Assembly (NCBI GenBank): GCA_965649765.1
Contig: OZ287749.1
Location: 18,352,001-18,416,000, forward strand
Source of the DNA: Bispira polyomma
Lineage: Eukaryota
Direction of reading: 5' to 3'
Length of the DNA stretch: 64,000 nucleotides
The position numbers and the translations under genes are program-made. The notes under the pieces are model-generated. The model was not told where the DNA came from. It ran no database searches and saw only the letters and a list, made by a program, of their open reading frames with translations. How positions within the stretch are numbered: the stretch's first letter is position 1; the number at the start of each line of letters is the position of its first letter. Positions 1 to 64,000 of this stretch are shown here, piece after piece.

Positions 1-60
1 TCTCTTTGAAATACTGGCAGTGACCCTTGTAACCAGGTGACTCTTACACTGAGGAACAGG
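1..60 (-). pseudogene. Inverted copy of TMTC-like exon (LFLSVRVTWLQGSLPVFQR...), running off the window start
   Basis: Reverse complement of 6532-6591 with its acceptor at 61-62. Confidence 0.85.
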
Positions 61-352
61 CTGAATGGGTAAAACAATTATTATTACAATCAGTTATTAA
101 CTTATATAGAGTCAGACAAAAATAAGTAACAGTCATTAAACTGAGGGTGAGGCTGGTCTTAAAAGGATAAACAAATATTAGTGCAGTCAGGTATTAACTC
201 ATTTACTGTGTAGATGTGAAGGAAATAATCCACATATGCATAATAAGATTAGTGATAAAAACATCAATACTGCTAGGCATCTAGTTTCTGTGTTTATCTG
301 GGCCTGGGCCTTTTAGCTCATACATAACGTGGTAAACTTCTAGGGGGGGGCG

Positions 353-592
353 GGGCTGCGGTGGCCTAGTGGTTAGCAAGCATTGTGTTTCGCAATCACT
401 GGTCTCTCACCTCTGGGCAGCGTGATTTTGAATCCCCTTGATGCCTATGTGGGAAAAGTGGTAGTTCCTTACTCTGGTTTCAGTGCAAAACCTTGATCAA
501 CTGTATGCAGTGTTTCCTCCAGCGTTTCAAACTACCCGTCCCGATATAATCTAAACAGGTACTAGAGTGGACGTTAAATATCCAAATTAAAA
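353..592 (+). mobile_element. tRNA-derived SINE (same family as 44544-44801)
   Basis: A-box TGGCCTAGTGG, degenerate B-box, body ..TTTCCTCC..GACGTTAAATATCCAAATT tail; mirrored at ~5991-6241. Confidence 0.85.
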
Positions 593-802
593 AAAAGGGG
601 GGGGGGGGGAGCTAAAGTAACACTTGTTATAATTAACTTTTAAACTCATACCAGCAAAAGAAAATAAGTACTAACTGAGAGTAGTTAAAACAGCTGACTA
701 GAAGAACACTTAATAGAATGCAATCCTCGGACAAGGGGCCACAGCAATGAAATTAGATATTGGATCCCCCTTCTACCTAGATCCACTCCAAAATTTAAAA
801 GA

Positions 803-1022
803 GGGGCCACAGTGGCCTACTGCTTAGAAGTATCTGCTTAACAATCACTGGCCTCTTACCAATGTTGATTTGAATCCTGTTTGTTCTTTTGTGTGTCAAA
901 GTTTGTCAGGTACTTGCCATAAGTTGGGGGTTTACAGTGCTTTAGCACTAATTTCTTTCAACATTGGTTCTGGCTGTCGTGATATGACCTAAGCCGTTAA
1001 AGCAAAGTAAAACCTAAATAAA
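803..1022 (+). mobile_element. tRNA-derived SINE, related older subfamily
   Basis: GGGGCCACAGTGGCCTAC head, TTGAATCC B-box, GATATGACCTAAGCCGTTAAAG..AAAACC 3' region; mirrored at ~5570-5789. Confidence 0.75.
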
Positions 1023-1475
1023 TCTACAGGTTTCTTCTTTTCGCCATTCCCCATCCCAAGTTTACGTAAATTGGTTGATGTAAAGAAACAAACCACTATG
1101 GAACCTGGCGAAAACTAAACTAACTTCTTTGGCGGAGGTAAATAGAACATTCATAACTTCATGAATGTAATCCCAACTTAGCACTTACATACTACTAATA
1201 GCACAGTTACAATAGAATCTCTATTATTAGAACACCAAGATTTGTTCACGGATAGCAGAAGGTTCATAAAATAGAAAAGGCATTTAACTAGCAAAACAAT
1301 AGGAAAATATCAATTTGAGAGAGTATTTGGATAATAGAGGTTCTACTAATTTTTCTATTGTACTCTATATATTTAAATACTTAGACATAACTCCGTACAG
1401 GCTGTCCTAGTGGTGACAAATTTTGTGGTTTTATGACAGTGTTATTAGTAGTAGATACTATATTTAAAAACTTAC

Positions 1476-1658
1476 ACATAGTCCTAAAAATGTTGTGCTG
1501 GTAGTGGGGAATTTTGTGGTTTTATGACGGTGTTGACAGTAGGAATGTATACCACACACCCCAATACAGTGATACCCTGATCTTTACACAACATAGCTAA
1601 CACAGCACTCATCACACACAGACTGAGTGAACTCCTAGCCTGGTGGGGAGTGAGGCTT
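1476..1658 (-). pseudogene. Inverted copy of TMTC-like exon (..MLCKDQGITVLG..)
   Basis: Reverse complement of 4934-5116 including splice sites. Confidence 0.85.
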
Positions 1659-1701
1659 CTGTAAACACAGTGTAAAAAGGAGATAATATAGGTAATATAA
1701 G

Positions 1702-2522
1702 GTCCAGTAAACTCTACAAGTTAGCAATCCCTTCATACACTGTTTTGAAAATTTTATATGGATAATGTCCGACACCATAAAATCTCTATGTGTATATTTG
1801 TGGTATGGTAGGCGGAACCAGGAGGTAGCAGAAGATACTGTAACTTGTCCTTCCATTTTGATACATGTTTGATATTTTGTAAATGGTTCCCGACTTGTGG
1901 TCCCAGACCTTGAAATCGTATTGGTAAATATGTTCGATCCTATTGCCAATATGTTCTGTCGGATAGGTCTCGGAGCACTCCCAGCATGTTTAATTACTGG
2001 CCCACCCTATCCTATTGAGATCCGCCCCTTTTGAATAGGACAGGCCGGGCCGGCAACTTATGTGACTCTCGATCTGACGTATTGCGCCCTGACCGAACTG
2101 TTTGTCAAATCTGGCAGAACTTGGTGTGAATACGTTCTTTTTAACAAACAGCTCAAACATTGTTCTTGAAATATTTGGGTGGTCCTGAAAAAGACCTTTT
2201 AAATTTACAGCTACAGCAACATCTCTGGGTTGGCTTCTCATCTGGCTCAAGTGGTTAGGCTCAGGTTAAACTCTATCATTTGCCACGGGACTGCTCCCTC
2301 ATTTATATAATAGTCCATTAACACGTCCTCCTACCAACTGCTCCTCAGGTTCAAGTGGATCATCTTGTAGATTGGGGTGCCCTAGTGCTGAGTTTCAACA
2401 CTGGCGACTCTGTAGATTATGTAATATCACACATGACAATGTCAGATTTGAGGCCACTAGGGGGTGTTGTTGCATTGTCATTAGTAATAGGCGGAACCGG
2501 CTGGCCAAAATTCCAAAAGCGA
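1702..2522. repeat. Inner left arm of inverted duplication (reverse complement of 3858-4678)
   Basis: Mirror-image ORFs 1990-2250(-)/4130-4390(+) and 2355(+)/4025(-); direct sequence match. Confidence 0.97.
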
Positions 2523-2908
2523 TCTCAACCACCTGCCTTCCCCTGGATATCCTGTAGTTACAAATTCTCTGGTGATGGGTGAGTGCCTTCCTTGAATAGG
2601 GTTTCATCATCCATGTTTTCAGGGCGAAGGTGTCGTGCCTCAGCATAAAGTAATCCACGTCATGTCATGTCAAACAGTGCTGCAGGTCTGGGCAGCCCAA
2701 TGGATCCATCTTCTATCTGCTGCTTGAGCTCTAAATGGTGGAAAATTCAGGCGTCTGAACAGAAACCACTGCAGCCAATGTCCACCCAAATAAATCTGTA
2801 GTCCACATCAACCAGGGCAAACAGGACAATGAAGTGGAAGCCTTTATAGTTGTAAAATTCACTCTCAGCCTTGAGAGGCGTCTTGATAGCCACATGCTTC
2901 CCGTCAAT
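2330..2908 (-). mobile_element. PIF/Harbinger transposase (DDE nuclease) relic, C-terminal two-thirds, frameshifted
   Basis: IDGKHVAIK..YNYKGFHFIVLFALVDVDYRFIWVDIG..SDA and KPY..NYRISRGRQVVEIAFGILASRFR..CVILHN are typical Harbinger nuclease motifs. Confidence 0.9.
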
Positions 2909-3683
2909 TGTTACATATAAGGACATTGTGGTATATGAAAGCACTCTCCTAGAGTGATCTATTTATAGATTTGGGGAAACCCCTGAGCTTCTAGAAGCTG
3001 GTTCTATTTTGTTTCTGTTATTATTGAAGTTGTCTTAATTTGTTTACATTTTTAATCTGGAACGTTCTAGCAATTGTTTACATATTCTAGCAAACTTCTC
3101 TAGCAGTGATATATATAAGGGTTGACAGCCTGGCCACAGAGTAGAGTTGATTGAGTTGGTGTGCTATATAAACTGCTATACTGTGAAACATTTTATTTCT
3201 TTTCCTGTGGATATAAACTGATTATTATATACATTTTGTGGTGAACTCATCAGAGTGACTTGGATATAAAGTTGTGGATCTACCAGAAATTGGATTTGCT
3301 GCATATCGGATATTTTTGCATCCTGGACTGGATAGCTTAGTTGTGCAAACTCTCTGGATATATACATTTTGTGTTCATGGACACCAAACAGATAACAGGA
3401 TACAGGCATTGTGTGGACACCGAGCGGATCTCAAGACGGATTGCTGGATACAGTGGACAAACTTGTTTAATTGTTATTAATGTGGACAAGACTGTGGTCA
3501 GGTCAGATTGGTTTCATTATTGTATTATTGTATGGACTATTAAGAGTATCTCAGTTGACTGTAATTCTGTAATTGTTATTTTATTTGTTAAATAAATTTG
3601 TTAAGTGAAACTTTTTGTCTTTTCCTGTTACAATCTCAAAGCAACCGGTAATTGCTACCGAGCTTGCTCCCGTGACCGTAACA
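2909..3683 (+). mobile_element. Probable solo LTR
   Basis: Termini TGTTAC...GTAACA, TATA box (TATATAAGGG ~3112), AATAAA ~3591; interrupts the Harbinger ORF; target-site duplication imperfect (caat/caaa). Confidence 0.65.
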
Positions 3684-3857
3684 CAAACTTACCCTCACAG
3701 TAATTTCAAACCATATTGTGATGTATTGTTTATTCACACCAGAAATATATCTAACACCTTACTACACAGTTAAGTTCCTAACTAAATTTCCTGTTACAAC
3801 CTAAAAGCAACCTCTAATTGCTACGCCGCTTGCTCCCATGCAAACAATTGCCACAAG

Positions 3858-4678
3858 TCGCTTTTGGAATTTTGGCCAGCCGGTTCCGCCTATTACTAAT
3901 GACAATGCAACAACACCCCCTAGTGGCCTCAAATCTGACATTGTCATGTGTGATATTACATAATCTACAGAGTCGCCAGTGTTGAAACTCAGCACTAGGG
4001 CACCCCAATCTACAAGATGATCCACTTGAACCTGAGGAGCAGTTGGTAGGAGGACGTGTTAATGGACTATTATATAAATGAGGGAGCAGTCCCGTGGCAA
4101 ATGATAGAGTTTAACCTGAGCCTAACCACTTGAGCCAGATGAGAAGCCAACCCAGAGATGTTGCTGTAGCTGTAAATTTAAAAGGTCTTTTTCAGGACCA
4201 CCCAAATATTTCAAGAACAATGTTTGAGCTGTTTGTTAAAAAGAACGTATTCACACCAAGTTCTGCCAGATTTGACAAACAGTTTGGTCAGGGCGCAATA
4301 CGTCAGATCGAGAGTCACATAAGTTGCCGGCCCGGCCTGTCCTATTCAAAAGGGGCGGATCTCAATAGGATAGCGTGGGCCAGTAATTAAACATGCTGGG
4401 AGTGCTCCGAGACCTATCCGACAGAACATATTGGCAATAGGATCGAACATATTTACCAATACGATTTTAAGGTCTGGGACCACAAGTCGGGAACCATTTA
4501 CAAAATATCAAACATGTATCAAAATGGAAGGACAAGTTACAGTATCTTCTGCTACCTCCTGGTTCCGCCTACCATACCACAAATATACACATAGAGATTT
4601 TATGGTGTCGGACATTATCCATATAAAATTTTCAAAACAGTGTATGAAGGGATTGCTAACTTGTAGAGTTTACTGGAC
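3858..4678. repeat. Inner right arm of inverted duplication (includes 3' part of the Harbinger relic, here on +)
   Basis: Reverse complement of 1702-2522. Confidence 0.97.
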
Positions 4679-4888
4679 GTACTAGTGAAAGTTGTTCTCA
4701 AAAAAGATAAAATATTCTGTTAGATTAAATGTCATGATATTATGATTATTAGGATTATATATATTCATTCTACAAAATCTAACATGACAGCACCCAATCC
4801 AGTGAATCCTTGAATTGTTTCAAAGATTATGTAAGGATCAGAGTATCACTATATTAGGTGTATGCGGTTTATCTATTACCAATACCCA

Positions 4889-6591
4889 ACCTTATATTAC
4901 CTATATTATCTCCTTTTTACACTGTGTTTACAGAAGCCTCACTCCCCACCAGGCTAGGAGTTCACTCAGTCTGTGTGTGATGAGTGCTGTGTTAGCTATG
5001 TTGTGTAAGGATCAGGGTATCACTGTATTGGGGTGTGTGGTATACATTCCTACTGTCAACACTGTCATAAAACCACAAAATTCCCCACTACCAGCACAGC
5101 ATTTTTAGGACTATGTGTAAGTTTTTAAATATAGTATCTACTACTAATAACACTGTCATAAAACCACAAAATTTGTCACCACTAGGACAGCCTGTACGGA
5201 GTTATGTCTAAGTATTTAAATATATAGAGTACAACAAAAAAATTAGTAGAACCTCTATTATCCAAATACTCTCTCAAATTGATATTTTCCTATTGTTTTG
5301 CTAGTTAAATGCCTTTTCTATTTTATGAACCTTCTGCTATCTGTGAACAAATCTTGGTGTTCTAATAATAGAGATTCTATTGTAACTGTGCTATTAGCTG
5401 TATGTAAGTGCTAAGCTGGGATTACATTCATGAAGTTATGAATGTTCTATTTACCTCCGCCAAAGAAGTTAGTTTAGTTTTCGCCAGGTTCCATAGTGGT
5501 TTGTTTCTTTACATCAACCAATTTACGTAAACTTGGGATGGGGAATGGCGAAAAGAAGAAACCTGTAGATTTATTTAGGTTTTACTTTGCTTTAACGGCT
5601 TAGGTCATATCACGACAGCCAGAACCAATGTTGAAAGAAATTAGTGCTAAAGCACTGTAAACCCCCAACTTATGGCAAGTACCTGACAAACTTTGACACA
5701 CAAAAGAACAAACAGGATTCAAATCAACATTGGTAAGAGGCCAGTGATTGTTAAGCAGATACTTCTAAGCAGTAGGCCACTGTGGCCCCTCTTTTAAATT
5801 TTGGAGTGGATCTAGGTAGAAGGGGGATCCAATATCTAATTTCATTGCTGTGGCCCCTTGTCCGAGGATTGCATTCTATTAAGTGTTCTTCTAGTCAGCT
5901 GTTTTAACTACTCTCAGTTAGCACTTATTTTCTTTTGCTGGTATGAGTTTAAAAGTTAATTATAACAAGTGTTACTTTAGCTCCCCCCCTTTTTTTAATT
6001 TGGATATTTAACGTCCACTCTAGTACCTGTTTAGATTATATCGGGACGGGTAGTTTGAAACGCTGGAGGAAACACTGCATACAGTTGATCAAGGTTTTGC
6101 ACTGAAACCAGCGGCCCACAGTAAGGAACTACCACTTTTCCCACATAGGCATCAAGGGGATTCAAAATCACGCTGCCCAGAGGTGAGAGACCAGTGATTG
6201 CGAAACACAATGCTTGCTAACCACTAGGCCACCGCAGCCCCGCCCCCCCTAGAAGTTTACCACATTATGTATGAGCTAAAAGGCCCAGGCCCAGATAAAC
6301 ACAGAAACTAGATGCCTAGCAGTATTGATGTTTTTATCACTAATCTTATTATGCATATGTGGATTATTTCCTTCACATCTACACAGTAAATGAGTTAATA
6401 CCTGACTGCACTAATATTTGTTTATCCTTTTAAGACCAGCCTCACCCTCAGTTTAATGACTGTTACTTATTTTTGTCTGACTCTATATAAGTTAATAACT
6501 GATTGTAATAATAATTGTTTTACCCATTCAGCCTGTTCCTCAGTGTAAGAGTCACCTGGTTACAAGGGTCACTGCCAGTATTTCAAAGAGA
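4889..6591. repeat. Outer right arm of inverted duplication
   Basis: Reverse complement of 1-1703. Confidence 0.97.
4934..5116 (+). pseudogene. TMTC1-like exon (transmembrane region; MLCKDQGITVLG), in-frame TAG at 5106-5108
   Basis: tttacag acceptor; motif matches TMTC MLxKEQGITVLG; GTAAGT donor at 5117. Confidence 0.8.
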
Positions 6592-6630
6592 AGACAACCC
6601 ACTGTCATATGAAGAGAACATTGTGGTCAG
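6532..6630 (+). CDS. TMTC1-like exon LFLSVRVTWLQGSLPVFQREDNPLSYEENIVVR
   Basis: cattcag acceptor, AG|GT donor, P-x-F-xxx-DNP motif of TMTC/DUF1736. Confidence 0.88.
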
Positions 6631-7842
6631 GTTGTGAGATTTTCTTAGAAACTATTTAAGTTTTAATAGTATTTAAGCAGCAACGATTAGGTGTTAGCCC
6701 TGATAATATTATTGATATTCTGTTTAATGTTTCATACATATCTGTGTTAATGGGATATTATTTTATTCTACTGTAAATTAATTTCAATGAATTATAGCAT
6801 TAATCGATAAATCTATAATTACTTTATTTTTTAATTATGGTATATACATAATAAATCATTACAGAATTAACAATATTTTGCCCATTAATCTTGGATGTTC
6901 AAAGTTGCAGAACAAGCAATACAAATCTCTTTCTGAATTCATGTAACTCAGCACTAGACTCATTGTGTATAGCAGAACAGTTTGTAAAAAGTAAACACAC
7001 TAAAGTAAATAAAATTTAAAAATTTTGAAGGCATGTGTTGCCTGTTTAAATCACACAATGTAAATGGTGGGAATAGTGGGAAGTCGCATTGGCCCCAAGG
7101 CTTGGAGCAAAAGATTAAGAGAGGTATTTAAAGCTGGTACCGCCAAAATTTAGGCGTTGTGTGAGTGCCCTTGAACTGATTTGTTGTGAAGGCACATCGA
7201 TGCCTTAACCACAAACTTACCCTCACAGTAATTTCAAACCATATTGTGATGTATTGTTTATTCACACCAGAAATATATCTAACACCTTACTACACAGTTA
7301 AGTTCCTAACTAAATGATTCTATTTCTTAAAACAAGTGGCGACATGTGTTTAGGAATAGGAACAACCACATATGTGTGTGTGGTATTTCAATTAAAGCAT
7401 ACATATATAATGTAAACCCTTTAGTAACTCTGGGGTCCAGTGCATATTTACCAAAGGCTTTATCCTTAAACTCATGTTCTACCAAATCTAGTCTTTATTT
7501 ATTTTAATGTGAACAATATATACATGTTACCATTCATTTTAATGAAGCTTTTAGTGTGGAATTCAAATATGCAGTCAGATTTTAGATATACCTTTCTTGT
7601 GCACAAATGTAGCATCTTTAGCAGGGTATACTTTTAGATTATTCTGAGCTTAACTCTATAACAGGCACAGCCTTCATGTACTGGTTGGAAGCAATCGACC
7701 CGTCCAAACTGAGGGGTGTCAGAGTATATAGTGGCCATAACAACGTTAGTGTATTTTGCACCTTGTGACTGTGTGTTTTTTAAAAGACAACTCTTGTTAA
7801 GCTTTGATATGTAATCCTGAACCCCCCTGGCCACGTTTACAG

Positions 7843-8032
7843 ATGTCTCTCACAGCTTTACGTGTACTGTGTCACCTGTTGGCTGCTCTTGTGTCCCCAC
7901 ACTCTCAGTCACGACTGGCAGTTTGGAAGCATCCCATTGGTGGAGAGCCTCTGTGATGTCAGAAACATGGCGTCTGTGGTTCTGGTAGCTGGTGTGGTCA
8001 CGTGTGTGACGAAAGCCTGCCAGAAAACAAAG
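7843..8032 (+). CDS. TMTC1-like exon (DUF1736) WLLLCPHTLSHDWQFGSIPLVESLCDVRN
   Basis: tttacag acceptor in phase with previous exon, AAG|GTGAG donor, DWQxGSIPLVE motif characteristic of TMTC1. Confidence 0.92.
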
Positions 8033-8916
8033 GTGAGAAGTGTCTTTCATTTGGCTGTCCTAAAAAAACAGATGTTTATAAATATACCGTTTTAGTGAAA
8101 ATTTTAAGTGGAAGGAGAGTCACCAATTGACAATTTTTGAGACGTTCACTGGAATTTATTATTTTCACTATTTGCTGCTTTTAGGTAACATTAATACAAG
8201 TTGAAATTTCCACTGGGAATTAAAGTCACTATCCCATTACTTTAAGTAAAATTTATTCCTTTCTGAAAAGTCCTAATAAAACATTTGAACTTGTATGTAT
8301 GCTTTTAACTGCAAAAGTAGTTAATTATGAAAATTGCTTGCACTTTTTTAATATTGTAAATTAGTGACAGTTTCTTCCAGCTTAAATGTCCATTTTTGTA
8401 CAGTATATATCTCTTTTATATGAGGCTGTTCATGACTTTCTATAGGTCCTTTGAGTTTATATTTTACACTCACAAAGTTTCAATTAGCCTCTTCGCCTTG
8501 GTTCTAAAGTAGGGACTTCAGTGGGTAAGAGGGGGGTCTCTGTGTTTTAATTTAAACTCTGAACTAGTCAGTTACATATTAATTGTAAACTGACAAAATA
8601 TAACTACATTTTACAATATGCCTTATTTGACATTTAATTTAAAAAATTAAAAATAAATTTACACTAATTTCACTACAATAATGAGTTTTGAAATGAAATG
8701 TTATATGCACAACTTTACAAGAAGGATGTTTTCAAATTCTAAATTAAAAGCCTAAGAATGAAATTTTAAGTCCCTCCCATTTAACTGCTTTCAAACTATA
8801 AGTGGAACTTGTCAACTGCAAATCCCACAAAAAACAAGATTTCTTGGAAAAAGGAGAGATTTTCACAAGTGAAGTTTCCTATATATATTTATCCCATACG
8901 GGGCCTTAATAAATAG

Positions 8917-9720
8917 TTGATAATAATTGATAATTGAAATATTTATGTAGCGCCAATTTGATGAGAACATTCTCTAAGGCGCTGATATCCAAAAAGGGAA
9001 ACTCAAGGGACAAGCAAAGGTCATTACCAAAAAGCATCCAAAAAGAGAAGGGTGACAAAGCAGGGGTGTAGGCAAGTCTGAAAAGGTAATTTTTCAGATG
9101 GCTTCTGAAACCAGTGATTTTATTCTGCGATCTGACAGTATGTGGGAGTTTGTTTCATTCCACAGGGTATTTATACCGTACAGCAAGGAGTTGCAATAGT
9201 CTAGCTGGCTGCTCTCCATTGCGTTAGCCACTTGGACTGCAACTTCAATACTGAGGTACCTGCGTATTCTGCGCAGATTGCATAGATGGTAGCAGCAGGC
9301 CTGGCAGACACTGGCTACATGATTTCTGAAAGAGTTATCTTGGTCGAAAATAACACCAAGGTTCTTGACTTTACTTGATGGTGATATATTGTTGTTTAAT
9401 ACACTGATTGGAAAGAATGGTTTGCAGCTGTCTCGAGTGGAGTTTTCGCCTATAGTAATGAATTCGGTTTTATCTGGGTCGAGGGTTGTGGGTTGGCTTG
9501 ACGCTTTCCATGCATGTTTGCACAGCCTCGAGGCATTTTGCCAACTCTGATATGCTTGAGTAAAAGTTTCTAGCATCTATCCCTAAGTATATTTGTGTGT
9601 CATCAGCATACAGATGGTGGGTGACATTAAACTGAGAAATTATTTTACTGAGGGAATGGTGTACATGGTGAAAAGTAAAGGGCCTAATAGAGAACCTTGT
9701 GGTAGTGAGAAAGCTTCTGA
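8917..9720 (-). mobile_element. L2/CR1-group LINE ORF2 fragment with 3' end
   Basis: HLYADDTQIY RT motif, KTEF, VKNLGVIFD, LDYCNSLL motifs. Confidence 0.9.
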
Positions 9721-10906
9721 GAAATTGTCGCCAATTTTGATTTAAATGAAGAAATAACCTTATTAAACAACTGCTCTGGAATGAAGAGCATTGACTGCAT
9801 AAAGCCATACTAAATAAGAAATAAAAAACATCTTTATCCCACAATGGATACTCTCTAGTTAATTATGTTTTGCATACTGTTGTTTCTATTTTGATTACAG
9901 CAAGTATCTAAGTTTTGCCACCTCTTTATATGATGTTAGAAAGTCTTCAAAAGAAAAATTGATGACTTTTTAAAATAGTTAATATTTTGTGACTTTAAGT
10001 TGGTCTTTTGTCACCCTAGAAATAGCCTACAAAGTCTGTAAGCCAACTTCTGAGGTTCATTATTAATGTTGTCTCATTAGCATTGTTTTTCTTGTTTTGC
10101 AATTAGTACCCTGGCTTTATACTAAAATTTATTTTTATGTAATCACTAAATTTTGTGATATCAGTATGGTATAAGATCCTCCTATCTGCTGGAACTCGTA
10201 CATCAATGAAATAATCCTAATTCCATAGTTCAACCAAAAAGGTAAAAGTATTGGATTTCGCATTGTGGCAAACATTTTCAGTAGTAAACGTTTTATTTGT
10301 CTGGAACTATTATAGTAAACTTTGGCCCTGGAATACTTACTTTTCGATATTTCTTTATATTATCGCCAAAAAATGTTAAGGTAATATATGAAATAAGCAA
10401 AGTATCATTTTGGGAAAAATACACAAGGCTATGTAGACCCTATGGCTATATAGACCCCATATCGACCCCAATCCTTTTTCGCTCTTTTATATTGGTCACA
10501 AGACAAGAAGGTTTTCTGTGTTAAATCCTTGCTTCATCAGTTCCCAATCTAGCTTAACCTGCATTGCAATATTTTATCAATTTGATTCCAAGCCAGTGTC
10601 TTTTTACCTCCACATTTCAGGAATATGAAACGCAAGCTGGTAGCAGTGCTAAGATCTATTAACAACAGAAATTAGAATGGTAACAGAAAAACCCCCAAAA
10701 GGGGTTAGTGAGCAGGGGGGAGGGAACTTTTGCAGTGGCGTTAAAAAAGGAAAGTCTTTACAGTAAAATAACACTTATTGGCCTGCACCGTTCATTTTGT
10801 CTACCATGAGAATTAATACAGTTACAGTTCTTTATACTTATATAATCATGCATGAAACAGTAAAAGTCCATTACATAGATAAAAAATCCCCCAAAATCTG
10901 TTTTAA

Positions 10907-11757
10907 GGGTTTAGTGACGTAAACACATAAAACGATCGCGGATAACCACGTCATTTGTGCTTGAGCTTCTCAGAAACTGCACAACTTTTTTTGTCCCCTT
11001 AAACTCGATTTATGGATAACATATTTACATTTTTATGAGTAGAAATAATAAAGAATGACATATATTTTAATTATATGCCAATTTATATATTTTATGTATC
11101 ATTTTAATAGGTATTTCAAGACATACAATACATATAGCAGTGTGTAAAATTGTAACTGAAGTGGGTAATATTTTTAAACTACATGCTTCACAAACGTGAC
11201 ACAATTCATATACCAAGAAGGGATCAATACTGAAGTATTGCACATGAATACAAAAAGGAAAACATTAGCATTATTTTGAATGAATTCGTTTTTCAATAAA
11301 AGCACAAAAAACACGGATAATTTTAGTGAAAACATTAAAGTTACACTCTTTAAAACAGAAAGATGTTTGTATTCTTCGTTTTTATAAAATAAGGAAACAT
11401 ATTAAAAAATGTAAATCATTAGAAATAATATACATGTATTCTAAAGTTGTATAGCGTTTATAATGTCTTTATATAAGCTGGATCAATACTCGTATTGTGT
11501 CACAATAGAAGGGTCTCTTTGCGTTTCACCATAGATTTCAAATTGTCTGACGTCACAATACAAGAATCGTTACATGGCTGTTTTAATCACTTTGCAAAGA
11601 AATAATAAAGTTTTGAATGGGTATTTGTATATAAAAATGGTAAAAACAGTCACTAAATACACATTTCAAGGCTTCTATAGTAAGTAGTGGTTAAAATATT
11701 TTCGTAAATGCAGTATAATTTACGGCCACGAATTTGTGTGTTTACGTTACTAAAGCC
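10907..11757. mobile_element. Non-autonomous TIR DNA transposon, Kolobok-like
   Basis: TTAA|GGGTTTAGTGACGTAAACAC...GTGTTTACGTTACTAAAGCC|TTAA: ~25-30 bp TIRs, TTAA TSD, RR..YY termini. Confidence 0.8.
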
Positions 11758-12149
11758 TTAAGCATGATCAAGAACTTGAAGAGTAGAGAAGACTTCGACA
11801 GAATTGTGGCTTTTCTAAAATTGCTACTACTGTGAAGTCATCAATTCAGGGCCGGAGTTTAAGTGGTGATGGGAGTAAAAATGGTTTAGACTGGTACCCA
11901 ATTGCTGTCTCTTAACGACTAGAGAGGGGTCACTTTAGACACCTGTGTGTTTTCTAAATGGCAACAGATCAATCCACTAACTGTCCGGGCTGTAAAGTAC
12001 ATAGAACTAAGTCATCTTGAGGCAGTATAGCCTTTTGAAAAGGCCCACTAACAATATGGCCCATTATGTTATATATCTAAATCAAAGTCTTTGCAGGAGC
12101 AATATTTTTCTCAAAAAAAGAAACTAAAATCGCTAAAACAAACAAGAAT

Positions 12150-12397
12150 TGCCTTTAAAAAAAGACACAGGCATATAGTTTGCGAAATGTTTTTTAATCT
12201 GACACCCCTAAGTTTGGCCAGGTCAATTGCTTCCAACCAATCCATGCAGGCCTTACATATTATTTTCAACATGGCAGCATTTTTAAGCAGCGTCTGATGA
12301 TATTGGGCTGACAACGCTCAGTTTGGCTGGGTCGATTGCTTCCAAAAAATCCATGGAGGCCTTACATATTATTCGAACATGGTCATGCCCTTTTAAA
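12150..12397. repeat. Dispersed repeat family (GGTCGATTGCTTC..ATCCATG..GGCCTTACATATTAT), two partial copies; others at ~7660-7800, 14848-14990, 39520-39702
   Basis: Recurrent shared sequence in both orientations. Confidence 0.7.
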
Positions 12398-13269
12398 GAG
12401 AAATATTATCAATAAAAATTGCTTCGCATAAAAAGTGACATAAAAGGATAAGTCATCCAGGTATATGATACAACAGGTGCATGCAATGCATTAAGTAAGG
12501 TAGACCGATAGGTGACTTTTGAGGTGCTTTTTCAATTAAATCAAATCAATTTAAATCAATCCTCAGGCCATTTTCATCTGTAACAGTAATATTATTCACT
12601 GAAAAACGTTTTTATCTCTGCTGCAAAGTGAGATACCAAGTATAAATTTGATTTATGAATGAATAAACATTGCAACTGAACAAGTTTATGCTAAACGTTT
12701 GTCTTTTGTTTTAGCCAGGCTAGTTTTCTGTGTCTTGAGGTTTTTAGTTAGAAGGATTAGTTTCTGCCTCTAGTGTCCCACACATTATGTCTTTCTCTCA
12801 GATTTCTTTATAGTGCCTAGTATAGAAGTTTTGTTCTCATTTAGAGGTTCCACCATTGTGGCAGTGTATTATGTATCAACTAGTTTGGTTGAGGTCTTCT
12901 TAATTCAACCCAGTTAAAATTCACTTTTAAAACTCCCCTTTTGAATGTTCAAATATAAACTCCTAATTACCTCTGCCAGAAGGATAATGATTTGAAAAGT
13001 GTTTATTAGTTGGTTTGTCATAGGGATTACAAAAAATTACTGAATCAATTTGTAAGAAATTTTGTGGAAACTTGAAGATTGGGCCAAAGAAATATAGGCG
13101 GATTCAGGAATTGTTTTTCACTTTTTGTGACTGTAGCGTCTTGGTAAAAGTATGCACTCTTTCGAATTCTCTAAAGCCAAGGGTTTCAGTTAGAGCTCTA
13201 ATATATCTCTAAACTAAATAAAACATTCGTAACATTGGACTTCTATAAATATCCTCCCACCAGACAGTT

Positions 13270-13713
13270 ATTATAGTTGGACTCTAATAGTAACCTTCTA
13301 TTTTCTGTCTCCTAGGGAATTTAAGTCATTAATATAGTTTTTACGGTAGTTATACACCACTACTAACCCTCTATGTTCTGTCTTCCAGTGAGTTGATGAG
13401 GTTACTCTGGTCTTTATGGTAGTAATACACAGTACTACCCTCTATTTTCTAGTACTAAAGTCTGTAAAATATCTTTTTCTATAAATGTTTTCAAAAATAT
13501 TTCTATTTGCTATAATACTTCTTCATGAAACTGTACCTAAAATAAGAATCAATTGATGAAAATGTCCTTTATCATAAAATTCGCTGTGAACACACAAACT
13601 TTAACTGTCTGATATTTACCCTCTATTTTCTATCTCCAAGGGCGCTAATGTAGTTATTATAGTCTCTACGGTAGTTATACACAAGTACTAACCCTCTATT
13701 TTCTGTCTCCTAG
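13270..13713 (+). repeat. ~73-bp imperfect tandem repeats built on the TMTC exon acceptor
   Basis: Repeated (TACT)AACCCTCTATTTTCTGTCTCCTAG-like units. Confidence 0.8.
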
Positions 13714-13825
13714 GGGTCTGAGGTGGTCCGTCTGGGTTTGCTGTTTACCATCATACCCTTCCTTCCTGCTGCCAACCTCGTCTTGAGAGTGGGATTTGTC
13801 ATAGCAGAGAGGACACTATATACAA
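13714..13825 (+). pseudogene. TMTC1-like exon PFLPAANLVLRVGFVIAERTLY; 3' end and donor lost
   Basis: PFLPAxNL..VGFVxAER motif; expected PS|gt end replaced by unrelated sequence. Confidence 0.88.
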
Positions 13826-16802
13826 CATACAGCTATCTCCTGTTTTACTTGTATTATCGCCATGATAAATGCATGATTCTGACATGATGAGTTTTAGTCC
13901 TGGATGATGATTGGTTAGTAGTTATTGTTAAAAAACTGTATATCAATGCCATGGATGACTTATTAACAAAAATTTAAAATTTACTCCAATCGAGATTGTA
14001 CTAGGCCATATAAACACGGACAATAACTTCCTCCCAATTAATACCTTATTATTTACAACCAAACACTATATCTTCACATGTGCAACAAAAGCTATGCTGC
14101 CAAAGTTGATTGAATTACAAAGGAGACTTAAAGCAAACTATGAAGAACAATATTATTTGAGTATTGAAATGTATAGACAAAGTCAATTCAAACAAAATTG
14201 AGCAGTGTTTGCCAATTTATTTACGTTAATTACGGTATATTTTAAATTGATTACATGTTTCCCAGACATAAAATTTTTCTTACTTTTTGTCAAACAGTGA
14301 AACACTATTATTACATTTTATGTTTTGTTTTTTGTTAATGTTGTAAAATTGTGTTGCATGTTGTGTAAAATTGTGTTTTTCATGTTACAGTATTGATGAT
14401 TTATGTATGTTGTGTTCAACAATTCAATGATACATAACTTTATTTGAAAAATAACCAATTTGTCATGCTAGAATAGGAATGACCTACGACTAACCATGAT
14501 ACATACAGTGATGTCCAAATTAGAATGTCCCAGGCTCACACTTTTGTGGTCATAACCGTTATTATATTTATGTCATGGTTTGTCGCGGGTTATAACTATG
14601 TTGTTTAGGAACCACAGAGGTGATGTCAGATTGGTTAAAACTAACCTTGGCAGAAATGGTGAAATTTGGTGTAATAGTGATTTTTCGACGACAACATAAT
14701 GAGTTTTCGAAAAACAATTTTTTTGTTGTTTTTTTTTAAATGTTATAATTACCTTCCAGTAACTACCTACAGTTTTAAAAAAAATTTAATTTGTGGTCCT
14801 GTGCTGGCAAAGCTTGTGTGTTCCCGATCTATTTAACTTCATTTCTGAAAGGGCACGGCCATGTTGGAAATAATATGTAAGACTTTATGGATTGGTTCGA
14901 AGCAATCGACCTTGCCAAACTGAGGGGTGCCAGATTAATATTTCTCTCATTGCACACCTGTATTATTTTTAAAAAGACAACTCTTGTTAGTGGGCAGTTG
15001 GGGCATGGATTTATCCAAACGAATCTATTAAATTTTGGAGAAGTCTAGGTAGGAGAAAAATCTTTCTCACTTTTTGGCACTGCTGAGTTTAAATTTGGTG
15101 GAGGTATGTGTTCTACTTACTGTTCTTCTAGTTGGAAATAACTAATGCTGTCCCGTCAGCTATAGTTGTAATTGAACTTGACTCTATATATTACATATAG
15201 AGCCCATTTGAATCTATGGATATAAAATTCTAAATGATAGATGATGTGGTAAACAATAGTAAGTCATATTTATAGTAGTATATGTACTGTTAGTTTTCAG
15301 TCACAGGAAATAGGAATTGTTTGAGCCTTTAAGAGAGGGTTTTAAATAAATCATGTATATTTTTGTCCTAGTGAATAACCAATAAGGGTGACAGGTGCCT
15401 GGATATATAGCTGGGACAAAATTTCACTAATTTATATTTTTAAGAGAAGTTTACTGTAATTAATTTTTCACTGTTTGCTATTTATTAACAAATTTACATT
15501 TCTTGACAGAAGTTTACTGGAATTACCTTTTCACTGTTTGTTATTTATCAATTTAAGTTTTTCACCGGGAAATAATTTTCAACCTATTAGCTAAAATTAG
15601 TTCAAAGCAATGATTTCTGTTTTTACAGTATCCACAGCTGTGCTATAAGTTATACCCTCTCCAATTATTGACAAACTATTTTGACAATAACATCACAATA
15701 TATGCATAAATGTATTAGTAAAATAGATTCAGATTTTAAGCCCATTTTTTTCAGCAAAAGTATATTTAAAAAAATAAATAAACAACTCAAATGGAATCCT
15801 TAGCCAACGTCCCAGACTTTTAACAAATTTCACGAAAATAGGTTTAGTAATTTTTGATCATTTATGGTGACACACAAAGCGATCTACTCCTTAATAAAAC
15901 ACAGATCAGTCTCTGTATTAATAGTAGCTAAAATTGGACAGTTGTATGTGTTGAAAGTCCAAATGAAACACTGGAAATGTCTGATGAAATAAATTGGACA
16001 TGTCAGACCTTCTTAATATACATTTGTCATTTTGTGTAGATTAAATAGTTTACTTCACGGTGCTGTTGGTTCTGTATTTTAAAAAGTCTCTGGCTTAATG
16101 AGAAAAGGCATGACAATTCATGAATGTTTATTACATTTAAATACTAGATGAATGTTGTCACTTATAGATTGATGACACATTATCACCTTGTTCTAGATAT
16201 TTTTAACCAAAACTATAATACCAATAATAACAATAACATGACAATAATTCTTAATGAACATTCAAGCTAGAGTTAAAAATCTCTCACTAATTCTTGTTTG
16301 TTTCCACACCCTTCTACCAAATTTGATGTAAAATAATTCAGTAGTTCTGTGCACTGCTGATGAGAAACAAACCAATGAACAGCGTGAAACATATTTCATC
16401 CTTGGCAAAATGGTTGATTGTCTTTATACATCATGGTAACCTGAGTAATATGTCAATTTTCCTCAACACCAAATTTCATGTCTAATTATCACCAACTTTG
16501 CTGGACTGAAATTATTTTTATATATTAACCAGTAAAATCAACTGCTGAGAAACATATAAAACCTGGGTTTAAATGCCCAAGCTGTGACACCCAGGTACAG
16601 GCTGATGCATAGTGACTCAGATGACCACTTAAAAAGGCAGTCCTGTGTGACTGGGTCATATTCCCAGTGGTAAGCTAAAGAACTTTTTGGACATTGATAA
16701 ATGCTCATTTGTCAGCCTCATCCAAAAGTACACATTACAATAATACAGAGACTTATGTGACTTTTTCTTATTTATGGGGCTGATTATCCTAGTAATCCAC
16801 AG

Positions 16803-16931
16803 GATATGCCTTATTAGCCACATAGTTGGAAAAAAGCAACACCTGGCGGTGGTTGGACGACTTTTGCTGAGTCATTCATGTAGAACTATCAGTAGGAACA
16901 GAGACTGTGCTAGCAGGGAAAGGCTGGCAAG
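16803..16931 (+). CDS. TMTC1-like exon GYALL...RTISRNRDCASRERLAR
   Basis: cacag acceptor, AG|GTAAG donor, T..RN.(W).S.E.L motif preceding the TPRs. Confidence 0.8.
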
Positions 16932-18458
16932 GTAAGAAAAATATATCAGTGATGTGTAATCTCCCTTAAGTTACATACCGGGAGAGGAGGAAGGAGACTT
17001 TTCCATAAATTTGAAATTCTTTGAAATGTTAAACCTCCCCTGTGACATGTAAGGCTGTTAGATCAAAAAGGGATATACCAGATTTTGAGAACAAACGTCA
17101 AAATATTTAATATTTAACTTATTTTTGACCCTCAAACTAGTATATTATTAAAAGATAACTCCGTAATATATGTCTTCCTTGCTTCCTGCACATTTTAAAG
17201 TGAACATTGAAGTTAAAACGGCAATATCCCTCAATTTTGCCCATGTGAACATTATGGCTATTAATATTGGTATTATTGCAAATCAAGCTGCCATGCCCAA
17301 AGTATCCAAACCATCCATATACTGTAATGCTGTGGGATACATTATGTTCATTAACATCAGCACTTAACATTAAACACTTACAAGTAATAATCCATGGTAG
17401 TACCTCTACAAATAAGGTTATTTTTTAACCCAGTTCTGCGTTTGTTTATTTTATCACCAGGATTATCCATATGTTGTTAAAAATTTGTTGGGAGAATTAA
17501 GCATAGGTTAAGAAGAAAATGCAGGCAATTTTTTGAGATTGCAGGGCCAATTCCGAGATTTGCTTAATTTTTGGGGTGGATGGGGGGTGGGGGGTGGGTG
17601 GTCATATGTACTTTACTTAGTGGTCTTCTAGTTTTACAATAAATACACAGGAAAGATCATAATTTTATTAGATACATTTATAAATATGGCATGTATATGG
17701 TACTTTAGGTTGAAATATCGCTCCAGCAAAAAGGGACAAAGTATTCATTTCATGCCAAGATAAATCCTTCCATTTGTTTAAGATTCATAACTTATGATGA
17801 TATAAACAATTCTTGTGAAACCCAGTTAATGTCTGATTTCAAAACAAAAGTACCTCACAAACTTGGACTTATAATAATAATTAAAAAATGTTCACTCAAA
17901 ATGCCAAAATTTACAGGCCACATATCATCTATCCAGAAAATTTACACCAGAATCTCTTAGCTCATATTTCTCAGAAAATACAATTACTCCTTGTTCAAGT
18001 TCATTAAAATTTTGTAATCAAAGTGTGTAATCAAGACAAATGTTTAAATGCAGTTCATTAAAATTTTTTTTTTTCAAACTGTAGTAAAAGCAGCAATTAA
18101 CTCTTCAGTCAGGAGACAAAGTAGCAATGTTATTAACTCAGAGAAATATCAATCTTGGATTTTGGTTGCACTTAGATTGAAACATTAGACCTGATCTGTA
18201 TGCTTTTGCAAAAGGATTTTTTTTATTTACGAGAAGGAAAATATATTGTAAAATCCTGTAATCCTGTGAATTTATTGAATATATGTCATTTTGATAAAAA
18301 CTAAATATGATTTCTAATGAAGCTACCAGATATAAAATTTATACAAATGTCAATAAATTCTGTATTAACTTTGCATGTTGAAACTTATGAATCACTGTCA
18401 TTTTGGCAGTTTTGTGCAACATGAATGAAATTTACAACTAAAATTATAAAAAAAAGAG

Positions 18459-18670
18459 TTGTGTTGGCCTAGTGATTAGAAGTGCTTGCTTTATAATCAC
18501 TGGCTTATCACCAATGTGCGTTCAAATCCTGTCCATACCTTCATGTAAAAAATTTGTCCATTACTTGCAGTGGTCAATGGTTTACAAATGCATCACTACT
18601 AGTTTCCTCCACCATTAAATCTGGCTGTCATGATATGACCTAAGCTGTTGAAAGTGACATAAAACCCAGT
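18459..18670 (+). mobile_element. tRNA-derived SINE
   Basis: TGGCCTAGTGA A-box, GTTCAAATCC B-box, TTTCCTCCACC..GATATGACCTAAGCTGTTGAAAGTGAC..AAAACCC body. Confidence 0.8.
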
Positions 18671-19494
18671 TATGTTCATATTATAAATAAAGTGTGCCGT
18701 AGAAAGAGATATACATTCAGTTTGTGACATTAAATCCAATATTATATATACAAATATACTTGTCCAGTTTTAGGGTCCTATTACCAGGTACTAACATGTT
18801 CATTACAATATAGCATTACATCTAATGAGTAAACAGTAACTTGTTTAACATAGAGTTTCCTGTTGTATGAAATTGCAACCTGACTCTGAATGTTACTTAT
18901 AATCCAGTAGATCAAATAGTGTTTTTATCAAGTTTACAATAAAGTAACAAGAACTGACCTGTTTGTGTCCCTTAATTTTTAATTTGATTTTAAAAGAGAC
19001 ATTGGGCCTGAAAATGCATAAATTAGATTCGATTAGTATAGTTCAAAAACGTCTTTGTTGGCTATTTTGGAAATGGAAACTGAGTGCAAGAATTTAAGTG
19101 CAAAGAAAACACATTCACTAGCTCTGCAATATACTTATTGTGTTAAAGGTACTACAGTTACAACAGAAACAAAAACACACAATTTCCTTTTCTGACAATA
19201 TGAAATGATTTATTGCTCAGATTTTTATTTTATCTGTATCTTATCTGTGACCTTTATGTGTATGTAGAGTCTATACTTATAGCAACCAAGAACCCCCTCA
19301 AATAACAAAACTTTCGGTAAGTTGCTAGTAAGAAAAACAAAACAAGAACAACTGGCCACCAAAAGGTAGGTATTAAATTTAAGTAAGTTGAAACCACTAC
19401 TTTAAATTATGGAAGCTATCACAGATTGCTATAACAAAATGAGCTCCAACTCTTTTTGCAACTGCAGGATTTTATGATGTTGTTCATTTGACAG

Positions 19495-19561
19495 GTCGGG
19501 CGTTAAGACGTTCCCACATAATGCAAAGATGCAATTTAACTATGGCAATGTCCTTAGAGAC
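19495..19561 (+). pseudogene. TMTC1-like first TPR exon SGVKTFPHNAKMQFNYGNVLRD, truncated
   Basis: PHNAK..NY.N motif; followed by a 15-bp duplication and foreign sequence with a stop. Confidence 0.88.
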
Positions 19562-20835
19562 AATGTCCTTAGATGGCGGAATAATGGATGAGAGCCGATA
19601 GGCCAAGTACATTATGCCGGAAAGCCGTCCTTCAGTCTAATCACCAATAACGTACAAGCTTGAGGACTGTTTTTCTATATTTATTCTGTATTTTTGTCGT
19701 ATCACTTCCTTTTTGTATCTATACTGTATCATTTGGTGTTTGATGCGCACTTCTGGTCTTTATAATTATGCATAATACATTACATACTATTGTACACATT
19801 TAATTGAATTCCTTGCATAACCTTTAGAATTACGTTGTTACTTTCTAGGAAAGTTCTGAGAAGTGTCTTTTATTGCTTCTGATTTCCAACAGTTATATAA
19901 TTAAATATAAATTATAAATACAGACTATGTCATTTAAGGTTTACACACATAATGTTAGAGATACACTTTTGCCATGTTACAAAAACTTGGTCAAATGTTG
20001 TCATGGTGAAACTTATATCTCTTACAAACAAATTATGCATTCAGTTGTTTAGGAAACAACACAGTATTATAAATATGAAGACACTATGTGGGTAAAAATA
20101 CTTAATTACAGATATGGACAAATTATGTTTATCTCTTACTTGATAGAATTATTTGCAGGGAGTTGTTTTGCTGACAGACCCAAAGTGTTTATGTCTTATA
20201 AACAAATTTAACTGACTTACAAGCCCATGTGGGCTGGGCAACCATATTATGTAGTAATGTATTGTTATATAAAATAATTGTGCATGTCATTTTGACCTCG
20301 CCATACAGCTATGGTAAGTTAATCTTAATCACAGTTTAGTAGTTATATAAATATTGTCATTATCAACAATCCAATTTACCTAGCTTATTGTACTTACTGT
20401 ATGGTCTTAAAAAAGCACAATTGGACATCAATATATCAGTACTTTTATGAATAACAGACACAAAATACACTCATTATGCCACAGGCAACGCAGTAGAATT
20501 TGATATATTTTAATATAGATTTACTTGCTTATATAGGAGTTGGCTTTAGACAGCTCCAAAGTGATACTAAGCTCTGGTATATATTATAGTAAAGGTTGTA
20601 TATATAGACCACTTAAGGAAATGTTTGAAAACGGTCTCACCTAGGGGTCGCACTTTCCATAGATAACAATGAAAGACTTGGTCTCATATTTAGGTCAGCT
20701 GTTGCCATCCTTTTCAGTGACACTTTGAACAATTATATAAGGTATTTAAACAGTAATAACTTAAACAAAGCTTCTTTACAATATTTTGTATCAGCAGTCA
20801 CAAAAAGGACACACACTTTTTACATATGTTGACAG

Positions 20836-21047
20836 GTTAGAAAAAGAATTTGACAAAGCTGTAATCTTCTTAGACAAAACTTTGACCATTGATCCACAAT
20901 GGAAACAATGTCACCTTAAAAAGGCTGCGTTAATCTGTCATCTTGGGAACAGGACCCAGGCTATGTTTCATATCAACACTGCTCTGAAGATGAGTGAGGA
21001 TAGGAAAACTATTGCTGAGCAATATGTTTCCTGTGTAAATACACTTG
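20836..21047 (+). CDS. TMTC-like TPR exon
   Basis: gacag acceptor, G|GTAAT donor, TPR pattern FDKAVIFLDKTLTIDP. Confidence 0.75.
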
Positions 21048-21995
21048 GTAATTAATCTTTATGTATGTTGTGAGTCGTGAATATTCACAATGGGTAAAAA
21101 TACATGTTGTCTTTAAGTTTATTGGTGGGTTTATAATAAAAACTACTCAAAAGATTTTTACTCTAATTTTGTATATAAAAGAAACATAAGAAGACCACAT
21201 GTTTTAAATAACTCGGTAAGATATCTGGATTTGTATCGATTCACATTATGAGCTTTGTGTTTAATTTTTCTAAATGTTGGGCATATTTTGTCAAAGAATA
21301 TTTCATGTCAATATAAAGTTGCTAAAATATATAATTTATACTGTCTATTGTTTTAGAAAATTTAAAATATCCAAAGAAAATGTGAGATCTGCTGAATACA
21401 AAGCACCAATCAATGATAGTATACACCTACCATAGTGAGCATATAATAATGGCACAAACTGTATGCAGCATTTGGTCTGACCTAATAAACTGGTCTTGTG
21501 AGCTTAGTATGCCATATGGTTGTGTTGTGTTCTAAACAATAAAATATATATATTACAGTAAAAATGTCACATTATTTTTTTATATTTCATGCTAAACAAA
21601 TAATAATAAGAAGAAATTGAACTGTTTTTACTGAATTGCCAAAAAGAAAATAAACACATTCCATATTCAAAGTTTTAAGAAAGACAAATATATCCTCACA
21701 TGTATTATTCAATACTTGTGTTACTCAAATATTAAGAACACATACCATTGCTTAAAATTTCAAATGAAACTGAAGTCAACAACTCCATAGAGTGGGTATG
21801 AAAAATATATCAGTATTTAATTTGTGTAATAATTCTAATTTTATTTTCATCATCAATAATGGCTGTCCAATAAAGTTTCTTTGTTTGAATTTGCTTTAAA
21901 AATCCTATTCATTTTCAAGTTTTGGTACATGTATTCTATAAAATATAACAGCTCTTGGTAGATTTGCTTGTATCAGTGTTTTTATCTTCTTTTAG

Positions 21996-22100
21996 ACAGT
22001 TATGAAGCATAAAAACTTCCATCAAAAGATTTGTGAAAGTGCGCCAAGTGAAATCATAGACACTGCTACTCACCTTACAAAACATGGTCTGCAAAATAAG
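21996..22100 (+). CDS. Probable TMTC-like exon (phase mismatch with previous exon)
   Basis: ttcttttag acceptor, AAG|GTAAT donor, open in frame 0. Confidence 0.55.
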
Positions 22101-22376
22101 GTAATAGTACTATTTAAACCATGATGGTAGTTCTACAATTTAAATCATGCCCCAAGTACCTATACACATTTTACATATCCCATGCTCGCATGTAAGTTTT
22201 AATAACATAATATACATGATTGTAAGGTTAGATTTATGCCTACAATCTTAAATAAATAAAACATACATTGAGAAGTATTATATTGGTAAACAAGATCTTA
22301 TTATCAAAAATGTGACACAGTCCATTAAATATAATGCAATAGGTTTACTAACTCGTATTTATGTAATTTTTCAAAG

Positions 22377-22496
22377 GCCATCATTCTTCTGGAGCATGTT
22401 GTGAATGATGTGAAGGAATCATCAACCAAGGCTCAAGTTTACTTTGTGCTAGGAGAATGCTATAAAGACAATGGGAATCTCAATAATGTCATCTTT
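22377..22496 (+). CDS. TMTC-like TPR exon AQVYFVLGECYKDNGN
   Basis: Acceptor/donor, 120 nt open, TPR consensus. Confidence 0.78.
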
Positions 22497-22720
22497 GTAA
22501 TAAATACTAATATACTAGTATTTAAAAAAATGCTTATTCCCTTCATAAATTATTTGCACAGGTGTAAAAGATACTGCAAAAATGAAATAGTATGAGATAA
22601 TATAAATGTTTTTTTTGACTTTGTAGCTATATATGGTGTTCAATATTTCATATTTATACTGCTAAAAAAGATTAAATTGTTATTATAGTCAACTACAATT
22701 TATTTATGCATGCCTTTCAG

Positions 22721-22789
22721 AAGATGGTGTTGTCATCACAAAACCATGCTGCTGCTCACCACATTTTTGCTGTTGCATATCATGTACAA
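22721..22789 (+). CDS. TMTC-like TPR exon NHAAAHHIFAVAYHVQ
   Basis: ctttcag acceptor, GTAAGT donor, 69 nt open. Confidence 0.75.
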
Positions 22790-23401
22790 GTAAGTAAAAT
22801 TTTAAACCTTAACATCAATGACCATCAACATCAATAAGCTGCATAACAGCTAGATTGTTACTGATGGTTTGGTCAAACCCTTGTTCAAGGTAATAAGCTA
22901 AACATCAACTAAGGGTATAATATTGGGGACTGTGCATATCATATACAAGTAAGTGCATGTTTTCCTTCTAATGTAACGATTTTCATGAATAAGACTTTAG
23001 TTGACACCTCTTTTGATAACCATGTATTATGTAGCTGAAAACAAAATAAAAAATTTTTCTTCAGTCTCAAATAAATTTTATTTTTATTTAAAGTATAATT
23101 ATTTTGTGTAAGTATGTGTGAATTGGTGATATCATTTCTTGTGGGATTTAACTTAAATTGTATATGCGACAAAGATCGAAACTATTATGTTTTTATTCTG
23201 ATGCACTCACATTACGTAATTTTTAAAAACATGCAAAATTTTTTTTTTCAGTATCACATGAAATTTATTTGATAGGTAAATAATTTTTAAATATACACAT
23301 TCATCGCATGTGTGACCATGTAAATTATTGTAATGAAATACAAAATTATCTATATTAGACATGTGCAACATATTAACATATTACTATACTTTGTATTTTA
23401 G

Positions 23402-23515
23402 AAAAATGTTCAACAAGCACAAAATCATTACCATGCTGCCCTTCAGCTTGATCCTACCAATGGATTACTGCTGCAGAACTACAGGAAATTTAAAGAAGGG
23501 GTCAAGCATCAATAA
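23402..23515 (+). CDS. TMTC-like terminal exon AQNHYHAALQLDPTNGLLLQNYRKF*
   Basis: attttag acceptor, Y..AL.L.P...L..N..K TMTC C-terminus, TAA, AATAAA ~23609. Confidence 0.88.
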   Translation, partial: KNVQQAQNHYHAALQLDPTNGLLLQNYRKFKEGVKHQ

Positions 23516-24413
23516 GACACTTATTTGTTGACTCAAGATTTATTTTTTAAATTTTGTTGATACAAATTGCTCATGTTATTTAATTGTTATTATATAGAAA
23601 TGGCAAGAAATAAACAGCAGAATATACATTATATGGATTATTGTTATGTACCCTGCAATCTACCTGTAAAGTAACTGCATAATACGCACAGCAAAGTATT
23701 AATTTCATGCCAAAATAAATATTTTCAATTTGTTTAAGATTCATCACTTATGATGATGTTAACAAAGAACAAAGGTACCTCACAATCGTGAGCTTGAAAT
23801 TAAAAGAAAAAGTTCACTCAAGATGCAAAAATTACCAGGCCACATATCATCTACCAAGCAAAATAACACCAGAATCTCTCGGCTCATATTTGTGACAAAT
23901 GGAATTATTCTCTGTCCAAGTTTGGTAATCAAAGTGTGAAATCTAGACAAATGTTAAATGCAATTCATTAAGAATTGTAATTTTCTCAAAATGTAGTAAG
24001 AGTAGTGTTCAACTCTTCAGTCAGGAGACAAACTAGTAGGTTTATTAACCCAGATTAACATCATCCGTGGTTATTAGTTGCAAAAAAACATAAAAAATGT
24101 CAAAACTCTTTTGTTTGTAAAATTTGGTTGTGTTTGTGAGATGGATACATGTCAGGTCTTACACTGTAATCCTATTTTGAAATCGTCATCTAATTAAGTT
24201 TATCAGGACATTGACATTTTTGGAAAAGCATAAAATAGTGTTAGTTTAGCTGATTTACATTTAACCATCAAAGCATTTGAATTTATTACTATTTTCTTTT
24301 ATAAGAGTTTATTTGCATGAATCTTTATTGGTTTTAAGTACTTTGCAATTGCTGCGCTTAAGTTCTGGAATAGTCTTCCAGTTCAGCTTAGATCACTTAA
24401 ACACATTTTAAGT

Positions 24414-27400
24414 CAGTGACCTTTTAAGGACCAGTCGCTTCAAGTTTTAAGACATACATAACAACAATATACTTTTTGGTATTTTATTCCATACATTGAG
24501 CATTACCACTTTGATTTGATATTGTGTGACATAAATAACAAGCCATGATATAGTAGTGATATTATTTAGTGCGTACTAAAGAATAATACTAATACACCTC
24601 ATAAGGGAACAACACTTGAGTAAATGCTATAGCACAATATAGAATCCTTCCCAGTTGGTGCCTCTCATTGAACTGCGATGAGGCACGCGTACTGCTAAAG
24701 TAGTTCAGTGTGATGTCCGTGACATTTTGATCACTGAACATGTTGGCCATTATGTCCTCGCAAACCTACTACAGTGACCTTTCAAAGGCCAGTGACCTTA
24801 AAGTTTTAAAACATAGATAACAACAACATACTTTTTGTTATTTTATTCCATTTCATTTATTGAATTCAGTATCACCAATTTTATTTGACATTGTGTGACA
24901 TAAATAACAAGCCATAATATAGTAGTGATATTATTTAGTGCATACTAAAAAATAATACTAATACATCCCAAGCCAAACAAGAATTTAAGAAAGAATTAGT
25001 ATATATTTGGATATATTTGAAAGTGTGGGGAACAAGGCTGAGGTTTTGCCCAGCTTAAAGATTGGACCAGATAGCGTCTGAAGTCCAAGTGCCATGAGCT
25101 TGAAGGCAATGAAGGGGGACGTTGTTTTGGAACAAGAGTGAGGCTCCTGACCGTCTGAATTCATGGAACCCAAGTGTGGAATAGTTGAGGCCAAGAATGG
25201 CCAAAATATTTTTTAATACATGTCTAACTTTTACATCTGTTAAGATTTGATATTGGTTGCCATAAGGCACTACAAACAAGGGGGAGGCCAGTGGCATGGC
25301 AAACTCACTATACATGTCAGCCACAGTCTGAACTGGACATAGAGGTGAACCAGGTAATAGGGGAAGTTGCAACTGGACATTGGTTTGTTGACTTTGCATG
25401 GCTTTAGCCCATTTAACACTGATAACTAGTCCAGGATCCTGGAACTTAACATCACACCTTAGAAGCAACCACCCGCTATCATACATATACACAGAATGTG
25501 ACACTAAGTTGCTGATAAAAAATAAGCCAAAGAAGGTTATCAAAAATATTGCCTTAAATACACGTTGCTCAATGTAGGCCAAAATGACACTAAGTGAGTA
25601 GTGTGGGTGAGAAACTGAGTGGGTGACACAAAATTTAAGAAAATCAGACAATGTACGACTATAAAGGGCCCTGGTCTTGGGCTGGAAGGCGAATTTGGCT
25701 GTAACTTGAGTTGTCGTACTCTGTGTAAAACTAAAACATACATATACATAACTAACATTGAACTTTTGTCTCAGATAAGGGCGGTTGCATGACAAGACAG
25801 CTGACTGAACTGTATATGTGGAAGAAAGTCTTTTTCCTTGAGTCTAAATACCGAGATAAGAGGTCTGCCCCCACATTGTCTATTCCCAACACATGTCTGA
25901 CCTGCAGTGTGATATCATGAGTAGCCGTAAGGAGCCATTTGTGTCTAGCAACTTGAAGGAGATAGGGGTCTTTCTTCCTATTGAAATTTAAAATATTTAC
26001 CACTGTGTTGTTATCACAATACAGGATTTCATTGGAGTTGATAAATGCAGGCAACCATGTGGTAAGAGCAGTGTATACATTAAGCATTTCAAAATGAACA
26101 ATAATAGCAGGGTGATCAGCTAACTGATCTAACTCTAAATGATACCCAACCTGTTTATAAACTTCCCCTAGACCAGATAACTTGGCATCTACATAGACAA
26201 CTTCATTGTGGATAACAGGTTTGTCAAAAAAGACTACACTATTAAACTGGCTAAAAATGTCACAAATCACTTTATGTCTGCAATGAATGATTTAGGTAGC
26301 TTAAGCCTACTAGTATCAGGACAAGAATGCAGTACTTGCAAAATGCGGTTAACAAAAAGTCTAGCTGGTTTAATACATTTACTAATGTACAATAGTTTTC
26401 CTACAATACTTTGCACTTTGTTCTTGGTGTCATACGTCTTAAGACTCCATTCCATACAAAGGTTAGTATTTAAGTAAGTTTATCAGGAGGAAGACTATGG
26501 GTACCTGCTGTTACATCAATTTGAGAGCCCAAACATGTTATAGCTTGCCTGTAGATTCCAATTTGGACGGACTTTCTGGAAGGCCAAGCTCCTTGACCAA
26601 TTTGAGTGGGAAATTAAAGGCTGAAGTGGCAGCTTTTAACGAGCTGTGAATACCAATTATGTCATCAATATATTTGTAAACCACATGACCTAGCTAAGCC
26701 GTTATATACCTAATACTGTCTGTAATTCGCTGGCAATAATGGCTTCCATGCCTAAAGCCAAAGGGTACCGCTTCATCAACATAGTAAGCATTCTGCCAAT
26801 ATGAACCTAATAAATGGAGATCATGAGGGTCTACTCTCAAATTATGAAATGCGCGCTTCGATAGCATTATAATTACATTCAGTTGTGATGTAATGTGTAA
26901 TGTGGTCAGGGTACTCAATTACTGAAGGGTTGTTATATTGACAGGTAACATAATGTCCATTATAATAACTAGGCAAATCGGTGTCATGCACCATGTCACT
27001 ACTGGTGTGACTGATTTGACAAGATTCCTGAATGACTTTACACACACTGAAAACATTGACTCTGTAATTGTAATACAAGGTCTCTGAGGGTCATAAGCAG
27101 AATATAAAACCACCATATAGGAAACATAACTGAGAAAAATTGACAAGTGTACACAGCCTTTGTTACCAACCCACAACAGGCTCTGCCCTCCTTACAATAC
27201 ACAGAGGTTACACAGCATGCAACACAACTATACACTAACCAGAATCCCATCAGGATATGTAAATTTAACAACTCAGTAATAATAGAGCAGAGAGCTTGGA
27301 CCCTGCCAACAAGTTCTCGTGTACTAACATAAAGAAGAGGGGAAACTGAATTACCAACCCTAGGTATGACTGTATTAAGTCTGGTAGAACCATGTTTGTG

Positions 27401-28620
27401 TAAGCTTTGTGTCAAAACAAACTGTGCCCACAACTGACAAAAGCAGTAACATAAGTGATATGCAAAGCACATTTAATCATTGAACAAACCCAAGTATTGT
27501 GTAACTGTTGTGCTGTGATACTAGTGCTGTCAAACAGAGACGCTAGAAGTTTAAGAAACCGTACATGAGCTTGAACTAAGCCAGCTTCATGTAATAATAT
27601 TCATATCAGCCAAACTTCAGGAATATTTAAAAACTAAGATAAAAACACAGGATGTGGATTGAAATTGCCAGTTCATTCAACTGACAAAATGTATACGTTA
27701 AACCAAGCATACAAGATCTTTAAAATTTGATTAAATCACACAAGTGACTTATATATACATTGTTTATTTACATAAATGTTGTGAGGGACATTATATATGC
27801 CAAAATCAGTAACCAGTGTTAGAATAAGGAAGTGAAGTACCCGTGACTGTACTGTAACCATTGCTAACTATTTTACAACTAGGAAGTGTATTACGGAAGT
27901 AGCTGTCAAACATCTGACGCAAAATACACACATCCCGTGCATGAGTCAGACATTTATTTTTATGACAAACTGCCAAATAAAACACAATAACTAGACAAAT
28001 ACTCTGTTGAAACAGTTTTCTAGGAGAACTAGTGTAATTCCTAGCGAAATAATAACCAAGTATGATTTGTGGGAAACGCCAAATAAAGGTGAAAACCTGA
28101 CTTTGCAAACTTTGGGGTTAACAAGAGTGGTCAAAACAAAATGGCACGCATGTGCTGTACATATAGTGTTCTGATGGTATTTGTAAGATATCCCTACACA
28201 AGTACTTTTGCCAGGGATTTGTGTCGGGATTTCCCTTTCCGGAGACCACTCCAATTGAGATTTGGCTATGTGTCAAATGTTAATTTAGTGATCTGAACCT
28301 GCCCAAACTGAAGCAGTGGGAAAACTGCCGCCCAAAGTGAAGTTATATCCCGCTTCTCAAAATAAATGTAACTGTGTGCTCATACTGCTGCGCAGATGTG
28401 CCGCTTAAGGTTTTACAACCAAAATGACTGATAACTCTTCAGCATTGAATACTGATACATATTTCTCAAGCATGACCCTGTACCAGGAAAAATTGCTTTC
28501 ATATGAAATATAGAAGCCTGTCCACCTTCAAGTGAACTGTCATACAGCCCCCATTGGGAAAACTCAAGAACAAACAATATATAAAAAGCTACACTAACTT
28601 TACCTTGCCTATATAAGCAG
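24414..28620 (-). mobile_element. Degenerate tyrosine-recombinase retrotransposon (DIRS order, Ngaro/PAT-like): gag relic, RT, RNase H, YR, 3' direct repeats
   Basis: YIDD (26663-26674 region), PFGFRHGS, RNase H DA..G/CDN/N..AD.LSR, YR HEFRRSGA..HG.W.SDA; ~190-bp direct repeats at 24414-24598 and 24772-24968; gag-like remnants 28080-28620 (weaker). Confidence 0.9.
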
Positions 28621-28803
28621 TGGTATAAACATGTATAACTTGTCCTGGCAGTGAAAAATACTACATCTTGATCATTATTAACATTGTCAATACTACAGGC
28701 ACTAACATCATACATTCCCATCATTTAAAGATGATAATGTAATTTAGAAGAAAAACGAGTGGGAAGGCAAAAACTTTAATGTATGGATCATGTTGGTGAA
28801 TCA

Positions 28804-28836
<33 letters not shown>

Positions 28837-28837
28837 C
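28804..28837. repeat. Poly-G tract
   Basis: Uninterrupted G run. Confidence 0.95.
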
Positions 28838-31800
28838 TGATTTAGTGCTAAATGGAGTGCTCATGCAAGCATCTTTGAGTTTGTTCTAGTAGCAACTCTG
28901 TCAATGTGGATTTTTAAACATCATGAATTTCTTTTCTGCCTTTATGTCAATAGCACTTTGTATTTCGCTTTGTCTTATGAACAGTGTTTTGGTATTCAAC
29001 TGGTAACGGCAGCTTTGCATAATGTTTAACTAAATATTTAAGAGTAAACTGTGTGAATAAAATGTTGTTTTTCAAAGATTTAAAATTTTTTTGTGGATTC
29101 ATGTAATCATTTGGTAGCAAATATACACTCTACATGAGAAATGTAATAACTTTTTAAAAAAAGAGAAAAAAGAGAAACAAAATTAGGTATAAACTCAAGC
29201 TTAAACTCAGAAAAAGGCTAGTGATAGTCCTTGTTTGTTGTAATAAGCAACACCCATTTCCAATTCCCTTTAGTACATGGGCAATCACAATAGTATCCGG
29301 GTCACAATATTGTTCGAAGCACATTTCAATGTATAAAATATTGTATTCTGTACTTTAATTTATAGGCATAAAGTAGTATGTGTTTTCAATATTACTTTCC
29401 GTCAGTAAGTGCTTTAAATATGCAACAGACAGTATTATGACCCGTACACTATTGTGACCACCCTTGTGTATTTAACTCTTAATGCATATACAGTTAACCC
29501 TCTTCAAGTAAAAATCTGTTTACTCAATTTACCCTGTTATGTAGAAAAAGCAGTCTCACAAAAATTCTGCTTAAATTTAGTCATTTATCCTGGTGCCTCA
29601 AGTTTCAACGAAAGGGTTCAACAGCCTTGTTTTTACAAAAGTTTTACTGTCACCAGACATATAGGATCCCCATATTAATTGAATCCAAAGTTTTAGTTTG
29701 ACCTTCAGTTTTATTTTTACTTTATATTGAACAATATCTATAACCCTGGTGAATTGTTTTCTTTACAAATATGCCCTCTTAATTGGAAGTTTGAAATTGA
29801 AATATTTCTTCTGATCTGTTAGGCTTTCACTGGAAGTGCATGTATAATGGTGGTACCACTTTCCAGTCTATAAAAAATTGTGTAGGTCTTTTATATAACA
29901 GCAGTTAAAACATTTGGAAGCACTTCTCTCTCAAAAAAATGTGTAGTTAGATTAAGTAATATTTTCAGTTAAAAGATTCAAAGTTTGTATTTGCATTCCT
30001 CACTGTCAGACTTTTGTTAATTAGGTCAACCAGAAATGCTATGTAGAATGGTTTAATAATTCAGTTAACCCCCTTTTTAGTGATTGACACTTGATAATAC
30101 TTTGAACTCTACTTCTCCAGCTTAAGAATACACTTTTAAGATTTGTTCTTTCAAGTACCTAGTTGTAGGTCATAAGAACACGAAACTCACATTGTAATCA
30201 TTTTATACTTCCTATCTCCAGATACACTTCTGGATAAGACACAATCATATTTTTGTTTGGCACCAATCCTCAGATATCTTATAGGGCAAGCTTGAGTGTC
30301 AAGTTGTCTCTTAGTTCCCTTCCTGTACACCCCATATTCTTCCTTTCGACTTGGCTATATTTTTCTAACTTCTTGATTGGTTAATTTATTCTGTTTGAGG
30401 CGCATCAAGAAGACGTGTTAAAAATGCAAAATACAATACAATGTTAAGATGTCATATTCTTTGAAACAAAAATGAAATGACAGATATATAACTGCATAAT
30501 ACCAGTCCATTTGACCTTCTCCCAAGATTTGGTTGGATGAAAAAAGAGGATCTGAGGATATTTATTTCAATAATACAGATGACGAAATGTGTCCCCATGT
30601 AAAGGGTGTGACATTAATGAACTGGGTCAGGGATTTGTTCAGAGCCAATGAGCATGTAACAAGACTTTCGTATACTGAACCATTACACAGGCAGATACTA
30701 GCTTAAAAGTTTAAAGATCCAAGGCTTCTCTGATGAAATCGTTTGGTCTGTGAGGAATGAGTATAACTAAGGTAAAAGCTTGCTGAAATTATATCGACAT
30801 TAGCTCATTGTTTGGGTGGCAATAGAATTTTGGGTAAGCTTTCCACAGAAATATGGACTGTGTTTTAACAGTATAGTAGAACCTTTATTATCTAAACTTC
30901 TGTTGTAGAAATATTTGATTTTATGAACATATTTCCATACTCTCCTAAATGCGTATTTTACCAAAATGCCTGTTTTATTTTATTAACCTTTTACTATCCA
31001 ACCAAGATCTTGTTCTCCCAACATATTCATATAAGAAACATTCTTCTGTATTTTCAATTTTGTCTGGAGTGCTTATATTTTTACCCACTTCCATGTCATT
31101 ATTCATGTGGTAAGGTATTAGAGAGAAGATAAGGGGGTAAGATGGCCTTTATAAAGACATCACCTCTGTAATGTATCAAATTACAGATTTACTCTGTGTA
31201 TTTACAAATGCCCCTTTTATATCTCATAATAACATGAGGATATGTTTGATTAATCTGAAGAAAATCCCAAGGAAGCCTTAACTGTTGTGAATTATTAAAT
31301 AACGGTGTTAAGATACGGCCCATAAATTAGTTTAGTCAAAGTCGACTTATTTTGTACAGGAATAAAAAAAACACAAAAATGTACTGTTTTTCTCTGCAAT
31401 AAAAGTGAATAAAAATGATAAACACTTCTTCTGGAATTATAATTCTCCTCTAATTTGATAATTCCCAATTACAGAGTTTTCCCCAAAGGGTTTTCTCTCC
31501 GTTTATTGATCAGCACCACATTCAGTAATTTGGGCTGTTTTAGAAACAAGACACTTAATGAGTGGCACAAGCCCCTTCTTTGTCATTGGTCGTCCATTAC
31601 AGGGATTTGCTATAAAAATCATGCTAGTTAAAGTGGAAGTCAAGTTTTTTCCCTCCTCTTCTAAATAAATTTACAGAAACCCCTAATGTTTTAAAAAAAA
31701 GTGCCACAGATACCAGAGGCACTTTTGTGGCAGATTTGTAACAGCGACTGATGAAGATTTTCAACTGAAAGTGGCCATAGTGCCCTAATACAGCATTGCA

Positions 31801-33698
31801 ATTGGTTTAGAGACAGTTATGACTGCATTTTTCCCTCCAAGATGTTCATTTACTGAATTTTTGTTGTGACTTGTACTATTCTGGCATGTGGTATGGTATC
31901 ACAAAAGAAGAAATGCTTTGAGGATATATATCTCCTCTTTTCTGTTAAATATTACATACGAGAGAACCTCTATTGTTTAAATTTGTATTATCAAAATATG
32001 CACTTTTATGAACTAATTAATTCCACTTTCCAAAATTAATTTTTTGCTACTCTTTTATACACACAGGTCTCTTTTATTTTTTAAAAACATTCTATTATTC
32101 GAACAAAAAATTGCTCTCTAAACAAAGTGAAAATATTTTCCTTGTACCTAATACCCCGATCAACTGTTACTTTCTTGGTCCATGTCCCTTCCCTCTGCCA
32201 AATTGCATATCAATTAGTTCAGTAGTTAACATGCTTTCTGTAATCTTGGTGACAAACTAACTTACAAACACAGGTGAAGATATGACTTCTTTGGTGGATG
32301 GTATACATGTATTTCTTTCTGTACCATTTCTGTCTCATTCTATTTTTGTGAGAGGTTTCGATAGCACATACACCAGAACGTCCATTATCCGAACTTCTAT
32401 CATGCAAATATTTTATTGATGAACACTGTTTCACTTGTCCAATTTTTCATTTTCCTATTGATTTATACTTAAATGCTTCTTTCTATTTTAAAAACATTTC
32501 ATTATCCGAACAGAATGTTGCACTGCCAACATCTTCTTATTATAGAGATTCCACTGTACTTCCAATATTACAATGGTCTTATTCAGTTTTACCCTGTGGG
32601 ATATCTCCATGATTTAGTCCACAAGTCAAATTGTTTTAGGTATCAGGTTTTTTCTTACTAAAGTCTAAGCATTGTAAAAGTTTATTCCTAAATTTTCTTT
32701 ATATTATTTTCCTTTAACAAATGTGTTACAACTTAAAATGATACATCATGACTATAAGTCCTACTTTATGTGTTGATTTACAGACTACCACCCTGGATCA
32801 ATGGCCCATATATTAAACCATAGCTAAAAGGAGAAGTTTTCAGATAAAACCCACAGCGAATAACAGGGTCTTTTTTCACCCAAAAATGCTAATATTTTGG
32901 AACAAAAAATTGGGCAGGATATTACAATGTGTAAATTTAATTTATTCGATGCTGATAAGGTGACATTTTTGTTCAAGATTAGCTGTAGATTACTGGAAAA
33001 AATGGACTTTCTATGTTTAAAAGAGAGAACAGAAAAAATATGTCATGGCCTAATTTTTCATGTGAAGCTTTAGTTTGGTTTTAAAACTTCGTCCTTTTCT
33101 CATGCCTCCTTTTATTTCTTTTTTATATTCATTCTTAATGAAAAATGTCTTTGTCTTTAATTAATGCTGTGCACAAAAGGCTTCAATAATTACAGAATTG
33201 GCAGGTTTCTGTTTTATATTTTAGATGTTTTAAAGGAAAAAAACTGTCACATTTTAAGGCTCTCATTTATCTTAACTAGAATTCCTAATGCCCAGATCCC
33301 ACTGATGGAATTTATGAAAGAAATTCCCATGAAGGCTGTGAAAGGCCAGTCGCTTTACACCCGATTATGTCCCCAGCACTTTACTATGATCCCACAGTGG
33401 TTTCCATTCAAAACACAGCAAAATGACAGACGAATGGACCTCTAGTGTTTGTGTGTGGAAAAGTTGACAGTGGATCTGCTGAAGGCCGATGATTTACAAA
33501 GCAGAAAAACCCTCGAACTGCCCGTCATGATATATGACACGAGACGTGTTAAAAAGCAATGATAAATTCTAACTAAAGTAACTACAAAAGACAAACTTGC
33601 CATCTGTGCTTGCTTATACAGTTAAACAACGACAACGATGCCATCTGTGCTTGCTTATACAGTAAAAAAAGACAAACATGCCATCTGTGCTTGGTTAT

Positions 33699-33870
33699 AC
33701 AGTAAAACCTCCATGAATGAACACCTCTGAATAGTAAACACTTCAATGCCTCCAATTACGATTTCAACACCATTGAATTCTAAATTGCCTTTGAATTGTG
33801 AATATCTCCTTATAGTTAATATTTTGGTTGGGTTCTGTGAGTATTCACTATATAAAGGCTTTACTCTATA
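33699..33870. mobile_element. Tc1/mariner-pogo type MITE (related degenerate copies near 1205-1350, 30870, 32350-32560, 35823-36103)
   Basis: TA|CAGTAAAACCTCC...GGCTTTACTCTA termini, TA flanks. Confidence 0.6.
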
Positions 33871-34521
33871 TAGTACTTGTCCAAGGTACAAGGTTTTCAA
33901 AAATACTCACTTGTTCAGTTGGTCCAGTGAGCATTCACTATATAAAGGCTTTACTGTATACAGTATTTGTCCAAGGTACAAGCTTTTTAAGAATACTCAC
34001 TTGATGAGTTGTTATCAAGAACTTTTTACCCATCTCCAACCCCAATAGCATTAAAGACTGTATTAATTTTGTAAAAGTGTTTTAATTCTGGATAACCTGT
34101 AATATTTAGATCCATACTTTAATTACAAGTGTGGTGTTAACATTGGGCATTGAAATCCAAATAATTAATTTTTTTAGATTTCTGTTTTATAAGTCCCAGG
34201 TTACACTGGTCAAACGTTCATTGTGCTGAGAGTTTTACATTTTAATGGTCCTACCCAGGCAAATGGTCTACCTTGTTAAAACAGAACAGTGATCTTAACT
34301 TACATTCCTTCCAGTGTAAAGTCTGAAAGTATATTTCCTTTCATTTTATACCTAGACAGATTCCAGGGGGCCTCGTATTTTGAGATTTTGCAAAAAAGTC
34401 ATTGGACAAAGTGGGTCGGGTAGAATCTGGGAGGCCGGGATAGAGTCTGGGAGGACAGGATAGAGTCAGAAAGGACGAACTGAAGTGGGTATATATTCGG
34501 GGGGGGGGGGGGGGGGGGGGG

Positions 34522-34879
34522 GTTACACCAGCACAGGAACTAGCTTTATACACTATTTTAACAGGAGTCAGTTCAAAATGGAATTGTTAAGAATTTCAGT
34601 TGATAACGCTGTGAGTTTTAGGAATTTAGTACCAGGTTTAAATAAAACTATCAGAGTAAACCAGGACTCTTTAATCTCCCACAATTCATCTATTTCACTT
34701 GTTACACCAGCACAGGAACTAGCTTTATACACTATTTTAACAGGAGTCAGTTCAAAATGGAATTGTTAAGAATTTCAGTTGATAACGCTGTGAGTTTTAG
34801 GAATTTAGTACCAGGTTTAAATAAAACTATCAGAGTAAACCAGGACTCTTTAATCTCCCACAATTCATCTATTTCACTT
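34522..34879. repeat. Perfect 179-bp tandem duplication abutting a poly-G tract (34499-34522)
   Basis: Units 34522-34700 and 34701-34879 identical. Confidence 0.95.
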
Positions 34880-36103
34880 GGACAAAATGTTTCTGCATAA
34901 TAATTCATAATTGATTGTTTTTCTTTATTATAAATTCAACTGAAATCAATAGATTTACTAAAGAAAGCTTTTTTAAAAAAACTCAACGTTTAAGTCAACG
35001 TTTACTACTAAGATATTAAATTGACAAAGTTGAGTGTCAAGTCATTTGAAAAAAACAGAATAAATTGATCAATCAACTCCTTTGAGATTCTAGATGTTTA
35101 GACAGTAAGTTTAAGTCCCAGTTGAGCACTTTGTTTTTGTTTTCTGAGAATTCTGTTTTTGTAAAATACCAAATGGTTTGTGTTAGTGGGCATTCTGTAA
35201 AATGGATGGAGTCTCTCCAGATTTAAGCTTTGATTTCCTGCCACTCATAAAATAGACCTCAACTTGCTGACAAAGACACTCACTATAATTTTTCTTTTTC
35301 TTTCTTAAAACACACATGTGGGTGAAGTGAGTGTTTTATTCCCAATACTGTCTCTTTATCTTGAAATAACCTTTTTTAGTAGAGTACAATGAAATGGTTA
35401 CAGAGTCGCACAAAAAGCTGTCTCTTCATGTGGAAGTAATCTCATTTAGTAGAGTACAAAGAATTGGTTAAAAGAATCACACAGAAAAACCTCAATGTTC
35501 TTACTGTGTACTCTAGGGATCTATAAATCAAATATACACAAATGGACTATGGTGACAGTGTGGTTTGCAATGCGTCAAACATACATTCTTTATCATAAAA
35601 TGGGCTGTGGATTAGTAGTACTAAATGCAACCTAGATTATCCAAACTGCTGTTTTGTTGCTTTATTTTCACTTTTTCCATTGGTGTTTTACCATTTACGG
35701 TTCTTACAGAAATGCCAATCGTATTTCAACTTCTAATATCTGAACATAATCTTGCTCTCCTAACATGTTCCTATAATATTTATTATTTATCGTAGTTGTT
35801 GGGGTATTGTAGTTCCTTGTTGATACAATTGAACCCCTCTAGGTTAAACCTCAAGGGACCAAGAGAAATAACGCTACTAAAACAGTATTACCCAGCAGGG
35901 TAAATTTTTAAAAAGGTTTTTGTGGCACCATTGTTTATTTTTTTACATAAAACGGAAATTGACTTGGCACAGTTTTACTTAAATACCACTACTAAAGCAA
36001 GATTTCTATTTAACAGGGTATAAATTTGAAAAACACGAATTTTTGGGACTAGTACAGATATCTCTCAACATAAAAGGGTAAATTCACTCAGCAGAGTTCT
36101 ACT

Positions 36104-36192
36104 TAATCTAATCTAATCTAATCTAGTCGTACTTTTATAGCGCTTAATCTTTGTACAACAAATTCTAAGGCGCAACAAACCCAAAACGTTAA
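36104..36192 (-). mobile_element. Very short 3' end of L2 LINE with (TTAGA)n tail
   Basis: Near-identical to 50531-50618. Confidence 0.8.
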
Positions 36193-36654
36193 AAGGTGTT
36201 TGACTGTACATAACATTCTCTTTACTTTAATTGATAAAAATCCAGTTTCAAAGATTTTCCATCCTTCTATGGGTCATCATTATTCACAAAGAGTTCTTCC
36301 CTCCTTTTTAGGCCATAAATCTCAAACATGTATCGTTCTTGTGCCAAGAGACTATAGCTCATGTCTGAAATTTTCATTAAAATTCTACCTATCACCTGAT
36401 TATCACTCATAAAATTCACCTTTTTTGCTGTATACAGTTGTAGCAATTCTTTTAAGATACATGTGTGTAGATTATAATAAACCTTGGCTGAATTTTTCAT
36501 TATTTTGCCTGTATATAAAGATAATGTGTCCAGACATACTCTATTTAAGCCTTTTGGTGAAGGAATATTATTATTATTCACTGTTAATGACTGTATTTAG
36601 ACCAATCAAACCTCTATTAAAAGAGACCTTTTGTTTCCTCTGTTAAACCTACAA

Positions 36655-36915
36655 AGAAGGCTGGATTAAGAGCTTTCTCTATTACTGCCCCTATGTTATG
36701 GAATAGTCTCTCTGTTGAGCTTAGATCATTCGAAACACTATCTTAAAACATATCTCTTCTAACTCGCCTATCTCCTTCGTTCCCTCCCTGTACACAACCA
36801 CATCCTTCCTCATGGCATAGACAATGTTTTTGGACTTCTTTATTGGTTAACTGATTCTGATGTTGAACTTTAGAATAAATAAGTGTGTGAAAAATTCCTA
36901 ATACAATACAATATT
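36655..36915 (+). mobile_element. L2 LINE 3' end with (AATAC)n tail (related fragments at 24335-24412 and 30210-30445)
   Basis: RAFSITAPMLWNSL..LKTYLF ORF2 C-terminal motif. Confidence 0.8.
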
Positions 36916-39900
36916 ATCTGAATCATTTGGTAGAGCACAGTTATGTCAGGATAATAGAGGTTCTACTGTGGGTTTCTAAAATACAAAAAAGCATTTTAAT
37001 ATAAAACACTATGTGAGTGGAAATCAGTTCTAATTAAAACTATTGGCACTCAGTCCTTTATCCAGTAGATGGAGAAGAATTTAATTTAATTTGGTTTTTA
37101 CTTTTCTACCCATCACCTGATTATTACTCATAAAATTCTCCTTTTTACTGCATACAGTTGTGGCAATTGCTGCTAGTTTATTCCAGATAACTGTATTTTA
37201 ACTTATTTTTACTTACATGTAACTGTGTAGATTATAAATGTAATGGTTGGGGTTGGTAATAATATTTTCTAATAATACTGTGTCATTAGTTGATATATCA
37301 GTAATAAAGCAAGTACAATGAACATGTATAACTGTGTAGCTGTACCTAAAGTGCCTCTTTAAAAAAAGCTTGGTTGTATTTTGCCTGCATATAAAGAAAA
37401 CCTGTCTAGACACACAATATTTAAGCAATTTTCTGATTGTAATACTGCTTTCAACACATTGTATATGGCAGAGAGGATGCCTAAAGCAATATGATAATCT
37501 AAAAGTTATATTAAAAATTGACCTTATTTAGGGATCAGTCAATCATTATACAAAGTTAGTTTTAATTTGGACTAACACCCATTCAAGCCATGCTACCTGC
37601 CATTATGTGTTGCGACAGTGTGCTATTTAGCCTGCGACTCTCCCAATGTTTAATGTTCAGGGGAGGCTGCAATCCACATAGCACATAACTGACTACACAC
37701 ACTCAACTGTCCATGATTTCCTGTCTGCAAGTCTCATAGTACTTCTCCTCCACAACTCACTGCATGACAATGAGACACTGTTTCCATACTGTGGTCTCTG
37801 TTGCCTAATGGTTAGAGTGTTCGAGTTTGGATCAGAGACTCCCAGATTCGATCTTCAATGCCAGTCTGGAGATTGTACCCTTAGACAAAGTATGTTGAAG
37901 TATGGCTTGTAAACTCCTTCAGGAAACTTTTACCATACAAACTATGTTAAGATCTAGCAGACTCCTTACTAGAATTCCCAAGTTTCATTCCTCAGTGAAT
38001 TTTCATACTCATCAAGGGCCAAACATTAAACAATACATTTAACATTAATTAATTTTTTATGTTAGTACAGAATCATCGCCATTATACCTGTTTCTGAGTC
38101 TGCATCAAAAGCTTCTCCAAAACAACAGTTCCCGGTTTTTTTTACACTTTCCTTTTTACCATGACAACATTAATATGGCTTCAGGATCTGAATATAATAT
38201 CACTCTACAAATTTAAATAAATGTTTCTTATCCTTCCTGTGCAAACAGTACGAAGCCCTTCTTTGGCAATCTTCTCCAGGGCCAAGGAGGAACCTTGTGT
38301 TATGAGTATTCATAAAACCAGAACAAGGATACCTAATCAACTTCAGATTTTGCCTTTGATTTTGGTCTAGATCAAATAGGTTTATAAAGGTCAATTTTGT
38401 AAAATTCCATTTAACCACCAGTAATATAAGTAGAACATAAGAATAGCACAGTGTTTGATTTTATTTCGATTATCTTCTCTACTCCAGTTACTTGTTTAAA
38501 TATTTCCTATGGGAAATCAAAGCAATGGTATGAAGACGAAGGTCAAATATGTTTTTATGAATTATTTCACAGAATTTAACCATACTTGTGTAATAATTCA
38601 TGAAGCATTGCTTTGTATATTTTATTTTTTAAATAAAAAATGTAGCAGAATGCCAATGGTCAGGTTGAGCTTGTCATGATTAAAACAAGTGGTTATTAGG
38701 TCAAATTATGAATAGGAAGTTATCTGGAATAATTCTATTATATAAGTGAAAACTTCAACCATTGTCTTTGTCTGAACTTGATAATTAACTTTTTGGTGGT
38801 CACAACTATAGTTTCTTCTCTCTGCATCTCAAGGGATACTTTGGTTGTATATGCTATATCATATATAAGCAAGGAGACAAACATAAAAGGTACAGGCCAA
38901 CTCACAGCCATAATGTTCATCAACATAGACCAAAGAGAGTTATTGGTGCTGTAAAAGTTTGAAGTTGGTAGTAGACTTGCTGAAGGCCTGTGGCTTGCAG
39001 TTCAGAAAATCTTAACCTACTTTTCCAATCCAATAAACTGCTTCTCTCTAACATATATATTTTAGATTATTCAAAAGTAATTAGTGAATCTTCCTATTGC
39101 AAGTTTTTCATGCCCACATTTCTTTTGTAATTTTATCCAATGATATCAGGTACAAATAAAATCTGTACCACAATCCTATGCTTGCAATATATGTGACTGT
39201 TTATTACTACTCAACAATACAATGCACCCGGATGATATTAACTAAGTAACCGGTTCAATAAAAATAATGTGTGACTGTTACCATACACACACGGCATTCT
39301 GAACAAAGATGACATTTATTTTTCATCTCTATTTTTGCTTCTGTAAATCCGATATTCATAGCTTGAATTGTACATGGGTTATTACTTAGTTTTGTATAAA
39401 CTGATAAAAATAAAGAAAAACTAAAGAAATGTATTTTTGTATGTAAATATCTTGTAAGAATGTAATATGTCTATCTTCAATACTTGTTTTGTAATGTTTG
39501 ATTAAAAAAAACTTTTAAAAAACACAGGCGCATAGTTTGACATGAAATATACCAACGTTTATATGGCCACTATATATATACTCATGCCCCAGGATGCGCC
39601 TGATAACAATAAATCTGATATCTTTGAGTTTGGCCAGGTCGATTGCTTCTAACCTATTCATGAAGGCCTTACATATTTTCTAAGTTGTCAGCACCCTTTT
39701 AAGAATGAAAACAATATCAGGCTGTGCTTGGTAACAATGTTAGACTAGAAAGGCACTCGGTAAAGTACTTACATTTGCCAAAGTACCATGTGAAGTGCCA
39801 AAGAGTGCTAAATGTTTTTGGATCTTCCCTTCTAATGAGATCTACTCCAAAATTTGTAGGATGTTTTGGCCCATACCCCATCCCTCCACAAAATGTCATG

Positions 39901-42900
39901 TAAATCACCAATAGTTTGTGTTTCATCATGGTGATGAAGAAGCAAATGATCCAATGGCACCACCACCAGATAGAATCATAACCTCCTTGACAGAGGTAAT
40001 TATCTGTGAATCCTGCAAAGTTTAGAAACCCTGAAACCTAGAATGCTGGAAAAATTGTTCAGTTCAGAAAATATTAACAGAATGACAGAGTAGTGTGCTA
40101 TTTTAATTAAGAAATGGCTAAAAATCAGCCCCTTGTGTAGTAATGGGGTGTTTTGTATCCCCATGTGACACTGGGATAGGTCTAAAATTAATGAGTAACT
40201 TTGTTAACTATGAAACAAAAACAGTAAGTGTAAATAAGATGCATTCCTATATTTATTTAATGTTTTATTAAATCTTATATAAAGTGATCTTTACATTAAA
40301 TCAGACACAATCTAATTGGTAATTGTTAATGTCACTTTAGCAAAAATGTTTTTGATTGTGTTTGATTGTGTCTTATGTCATAACCTATGTGTGGCTAATT
40401 TAATTTATTTGAATTTAGTTGACTTTTACATCGTTCTCAAGAGCCTAGGTCATATCAATGCTGAAGCGATATGGATCTCTGGTGATCACAACACGACTGA
40501 TTTTTGACAGAGTTCAGAATTCCTGTTGAGTACCCCTACTGTGCCCATGCTGTGTGTTGGCAGGGAAAACAGGTGCAACAATTGTGTTTTAAACTAAATT
40601 TCTGCAATAGGTAACAGCAGGGCAGTAGTTGAATTACCAGAGTGGAGTTGACCACACATTCCATCGCAAGCTTTGTACAGTAGTTGAATAATGATCGCCC
40701 CAGTGGTGTCGGCTGTGTGCAACATTCGCCCTGTGATCGCCTAATTAGATTTGCCATTAGTTCTATAGGGAATGTGATTTGTTTTCAACTCAAACAACAA
40801 GCTACTGTGTTGTCCATTGTCTATGCAATAATTTTAAAAATAATGCACTAGTTGCACAAAGAACAAGTTGTAGGCGATTAAGGAGGGAGTGAAGAATGTA
40901 ACTTGCATATGGGGCGATAGCTAAAGTTTTCCCCAAATCAAGTCCGACCAGTGTACATCCAGTGCAAATTGTAGGTCGCTTTAGATCACCTAGATTTCAT
41001 GGAATAAGATCGCCTAGATTTCACAAATTATGTGTATTGTTCTGAGTATCAAAGAACTGTCTTGTACAGTATTTCCCCCAAGTATCTGTATATGATACAG
41101 GTTGTTTGCAATGATTCATTTTTCAAATATACCTACCATTGTATGCTTCTAAGATTAACTGCAAAAACGAGTTCATCAATCACATTAATGTTGTTATAAA
41201 GACTCCTCGACTACTAGACTATAATAGGTGCATTTGGTAAATCTAGACAACAGATTTGATAAAAAAAAGTATTGTGTAAACTACCATTTTTTGTTACCAG
41301 TTCTCTCTTGTAATATACTGTAGCAAAACCTGAGTAGCTCTCATTATGAGAGCAAAATTGAGAGCCTTGTCAAAAATTCTGAATAGATGTGCCTGCTTCC
41401 AAACTTGAGAAGATATTTGTGCTACTTTAGTCTCCCCCTAACTTATATCAAATGAGTAATTGCAATATTGTACCTGTGGCATTTCAGTCAGCTGTGGCTT
41501 TCTCCATGGGAAAAACAGTAGGTAAAATTCTTTGTTCACTTTTGATTTATTACAAGGCTTGTACAGCATATCTAAGATAGATTGGAGAAGACTTAAAGGA
41601 ATTTTTTTATATCAGTCATTCAATGAACTGCTTTCAGTGGCAGTGTTCTAAGTTTTTTACAATTTATGATACTTACAATATCATTAAACGTCAAAATGCC
41701 TTTACTTTCCTTAAATATTAATTATGCTAAGGTGTAACAGCTATTATAGCATTGAGGTGGGATATTTTTCTTATGGTTTTAGGTAGTTAGGGCAGTAATT
41801 ATTGTAAACAGTAATTTTAAGCTGAAAGTACTCTTGTATTTTAAATATCCAAGGAGTGATCACAGAAGTAATGTGACATTTTTATCAAAGTTGAAATTTT
41901 ACACAATATTAAATGTTAAAGTTTGATCATTTAAAAGAAGTTTAGAGAAATCTAGCTTCTTGGAGTTTGTTGATTAATCTTTCAAGAGGTCAACATGGCT
42001 TTCTTCTGTGTTTGTTAAATAAATTCACCATTGCCAGGTATGTACTGATAAATTTTTGACGCAAGTATTATAACATATTTAAATTTTCATCTGTCCAAAA
42101 TATTGAAAAAAGGAAAAATGAAAAAAAATAAAATGTCTTTGTAAAAAGCAGGTTAATTTCAAAAGCACTAACTAAGCCATTCAACATAAACTTACACAAT
42201 GTCCAAAATGTAAAAATCTACATAAGTGTAAACAAAAGTGTTCTGGAACTGAAAGAATGTCTCACTCATTTAAAGTTTGATCACATTTCAATCCCATTTA
42301 ATCAAGGTTTTTCTGTGGAAAATAATGCTGATTCCATCAGCTATGCAACATTAAATCATTCATTACTATGGTCAAATGGGACTAGCAAGACATTTAAATT
42401 TAAATGAACCTGTAACACGTTGAAGCTTGTCCAGTGACTTCTATGGCACAATTGTCCTACAAAAAATTACTTCATGTATTTTTGATTAAAGATTATTTAT
42501 TGTGTAAACTTAGTTCTAAGTAATAAAGCAACAATGATTCTAGCACAAAAGCATCAAATACCTGCTACTGCACATACATAGTGGAACAGGTTTGAGTATG
42601 AAATACCCCAATCGGCTTATAACTTGTTTTAAGATCTCATGAAGGACAAGTTTGATTAGTAATGCTACACTGATTTAAGAACTTAACCTTTTTTTTAATC
42701 CGAAATGACTGTGCATCACCCCAAAATGTGGTTTTGAATCAGGTAACCAATTGTTTTTCACCTTTTACTAGTCTGCACTTGCTAAGTCAGTACTATTATA
42801 TTGTATCTATTATTCCCTTAGACCAAAGTAGTTAGGGTACCATTAACCATTATAAATCACACACTAATAAAATTGTTAGGAAAAATACAAACTTTTAAAA

Positions 42901-44543
42901 AGATATGTGCACAGTGTGAAATACACTTTTTTTATTATTGTTTTATTATTATTTATCTTATACCTTAGGGGCACTGATATAAAACATCTGTATGTTTGTA
43001 ATTGGCTGTAGTATACATCAACATTTACTGTTTCATTTTGCCATATCATCAGCATAATGTTTTTCTGGAATTCTACACTACCGTATGCATGTACTAAATA
43101 AAAGTTGTTAAGCATGAAATAAGACTAAAATGACAGATTACAATAAAAAAACCATCATCTGAGCCACAGAAAAAGTTTATTTATGGCTTATGTTAAGATA
43201 AAAATCATCCAAAAGCTGTATGGAAATCTTTGTTTTCTTTTATACTTACAGAGCTTGTGTTTCAGTTTGTAATTTGGTATGTTTGATGTTGTTGCTGAAT
43301 GCTGAATCGAAGAAAAAAAAATAAAGTGTTATTTATTATCAAGTGCTATTCTGTTAAAGAAACCACATTACTTTGGATGCTATTTACTTTGCATGCTAGG
43401 CACTATTTATATCTAGTTCTTTTTCTGTGAAAAATCCAACTTTCTAATGTAGCAAAGACCACTAGTTTCTTTTGAGTAAAAGAGTTTATAGATGTGTAAC
43501 TTCATATTGTATTTATGTAACTATACCTTAATATTAATCGGAATAAATTAACTAACATATTTTTTTGGAATTGTCATAAATTGTCTTGGTTAGGGTTCAA
43601 ATTGACCTTAATCTTTTTATAGCACACACAATATTACCAAATATTGTTTAATGTACCAAAGAAGGTCAGTTACCAGACAATGCTAACAATGGTTACAAGA
43701 TTTAGAGGAAATATTTTTGGATAAATGTCAAACAAGTATGAACTTCATTAGTTTTTTATGTCAGACAACCATAGGAAATTGTCATTGTAACTATTGTTAC
43801 ATTAAACTTTCCATATTTGTGTATTGATAGTGTAAAATGTCAAACAATCAGGTAAGCTTAGATAGTATTTACTGTGTAAAATAAATAAGCATGTACATAT
43901 ATTGGTATTATTGTGACAATGTTTGAGTAATGCTTTGAACAGGAATCTACATTTACCTGACAGCCACTACATCATCCACATAAAACTGGTAATTATTTGT
44001 TTGAAAAGAAGAGTGAGAGTTGTAAAAGATAATCAGATCTATATAGACGACAAGACAGAATATTGTAGTACTTCACGTATATCCGACAAATTTGACTTGC
44101 GAAATATAATAAGACAATTTTCCAAAGAGTTAGAATAGAAGCCATTTGGTTACTCCATTTGCTGTGCTCAATGAAAAGAAATTGAGATTGTTAGACAGAT
44201 CCGTCCATAATATAGGGGTATCATCTTGAAAAGCCATTGTTAAGGTGGGTATTGGTCTTATGAATTAAGGTAATGTAGGTATCAGTCTATCAGGCCTATA
44301 GTTCTAATGTCTCTTAATAGAGTGCAACATGTAAGGTGTTTGTTGAAGACTCCATAAAACACATGATATGTGGGGGACATTTGGCATAGTTAGATTTTAA
44401 AGAATATTGCTTAAATGGATTAACAATTTCTTTGACAGTTATTCCTGGAGTAATAAAGTGCCCCTTAAAAAGGGTGTTTATTTGCTTTTAGGTCAAGTTT
44501 TTTCGCCACTGCATTATGGTCTTTATTTTATGTCTCTCTTAAT

Positions 44544-44801
44544 GGGGCCGCGGTGGCCTAGTGGTTAGCAAGCATTGCGCTTTACAATCACTGGTCTCTC
44601 ACTTCTGGGCGGCGTGAGTTCGAATCCTGTCGATGCCTATGTGGGAAAGGTGGTAGTTCCTTACTGTGGGCTGCTGGTTTCTCTGCAGAACCTTGACCGA
44701 CTGTATGCAGTGTTTCCTCCAGCGTTTCCAACTACCCGTCCTAATATAACCTACTAAAAGGTACTAGAGTGGACGTTAAATATCCAAATTCAAATTCAAA
44801 C
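44544..44801 (+). mobile_element. Intact tRNA-derived SINE with 12-bp target-site duplication
   Basis: A-box TGGCCTAGTGG, B-box GAGTTCGAATCC, (CAAATT)n tail, TSD GTCTCTCTTAAT at 44532-44543 and 44802-44813. Confidence 0.93.
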
Positions 44802-46449
44802 GTCTCTCTTAATATTAACAATTTGTTTAAAAGGGTGATCAAACATGTTGTTAATCTTTATCACTATTCATATAACTTCAAAGCTAATACTGGCTTGGGT
44901 GATTAGCTTAGAGTGTTAAACTTTAAAATATATTGTGTTTTGGTTTTGACCATGAAATGTTTGAAAAAATGCTGCTATTTGAATTAATAATTATTAGAGC
45001 TACGATGTATTGGACTTTTAGACATTTAAAAAGCACTGCCCAATTTGTTCAAAAGTGGCACTTCATTCTCCAGTAAATGTTTACTTTAAAAGGGGGGACG
45101 GGAAAGTCAAAAATAACCCTGAACAGTATTCATTTGGCTATTGACTCAAGGTCTTAAATAAGACACTGCCTTATAAAAAATGATGTGATTTTCTCAAATG
45201 TGTTTCAGTTCTGAATGTTAACAGAAAAAGATACAATTATTATTAGAAAAAGGTACATTGTACAAATATAACTGTTTTAATTAGTGTTCTATAAGCTTAA
45301 AAATTACAATTATTTTTTCTGGTAAAGGGGATTAGTGAAATTGACAGAGTTTTCTCCAGGGTGTAATAAGTAAATTTGCAAGGGACTTCAGTATAGTTTT
45401 TATCTCACTATCTCATTCCCTGGTTACTGAGTTTCTAATCACACAATGAAAACATAATTTTTCATCTAATTATCCATTCTTTCAGTAGGGTGCTTAAAGT
45501 GGACATTTGAAATACCTTTTAGGCCAGAAACAGAGAGAAAAAAAATATTACTTAGAAAGAAAAGGCTGTTTCTTGTTGTCTTCTTAGTAATTTGTTTTTA
45601 CAACCCTAAAGAAAGATAAAGTAAGATGTAATTAAAAGGCAAATACCACTAGCTGTGTCTTTGTGTCAGATAATTTCATTGCTATGTTTTGGGGTAATGC
45701 AGTTTTATTGTGAGAAAGATAATAGCAAACGAAAACACCATTATAGTCAGAATCCAGACGTTGTAGTTCATAGTCACAATTATATCAGAACCCAGACATT
45801 GTAGTCAGTATTGCTCAATACCAACTACAAGTTCTTCTCTTTTTTCACCCCAGATTTTTGAAGCTAGTTAATTTTGTACAACCAATTGATGCTATTTAAC
45901 TGACTACAAAACTGATATACATAAAACTTTGGGGGGAAGTGCATGGGCCAATTCAAAGATGGATCTGGGCCCAGGTCTTCAATAAAGTAATATAGAACTA
46001 GTTTTCTGAGACTATCATTTAAATTGTAGCTGCATTCCATAAAATTCTTTAAATAATTACTGCTACTATTTTAACCATTTTCCATGTTTCACCATTAACC
46101 AGTTTTTGCCTTGAAAGTTCAAACTGGAACCTTTTGCCTGGATTTGCAATGCAGACCATCTCATGTTAATTATCTCTTGTTCTGTCTGTAAGCACTTTGT
46201 TTTATTGTTCCCAAGAGACTACATACAAGTTATTTTGTAAGAAGTTGCTAATAATAAAGTCGTTCATAAAAGCTGCATCAAGTAATAAGTCTTTCCAATA
46301 AAATCAGGGAGTAGCATCGACAATGAGATTGGCACGTAAAGGTCTCTCAAATTTTCATTTTATTGGTAATGTAAAAAAAAAACCACATATTTTTAAAATT
46401 AGTAATTATAGTATCTACAAGAAACAAAGATGAGAATAACAATGCAGAT

Positions 46450-48300
46450 TCAATATCCAAGATTTCATTCTTAAATTCTTCATTCTTCCGTTTGTGGTTA
46501 TTTCATATGTCAGGGGTCACATCTGTTGTATGGCGTACTGAGTACTGAAGTCTGCTATGTGTTACTCTTTTCAATAATTTCATTGAATAAGTATCTGACA
46601 TGCTATGTTTGTCCTTACACACAACTAAAAATATGACCTCATTGTTTGGTGTTCTGTGATTGCTACTATAAATATCGGCTGTGTAGTATTCAACATTATG
46701 GCAATTTGCAATATCAGGTTAAGACTTTTTATCATATCTTGTTTCGCCCTGGGTGTGATTTGTTATCTTGCACAGCCTGTTGTGCACTATTGGTAATAAT
46801 GTTAATTATACCAGTTGGCTCTGATCCAACTCTTACAATGTCACTTGTATTATGATCAACATTACTTTGTGGAATAATACCCACTTTCCTATTAAACACA
46901 TTATTTTTTACACCATTGTCTACTGCACATGCTGTAAAATCACTATAAAATTTTTCAGTCTCTATAGTTCTGTCGTTGTGGCTATAATTCATAACCTAAA
47001 CACTTGGTTTATAACTCATAATATTATTTAAATTCTCATGTCTGTCCCCTATAATTTTACATTTATTATTGGAACGTTCCAGTATATTATTAATGTAACA
47101 ATTGACACTACTACCTCTTTGTACTAATGGGTGATGTCTGGTTGTGCAGTCAGTGATCTCTGATGTTGGTCTGTTGTCCTATTGAGTAGGTGTGGCTGTA
47201 GATGTTGGCTAGCAATGTAATTGAAAACACTTTGCCTCTGCATGAGGGTTAGCTCGCCCCTTCAGCTTGAAGCAATGCGCGTATATATGTCTAAATGACA
47301 TTGTTGACGTCTCGTGGTCTGATTTGTGTGAACATTGATAACGCTAAAAGTGCCTACATGGCATTTTCTTCTTCCTGTTGATGTTATCTGATGATGTTGT
47401 GTGACTAGACGCTAAGTTTAAAATGAGGGCCTGGGAGTATGATAATCTATTCATGGTCCATCGGGTTTCGTCTGTCCATGATAACCGACCCTCCTCAATA
47501 TCGTGCATATTACTTGCGTATGCCCCGCGTGCGATGTTCCATGAGATGTTGGCCGCATCCTTCATGGTCGCTGCTAGTCGATGTAGCATAGGATTCAAGA
47601 TGGAGGTGTTCTTTACCTCTAATGCATTCTGTATCTGACCTGCCGCGAATTGGGCCACAGATAAGTCATCATATGTGACCCTCTATTTCCCGACTTCTGC
47701 TAAGCAGGCTTCATTTGGCCAGCATAGCATGGGGTCTGCTATACACACCTCTGACATGTTAAATCTGCCTCATTTTTTTTTAAAAGGTAGCTTACCCTGT
47801 AAGTTTGTGTCTGTTGCCCATGACTTATACTGTGCTAACCTTTGGTTCACTTCCGCTTGAGTGTCGCAGGACCTCCATGGGGGGATGAATTGCGTCTCTC
47901 ATCCGTGATGTTGTTCGGTCAACTACGTGCGACTCCCTTGTAAGCACGTTTCCTGCTGCCCCCTAGTGATAATCCATCTGCCTGGCATCTGCCACTCTGT
48001 TCTGGCATTGGGAGTAGCCCGTGTCCCATCTGGGCTCTGGAGTGAAACGGGTTCTTGTAGTCACTCAGTGGTCTGTCATAGTATTACTGGTGCTGGAACT
48101 GGTTTTAGTAAACTTTGGTTATCATATTGAGTATGTGCTTTGTCTTTCGCTTTGAAGCTAGAGACGTCCCTTTCTAACTCATTGACAGTTTTAAGTAAGG
48201 CTTCCATCATATTATTTTGTCTCTAGAAAAGTGACTTATACACGTCATTGTTACTCACATTGAATTCTATGCTCTGGGAATCTGATTCCATACTTGTGTC
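46450..48300 (-). mobile_element. YR-retrotransposon 5' relic (gag plus start of pol)
   Basis: WPNE..RVTYDDLSVAQF..SWNIARGAYA..IEEGRLSW..PCRH..H..HIYAHC aligns by eye with gag at 59921. Confidence 0.8.
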
Positions 48301-48369
48301 AGTCGCCACATAAAACTTTTAATACCTTCTTCAAATCTAATCCTTCAGTATCAGTAGCAATAAAATCAA

Positions 48370-49430
48370 TACAACTTTAGTTAAAATGCCTTCGCTTTCC
48401 AAGATGGCTGCTGTTTTTATTTACTTTTTCTGATGCTAGCTCTTTGCTTGCCAGCTTAAGAATGTGGTTACAATGGTAAAGGCGGGAAATCTCTCCCTGT
48501 ACACAAGTTTCTAATTTGGTGCATTGAAAACAATTGGATTGGATGGCATTCTGTACACAAATGGTTGCCACAACTATACTGTAAAGGTGTGTATTTGTGC
48601 CCCGACTGAAATGTCATGCTTTGTGATGCAGTGACTGTTACCAACGTAACTGTACCAGATGGTGTGTCTCTGTATCCTGTGCCCCACCCTCCTCCCCATC
48701 TCCTGGAATACGTCAGGGGGCATCCCAAGGAAATTGTGGTACGACTGGAGAACTTGCAGCTTCAGGCGTGGCATGAGTGATGTGAAGTGTCCATGTTCTG
48801 CTATTTCCCTGAGCAATGGCTTGATCTAGAACCTTTGCCTTGCACTTCATCTTCTGGCCACCTGAGCCCAAAGCTGTACATTCCGTACATCTCTTTGCCT
48901 TGCTTATCGTCGTATTGTGCCTTCGATGCCCATAATAACCATCAGTGGTGCTTGCATGTAGGTAATTACAGCCCTAAGTCCATTTACTAGATTTATTAAT
49001 CTTTGTAGAATCATGTTGATCACTTGCTTACTGAATTAAAACTGTCTGGATTCAAGTTTGAACCCTAGTTTAAATAGCATTTGATGGAAATGGTACCCAC
49101 TGATTGTTATTACCAAGATTTCGATCTGGATCAGCTGTTTCATCGGCTGATTTATCTTAGTGTCGAATGACTGGATTGTAACGCCCTTACAACCTATGTT
49201 TTTGATTGTAAGCAGTTTCAACAACTTATCTTTAACAATTGGCGGAGGCTGGGAGCCCAAAAATGTGATTGTGAATACAAATCAGGCCGATTCATCATAA
49301 TTTTAACAAATTATCGGGGAAGTTGTACGACTTATTTTACAGGTTGTGTTGACACATATTTTCCCGGCCTTTTCTTAAAACATTGTGGGAAAACGCCAAG
49401 GATTGCTCATGATTGCCTAATTGGGGCCTC
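48370..49430 (-). mobile_element. PIF/Harbinger transposase N-terminal relic with probable 5' terminus (GGCCCCAATT)
   Basis: HGHFTSLMP.L..SYHNFLGMPPDVFQEM..RVGHRIQ matches Harbinger N-terminal F..M...F.EL...V pattern. Confidence 0.7.
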
Positions 49431-50530
49431 TCCTTGACCGTTCTTGATAGTGGAACAGAACTATAACTAAAAGGTGAGCTCTATCTAAAGAAAACAATGC
49501 AAATTCATAGATTTTAAACACTTCAATTGCATATTCCCCTAATAATATTTGCTAAGACATTTTTGCCTCGAAATTGGTTGATTCACTTATTCCTTCACAC
49601 TAACTCCTCAAACACCCCACACTCTCTTTGTCACATCACCCAAATTATTACACATGCAACTAACGGGGAACTGACTGCTCTACACATTTACCAGTTGATC
49701 TTTCTTATTTGATGACGTAGATTAATGAGGATTACATTGCTGGAAACAGCTCCATCTCTTGGGTTACTGAGTTAATCTTCCTGCCAATAAATGAACACCC
49801 TGTTTCCTTTGGTTATTTTAGGCGAGGACTAAATCTATAGATTTACACCTTTCAAAAATGTATTTTTATCATTATAATTGTGCATGCATATGGAGTTTTA
49901 GGTTAATTTTTTAATGGAACTGAAATGTTGCATATTTTTATATGCAACAATGGTCCAGTGAATAAATGCAACATTATATCTTCCAGATAGCCTCTAAATC
50001 AGTTCTGATGTTAAGGCATTACATATTTTTTCTGAATAAATGGTCATGCTTTACGTGGTTAAATTACAGTTCCTTTATCCCCATTTATTGAGAATATTTT
50101 ATTGGTATGTTAATGTTTCGAGTTCATGAACACATTTCTTGATAATGGGAAGGTGACCACTATCTGTAATAGCTTTAAGTTATATTTTAAGAGGAATGGC
50201 AAGATGTAATAACTTGCTCATTACTTTCCAGCCAAAGAGAAAAAGACTAGCATAGATATAAAAACAAAAAATTTTTGTAGTTTTGTTTTTCAAAAGGAAA
50301 AAAGTAGATCTTGTACTGAAAATAAAGTTGTGCAAAGAATTGTATATAACAAGGGTCATATGATGCACCCAAGTTGAGGAATATGACCTTTATATCATTT
50401 GGTAACACAAGACTTATGAAACTATTCCTAATATTGTAATCTAGTTTTCTTAGACAATCTTTTAAGCTATCATTTGGTAACATACACAAGATTTATTATA
50501 CTATTCCTAATATTGTAATCTAGTTTTCTT

Positions 50531-50990
50531 AATCTAATCTAATCTAATCTAGTCGTACTTTTATAGCGCTTAATCTTTGTACAACAAATTCTAAGGTGCA
50601 ACAAACCCAAAACGTTAATCGAAAATCAAAAATAGTGGGCGGATGGAAGTCGTAACCAGGGAGACTACCGTAAATGGTTGCGATGGCTAAGGTGGAAAAG
50701 CCTGTTCAAAAAGATAGGCCTTCAGCTTACTCCTGAAAGAGGAGAAAGTTTGAGCCAGGCGAACATGATCAGGTAGACTGTTCCAAACGAGGGGGCCATC
50801 ATGAGCTATCATCATGAACTTTGGATTTGTGGATGCGAGGGTCGAAAGTGGGAATGTTAAGGTATAATTTATCAGGGTTACTGTGCCTTGTCCTGACTGA
50901 GCATGTATATTTGGATAGATGGGGGCTAAAATAAGTGGGTAATCCAGAATTTAGAAATATATATATTATTGTTGCTGTTTTGAAAGCAAC
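50531..50990 (-). mobile_element. 5'-truncated L2 LINE with (TTAGA)n tail
   Basis: GPLVWNSLPDHVR..FRSKLKAYLFEQAFPP* ORF2 end. Confidence 0.9.
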
Positions 50991-52898
50991 ACAATCTTTT
51001 AAGTTGTAGTTGAATATCCTTTATGTTAAATGAAATTGACAACTAAAATACTGCAAATTAAGTGCGGCTACTAGTTTTTTTACAATTTAACCACGTTTCC
51101 TTTAAGTACTTTAAAAAGTATTTGTTTTGGTATCAGTTCAGCGATATATTGGAATTACAAGTCCATCCTTTGCCAGGAATTGCAAAGCATCTCATGTTAA
51201 TTATCTATTGTTCTGTCTCTAACACTTTATTTTATTGTTCCCAAGAGATTATAAATCGAGACTACAAGTTATTTTGAAAGAAGTAGCCAAGGAGTAAAGT
51301 CATTCATAAAAGCTGCATCAAGTAATAAGTCTTTCCAATAAAATAGGAGGGAGTCCCTAACAATGAGACTGTTCACGTAAAGGTCTCCTAGAGATTTCTT
51401 TTGTTTATTAACCTAAAAAATACCATATATTTTTAACATTTGCATAAATAACTACAGGTTTTTTGTAGGATTGATTTTTTTTAGTGTCTGTTTGTGTAAT
51501 TGGGTATTTTAATTTAGAAACAGAGTTAAAGTAAAAAGGAAAACAAAAGAGTCATTGATTTCAATGTCCCTCTGAATGAACTTAATGACAAAAATCAATT
51601 TATTATGTTTTTGTTAAAGGTGTTTTATTTCTATTCTTTGTATTGTCTGACTTAAATCCTACTTTTCTATGAATTTATCATTAAGATTATTAATTATAGT
51701 GTTCAAGTCAATGTTTCTGTCCAGATTTCGAGGCCAACTTTTCATTTCCCCGCCCCGACCCCCCCCCCCCCCCCATCCCACGCCCCACCTCTCTGTTTAA
51801 AGCATTTTGTTGATAAAGACTCTTAAATTGAGCTTAGAGATTTTATGTTAGAAGGATACATGGTAACATATTTCATGTAGACTTTATATTTATTTTATTT
51901 TGTGCATGCTTTTAAAAAAGATTTAAAGATATTTTCTTTTGAGTGAAATTTAACCTAATCCATATTCCTTTTTAAAAATGGTCATGACATGACAGGGTGA
52001 TGTTTAGTTGGGTAACTCAGTGTCATGAGAAGGTTTTACATTACCTATTAATAGATAAGTTGGTGTGACACACACATTGACACCCTCTCACGCAAGGATG
52101 TTTCCACACAAAGTCAATGTTTTGATGCGTAAAACATGCAGTAGTTGCACAAATTCAATCATTTACTTTCTTTCCTTATGGTCCGGTTACATTTTATGTA
52201 TTTGTTGAGCATGCACCAAAACAAGTACCTTTCAGCAAAAATACGAATATCTGCTAAAATATACATATTTTTATTGTATCGTAGTGACGAATAACAGTCT
52301 TACCCAATGTATGAATGTAGTGTGGAAACATGGGTTTACACTCCACATATAGAGAAAGTATGATTTGATGCTTAATCAAGCCCTGTGTAATTTTCACGAA
52401 AACAGATTGAGACATGGATATGTTTGAGATCCCCTTTTATATTTAACAACACTGAAAAAATGGTGTTTTCCACTAATGTTTTAATTGGAAGAGTTATATT
52501 TCAGACATTGTCATCTTGTCATATATCTATATTTTAGGTATGCAAAACAGTTTTTTTCTTATCATGATCAGTGATGTTTAAACAATTTACCGGTTAAAAT
52601 AAATTTATTAATTGTTACAATGAAAATGTTGGATTTATTAAAACTAAACATATTTTCTGCAATAATATGTGTTTATGCATGTTATTTTAATTTTCTCAGG
52701 CATGTATCCTATTTATGCTTCTACGATTACAATGTTACAGTGAATAAAAACCCAGTCAATGTAACATGAAGAAATATAATTACTATAGGGCCATACAATA
52801 ACAAGGTTTTGATACAGCCGACCCTTTGATGTTGCATATATCACCCCTTCTTAAATATGTACGTCACTCATTCATTCATCTAAAGAAGGCAGTTACAG

Positions 52899-55800
52899 TG
52901 CTAAGTAAACCCAATAGGGTTAGTAAGTTAAGTGCTGACCCTAAAATTAAAATTATTCTGGTTAAGTGACCTTAGTTGTTGATTGATTAGCAGGTGGCCT
53001 ATATTCTCTGACAATTCCTGCCAAAAGCCATAAAACCTCACTTTAAATTAAGAATTTGGAATGGCAGAACGCCATTTTAAAAACTTTTAAATCTTTTTAA
53101 TTTGTTTTATATATTTACATTACACTTTTATTCTATGTCTTTTTATGGTTTTATATATAACCGAGTATTCATATGTGTTGTAGTCAAGGAATAAATGCTA
53201 ACTGGACTGAAAAGTGAAGCTTGTAGGAACCAGACTGGATTTATTTGTCAAACAGCTTTGACATATGCCAATTTTGCTCTTTTTCTAAGACTACGGTTGA
53301 TGGTTGTGCTTATTTTTATTTGAAATTTACATAATTTATTTCTAAACAAACTACAACCTCAATCCTAATAGGGGATCAATCAAAATAGGGGACAAATACG
53401 ATCTACAACTTCAGGTAAAAAGAAAACATAGGGAAGTGGTCGCTAAAGCAGAAAGGCAATCCCTTACTCAAAAAATGGAACAAACAAAACAAAAAAAATT
53501 TGGTTTCATTCCCCTAGGTAATTTGAAACTACCAGAGGTGGTAAAGGTCTGTCCACACTTAGGCGACCCTCTTGAAATTAGTGAAAAAGGAAAAATGCCC
53601 TATTTTCTTAATTTTAATATTTTAATAGAACCTGTTCCTTCAAAAATAAAGGGCAAAATCACAGCTCGGCTATTAAGTTTCAGGAAGATGTAAAAGCATA
53701 TCTCAAAGCAGAAAAAGAATTCGGGGCAATTCCTTTTGAGGAACCTCCTTTATCCAAATTGCATGTTTCCTCGTTTATGACATTACCTAAACCAGATGCT
53801 AAGCATAGGAGAGTTATTATTGATTGGAGTTGCCCACAAGGGCGTGCAGTTAACTTGGCTATAGACAGAGACCAGTACCTTGACACCCCTTCATACTTAA
53901 GCTTCCCACGGTTGATGACATCACTCGAAATGTGGTCAAATTAGGCAAGGGACCAATATTTTATAAATTACACATTAGTCGAGCTTTTAGGCACATGAAA
54001 ATTGATCCGGCCGACTATGATCTGCTAGGTTTACAACTGAATTACTACTATATTGACACGTGCCTGCCATTTGGCTATCGCCAGGTTAACGCTATCTTTC
54101 AAAGACTGAGTGACGCCATTTGGTTTATCATGATGTCACAGGGTCACAAGGTTATAAACTATGTCGATGACGTCATCAGGTATGGCCTTTCCTCTAAAAT
54201 TTTTGATTCATTTGAAAAATTGAAAGACATATTTGGTAATTAGGTTTTGGTATCAGTCAACAGTGGTTACTCCTAGTACCAAGGTACTACGTCTACTTGT
54301 CTTAGTCAATACTGAAGACTTTACAGTCTCTATTCCGGATAATAAACTGAAACAAATAAGCTATGTCAGAACTGGGTGAATAAGAAAAGCTGCATTAAAA
54401 GACGGTTACATTCGTTATTTGGTTTATTATTATATATTTCCAAATCTGTCAAAACTTCCTGAGCTTATTTTAATAGAATGTTAGACACCCTGAGGGGCTC
54501 TCAAAATGCTCATGAAATTAAGCTAGACATTGCATTTCACCAGTATCTGAACTGGTTTAATACCTTCATGACAACTTTTAATGGCATAGCCCTTTTTACC
54601 TTAGACTAGTAACAGATCAGATACACTTAGATGGATGTTTGCAAGGATTAGGTGCTTGCTGCAACAACCAAATTTATACTAAAGAAATTCCTGTCGGTTA
54701 CAGAGATTATACTATCCACCTTAAAATGATAAATATTTTAGCAGCAATCAGGGTCTAGAAAAATCAGTGGGCTGGACGAAAGTTACTTATACACTTTGAC
54801 AACCAAGCTGTTGTTTTTATTTTAAACTCAGAAAAAATATATTATCTCAATCTGGCAGCAATGGCCAAAAACATTTTTATGGAAGCTGCAAAAAAGATAT
54901 CGAACTGAGAACGGTACATATTCTGGGCAAACAAAATATCACAGCGGATTTACTCTGTATCTCTAGGTGGACTATTACCACTGACAATAATAAAAAAAAT
55001 GAGTGAGTTGGTTAAAAATCCCACCTGGTTACTGGTCCATGGTGACGTTTTAGAAATGTATTGGTCTATTTAGCTCTAACATTTTTCAGGCTCTACAACC
55101 TGGGTGTCTAAGCTACCAGACAGAGCAGTCAATAGAGCACAACAGGTTTTTCGCCCTTCTACACGAAAAGCATACACAGCCATGTTCAGAATATTCTTGG
55201 CATATTGCTGCTTTGCTTACATTTCGAGGTACAACATCACACCTATAGTAATTCTAGGCTTTCTGGAAGTTTTGGTAGTTAACAATACATCTTATACCTC
55301 AGTCGCAAATTACCTTTCGGCAATAAAGGTAATTGTCACTGTATGGGCTACAAGTAACTGCCTTCGACGATCAAAGAATAAATTATTTTCCAAAAGCCCT
55401 CATCTTACATAAGCCCTTTAGGGCAAAAATAAATGGAATTATTGATATTGACTTACTGCAAAATATAGCTCTCATCTGTGATTCTATGTACATGGGTCAA
55501 ATTTACAAGGTTGCTTACCTTCTAGCCTTCTTTTTTCTGCGTATTTTCAATCTAGTACCACACTCTCAGAGTACATACTCACCTTTTGCAGCAGCTAGGC
55601 AGGGCTGACATCATTTTCGATCCTCCAGGTGCTCACATAATAATAAAATGGACAAAACCCTAGAGCCAACAAATACCATTAAAGTTATTACAATTCCTGC
55701 ACTACAAAATAAGATTATTTGCCCAGGCACAGCCCTTAAGGTACTTCAGCAGAAATCTCAAAGATTTTAAGTAGGTTAAACAAGACCCAGGCAAATATTA

Positions 55801-56000
55801 TCTTTCACACTTTCGGTTGATCTGGAGCGACATTAGCCTTCAATGCACATGTCCCTCTGCAGGACACTCAGAGTCAGGGCATCTGGTCCTCTGAATGTGT
55901 GTAAAGATACATCACCCAAGACCATTTGGCCTCTGACAAGGTCACGCCGGCTCTCCAACCCCTTCTCAACCCTCTTCCTAATTCCTAGTTGGGCCTTGGT
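52899..56000 (+). mobile_element. Degenerate YR retrotransposon, sister of 59400 copy; gag deleted
   Basis: 5' 470 bp align to 59400-59875; RT YVDD, RNase H and YR remnants with many stops and frameshifts. Confidence 0.93.
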
Positions 56001-59000
56001 GGTTATTTTCTCCTTTACTATAATTTATATGCTATAATTTTACAAATTTCTATCCATTAAGGCCACTTTATAGTCAAAACTTTTTGTTACCTTAACTGGA
56101 CACATGTAAGGCTTAGGCCAAATTTAAATAATGTAATTCGTTAAGGTTACCTTAAATTTGGTAAACTTAAAGTCTAATTAAAGTTACGTTAACCTTAAAT
56201 TAGTCGATGTAAAGTCACTTTTAAGGTGAACTTAGACGAAGCTTCAAATTTCATCATATCTCAACAGACATTTTAACTAGTTTTATATATATATGTGTGT
56301 AGTATTAGATTAAAGATATATATCCCAACTATCCCAATTTATCAAATATGTTTAACTCTGTGTTTAAATATATCCATTAATGTACTTAAAACGAATAAAA
56401 ACAAAACAAGCCTTGTAAAGTTGTGAATCATCAGCATATAGATGTTATCTGATGAGGTATGATGTACACAGCAATGGCCTAGTGGTTACACATGTTTTAT
56501 TTGATATAAATAGCCTTTTACCTCTGAGGATTGTGTCTTTTACTCCAACTACTCATGTGGGAAAGTTTGTTTTGGTTACTTGTCATAGGTGGGTGGTTTC
56601 CAGTACAAATATTACTGGCTTCCTCTATTAATATATTTGGCCATCATAATATGCCATCACAAGGGAACCTCAAATATATTGACATTTTAAATCTAGTCAA
56701 AGACTTTCCATGCCTATCCCCTAATAGTAACACCTCTTTTCCTTGAAGTTGGTTTGTCAACACATTCCTTCATCCCCACTCTTAACACACCCCAATTTCT
56801 TATACAGACAACTAGCGCCCCATACATTTACCACTTCATCTTTCTTGTTTGATGACTTAGATTAATATGGATTACAGTGCTGTAAATGTCTCAGTCTCTT
56901 GGGTTACTGACTTAATCTTCCTGTCATTAAATAAACAACCTCTTTTATTTGGCTCTTTCAGGCGTGGACTAAATCTATCAATTTACACTTTTAACAAACA
57001 TGCTTGCGTTCCAATACTTGTACGTGCATAAGGTGTATTAATTTATTCTCGGAATGAACTAAAATGTTGCGTATTTGTAATATAATATGTTGTTTGCTTC
57101 ACAATGGTTATACATGGCCTCTGAATGAGTTGCTGATGTTAAGGCATTACACGTTTATACTCAGAATCAAGGGTTTTAGGATTACAGTTAGAGGTAGCAC
57201 CTCATGGGGATCTAGCTTACACCAATTAAATTGTTGTTGCCAATTTTTGTTTTACATGAGGCATTAACAGGATGTCATACTTTTTTGGGAATAAAATACA
57301 GCTCCTTTATGCCCATCATTTTGAATATAATTTATCCTTTCTTTAAATGCCTATGTAAATGACTTGAGGAAATATAACATAATGGAGCCCTGTTAGGGGG
57401 GGGGGGGGCTCAAAAATCCACAAGTACCCTATTGTCACATTTTATGGGGAATGGAAAGCTGGGATAACCTACTGATTACAGGCAAAGACTCAGGTAGATT
57501 TAAAAATAAAGGTTCCTTTGCAAAGAAAAAGAGGAATCAGTATTTTTCTTTCTTTTTCTTAAAATGTAAAGTAGATTTTTTTTTACTGACAAAGAACACA
57601 TTTTAAATATATACTGCTCCTTTATTGTGCAAAATGTTGTAGTTTACTTTGTATACTTTTTCCATAGGTCACTTCACAGAAAACAGATGAGAATCAGGGT
57701 TTTAGTAAATAATACCATATATCATATATAGGTAGACAATCGCTGTTAGTACTCTAAAATAGTAAGTACTTGCTTGGGTTTCATATAATGCACCCAAGTT
57801 GTGCAATGAATTTCTATATGACAAAGGTAATATAATGTACCAAAGTTGTGAAGTATGACCTCACATATGGCATCCTTACAGCACCTATAATCAAAGTTAT
57901 AGTCTTTGGAAACAAAAACTTAGGCCAAATTAAAACAATTAATGGCATGGCATCTAAAATGTTCAGTAATTGCTATCATTTGATAACATGCACTGTATGG
58001 TTGAACTGTTATCAATCATTATACATTATTAAACTATTGCTTTATATTTTCAAGACTTCTGACGAATTGATGCAATTTATTAACATTTTAATCTGACACC
58101 TGTTTTCTTAGATAATTCAAATTGTAGTTGAATATCTCTCAATATTTCTATGAGTAACAATAGCCTACATTTTTAGTGCAAAAGAGTAAAATTGCACATT
58201 TGCAGATACCATGAAGGTGTCCATATTTACATTTTTAAAAGGCAATACGATAATTTATAACAGCCCCAGTTTCAAAGATTCCTAATAAAATTAGTAGATT
58301 TATGTATTCTCCTTTAACAAAGACATAAAGAGGGCTTCTGCACTGTTTCAGAAAGCACCTCAATGAATAAAGACCTACTAAATTTCACCAAAAGTAGAGT
58401 CACTACAGTAGAGTGACATACTATGTTCTATAGTAGGATAGTAGCAGTTAGCCCTAGTAGTTAGTATACATTAGGATTTTGTGAAACAGGGGCCAGGATT
58501 CAAGCTAAACAAGCTTTTGGTTTAGTTATTGCAGGGCATGTCACTGTCTATTAAGCACATTAAATGGGTAGATAATATTTATGCAATTGACTTGAGAACT
58601 AAAGCATAATGGCACTATGTTTAGGGATGTAAAATAGATATTTTCATATTTTAGGAGAGATGACAATCTGTGATAACTTAGTCATTACCGCAGAAAACCA
58701 TAGGGAGATAGAATATGTATTCAATACAGTGTCCTAAATCACTTGTTTGTTACATTTTTATGTTAGCTCAAAGAAGTTTATTGGAACTGGTACATTAATG
58801 TGATTGAACATGGATTAGGACACTCTTAGAAAGATCAATATGTAAATTATAGATTTAGGCATAAAACATTCTCAGAATGCAAATGATCTTACAGTTTTTG
58901 AAAGATTCCTTAAAAAATATTTTTAGCCAATCAAAAAGGTTCATAAAACATTTTAGAATAAGAATCTATGTGAATACCCGGCCATGTTCTAATCAAGTAC

Positions 59001-59920
59001 TTCTAACAAAGATCGCCTAAAATAATGACAATAAAGTCAAAGCTTTAAAGAATGAGTTCATGTAACTGCATGTGCTTTCACTCTGAGTTCACATGGTACT
59101 TTTTGATAATAGTGTGGCTATTGAGTTACATATATATAGTAATAGTCAGTAACCTAAGTGGATACTTCTGGGTTGCTACAGGCATAATCTGATAGAACAA
59201 AAGCAGAATAAAGAGTAACAACAAAAAAGGCGAAACATCTAGCTTCAATTACAAATAAAAAGGTTTTGATGAATTTTTTATATAATATTTTCAAGATGTT
59301 TAAAAATATGGTTTTAAAACATTAAATCATTGTGCCTAGTAAAGGCCCCTTCCCACATAGGCAAAACTGGCTTGGTGACAAGCAGCAACATAAAATGTTT
59401 GCTAGGTAAACCCAACGGGGTTAGTAAGTTCAGTGCTGACCATAAATTACATTGTTAAAACTATTCTGGTTATGCTGACCTTTACTAGTGATTGGCCAGC
59501 AGTTGGCCTACTTTCTCTCACATTTGCCGCCAATTTCTACCCAACCTCACTTTAATTTAAGACTTTGAAAGGGCGGAACGCCATCTTAAAAACTTTCAAA
59601 TATTTTTACATTTGTTTTTATATTTTACATAACTCTTTATTTGTGTGTCTTTTTATGCATCTTTACATAACTGAGTCTTAATATATGTTGTAGTAAGAGG
59701 ATGAGAGCTTACTGGACTGGAAATTAAAGATTGCTGGCACCTGACTGGAGTTATTGTCAAATTGCTTTGACATATGCGAATTTTGCTCTTTCTTTAGGGC
59801 TATAGTCGAGGGATGTGTTTACTTTGATTCGAAATTTAATATAATTTATTTACAAATTCAAAACAACCTCAACTTAAGATACGCATATACCAAAGCATTT
59901 GTGTATATTTTACTTGCAGA

Positions 59921-60982
59921 ATGGCACCTCGGGTGAATCATGATTGTAGGGCGTGCAAAAGTAGTCACAAAAAGCCCATTAATGACGATTGTCCATTCAT
60001 GAAAAAATCTGACACTAATGAACAGAATGACACTACCAGTGCGGCTATTAACTTACGTATTTTAAAAGAATTAAAAGGACTAAGTGGCCGCATGTCGGCA
60101 ATGGAAAAACGTGTTGATCAATCTGAGTGTAGAAACAATCTTCCTAGTGCTCCAGCACATACTGTGGCCGCTGCTCCTGCAGAATTCTCGACCCCAGCCA
60201 CGTTTATGCAGCCAACAGTCCAAGGTACGACTCCGGCGGCGATGGCTCAACCAGTATTCCAGCCAGTTCCAGAGACAGACGATACGCTGGTCCCCACGCT
60301 GACTACCCTAAGGACGTCAGACTACTTGCAGCAGGCGGTAGATGCTAGACTGCGCGACCTGGCTGGACTCTCTGACAAAGGTAACTGCAAATCTCAACGA
60401 GGTGGGGCTGAAACTGTATGGGTAAAACGACAGGTGGCATGGCCACAAAATCATATTCTGGGTGGCACAACTAAATCTCGAACAACTTATGACAGCCTTT
60501 CGATGGCCCAATGGATCTCGGGTTTTTGCTTTACCGTTAGAGATGAGAATAATGTAGAAACAAAAAATGCAATGTTAGATTATGTTCAAGATCTAATGGA
60601 AGATTGTCGCGACTTTTCGTGGGCAGCTGCGAAAGGCAGCCACGCGGTGTTACTCTGTCGTATGGAGGAAGGTAAAGTTTCGTGGGATGAAACGGCTAAA
60701 ATTGATCATATTAGATGTGCTCATGCACAAAAAGTGGTCAACACTTCAGGTCACTCGAATTATCAGAGTACTAGGCAAAAAGCTAATGAAAAGGGAATTC
60801 CCTGTAAATACTTTCAAAAAGGATCCTGTCCCCACAAGACTGAACATGAAACCAAAGGTCACACGTATTTGCACATCTGTGCTACTTGCCTGACTTTTGG
60901 GAAAAGCTTCTCACACCCATCTAGAGACTGTCATAGGAACAAAACTAGTAAATTTGGTGAAAGTAGTGCAAAAAACGAGTAG
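59921..60982 (+). CDS. gag-like ORF1, 353 aa, intact
   Basis: N-terminal CxxC..H..C motif, heptad-like helix, C-terminal CKYFQ..C..H..HIC..C..H..C zinc finger. Confidence 0.9.
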   Translation: MAPRVNHDCRACKSSHKKPINDDCPFMKKSDTNEQNDTTSAAINLRILKELKGLSGRMSAMEKRVDQSECRNNLPSAPAHTVAAAPAEFSTPATFMQPTVQGTTPAAMAQPVFQPVPETDDTLVPTLTTLRTSDYLQQAVDARLRDLAGLSDKGNCKSQRGGAETVWVKRQVAWPQNHILGGTTKSRTTYDSLSMAQWISGFCFTVRDENNVETKNAMLDYVQDLMEDCRDFSWAAAKGSHAVLLCRMEEGKVSWDETAKIDHIRCAHAQKVVNTSGHSNYQSTRQKANEKGIPCKYFQKGSCPHKTEHETKGHTYLHICATCLTFGKSFSHPSRDCHRNKTSKFGESSAKNE

Positions 60983-61005
60983 GGCACTGCAGTACAGCAG
61001 TGCCC
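60970..61005 (+). promoter_or_regulatory. Putative -1 ribosomal frameshift signal (A_AAA_AAC, 5-nt spacer, 9-bp hairpin)
   Basis: Heptamer in gag frame; -1 frame is open into ORF 61000-62085; stem GGGCACTGC/GCAGTGCCC. Confidence 0.8.
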
Positions 61006-63377
61006 AAATATTCTGCTCATATCTCCAGTACACATGTAAATGATCACAAGCAGTATTGTGCTGGTAGAACTGTATATAATGTAAATGTTGCCAGATGGTG
61101 TAGCGACAATTGGAGAGCTGACTGGGCCAAATTTAGCAAGAAATCATATGCTCAGGTAGTAAAAGGAAATAAAAACAATATTCAAAACAGGGTATTAAGC
61201 TTAGGTCAAGGTCAGCCCTCCAAAGGTCGCTCAAATGTACAGAAAAAGTTGTTTAAAAATGTAAAAAGAAAAAATGTAAACAATTGCAAGCAGTGGACAA
61301 AGGTTCCACAAAAGGAGAACCCAAAGTCATTTGTAAAACGTCAAATACCCCATTCAAATGTAGAGAATAAGGGTCAAACTGACACCTCTAGTAAAAACAA
61401 GAATGATGTCGACAAGGTAATCTCTAACCAATCAGTGAGGTGTGAGGTCGTGAACAACAGTGGTATTAAGTGTCCGAATAGATTTACACCCTTGCTAACA
61501 TGTACTGAGACTGAAGCAATTAGTCACATCAGATTCTCAAGTTCAACAGATGATACCCCAAACAATCAGACTGGGGACAAGTATGAACAAGAGTTACAAG
61601 TTAAAAGAAAACATAGGGATGTGGTAGCTAAAGCGGAACACAACCCTTTGTTTCATAAATGGAACAAGCAAAATAAAGAGAAATTTGGCTTCATTCCACT
61701 GGGAAATTTAAAACTCCCAAATGAGGTTAAGGCAAGTTCACACTCGGGTGATCCTCTTGAGTTGCACAAGTTGGTGAGAAAACAAAAATGTCCAAATTTC
61801 TTAGGAGCTCAAATAACAGTGGTTTCTCAGCTGCATGTAGAAGAATGGAAAAAACTATTGGGTGACTATTGGGATACCCAACTGATCCAATTGCTCAAAT
61901 TTGGATTTCCCTTAGATTTTAATAGAAATTGTCCCTTAGAAAACAAAGGTGACAACCATAGCTCAGCTATCCAGTTTCAAGAAGACGTTAAAGCTTATCT
62001 CAAGGAGGAAAAAGATTTTGGAGCAATAATTGGGCCATTGAAAGAACCCCCCCTTTATCCGAACTACATGTTTCACCATTCATGACTCGGCCTAAACCGG
62101 ATGCTAAGCATAGAAGAGTTATTATTGACCTAAGTTGCCCACAGGGTCGTGCTATAAATTCAGCCATAGATAGAGACCAATATCTTGACACTCCCTTTAT
62201 ACTTACATTACCCACAGTGGATGATATCACACGTAATGTAATCAAATTAGGCAGAGGTACACTATTGTACAAGCTAGATATCAGTCGCGCCTTTAGACAA
62301 AAATTGATCCAGCCGACTACGACCTGCTAGGCTTGAGATTAAATGAGTACTATATCGATACGTGTCTGCTCTTTGGCTATCGCCACGGCAGCACCATTTT
62401 TCAACGCCTCAGCGACGCTATTCGGTTTATCATAACGTCACAAGGTTATGACGTCATCAATTATATTGATGACGTCATAGGATATGGAATTTTGACAAAC
62501 ATTTTCGAAGCTTTTGAGAAATTGAAAGAAATTTTTCATAAATTAGGTTTTACTCTCAGTAACAAAAAAGTGGTTGCTCCTAGTACCAAAGTATTACGCT
62601 TAGGCGTCCTCATCAATACTGAAGATTTTACCGTATCTATCCCAGATAGTAAACTGAATGAGATAAAACATATATGTCACAGTTGGACAACTAAGAAAAC
62701 ATGCACCAAACGACAGCTCCAGTCATTACTGGGTTCATTGTTATACATCTCAAAATGTGTCAAAACGTCACAAGCTTACCTCAATAGAATGTTGGACACC
62801 CTCAGAGGTGCTCAAAACATTAAGTTAGATATAAATTTTCACCAGGATCTCAACTGGTTTAATACCTTTCTTACAACATTCAATGGTATGGCCTTCTTTG
62901 ACCACAGACCAGTAACAGGCCAGGTACATCTGGATGCATGTTTGCAGGGACTGGGTGCATGTTGTAACAATCAAATTTTTACAAAAGAAATTCCTCTTGG
63001 CTATAGAGACTACACTATCGTCCACCTGGAGATGATAAATATTTTAGTATCTATTAGGCTTTGGAAAAGTAAATGGTCGGGGAAAAAATTACTTATACAC
63101 TGTGATAACCAAGCAGTTGTGTCTATTCTTGTCTATCTCAGGAAAGACCTATGATCTTACTCTCGCAGCAATGACTAGAAATATTTTCATGGAAGCTGCA
63201 AAGGCAGATATAGAAATCAGAATGGTGCATATCCTGGGTAAAAGAAACAATATAGCTGATTTACTTTCTAGATGGGCCATTACCACTGACAGGGATAGGA
63301 AATTACAGGAAATACTTCAGAATCCAACATGGTTACAGGTCCATGATGACCTTTTAGAGATAGATTGGTCTATATAG
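60970..63377 (+). pseudogene. pol (RT + RNase H) broken by at least three frameshifts
   Basis: ORF pieces 61000-62085, 62082-62330, 62333-63154, 63102-63377 concatenate to a DIRS-type RT/RNase H. Confidence 0.92.
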
Positions 63378-63392
63378 TTCTAACAATTTCAG

Positions 63393-64000
63393 CATCTCCT
63401 ACCTGGGTCGCAAAATTGGCAGACAGAGCAGTCACTAGAGCGCATCAGGCCTTTCGTCCTTCCACACAAAAGTCCTACACAGCAATGTTTAGGGTATTTT
63501 TAGCATATTGCTGCTTTGCAACTATCTCTATATATAATATCGTTCCTTCAGTAATTCTAGCCTTTCTGGAGGTCCTAGTAGTTAACAATACCTCTCATAC
63601 CTCTGTGGCAAACTATCTCTCAGCGATAAAAGCTAATATGTCACTATATGGGCTTCCAGTCACTGCTTTTGCGGATCAAAGAATTAAGTATTTTCAAATT
63701 CTCCACTATTCCAAGTGAAAAACGACACTCGATGGCTAACATTAACAGACAGCAAAATTTGCAGAAATCTCAAAGATATTTTAGTTAGACTAAACAAAGA
63801 TCAAGCAAATATAACATTTCACACATTCCGTCGCTCTGGGGCGACCTTAGCATTTAATGCTCATGTTCCATTACAGGACATACAAAGTCAGGGCATCTGG
63901 TCCTCTGATTGTGTGTGGCGATATATCACTCAGGACCACTCGGCCTCTGACCAGGTTGCCCTTGCCCTACAATCTCTCATCAACCCACTACCTACTTCCT
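63393..64000 (+). pseudogene. Tyrosine recombinase with internal deletion near 63695
   Basis: AFRPSTQKSY..NYLSAIK N-domain; catalytic HTFRR..W..Y; central part present only in the sister copy. Confidence 0.9.

Follow-up and report, generated by a model that had tools for sequence, protein, structure and literature searches.

A probable conserved 5′ splice site in the gag gene of Ngaro-type retrotransposons, through which the tyrosine recombinase would be fused behind the N-terminal half of Gag

The minus-strand site with its exon end at position 47796 of a 64,000-nt stretch of the Bispira polyomma genome (hereafter the window) is, with high probability, a conserved 5′ splice site by which the Ngaro-type elements of this genome would make their tyrosine recombinase (YR) fused behind the N-terminal half of Gag, as judged from comparison of genomic sequences. 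In the proposed scheme, the unspliced RNA would be translated into Gag and would also serve as genome, while Gag-Pol would be obtained through stop-codon readthrough (clades A and D, defined below) or −1 frameshifting (clades B and C). Gag(N)-YR, a protein of about 130–270 Gag residues and about 325 YR residues, would come from a spliced RNA lacking the second half of gag and the whole of pol, and Gag would supply its start codon.

Results

A phase-1 donor in a decayed gag remnant

The window comes from a genome of 1.035 Gb and contains several YR retrotransposon remnants. On its minus strand, nucleotides 47802–47790 read TTA CAG GGT AAG C, with the TTA at 47802–47800, the last exon base at 47796 and the GT at 47795–47794, and the cut falls in phase 1 of the gag frame. 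This reading confirmed the earlier note, which had placed a donor TTA CAG G|GT AAG C of phase 1 just before a KKK*GRF..WPN..YDDLS block; the block, KKK*GRF together with WPN/YDDLS, begins seven codons downstream of the donor. The copy carrying the site is a gag-only remnant running from about 48490 to about 47150 with no RT or YR behind gag, and the start of this gag is probably eroded. The copy is dead and its acceptor is lost; the donor it carries goes back to an active ancestor, and the selection on the donor acted in such active ancestors. Because GGTAAG occurs 19 times in the window, counting the two strands together, the hexamer at 47796 is by itself not beyond chance, and the proposal that selection rather than chance is at work here draws its support from the family comparison given below.

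The earlier note had also regarded 47796 as homologous to the clade-B donor at 60380 (AAA G|GT AAC TGC, likewise phase 1), in spite of only distant similarity between the two gags. The distance was borne out, with 25% protein and 38% DNA identity over the aligned core. Homology stood in part: the two sites share linker and phase, with the KS motif on one side of both glycines and a conserved helix (V..RL) on the other, but MAFFT assigns the glycines to different columns (56 and 65), and the 60380 family has 8 residues fewer in the linker than the 47796 family. The two donors are likely the same site displaced by indels, with homology of the linker and not residue for residue. That they arose separately in the same linker, with the mechanism itself real for the clade, is unlikely: the two glycines do align only with gaps, their spacing differing by 4 codons on each side, but the same linker and phase are found in all four clades, clades A, C and D put the donor 14 residues past the helix Leu, and homologues elsewhere form a continuum from 3 to 8 residues before KS.

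Table 1. Features of the Ngaro-type elements in the window (positions are those of the window).
Feature	Position	Strand	Basis or remark
Probable phase-1 5′ splice site in gag, GTAAGC after exon end 47796	47790..47800	−	Sequence and family codon tests; homologous donor used in L221
Decayed clade-A Ngaro-type gag	47179..48291	−	9 internal stops; CAA-TAG-G end as in all clade-A relatives
Remnant resembling the 5′ end region of clade-A relatives (73%)	48400..48489	−	Sequence comparison
Phase-1 acceptor (predicted) of second clade-B remnant, gag lost	55075..55089	+	RT/RH 53621–55070, YR to 55973
A1 terminal repeat of clade-B element	59400..59609	+	Self-comparison of L081; B1, A2 and B2 just past window end
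Clade-B gag ORF	59921..60982	+	Sequence
Clade-B phase-1 donor (predicted), exon end 60380	60375..60386	+	Sequence and codon tests
pol (RT/RNase H, without methyltransferase), frameshifted in this copy	60967..63377	+	Inside predicted intron 60381–63392
AAAAAAC slippery-type heptamer and hairpin, gag/pol junction	60970..61005	+	Predicted −1 frameshift signal; folding z = −5.0
Phase-1 3′ splice site (predicted)	63378..63392	+	Sequence; AG ends 15 nt past pol stop
YR exon (predicted), deletion and frameshift in this copy	63393..64000	+	Sequence; continues beyond window end

Several further repeats were seen in the window. In the second clade-B remnant (53346–55973, plus strand), the 5′ end region is joined directly to late pol, so that gag is deleted and the acceptor kept. 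Decayed RT/RNase H/YR sequence of clade C lies at 25010–26855 (minus strand); in its intact relatives the donor reads GTATGT and the pol frame spans about 1190 residues, including internal tandem repeats. An interspersed repeat of about 255 bp at 44544–44800 recurs at 80–97% identity in many of the fetched loci and is SINE-like in size. ORF fragments at 9094–9862 (minus strand) presumably resemble the C-terminus of a LINE-type reverse transcriptase, going by their motifs and with no Pfam support.

Fixation of the donor codon in the nucleotide sequence

The family was sampled as 120 loci of 8–9 kb around gag or RT matches plus the window copy, the loci being the top-scoring of more than 9000 candidates and not a random draw. 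After leaving out 14 sequences with a partial or missing gag match and 2 with visible frameshifts, 105 gag rows were aligned. They form four clades, A (47796 type), B (60380 type), C and D, with 36–52% DNA identity between clades, and one representative was taken for each of 32 clusters (under 85% identity).

The donor GT is kept in 103 of the 105 gag rows, across the four clades. Among the 32 representatives the donor codon is GGT in 29 and GTT, GAT and AGT in one each, and the remaining members of the GTT and GAT clusters have GGT. All 29 Gly-bearing representatives thus use GGT, compared with a T third base in 97 of 266 cases at 12 other conserved Gly columns, and the next codon starts with A in 32/32 although its residue is K, N, T or M. 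The earlier note had asked for such a codon alignment of many gags and had held that free variation of the Gly codon would count against it; variation of this kind was looked for and not found.

When third-position changes were mapped on the gag tree, none was counted at the donor Gly in clade A or in clade B. This was the sole zero-change column among 34 conserved fourfold columns in clade A (others 2–11 changes) and among 29 in clade B (others 4–13). The Lys after the donor is encoded by AAG in 57/58 clade-A rows, while Lys elsewhere is split into 80 AAA and 78 AAG. Moreover, shifts of −3 to +1 codons in the spacing to the KS motif have left the donor in place. The fixation of this codon at the nucleotide level holds in all four clades.

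Junctions between gag and pol

The gag frame ends in CAA/AAA-TAG in all 10 clade-A and 3 clade-D clusters, with pol following in the same frame in intact copies, and AAAAAA(C/T) is found at the gag end in all 18 clade-B clusters and in the clade-C cluster, where pol is in the −1 frame. A strong hairpin follows AAAAAAC in the three clade-B copies that were folded; behind the clade-A TAG, folding was no better than that of shuffled sequences. Read by retroviral rules, CAA/AAA-TAG would be a readthrough context and AAAAAAC a −1 frameshift signal. The gag/pol junction appears to switch within one superfamily, as illustrated within the window by the −1 context at 60970–61005 (plus strand) and the amber stop at 47184–47178 (minus strand). 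A shared acceptor for pol was considered and provisionally set aside, since in the copies examined pol is joined to gag by an in-frame TAG or a −1 overlap.

A phase-matched acceptor ahead of the YR frame

For 97 of 121 sequences it was possible to place the end of pol as well as the beginning of YR. No ATG is conserved in the YR frame; a few copies contain one in frame close to where YR starts. Of 96 copies with a YAG past the pol stop, 83 have the first one in phase 1, and one further copy has no YAG there; the other 13 have another phase and appear to be mostly those with visible frameshifts. When each cluster was represented by the copy with the longest open YR frame, 27 of 28 clusters had the acceptor in phase 1, its distance from the pol stop taking 12 different values between 5 and 30 nt, and the one exception, L100, has a one-base lesion downstream. 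The GT...AG ends are thus conserved and matched in phase, as in a U2-type spliceosomal intron.

A second intron inside YR was rejected, because the 771-nt deletion common to L102, L105, L135 and L140 has no GT-AG ends; these four likely represent a non-autonomous sublineage. In L137 (oriented 2727–6092), pol and YR form a single frame of 1121 residues, probably through a copy-specific lesion.

The YR could instead be made from unspliced RNA through programmed frameshifting or re-initiation at the pol/YR junction, the splice being minor or regulatory. Poulter and Butler (2015), as quoted in PMC13003380, proposed that a programmed frameshift within a −1 overlap probably gives rise to YR, and in 15 of 28 clusters the YR frame does lie at −1 to pol and overlaps it briefly. 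However, YR follows the pol stop in frame and without overlap in 9/28 and in the +1 frame in 4/28, and this variation argues against the frameshift proposed in the 2015 review. A slippery heptamer inside the overlap was found in only 2/28 clusters, compared with the constant acceptor phase in 27/28, and the frameshift or readthrough context is clear at the gag/pol junction of the same elements, showing that such signals can be recognised where they exist. If the splice were purely regulatory, there would be no need for its phase to be kept. Translation of YR from unspliced RNA is accordingly quite improbable. According to the part of PMC3783388 that was available, the Ngaro YR frame may equal the RT-RH frame or be shifted from it, and the same relation is seen here.

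A genomic copy that lacks the predicted intron

Precise removal of the stretch between donor and acceptor was found in one genomic copy, L221 (G000:C1, about 95308297–95310504), a clade-A element noticed in a YR search through its unusually long frame of 426 residues. Its gag stops exactly at the donor and its YR begins at the acceptor. Relative to the clade-A copy L101, with which it shares 97.5% and 98.7% identity on the two sides of the junction, L221 is without the 3401 nt running from GTAAGC to TTTCAG, and the frame is open through the junction, with one stop further upstream in gag. The start of L221 coincides with the A-repeat boundary and its end with the B|A boundary, and poly(A) is absent, which is consistent with reverse transcription of a spliced RNA followed by insertion through the element's own machinery. 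Between the helix and the end of the KS motif, the L101 and 47796 donor regions can be aligned with no gap; L221 shows the homologous donor in use in the same clade as 47796.

The joined form was seen once, in 1 of 150 scored matches and 1 of the 40 YR flanks fetched. For clade B, no long open frame was found among 150 + 150 overlapping YR matches, nor a spliced copy in 20 flanks. Among the contigs listed for runs X1–X3, comparison with the L221 junction gave only loose ends of the unspliced type and no bridging piece, so that L221 stands on the assembly alone. Likewise, no donor-to-acceptor joint was found in the X1 and X3 contigs placed on L066 (X1–X3 are of unrecorded kind and give even cover over the element). 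L221, L125, L136, L120 and L108 all end exactly at the B|A boundary (A-ORFs-B), without an A2-spacer-B2 tail.

Might GGT-A be fixed for some other reason, such as a G-K protein motif, an RNA structure or a packaging signal, with L221 a chance deletion at its 2-nt microhomology? G-K is common among the protein homologues, internal deletions are frequent in these elements, and AG is common to both ends of the stretch removed in L221. But a motif at the protein level has no hold on a synonymous base, and the A stays while the residue encoded by that next codon may be K, N, T or M. The other deletions inspected (the one shared by L102, L105, L135 and L140, and those of L111, L119 and L073) miss the donor and acceptor sites, and a random deletion hitting both predicted ends would be expected about once in a million per deletion, by a rough estimate of 3 placements in about 1000 × 3000. 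Such a combination is highly improbable, and a splice site under selection is the reading retained here.

Position of the donor in a model of Gag

In an AlphaFold model of a clade-B Gag (mean pLDDT 75, pTM 0.46), a long helix (residues 39–71) is followed by a disordered stretch and a helix pair ending at 180 (last helix 161–180), and the donor Gly 181 is placed at the helix end, just ahead of the C-terminal folded part. Since the donor comes directly after the helix pair in this model, the splice would keep whole N-terminal modules and swap the rest for YR. The predicted N-terminal Cys/His module, the long helix and the helix pair would then likely carry the recombinase into the Gag particle. 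Searching the model against the PDB gave no match at E ≤ 0.001.

Class of the elements and their relatives

Ngaro-like elements (order DIRS) are described, in the parts of the sources available, as carrying gag, RT/RNase H and YR within split direct repeats A1-[ORFs]-B1-A2-B2 and as being without a methyltransferase (PMC8547959, PMC9210276, PMC4157794, PMC3783388). Split direct repeats of this arrangement were found in clade A (L071, L101, L103, L104, L112, L113 and L117), and split direct repeats also in clades B (L081, L097 and L165), C (L147) and D (L160); they were absent from several other copies examined and from the 47796 copy. The ORF order gag-like, RT/RNase H, YR was observed, with RVT_1 above the cut-off and the YR Pfam matches below it. 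The pol frame ends about 35–40 residues past the RNase H motif, and no methyltransferase match was obtained in any of the three pol proteins scanned. The elements thus have the ORF order, split direct repeats and missing methyltransferase in common with Ngaro-like elements, and can be classed as such by matching these features to published descriptions.

DIRS1-like and PAT-like elements also combine YR with RT/RNase H; the available parts of the literature give them a methyltransferase domain, and DIRS1 inverted repeats with an ICR (PMC3266345, PMC6681497, PMC7192593). Here, DIRS1-like inverted terminal repeats with an ICR and a methyltransferase domain, and a PAT-like methyltransferase domain, were looked for and not found.

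Gag homologues from other assemblies number 86, and the KS..WP block could be located in 60 of them; in all 60, a Gly followed by K, M, R or T stands 3–8 residues ahead of the block, a placement that fits a shared donor. A scan for relatives in viral and metagenome contigs found none. No fused Gag-YR protein was present among the best 150 library matches, all of which start at query residue 47 or later, or among longer proteins or near-length matches in the libraries; this absence is weak evidence because the libraries look like intron-blind gene calls.

Discussion

In retroviruses and gypsy elements the env mRNAs are spliced. Splicing yields Gag alone in copia and Env in retroviruses, where the integrase lies inside Pol. 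Spliced subgenomic RNAs of Ty1/copia elements appear in the accessible parts of PMC5580714 and PMC3735527. The Ngaro-type elements would have in common with Ty1/copia, retroviruses and gypsy an intron that is kept in the genomic RNA and removed from a fraction of it for one protein. In contrast to copia and retroviruses, the integrating enzyme here would itself be what splicing yields, joined to half of Gag and set apart from Pol.

For Ngaro-like elements in print, so far as the sources at hand go, YR is ascribed to probable ribosomal frameshifting, whereas here a conserved spliceosomal intron would join Gag(N) to YR. Our literature search, with the founding papers and Repbase outside its scope, returned no report of a splice or intron in Ngaro-like elements in the portions of text it covered.

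We lean slightly towards a broader reading, in which Gag(N)-YR splicing would be the ancestral and general route of animal Ngaro elements, the Gag-YR integrase being loaded via the N-terminal helices of Gag, and three decoding routes (plain translation, readthrough or frameshift, and splicing) serving three proteins.

The translation of the start-less Ngaro YR has only been guessed at in print, and a spliced Gag(N)-YR would replace that guess. If this is true, annotated Ngaro YR proteins are without their true N-terminus, and the exact donor-acceptor junction can be sought in RNA-seq data already available for any animal that carries such elements. In the Ngaros of Cafeteria, loss of ORF1 goes with changed integration sites, according to the part of PMC8547959 that was available; a Gag part on the recombinase itself would offer a reason for that change.

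Follow-up and report, generated by a model that had tools for sequence, protein, structure and literature searches.

How the three open reading frames (ORFs) of tyrosine recombinase (YR) retrotransposons are expressed when two of them lack a start codon is a question largely unaddressed in the literature that we found, in the available parts of which only a guess of frameshifting for the Ngaro YR was met. The question is raised by a locus at the end of a 64,000-nucleotide stretch of Bispira polyomma DNA (contig OZ287749.1, hereafter the window), where gag is followed by pol in the −1 frame and then by a YR frame. An earlier note on this DNA, made from the letters alone, had described a −1 programmed frameshift cassette between gag and pol and proposed that a DIRS-order element makes Gag-Pol by this means. 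The features of the locus are listed in Table 1.

Table 1. Features of the element at the end of the window (positions in the window)
Feature	Position	Strand	Remarks
Element 5′ non-coding region	59400–59920	+	59400–59872 78% identical to 52899–53362 of copy 2
ORF1, Gag-like, 353 aa	59921–60982	+	62 relatives; zinc fingers
Putative phase-1 splice donor in gag	60378–60386	+	Cut follows position 60380, 153 codons and 1 nt into gag
Slippery heptamer A_AAA_AAC	60970–60976	+	Gag phase (X_XXY_YYZ), ATG 59921; K-N footprint in 35/40 relatives
Spacer, 5 nt	60977–60981	+	
Predicted stimulator of frameshifting: GC-rich stem (9 bp), 6-nt loop	60982–61005	+	Arms compatible in relatives
pol in −1 frame: N-terminal motif, long variable linker, RT, RNase H	60970–63377	+	
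Conserved motif W-[RK]-x-D...[ST]YAQV	61111–61165	+	From codon 48 of −1 frame, ahead of its first ATG
Putative branch point and phase-1 splice acceptor	63378–63392	+	Between pol stop and YR frame
Tyrosine recombinase (YR) ORF	63393–64000	+	No ATG at start; runs off window

Identity and state of the element

The ORF1 product has an N-terminal Cys/His motif, a long helix (38–71), a helical core (about 181–281) and C-terminal zinc fingers, and it was tentatively labelled Gag from its position and a weak zinc-finger match (Pfam zf-CCCH_4, E 0.022, below cut-off). Its structure model (mean pLDDT 71.5) gave no capsid match in a fold search, in which the best target (Z 5.6, rmsd 4.5, 86 aligned) was an unrelated helical protein, and comparison with PDB sequences gave nothing below E 0.62. 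The 863-aa relative P0174 aligned along pol in four frame segments, the breaks in the window copy being located near 62055, at 62300–62315 and at 63130–63138. Pfam matches of the window copy were weak and below cut-off, and an intact relative gave RVT_1 at E 4e-11. The YR ORF, which has an internal deletion near 63695, was matched by Phage_int_SAM (E 0.0012) and by Phage_integrase (E 0.00088), neither of which reached the cut-off, and was also supported by tblastn. Because pol is broken three times and the YR carries an internal deletion, the window copy is a dead, decayed element, and its frameshift signal would be an inherited remnant.

The presence of RT/RNase H together with a tyrosine recombinase agreed with the DIRS-order assignment of the earlier note and supports classification of the element, judged by its domains, as a YR retrotransposon of this order. 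A DDE integrase was absent, the element carrying a tyrosine recombinase instead, and no protease motif D-[ST]-G was found in the front part of Pol. The pol stop at 63377 lies directly after RNase H, P0174 ends likewise, and no methyltransferase domain was present after RNase H in either the window copy or the intact relative. DIRS1-like and PAT-like elements share with the window element the three ORFs, the YR and a related RT, but they have a methyltransferase after RNase H, where the Pol of the window element ends; DIRS1-like elements are also described, in the accessible parts of the literature, as often having long pol/YR overlaps and inverted repeats. Elements of the Ngaro superfamily, as far as they are covered in the available portions of PMC3266345, PMC3783388 and PMC9210276, have the same order of gag, RT/RNase H and YR, the same lack of a methyltransferase and the same short ORF overlaps. 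The domain order and the missing methyltransferase fit a Ngaro-like element rather than a DIRS1 or PAT one. As for split direct repeats (A1...B1-A2-B2), no 5′/3′ repeat scored above shuffled sequences in the decayed copy 2, and the 3′ end of the window copy lies beyond the window. The relatives used throughout were unnamed database entries, and the recognition score of the cluster search was below a useful level.

Further relics were found in the window. Copy 2 (52899–55986, plus strand) is about 75% identical to the window copy and heavily decayed, and a deletion (equivalent to about 59872–61563) has removed its gag, its frameshift cassette and the first part of its pol. A distant gag relic at 30% identity lies at about 48250–47170 on the minus strand (more narrowly, about 47860–47227), with no pol detected behind it; its frame runs on for about 160 codons with 3 stops, so that its junction may be in frame or rely on readthrough. 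A third relic of a YR retrotransposon, with RT, RNase H and YR, lies at about 26900–25019 on the minus strand and has an acceptor-like site at 25731.

Anatomy of the frameshift cassette

The positions of heptamer, spacer, stem and loop and the Gag phase of the heptamer, all given in the earlier note, were exact. The C-terminus of Gag is K-N-E-stop, so the stop comes two codons after the heptamer, and this stop (60980–60982) overlaps both the spacer and the base of the stem. The two arms (60982–60990 and 60997–61005) are exact reverse complements, with a predicted hairpin energy of −18.0 kcal/mol; folding of a 54-nt segment containing the hairpin gave z = −4.5, with none of 200 shuffles equally stable, and the minimum-energy fold additionally paired the spacer with 61014–61018. 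In order to evaluate the chance expectation, all XXX-YYY-Z heptamers on both strands of the window were counted (879 in total; 442 + 437). A perfect stem of at least 9 bp within 3–9 nt followed only 2 of the 879, the second one being weak (−4.8 kcal/mol), and the downstream fold at the 60970 heptamer was the most stable of all (−19.5 kcal/mol; next −15.9). An Rfam search returned only a chance match (E 0.78).

From the heptamer, the −1 frame runs for 371 codons before a stop, and its first ATG is codon 367, in line with the earlier description of a stop-free frame lacking an early ATG (none for 366 codons). The length of 361 aa given there for this ORF fits a start at GTG 61000, but the ORF is only the front of Pol, ending at 62083 because the copy is decayed. 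In sequence, the cassette has everything expected of a −1 frameshift signal, its structure being a predicted one, and it has in common with retroviral and LTR-retrotransposon signals an X_XXY_YYZ heptamer near the gag end, a spacer within 5–9 nt, a stimulator and pol in the −1 frame. The same heptamer, A_AAA_AAC, is used by MMTV, HTLV and astrovirus, in the latter two together with stem-loops.

Conservation of the heptamer and the stem in Gag relatives

The earlier note had proposed covariation of the stem across family copies as a check, and the family comparison came out positive for both the heptamer and the stem on protein footprints, the signal of the relatives being read from protein ends, not from DNA. 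We found 62 Gag relatives at 38–61% identity, which are mutually related, so that the counts below overstate independence. Among the 40 relatives with an intact last zinc-finger motif, 35 showed K-N after the last zinc finger, at or near the end (background 0.7% per position), and 27 of these 35 terminated one residue past K-N. The remaining five comprised one Q-K-T, one entering the Pol frame via K-K-R, one K-K-E and two ending earlier, while the 22 relatives without the zinc-finger motif comprised one K-N-E plus tail, six Q-K-T and 15 uninformative ends. The residue preceding K-N was S, A, P or T in 36/36 cases (background 26%), and the K-N footprint was spread across the tree of the relatives. 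Q-K-T, which is the +1 reading of the heptamer bases, thus occurred in seven out-of-frame tails. Since frame 0 keeps K-N and frame +1 reads Q-K-T, A_AAA_AAC would by the genetic code be conserved at the codon level, with no synonymous variants. The single-member record P0036 reads in frame from Gag into the Pol frame and ends before RT; this in-frame protein is probably a lesion. With regard to DNA of the relatives, a GTDB scan with the Gag alignment gave 25 pattern matches, none of which was confirmed, and a scan with the heptamer-plus-stem pattern gave no match.

Conservation of the stem was evaluated in 16 tails of relatives that read past the usual stop, with the register of the arm fixed at 6 nt after the heptamer. 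The 5′ arm was compatible, with at most one mismatch, in 14 of the 16 tails (8/9 in frame 0, null 0.26%; 6/7 in frame +1, null 1.1%), and nine tails were long enough to cover the 3′ arm, which was compatible in 8 of them; the tails of P0005 and P0059 misfitted the stem. Six of the +1 tails had initially been chosen with a pattern extending into the arm, and an unbiased re-search gave seven tails, six of them with the arm. In a permissive, register-free test, a stem of at least 9 bp was possible in 8 of 10 relatives, compared with 4–13% of random peptides. The residues of P0039 suggest a compensatory change of an inner A-U to a C-G pair, and those of the P0016/P0041 clade suggest another of the outer G-C to an A-U pair.

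The 9-bp stem with its 6-nt loop had been correctly described for the window copy; however, the stem of the relatives starts 6 nt after the heptamer and their loops are mostly 4 nt, and therefore the outer pair and the 6-nt loop are particular to this copy. Because the loops also differ among relatives, a simple stem-loop is the most likely form of the stimulator. A pseudoknot was considered as well and judged unlikely, the loops being so short and variable.

Coding potential of the −1 frame

The region of the conserved N-terminal motif (first 90 codons) was matched in BLAST by 8 of the 150 best Pol relatives, many predicted relatives beginning further in than this motif. Upstream Met positions in the motif-bearing relatives were scattered from −6 to −43, and therefore no common Pol start is apparent. 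Not one of the 150 best Pol relatives showed a Gag match, i.e. there were no Gag-RT fusions among them, and a dedicated search for longer Gag forms, in itself weak evidence, found none. Ahead of the motif, no phase-compatible splice acceptor was seen, since none of the five phase-1 AGs at 60977–61140 had a pyrimidine tract (at most 35% pyrimidine). By these sequence features the −1 frame reads as coding from its very start.

Probable Gag-Pol synthesis by −1 frameshifting and its alternatives

Taken with the anatomy of the cassette, the protein footprints argue strongly for the Gag-Pol reading of the earlier note: the cassette is very likely the gag-pol −1 programmed frameshift signal of a Ngaro-like YR family. 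Most ribosomes would stop two codons after the heptamer and release Gag, while a minority would pause at the hairpin and slip back one base on A_AAA_AAC by tandem slippage, yielding a Gag-Pol fusion that would remain uncleaved, because no protease is present, with RT carried on a long variable linker. A high Gag:Pol ratio would be set in this way, and RT would be tethered to the particle. According to the available part of PMC5009743, A_AAA_AAC is among the shiftiest heptamers on mammalian ribosomes, and spacers are usually 5–9 nt. The distant gag relic (30% identical, minus strand) has neither the heptamer nor a strong hairpin at its end, and therefore the cassette is demonstrated for the closer clade only.

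Another explanation would be that a spliced RNA is the source of Pol, or that translation re-initiates at GTG 61000, which is in frame and lies within the 3′ arm; the hairpin would then have another job, e.g. packaging. The element does bear signs of splicing, a pyrimidine-rich AG is present at 61028, GTG 61000 is part of the conserved arm, and the predicted Pol P0070 begins in the stem region. However, the 61028 site is in phase 2 and incompatible with the donor in gag, none of the five phase-1 AGs described above has a pyrimidine tract, and it would be left unexplained why the heptamer is kept codon by codon and at a constant spacing from the stem, so that we regard this explanation as improbable.

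It is very improbable that K-N-E is a protein-level motif at the C-terminus of Gag, with an incidental hairpin and a −1 offset that arose as a decay lesion of an in-frame gag-pol. The termination of most K-N relatives one residue later, the retention of the stem arms beyond the stop and the lack of Gag-RT fusions in the 150 Pol relatives all argue against it, even if the pol of the window copy has three other frame breaks, P0036 is in frame, and the gag frame of the distant relic is fairly open beyond the zinc finger. Slippage of RNA polymerase, instead of the ribosome, on the six-A run is scarcely credible: hairpin-assisted transcriptional slippage is known in bacteria, but there, as stated in the available part of PMC5009743, the hairpin forms in the nascent RNA behind the polymerase. 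A hairpin 3′ of the run would presumably still await transcription at that point, and the phase, the AAC as second codon and a 3′ hairpin 5–6 nt off suit the ribosome.

Candidate splicing for recombinase expression

For the YR frame, a splice route was suggested by a donor in gag and an acceptor behind pol. Scored against the established splice donor consensus, the donor at 60380 was the sole site with at least 8 of 9 matches in 59400–63400. At the corresponding positions the relatives have G (98%), K/M/T (45/10/7) and F/L/C/S/Y/I (38/11/6/4/2/1), which is the pattern expected because a G|GT-A-x-G-T donor forces it. This footprint was the best of 296 column triplets of Gag (0.97; next 0.24); a fit to a single first base was also found in 3 of 164 variable columns. 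In the distant gag relic, a phase-1 GTAAG donor is located at the homologous place (47796, minus strand). An acceptor-like site lies 15–21 nt past the pol stop in 3/3 YR-bearing copies of the window, in phase 1 at 63392 and at 55089 (copy 2) and in an ambiguous phase at 25731 (third relic, minus strand). Acceptor-like sites passing the filter numbered 10 in the window copy and 2 in copy 2, and only the post-pol site was shared. We therefore favour, as the probable route, a spliced mRNA that would join Gag 1–153 in frame to the YR (donor 60380, acceptor 63392) and from which both pol and the frameshift cassette would be spliced out as an intron.

A possible but rather doubtful alternative is that YR is reached by a second −1 frameshift in a pol/YR overlap, or has its own start codon. 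In the window copy, YR is indeed −1 to pol and overlaps the pol end (63350–63377), and such a frameshift was proposed for Ngaro by Poulter and Butler 2015, as quoted in the accessible part of PMC13003380. However, no slippery heptamer was found in 63330–63380, and in copy 2 the YR is in the frame of pol, behind two stops. An own start would agree with 3 of 7 YR relatives, which begin with a start-type codon shortly (a few codons) past the position equivalent to the acceptor, and the donor of the window copy has C at +5, which speaks for routes other than splicing; against these stand the post-pol acceptor-like site in all three copies and the rank of the donor footprint among the column triplets. 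The Gag–YR splice hence remains our preferred reading.

Other splice-like and promoter-like elements were seen upstream. An acceptor-like pyrimidine tract with CAG (59895–59919, plus strand) ends one base ahead of the gag ATG, and upstream extensions of the relatives P0010 and P0050 read, by eye, compatibly with this acceptor, which suggests an intron in the 5′ UTR, for which no donor could be located. The 5′ regions of both copies contain a GTAAGT hexamer and a CGCCAT-containing motif (about 59420–59430 and 59575–59590, plus strand), which could represent an internal promoter or a first exon, and we take the latter motif to be YY1-like.

Comparison with known systems

In the available part of PMC5009743, the frame of pol was −1 in 28 of 51 animal LTR retroelements surveyed, many with heptamers, and DIRS and Ngaro were unmentioned in the first two-thirds of that paper. 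The window element differs from retroviruses and LTR elements in having a tyrosine recombinase and neither a DDE integrase nor a protease motif. If the frameshift reading is true, −1 frameshifting would not be confined to retroviruses and LTR elements but would also occur in a protease-free lineage that uses a recombinase.

The earlier note had called this mechanism poorly documented for YR retrotransposons. This holds insofar as we found no defined gag-pol site, but frameshifting had already been proposed for the Ngaro pol/YR junction (PMC13003380, available part), a proposal that the window sequence does not support. No gag-pol slippery site or spliced Gag-YR of DIRS or Ngaro elements was met in the literature searched, which consisted mostly of titles and the starts of abstracts; Goodwin and Poulter 2004 and Poulter and Butler 2015 may already note an overlap or introns. 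By term search, ‘slippery’ was absent from PMC3783388, PMC8547959, PMC6681497 and PMC3266345, and ‘frameshift’ from PMC7192593 and PMC5633606, while in the accessible portions of PMC9210276 and PMC2632668 nothing beyond overlapping or alternate frames is mentioned.

The conserved cassette amounts to 36 nt and the mechanism itself is textbook; what is likely described here is thus not a new mechanism but a known one, in a class of elements for which we met it only as a guess, with a probable spliced Gag-recombinase alongside. We give about an even chance to the broader reading, in which a broad Ngaro-like clade would make Gag, a protease-free Gag-Pol (by −1 frameshift) and a Gag(1–153)-recombinase (by splicing), all from one RNA. 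If true, this scheme would supersede the frameshift that has been suggested for the YR ORF of Ngaro. ORF1 appears to govern the choice of Ngaro integration sites in Cafeteria (PMC8547959, available part), and a Gag-YR fusion, if real, would offer a mechanism for this, because the recombinase would carry a portion of Gag with it. Annotators of such elements would have to treat the offset between gag and pol as a signal, not as decay.

Other repeats in the window

Several repeats apart from the element were observed. Positions 1–2522 and 6591–3858 form a large inverted duplication at 98–99.6% identity, possibly a foldback element or an assembly artefact. Tandem duplications are present at 34522–34880 (exact, about 180 nt) and at 33831–34011 (about 90 nt, 88%). 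A 160-codon open frame at 9097–9576 on the minus strand presumably resembles the end of a LINE-type reverse transcriptase, and a dispersed repeat of about 250 nt recurs at 352–592, 5993–6241 and 44544–44794 with 86–89% identity.
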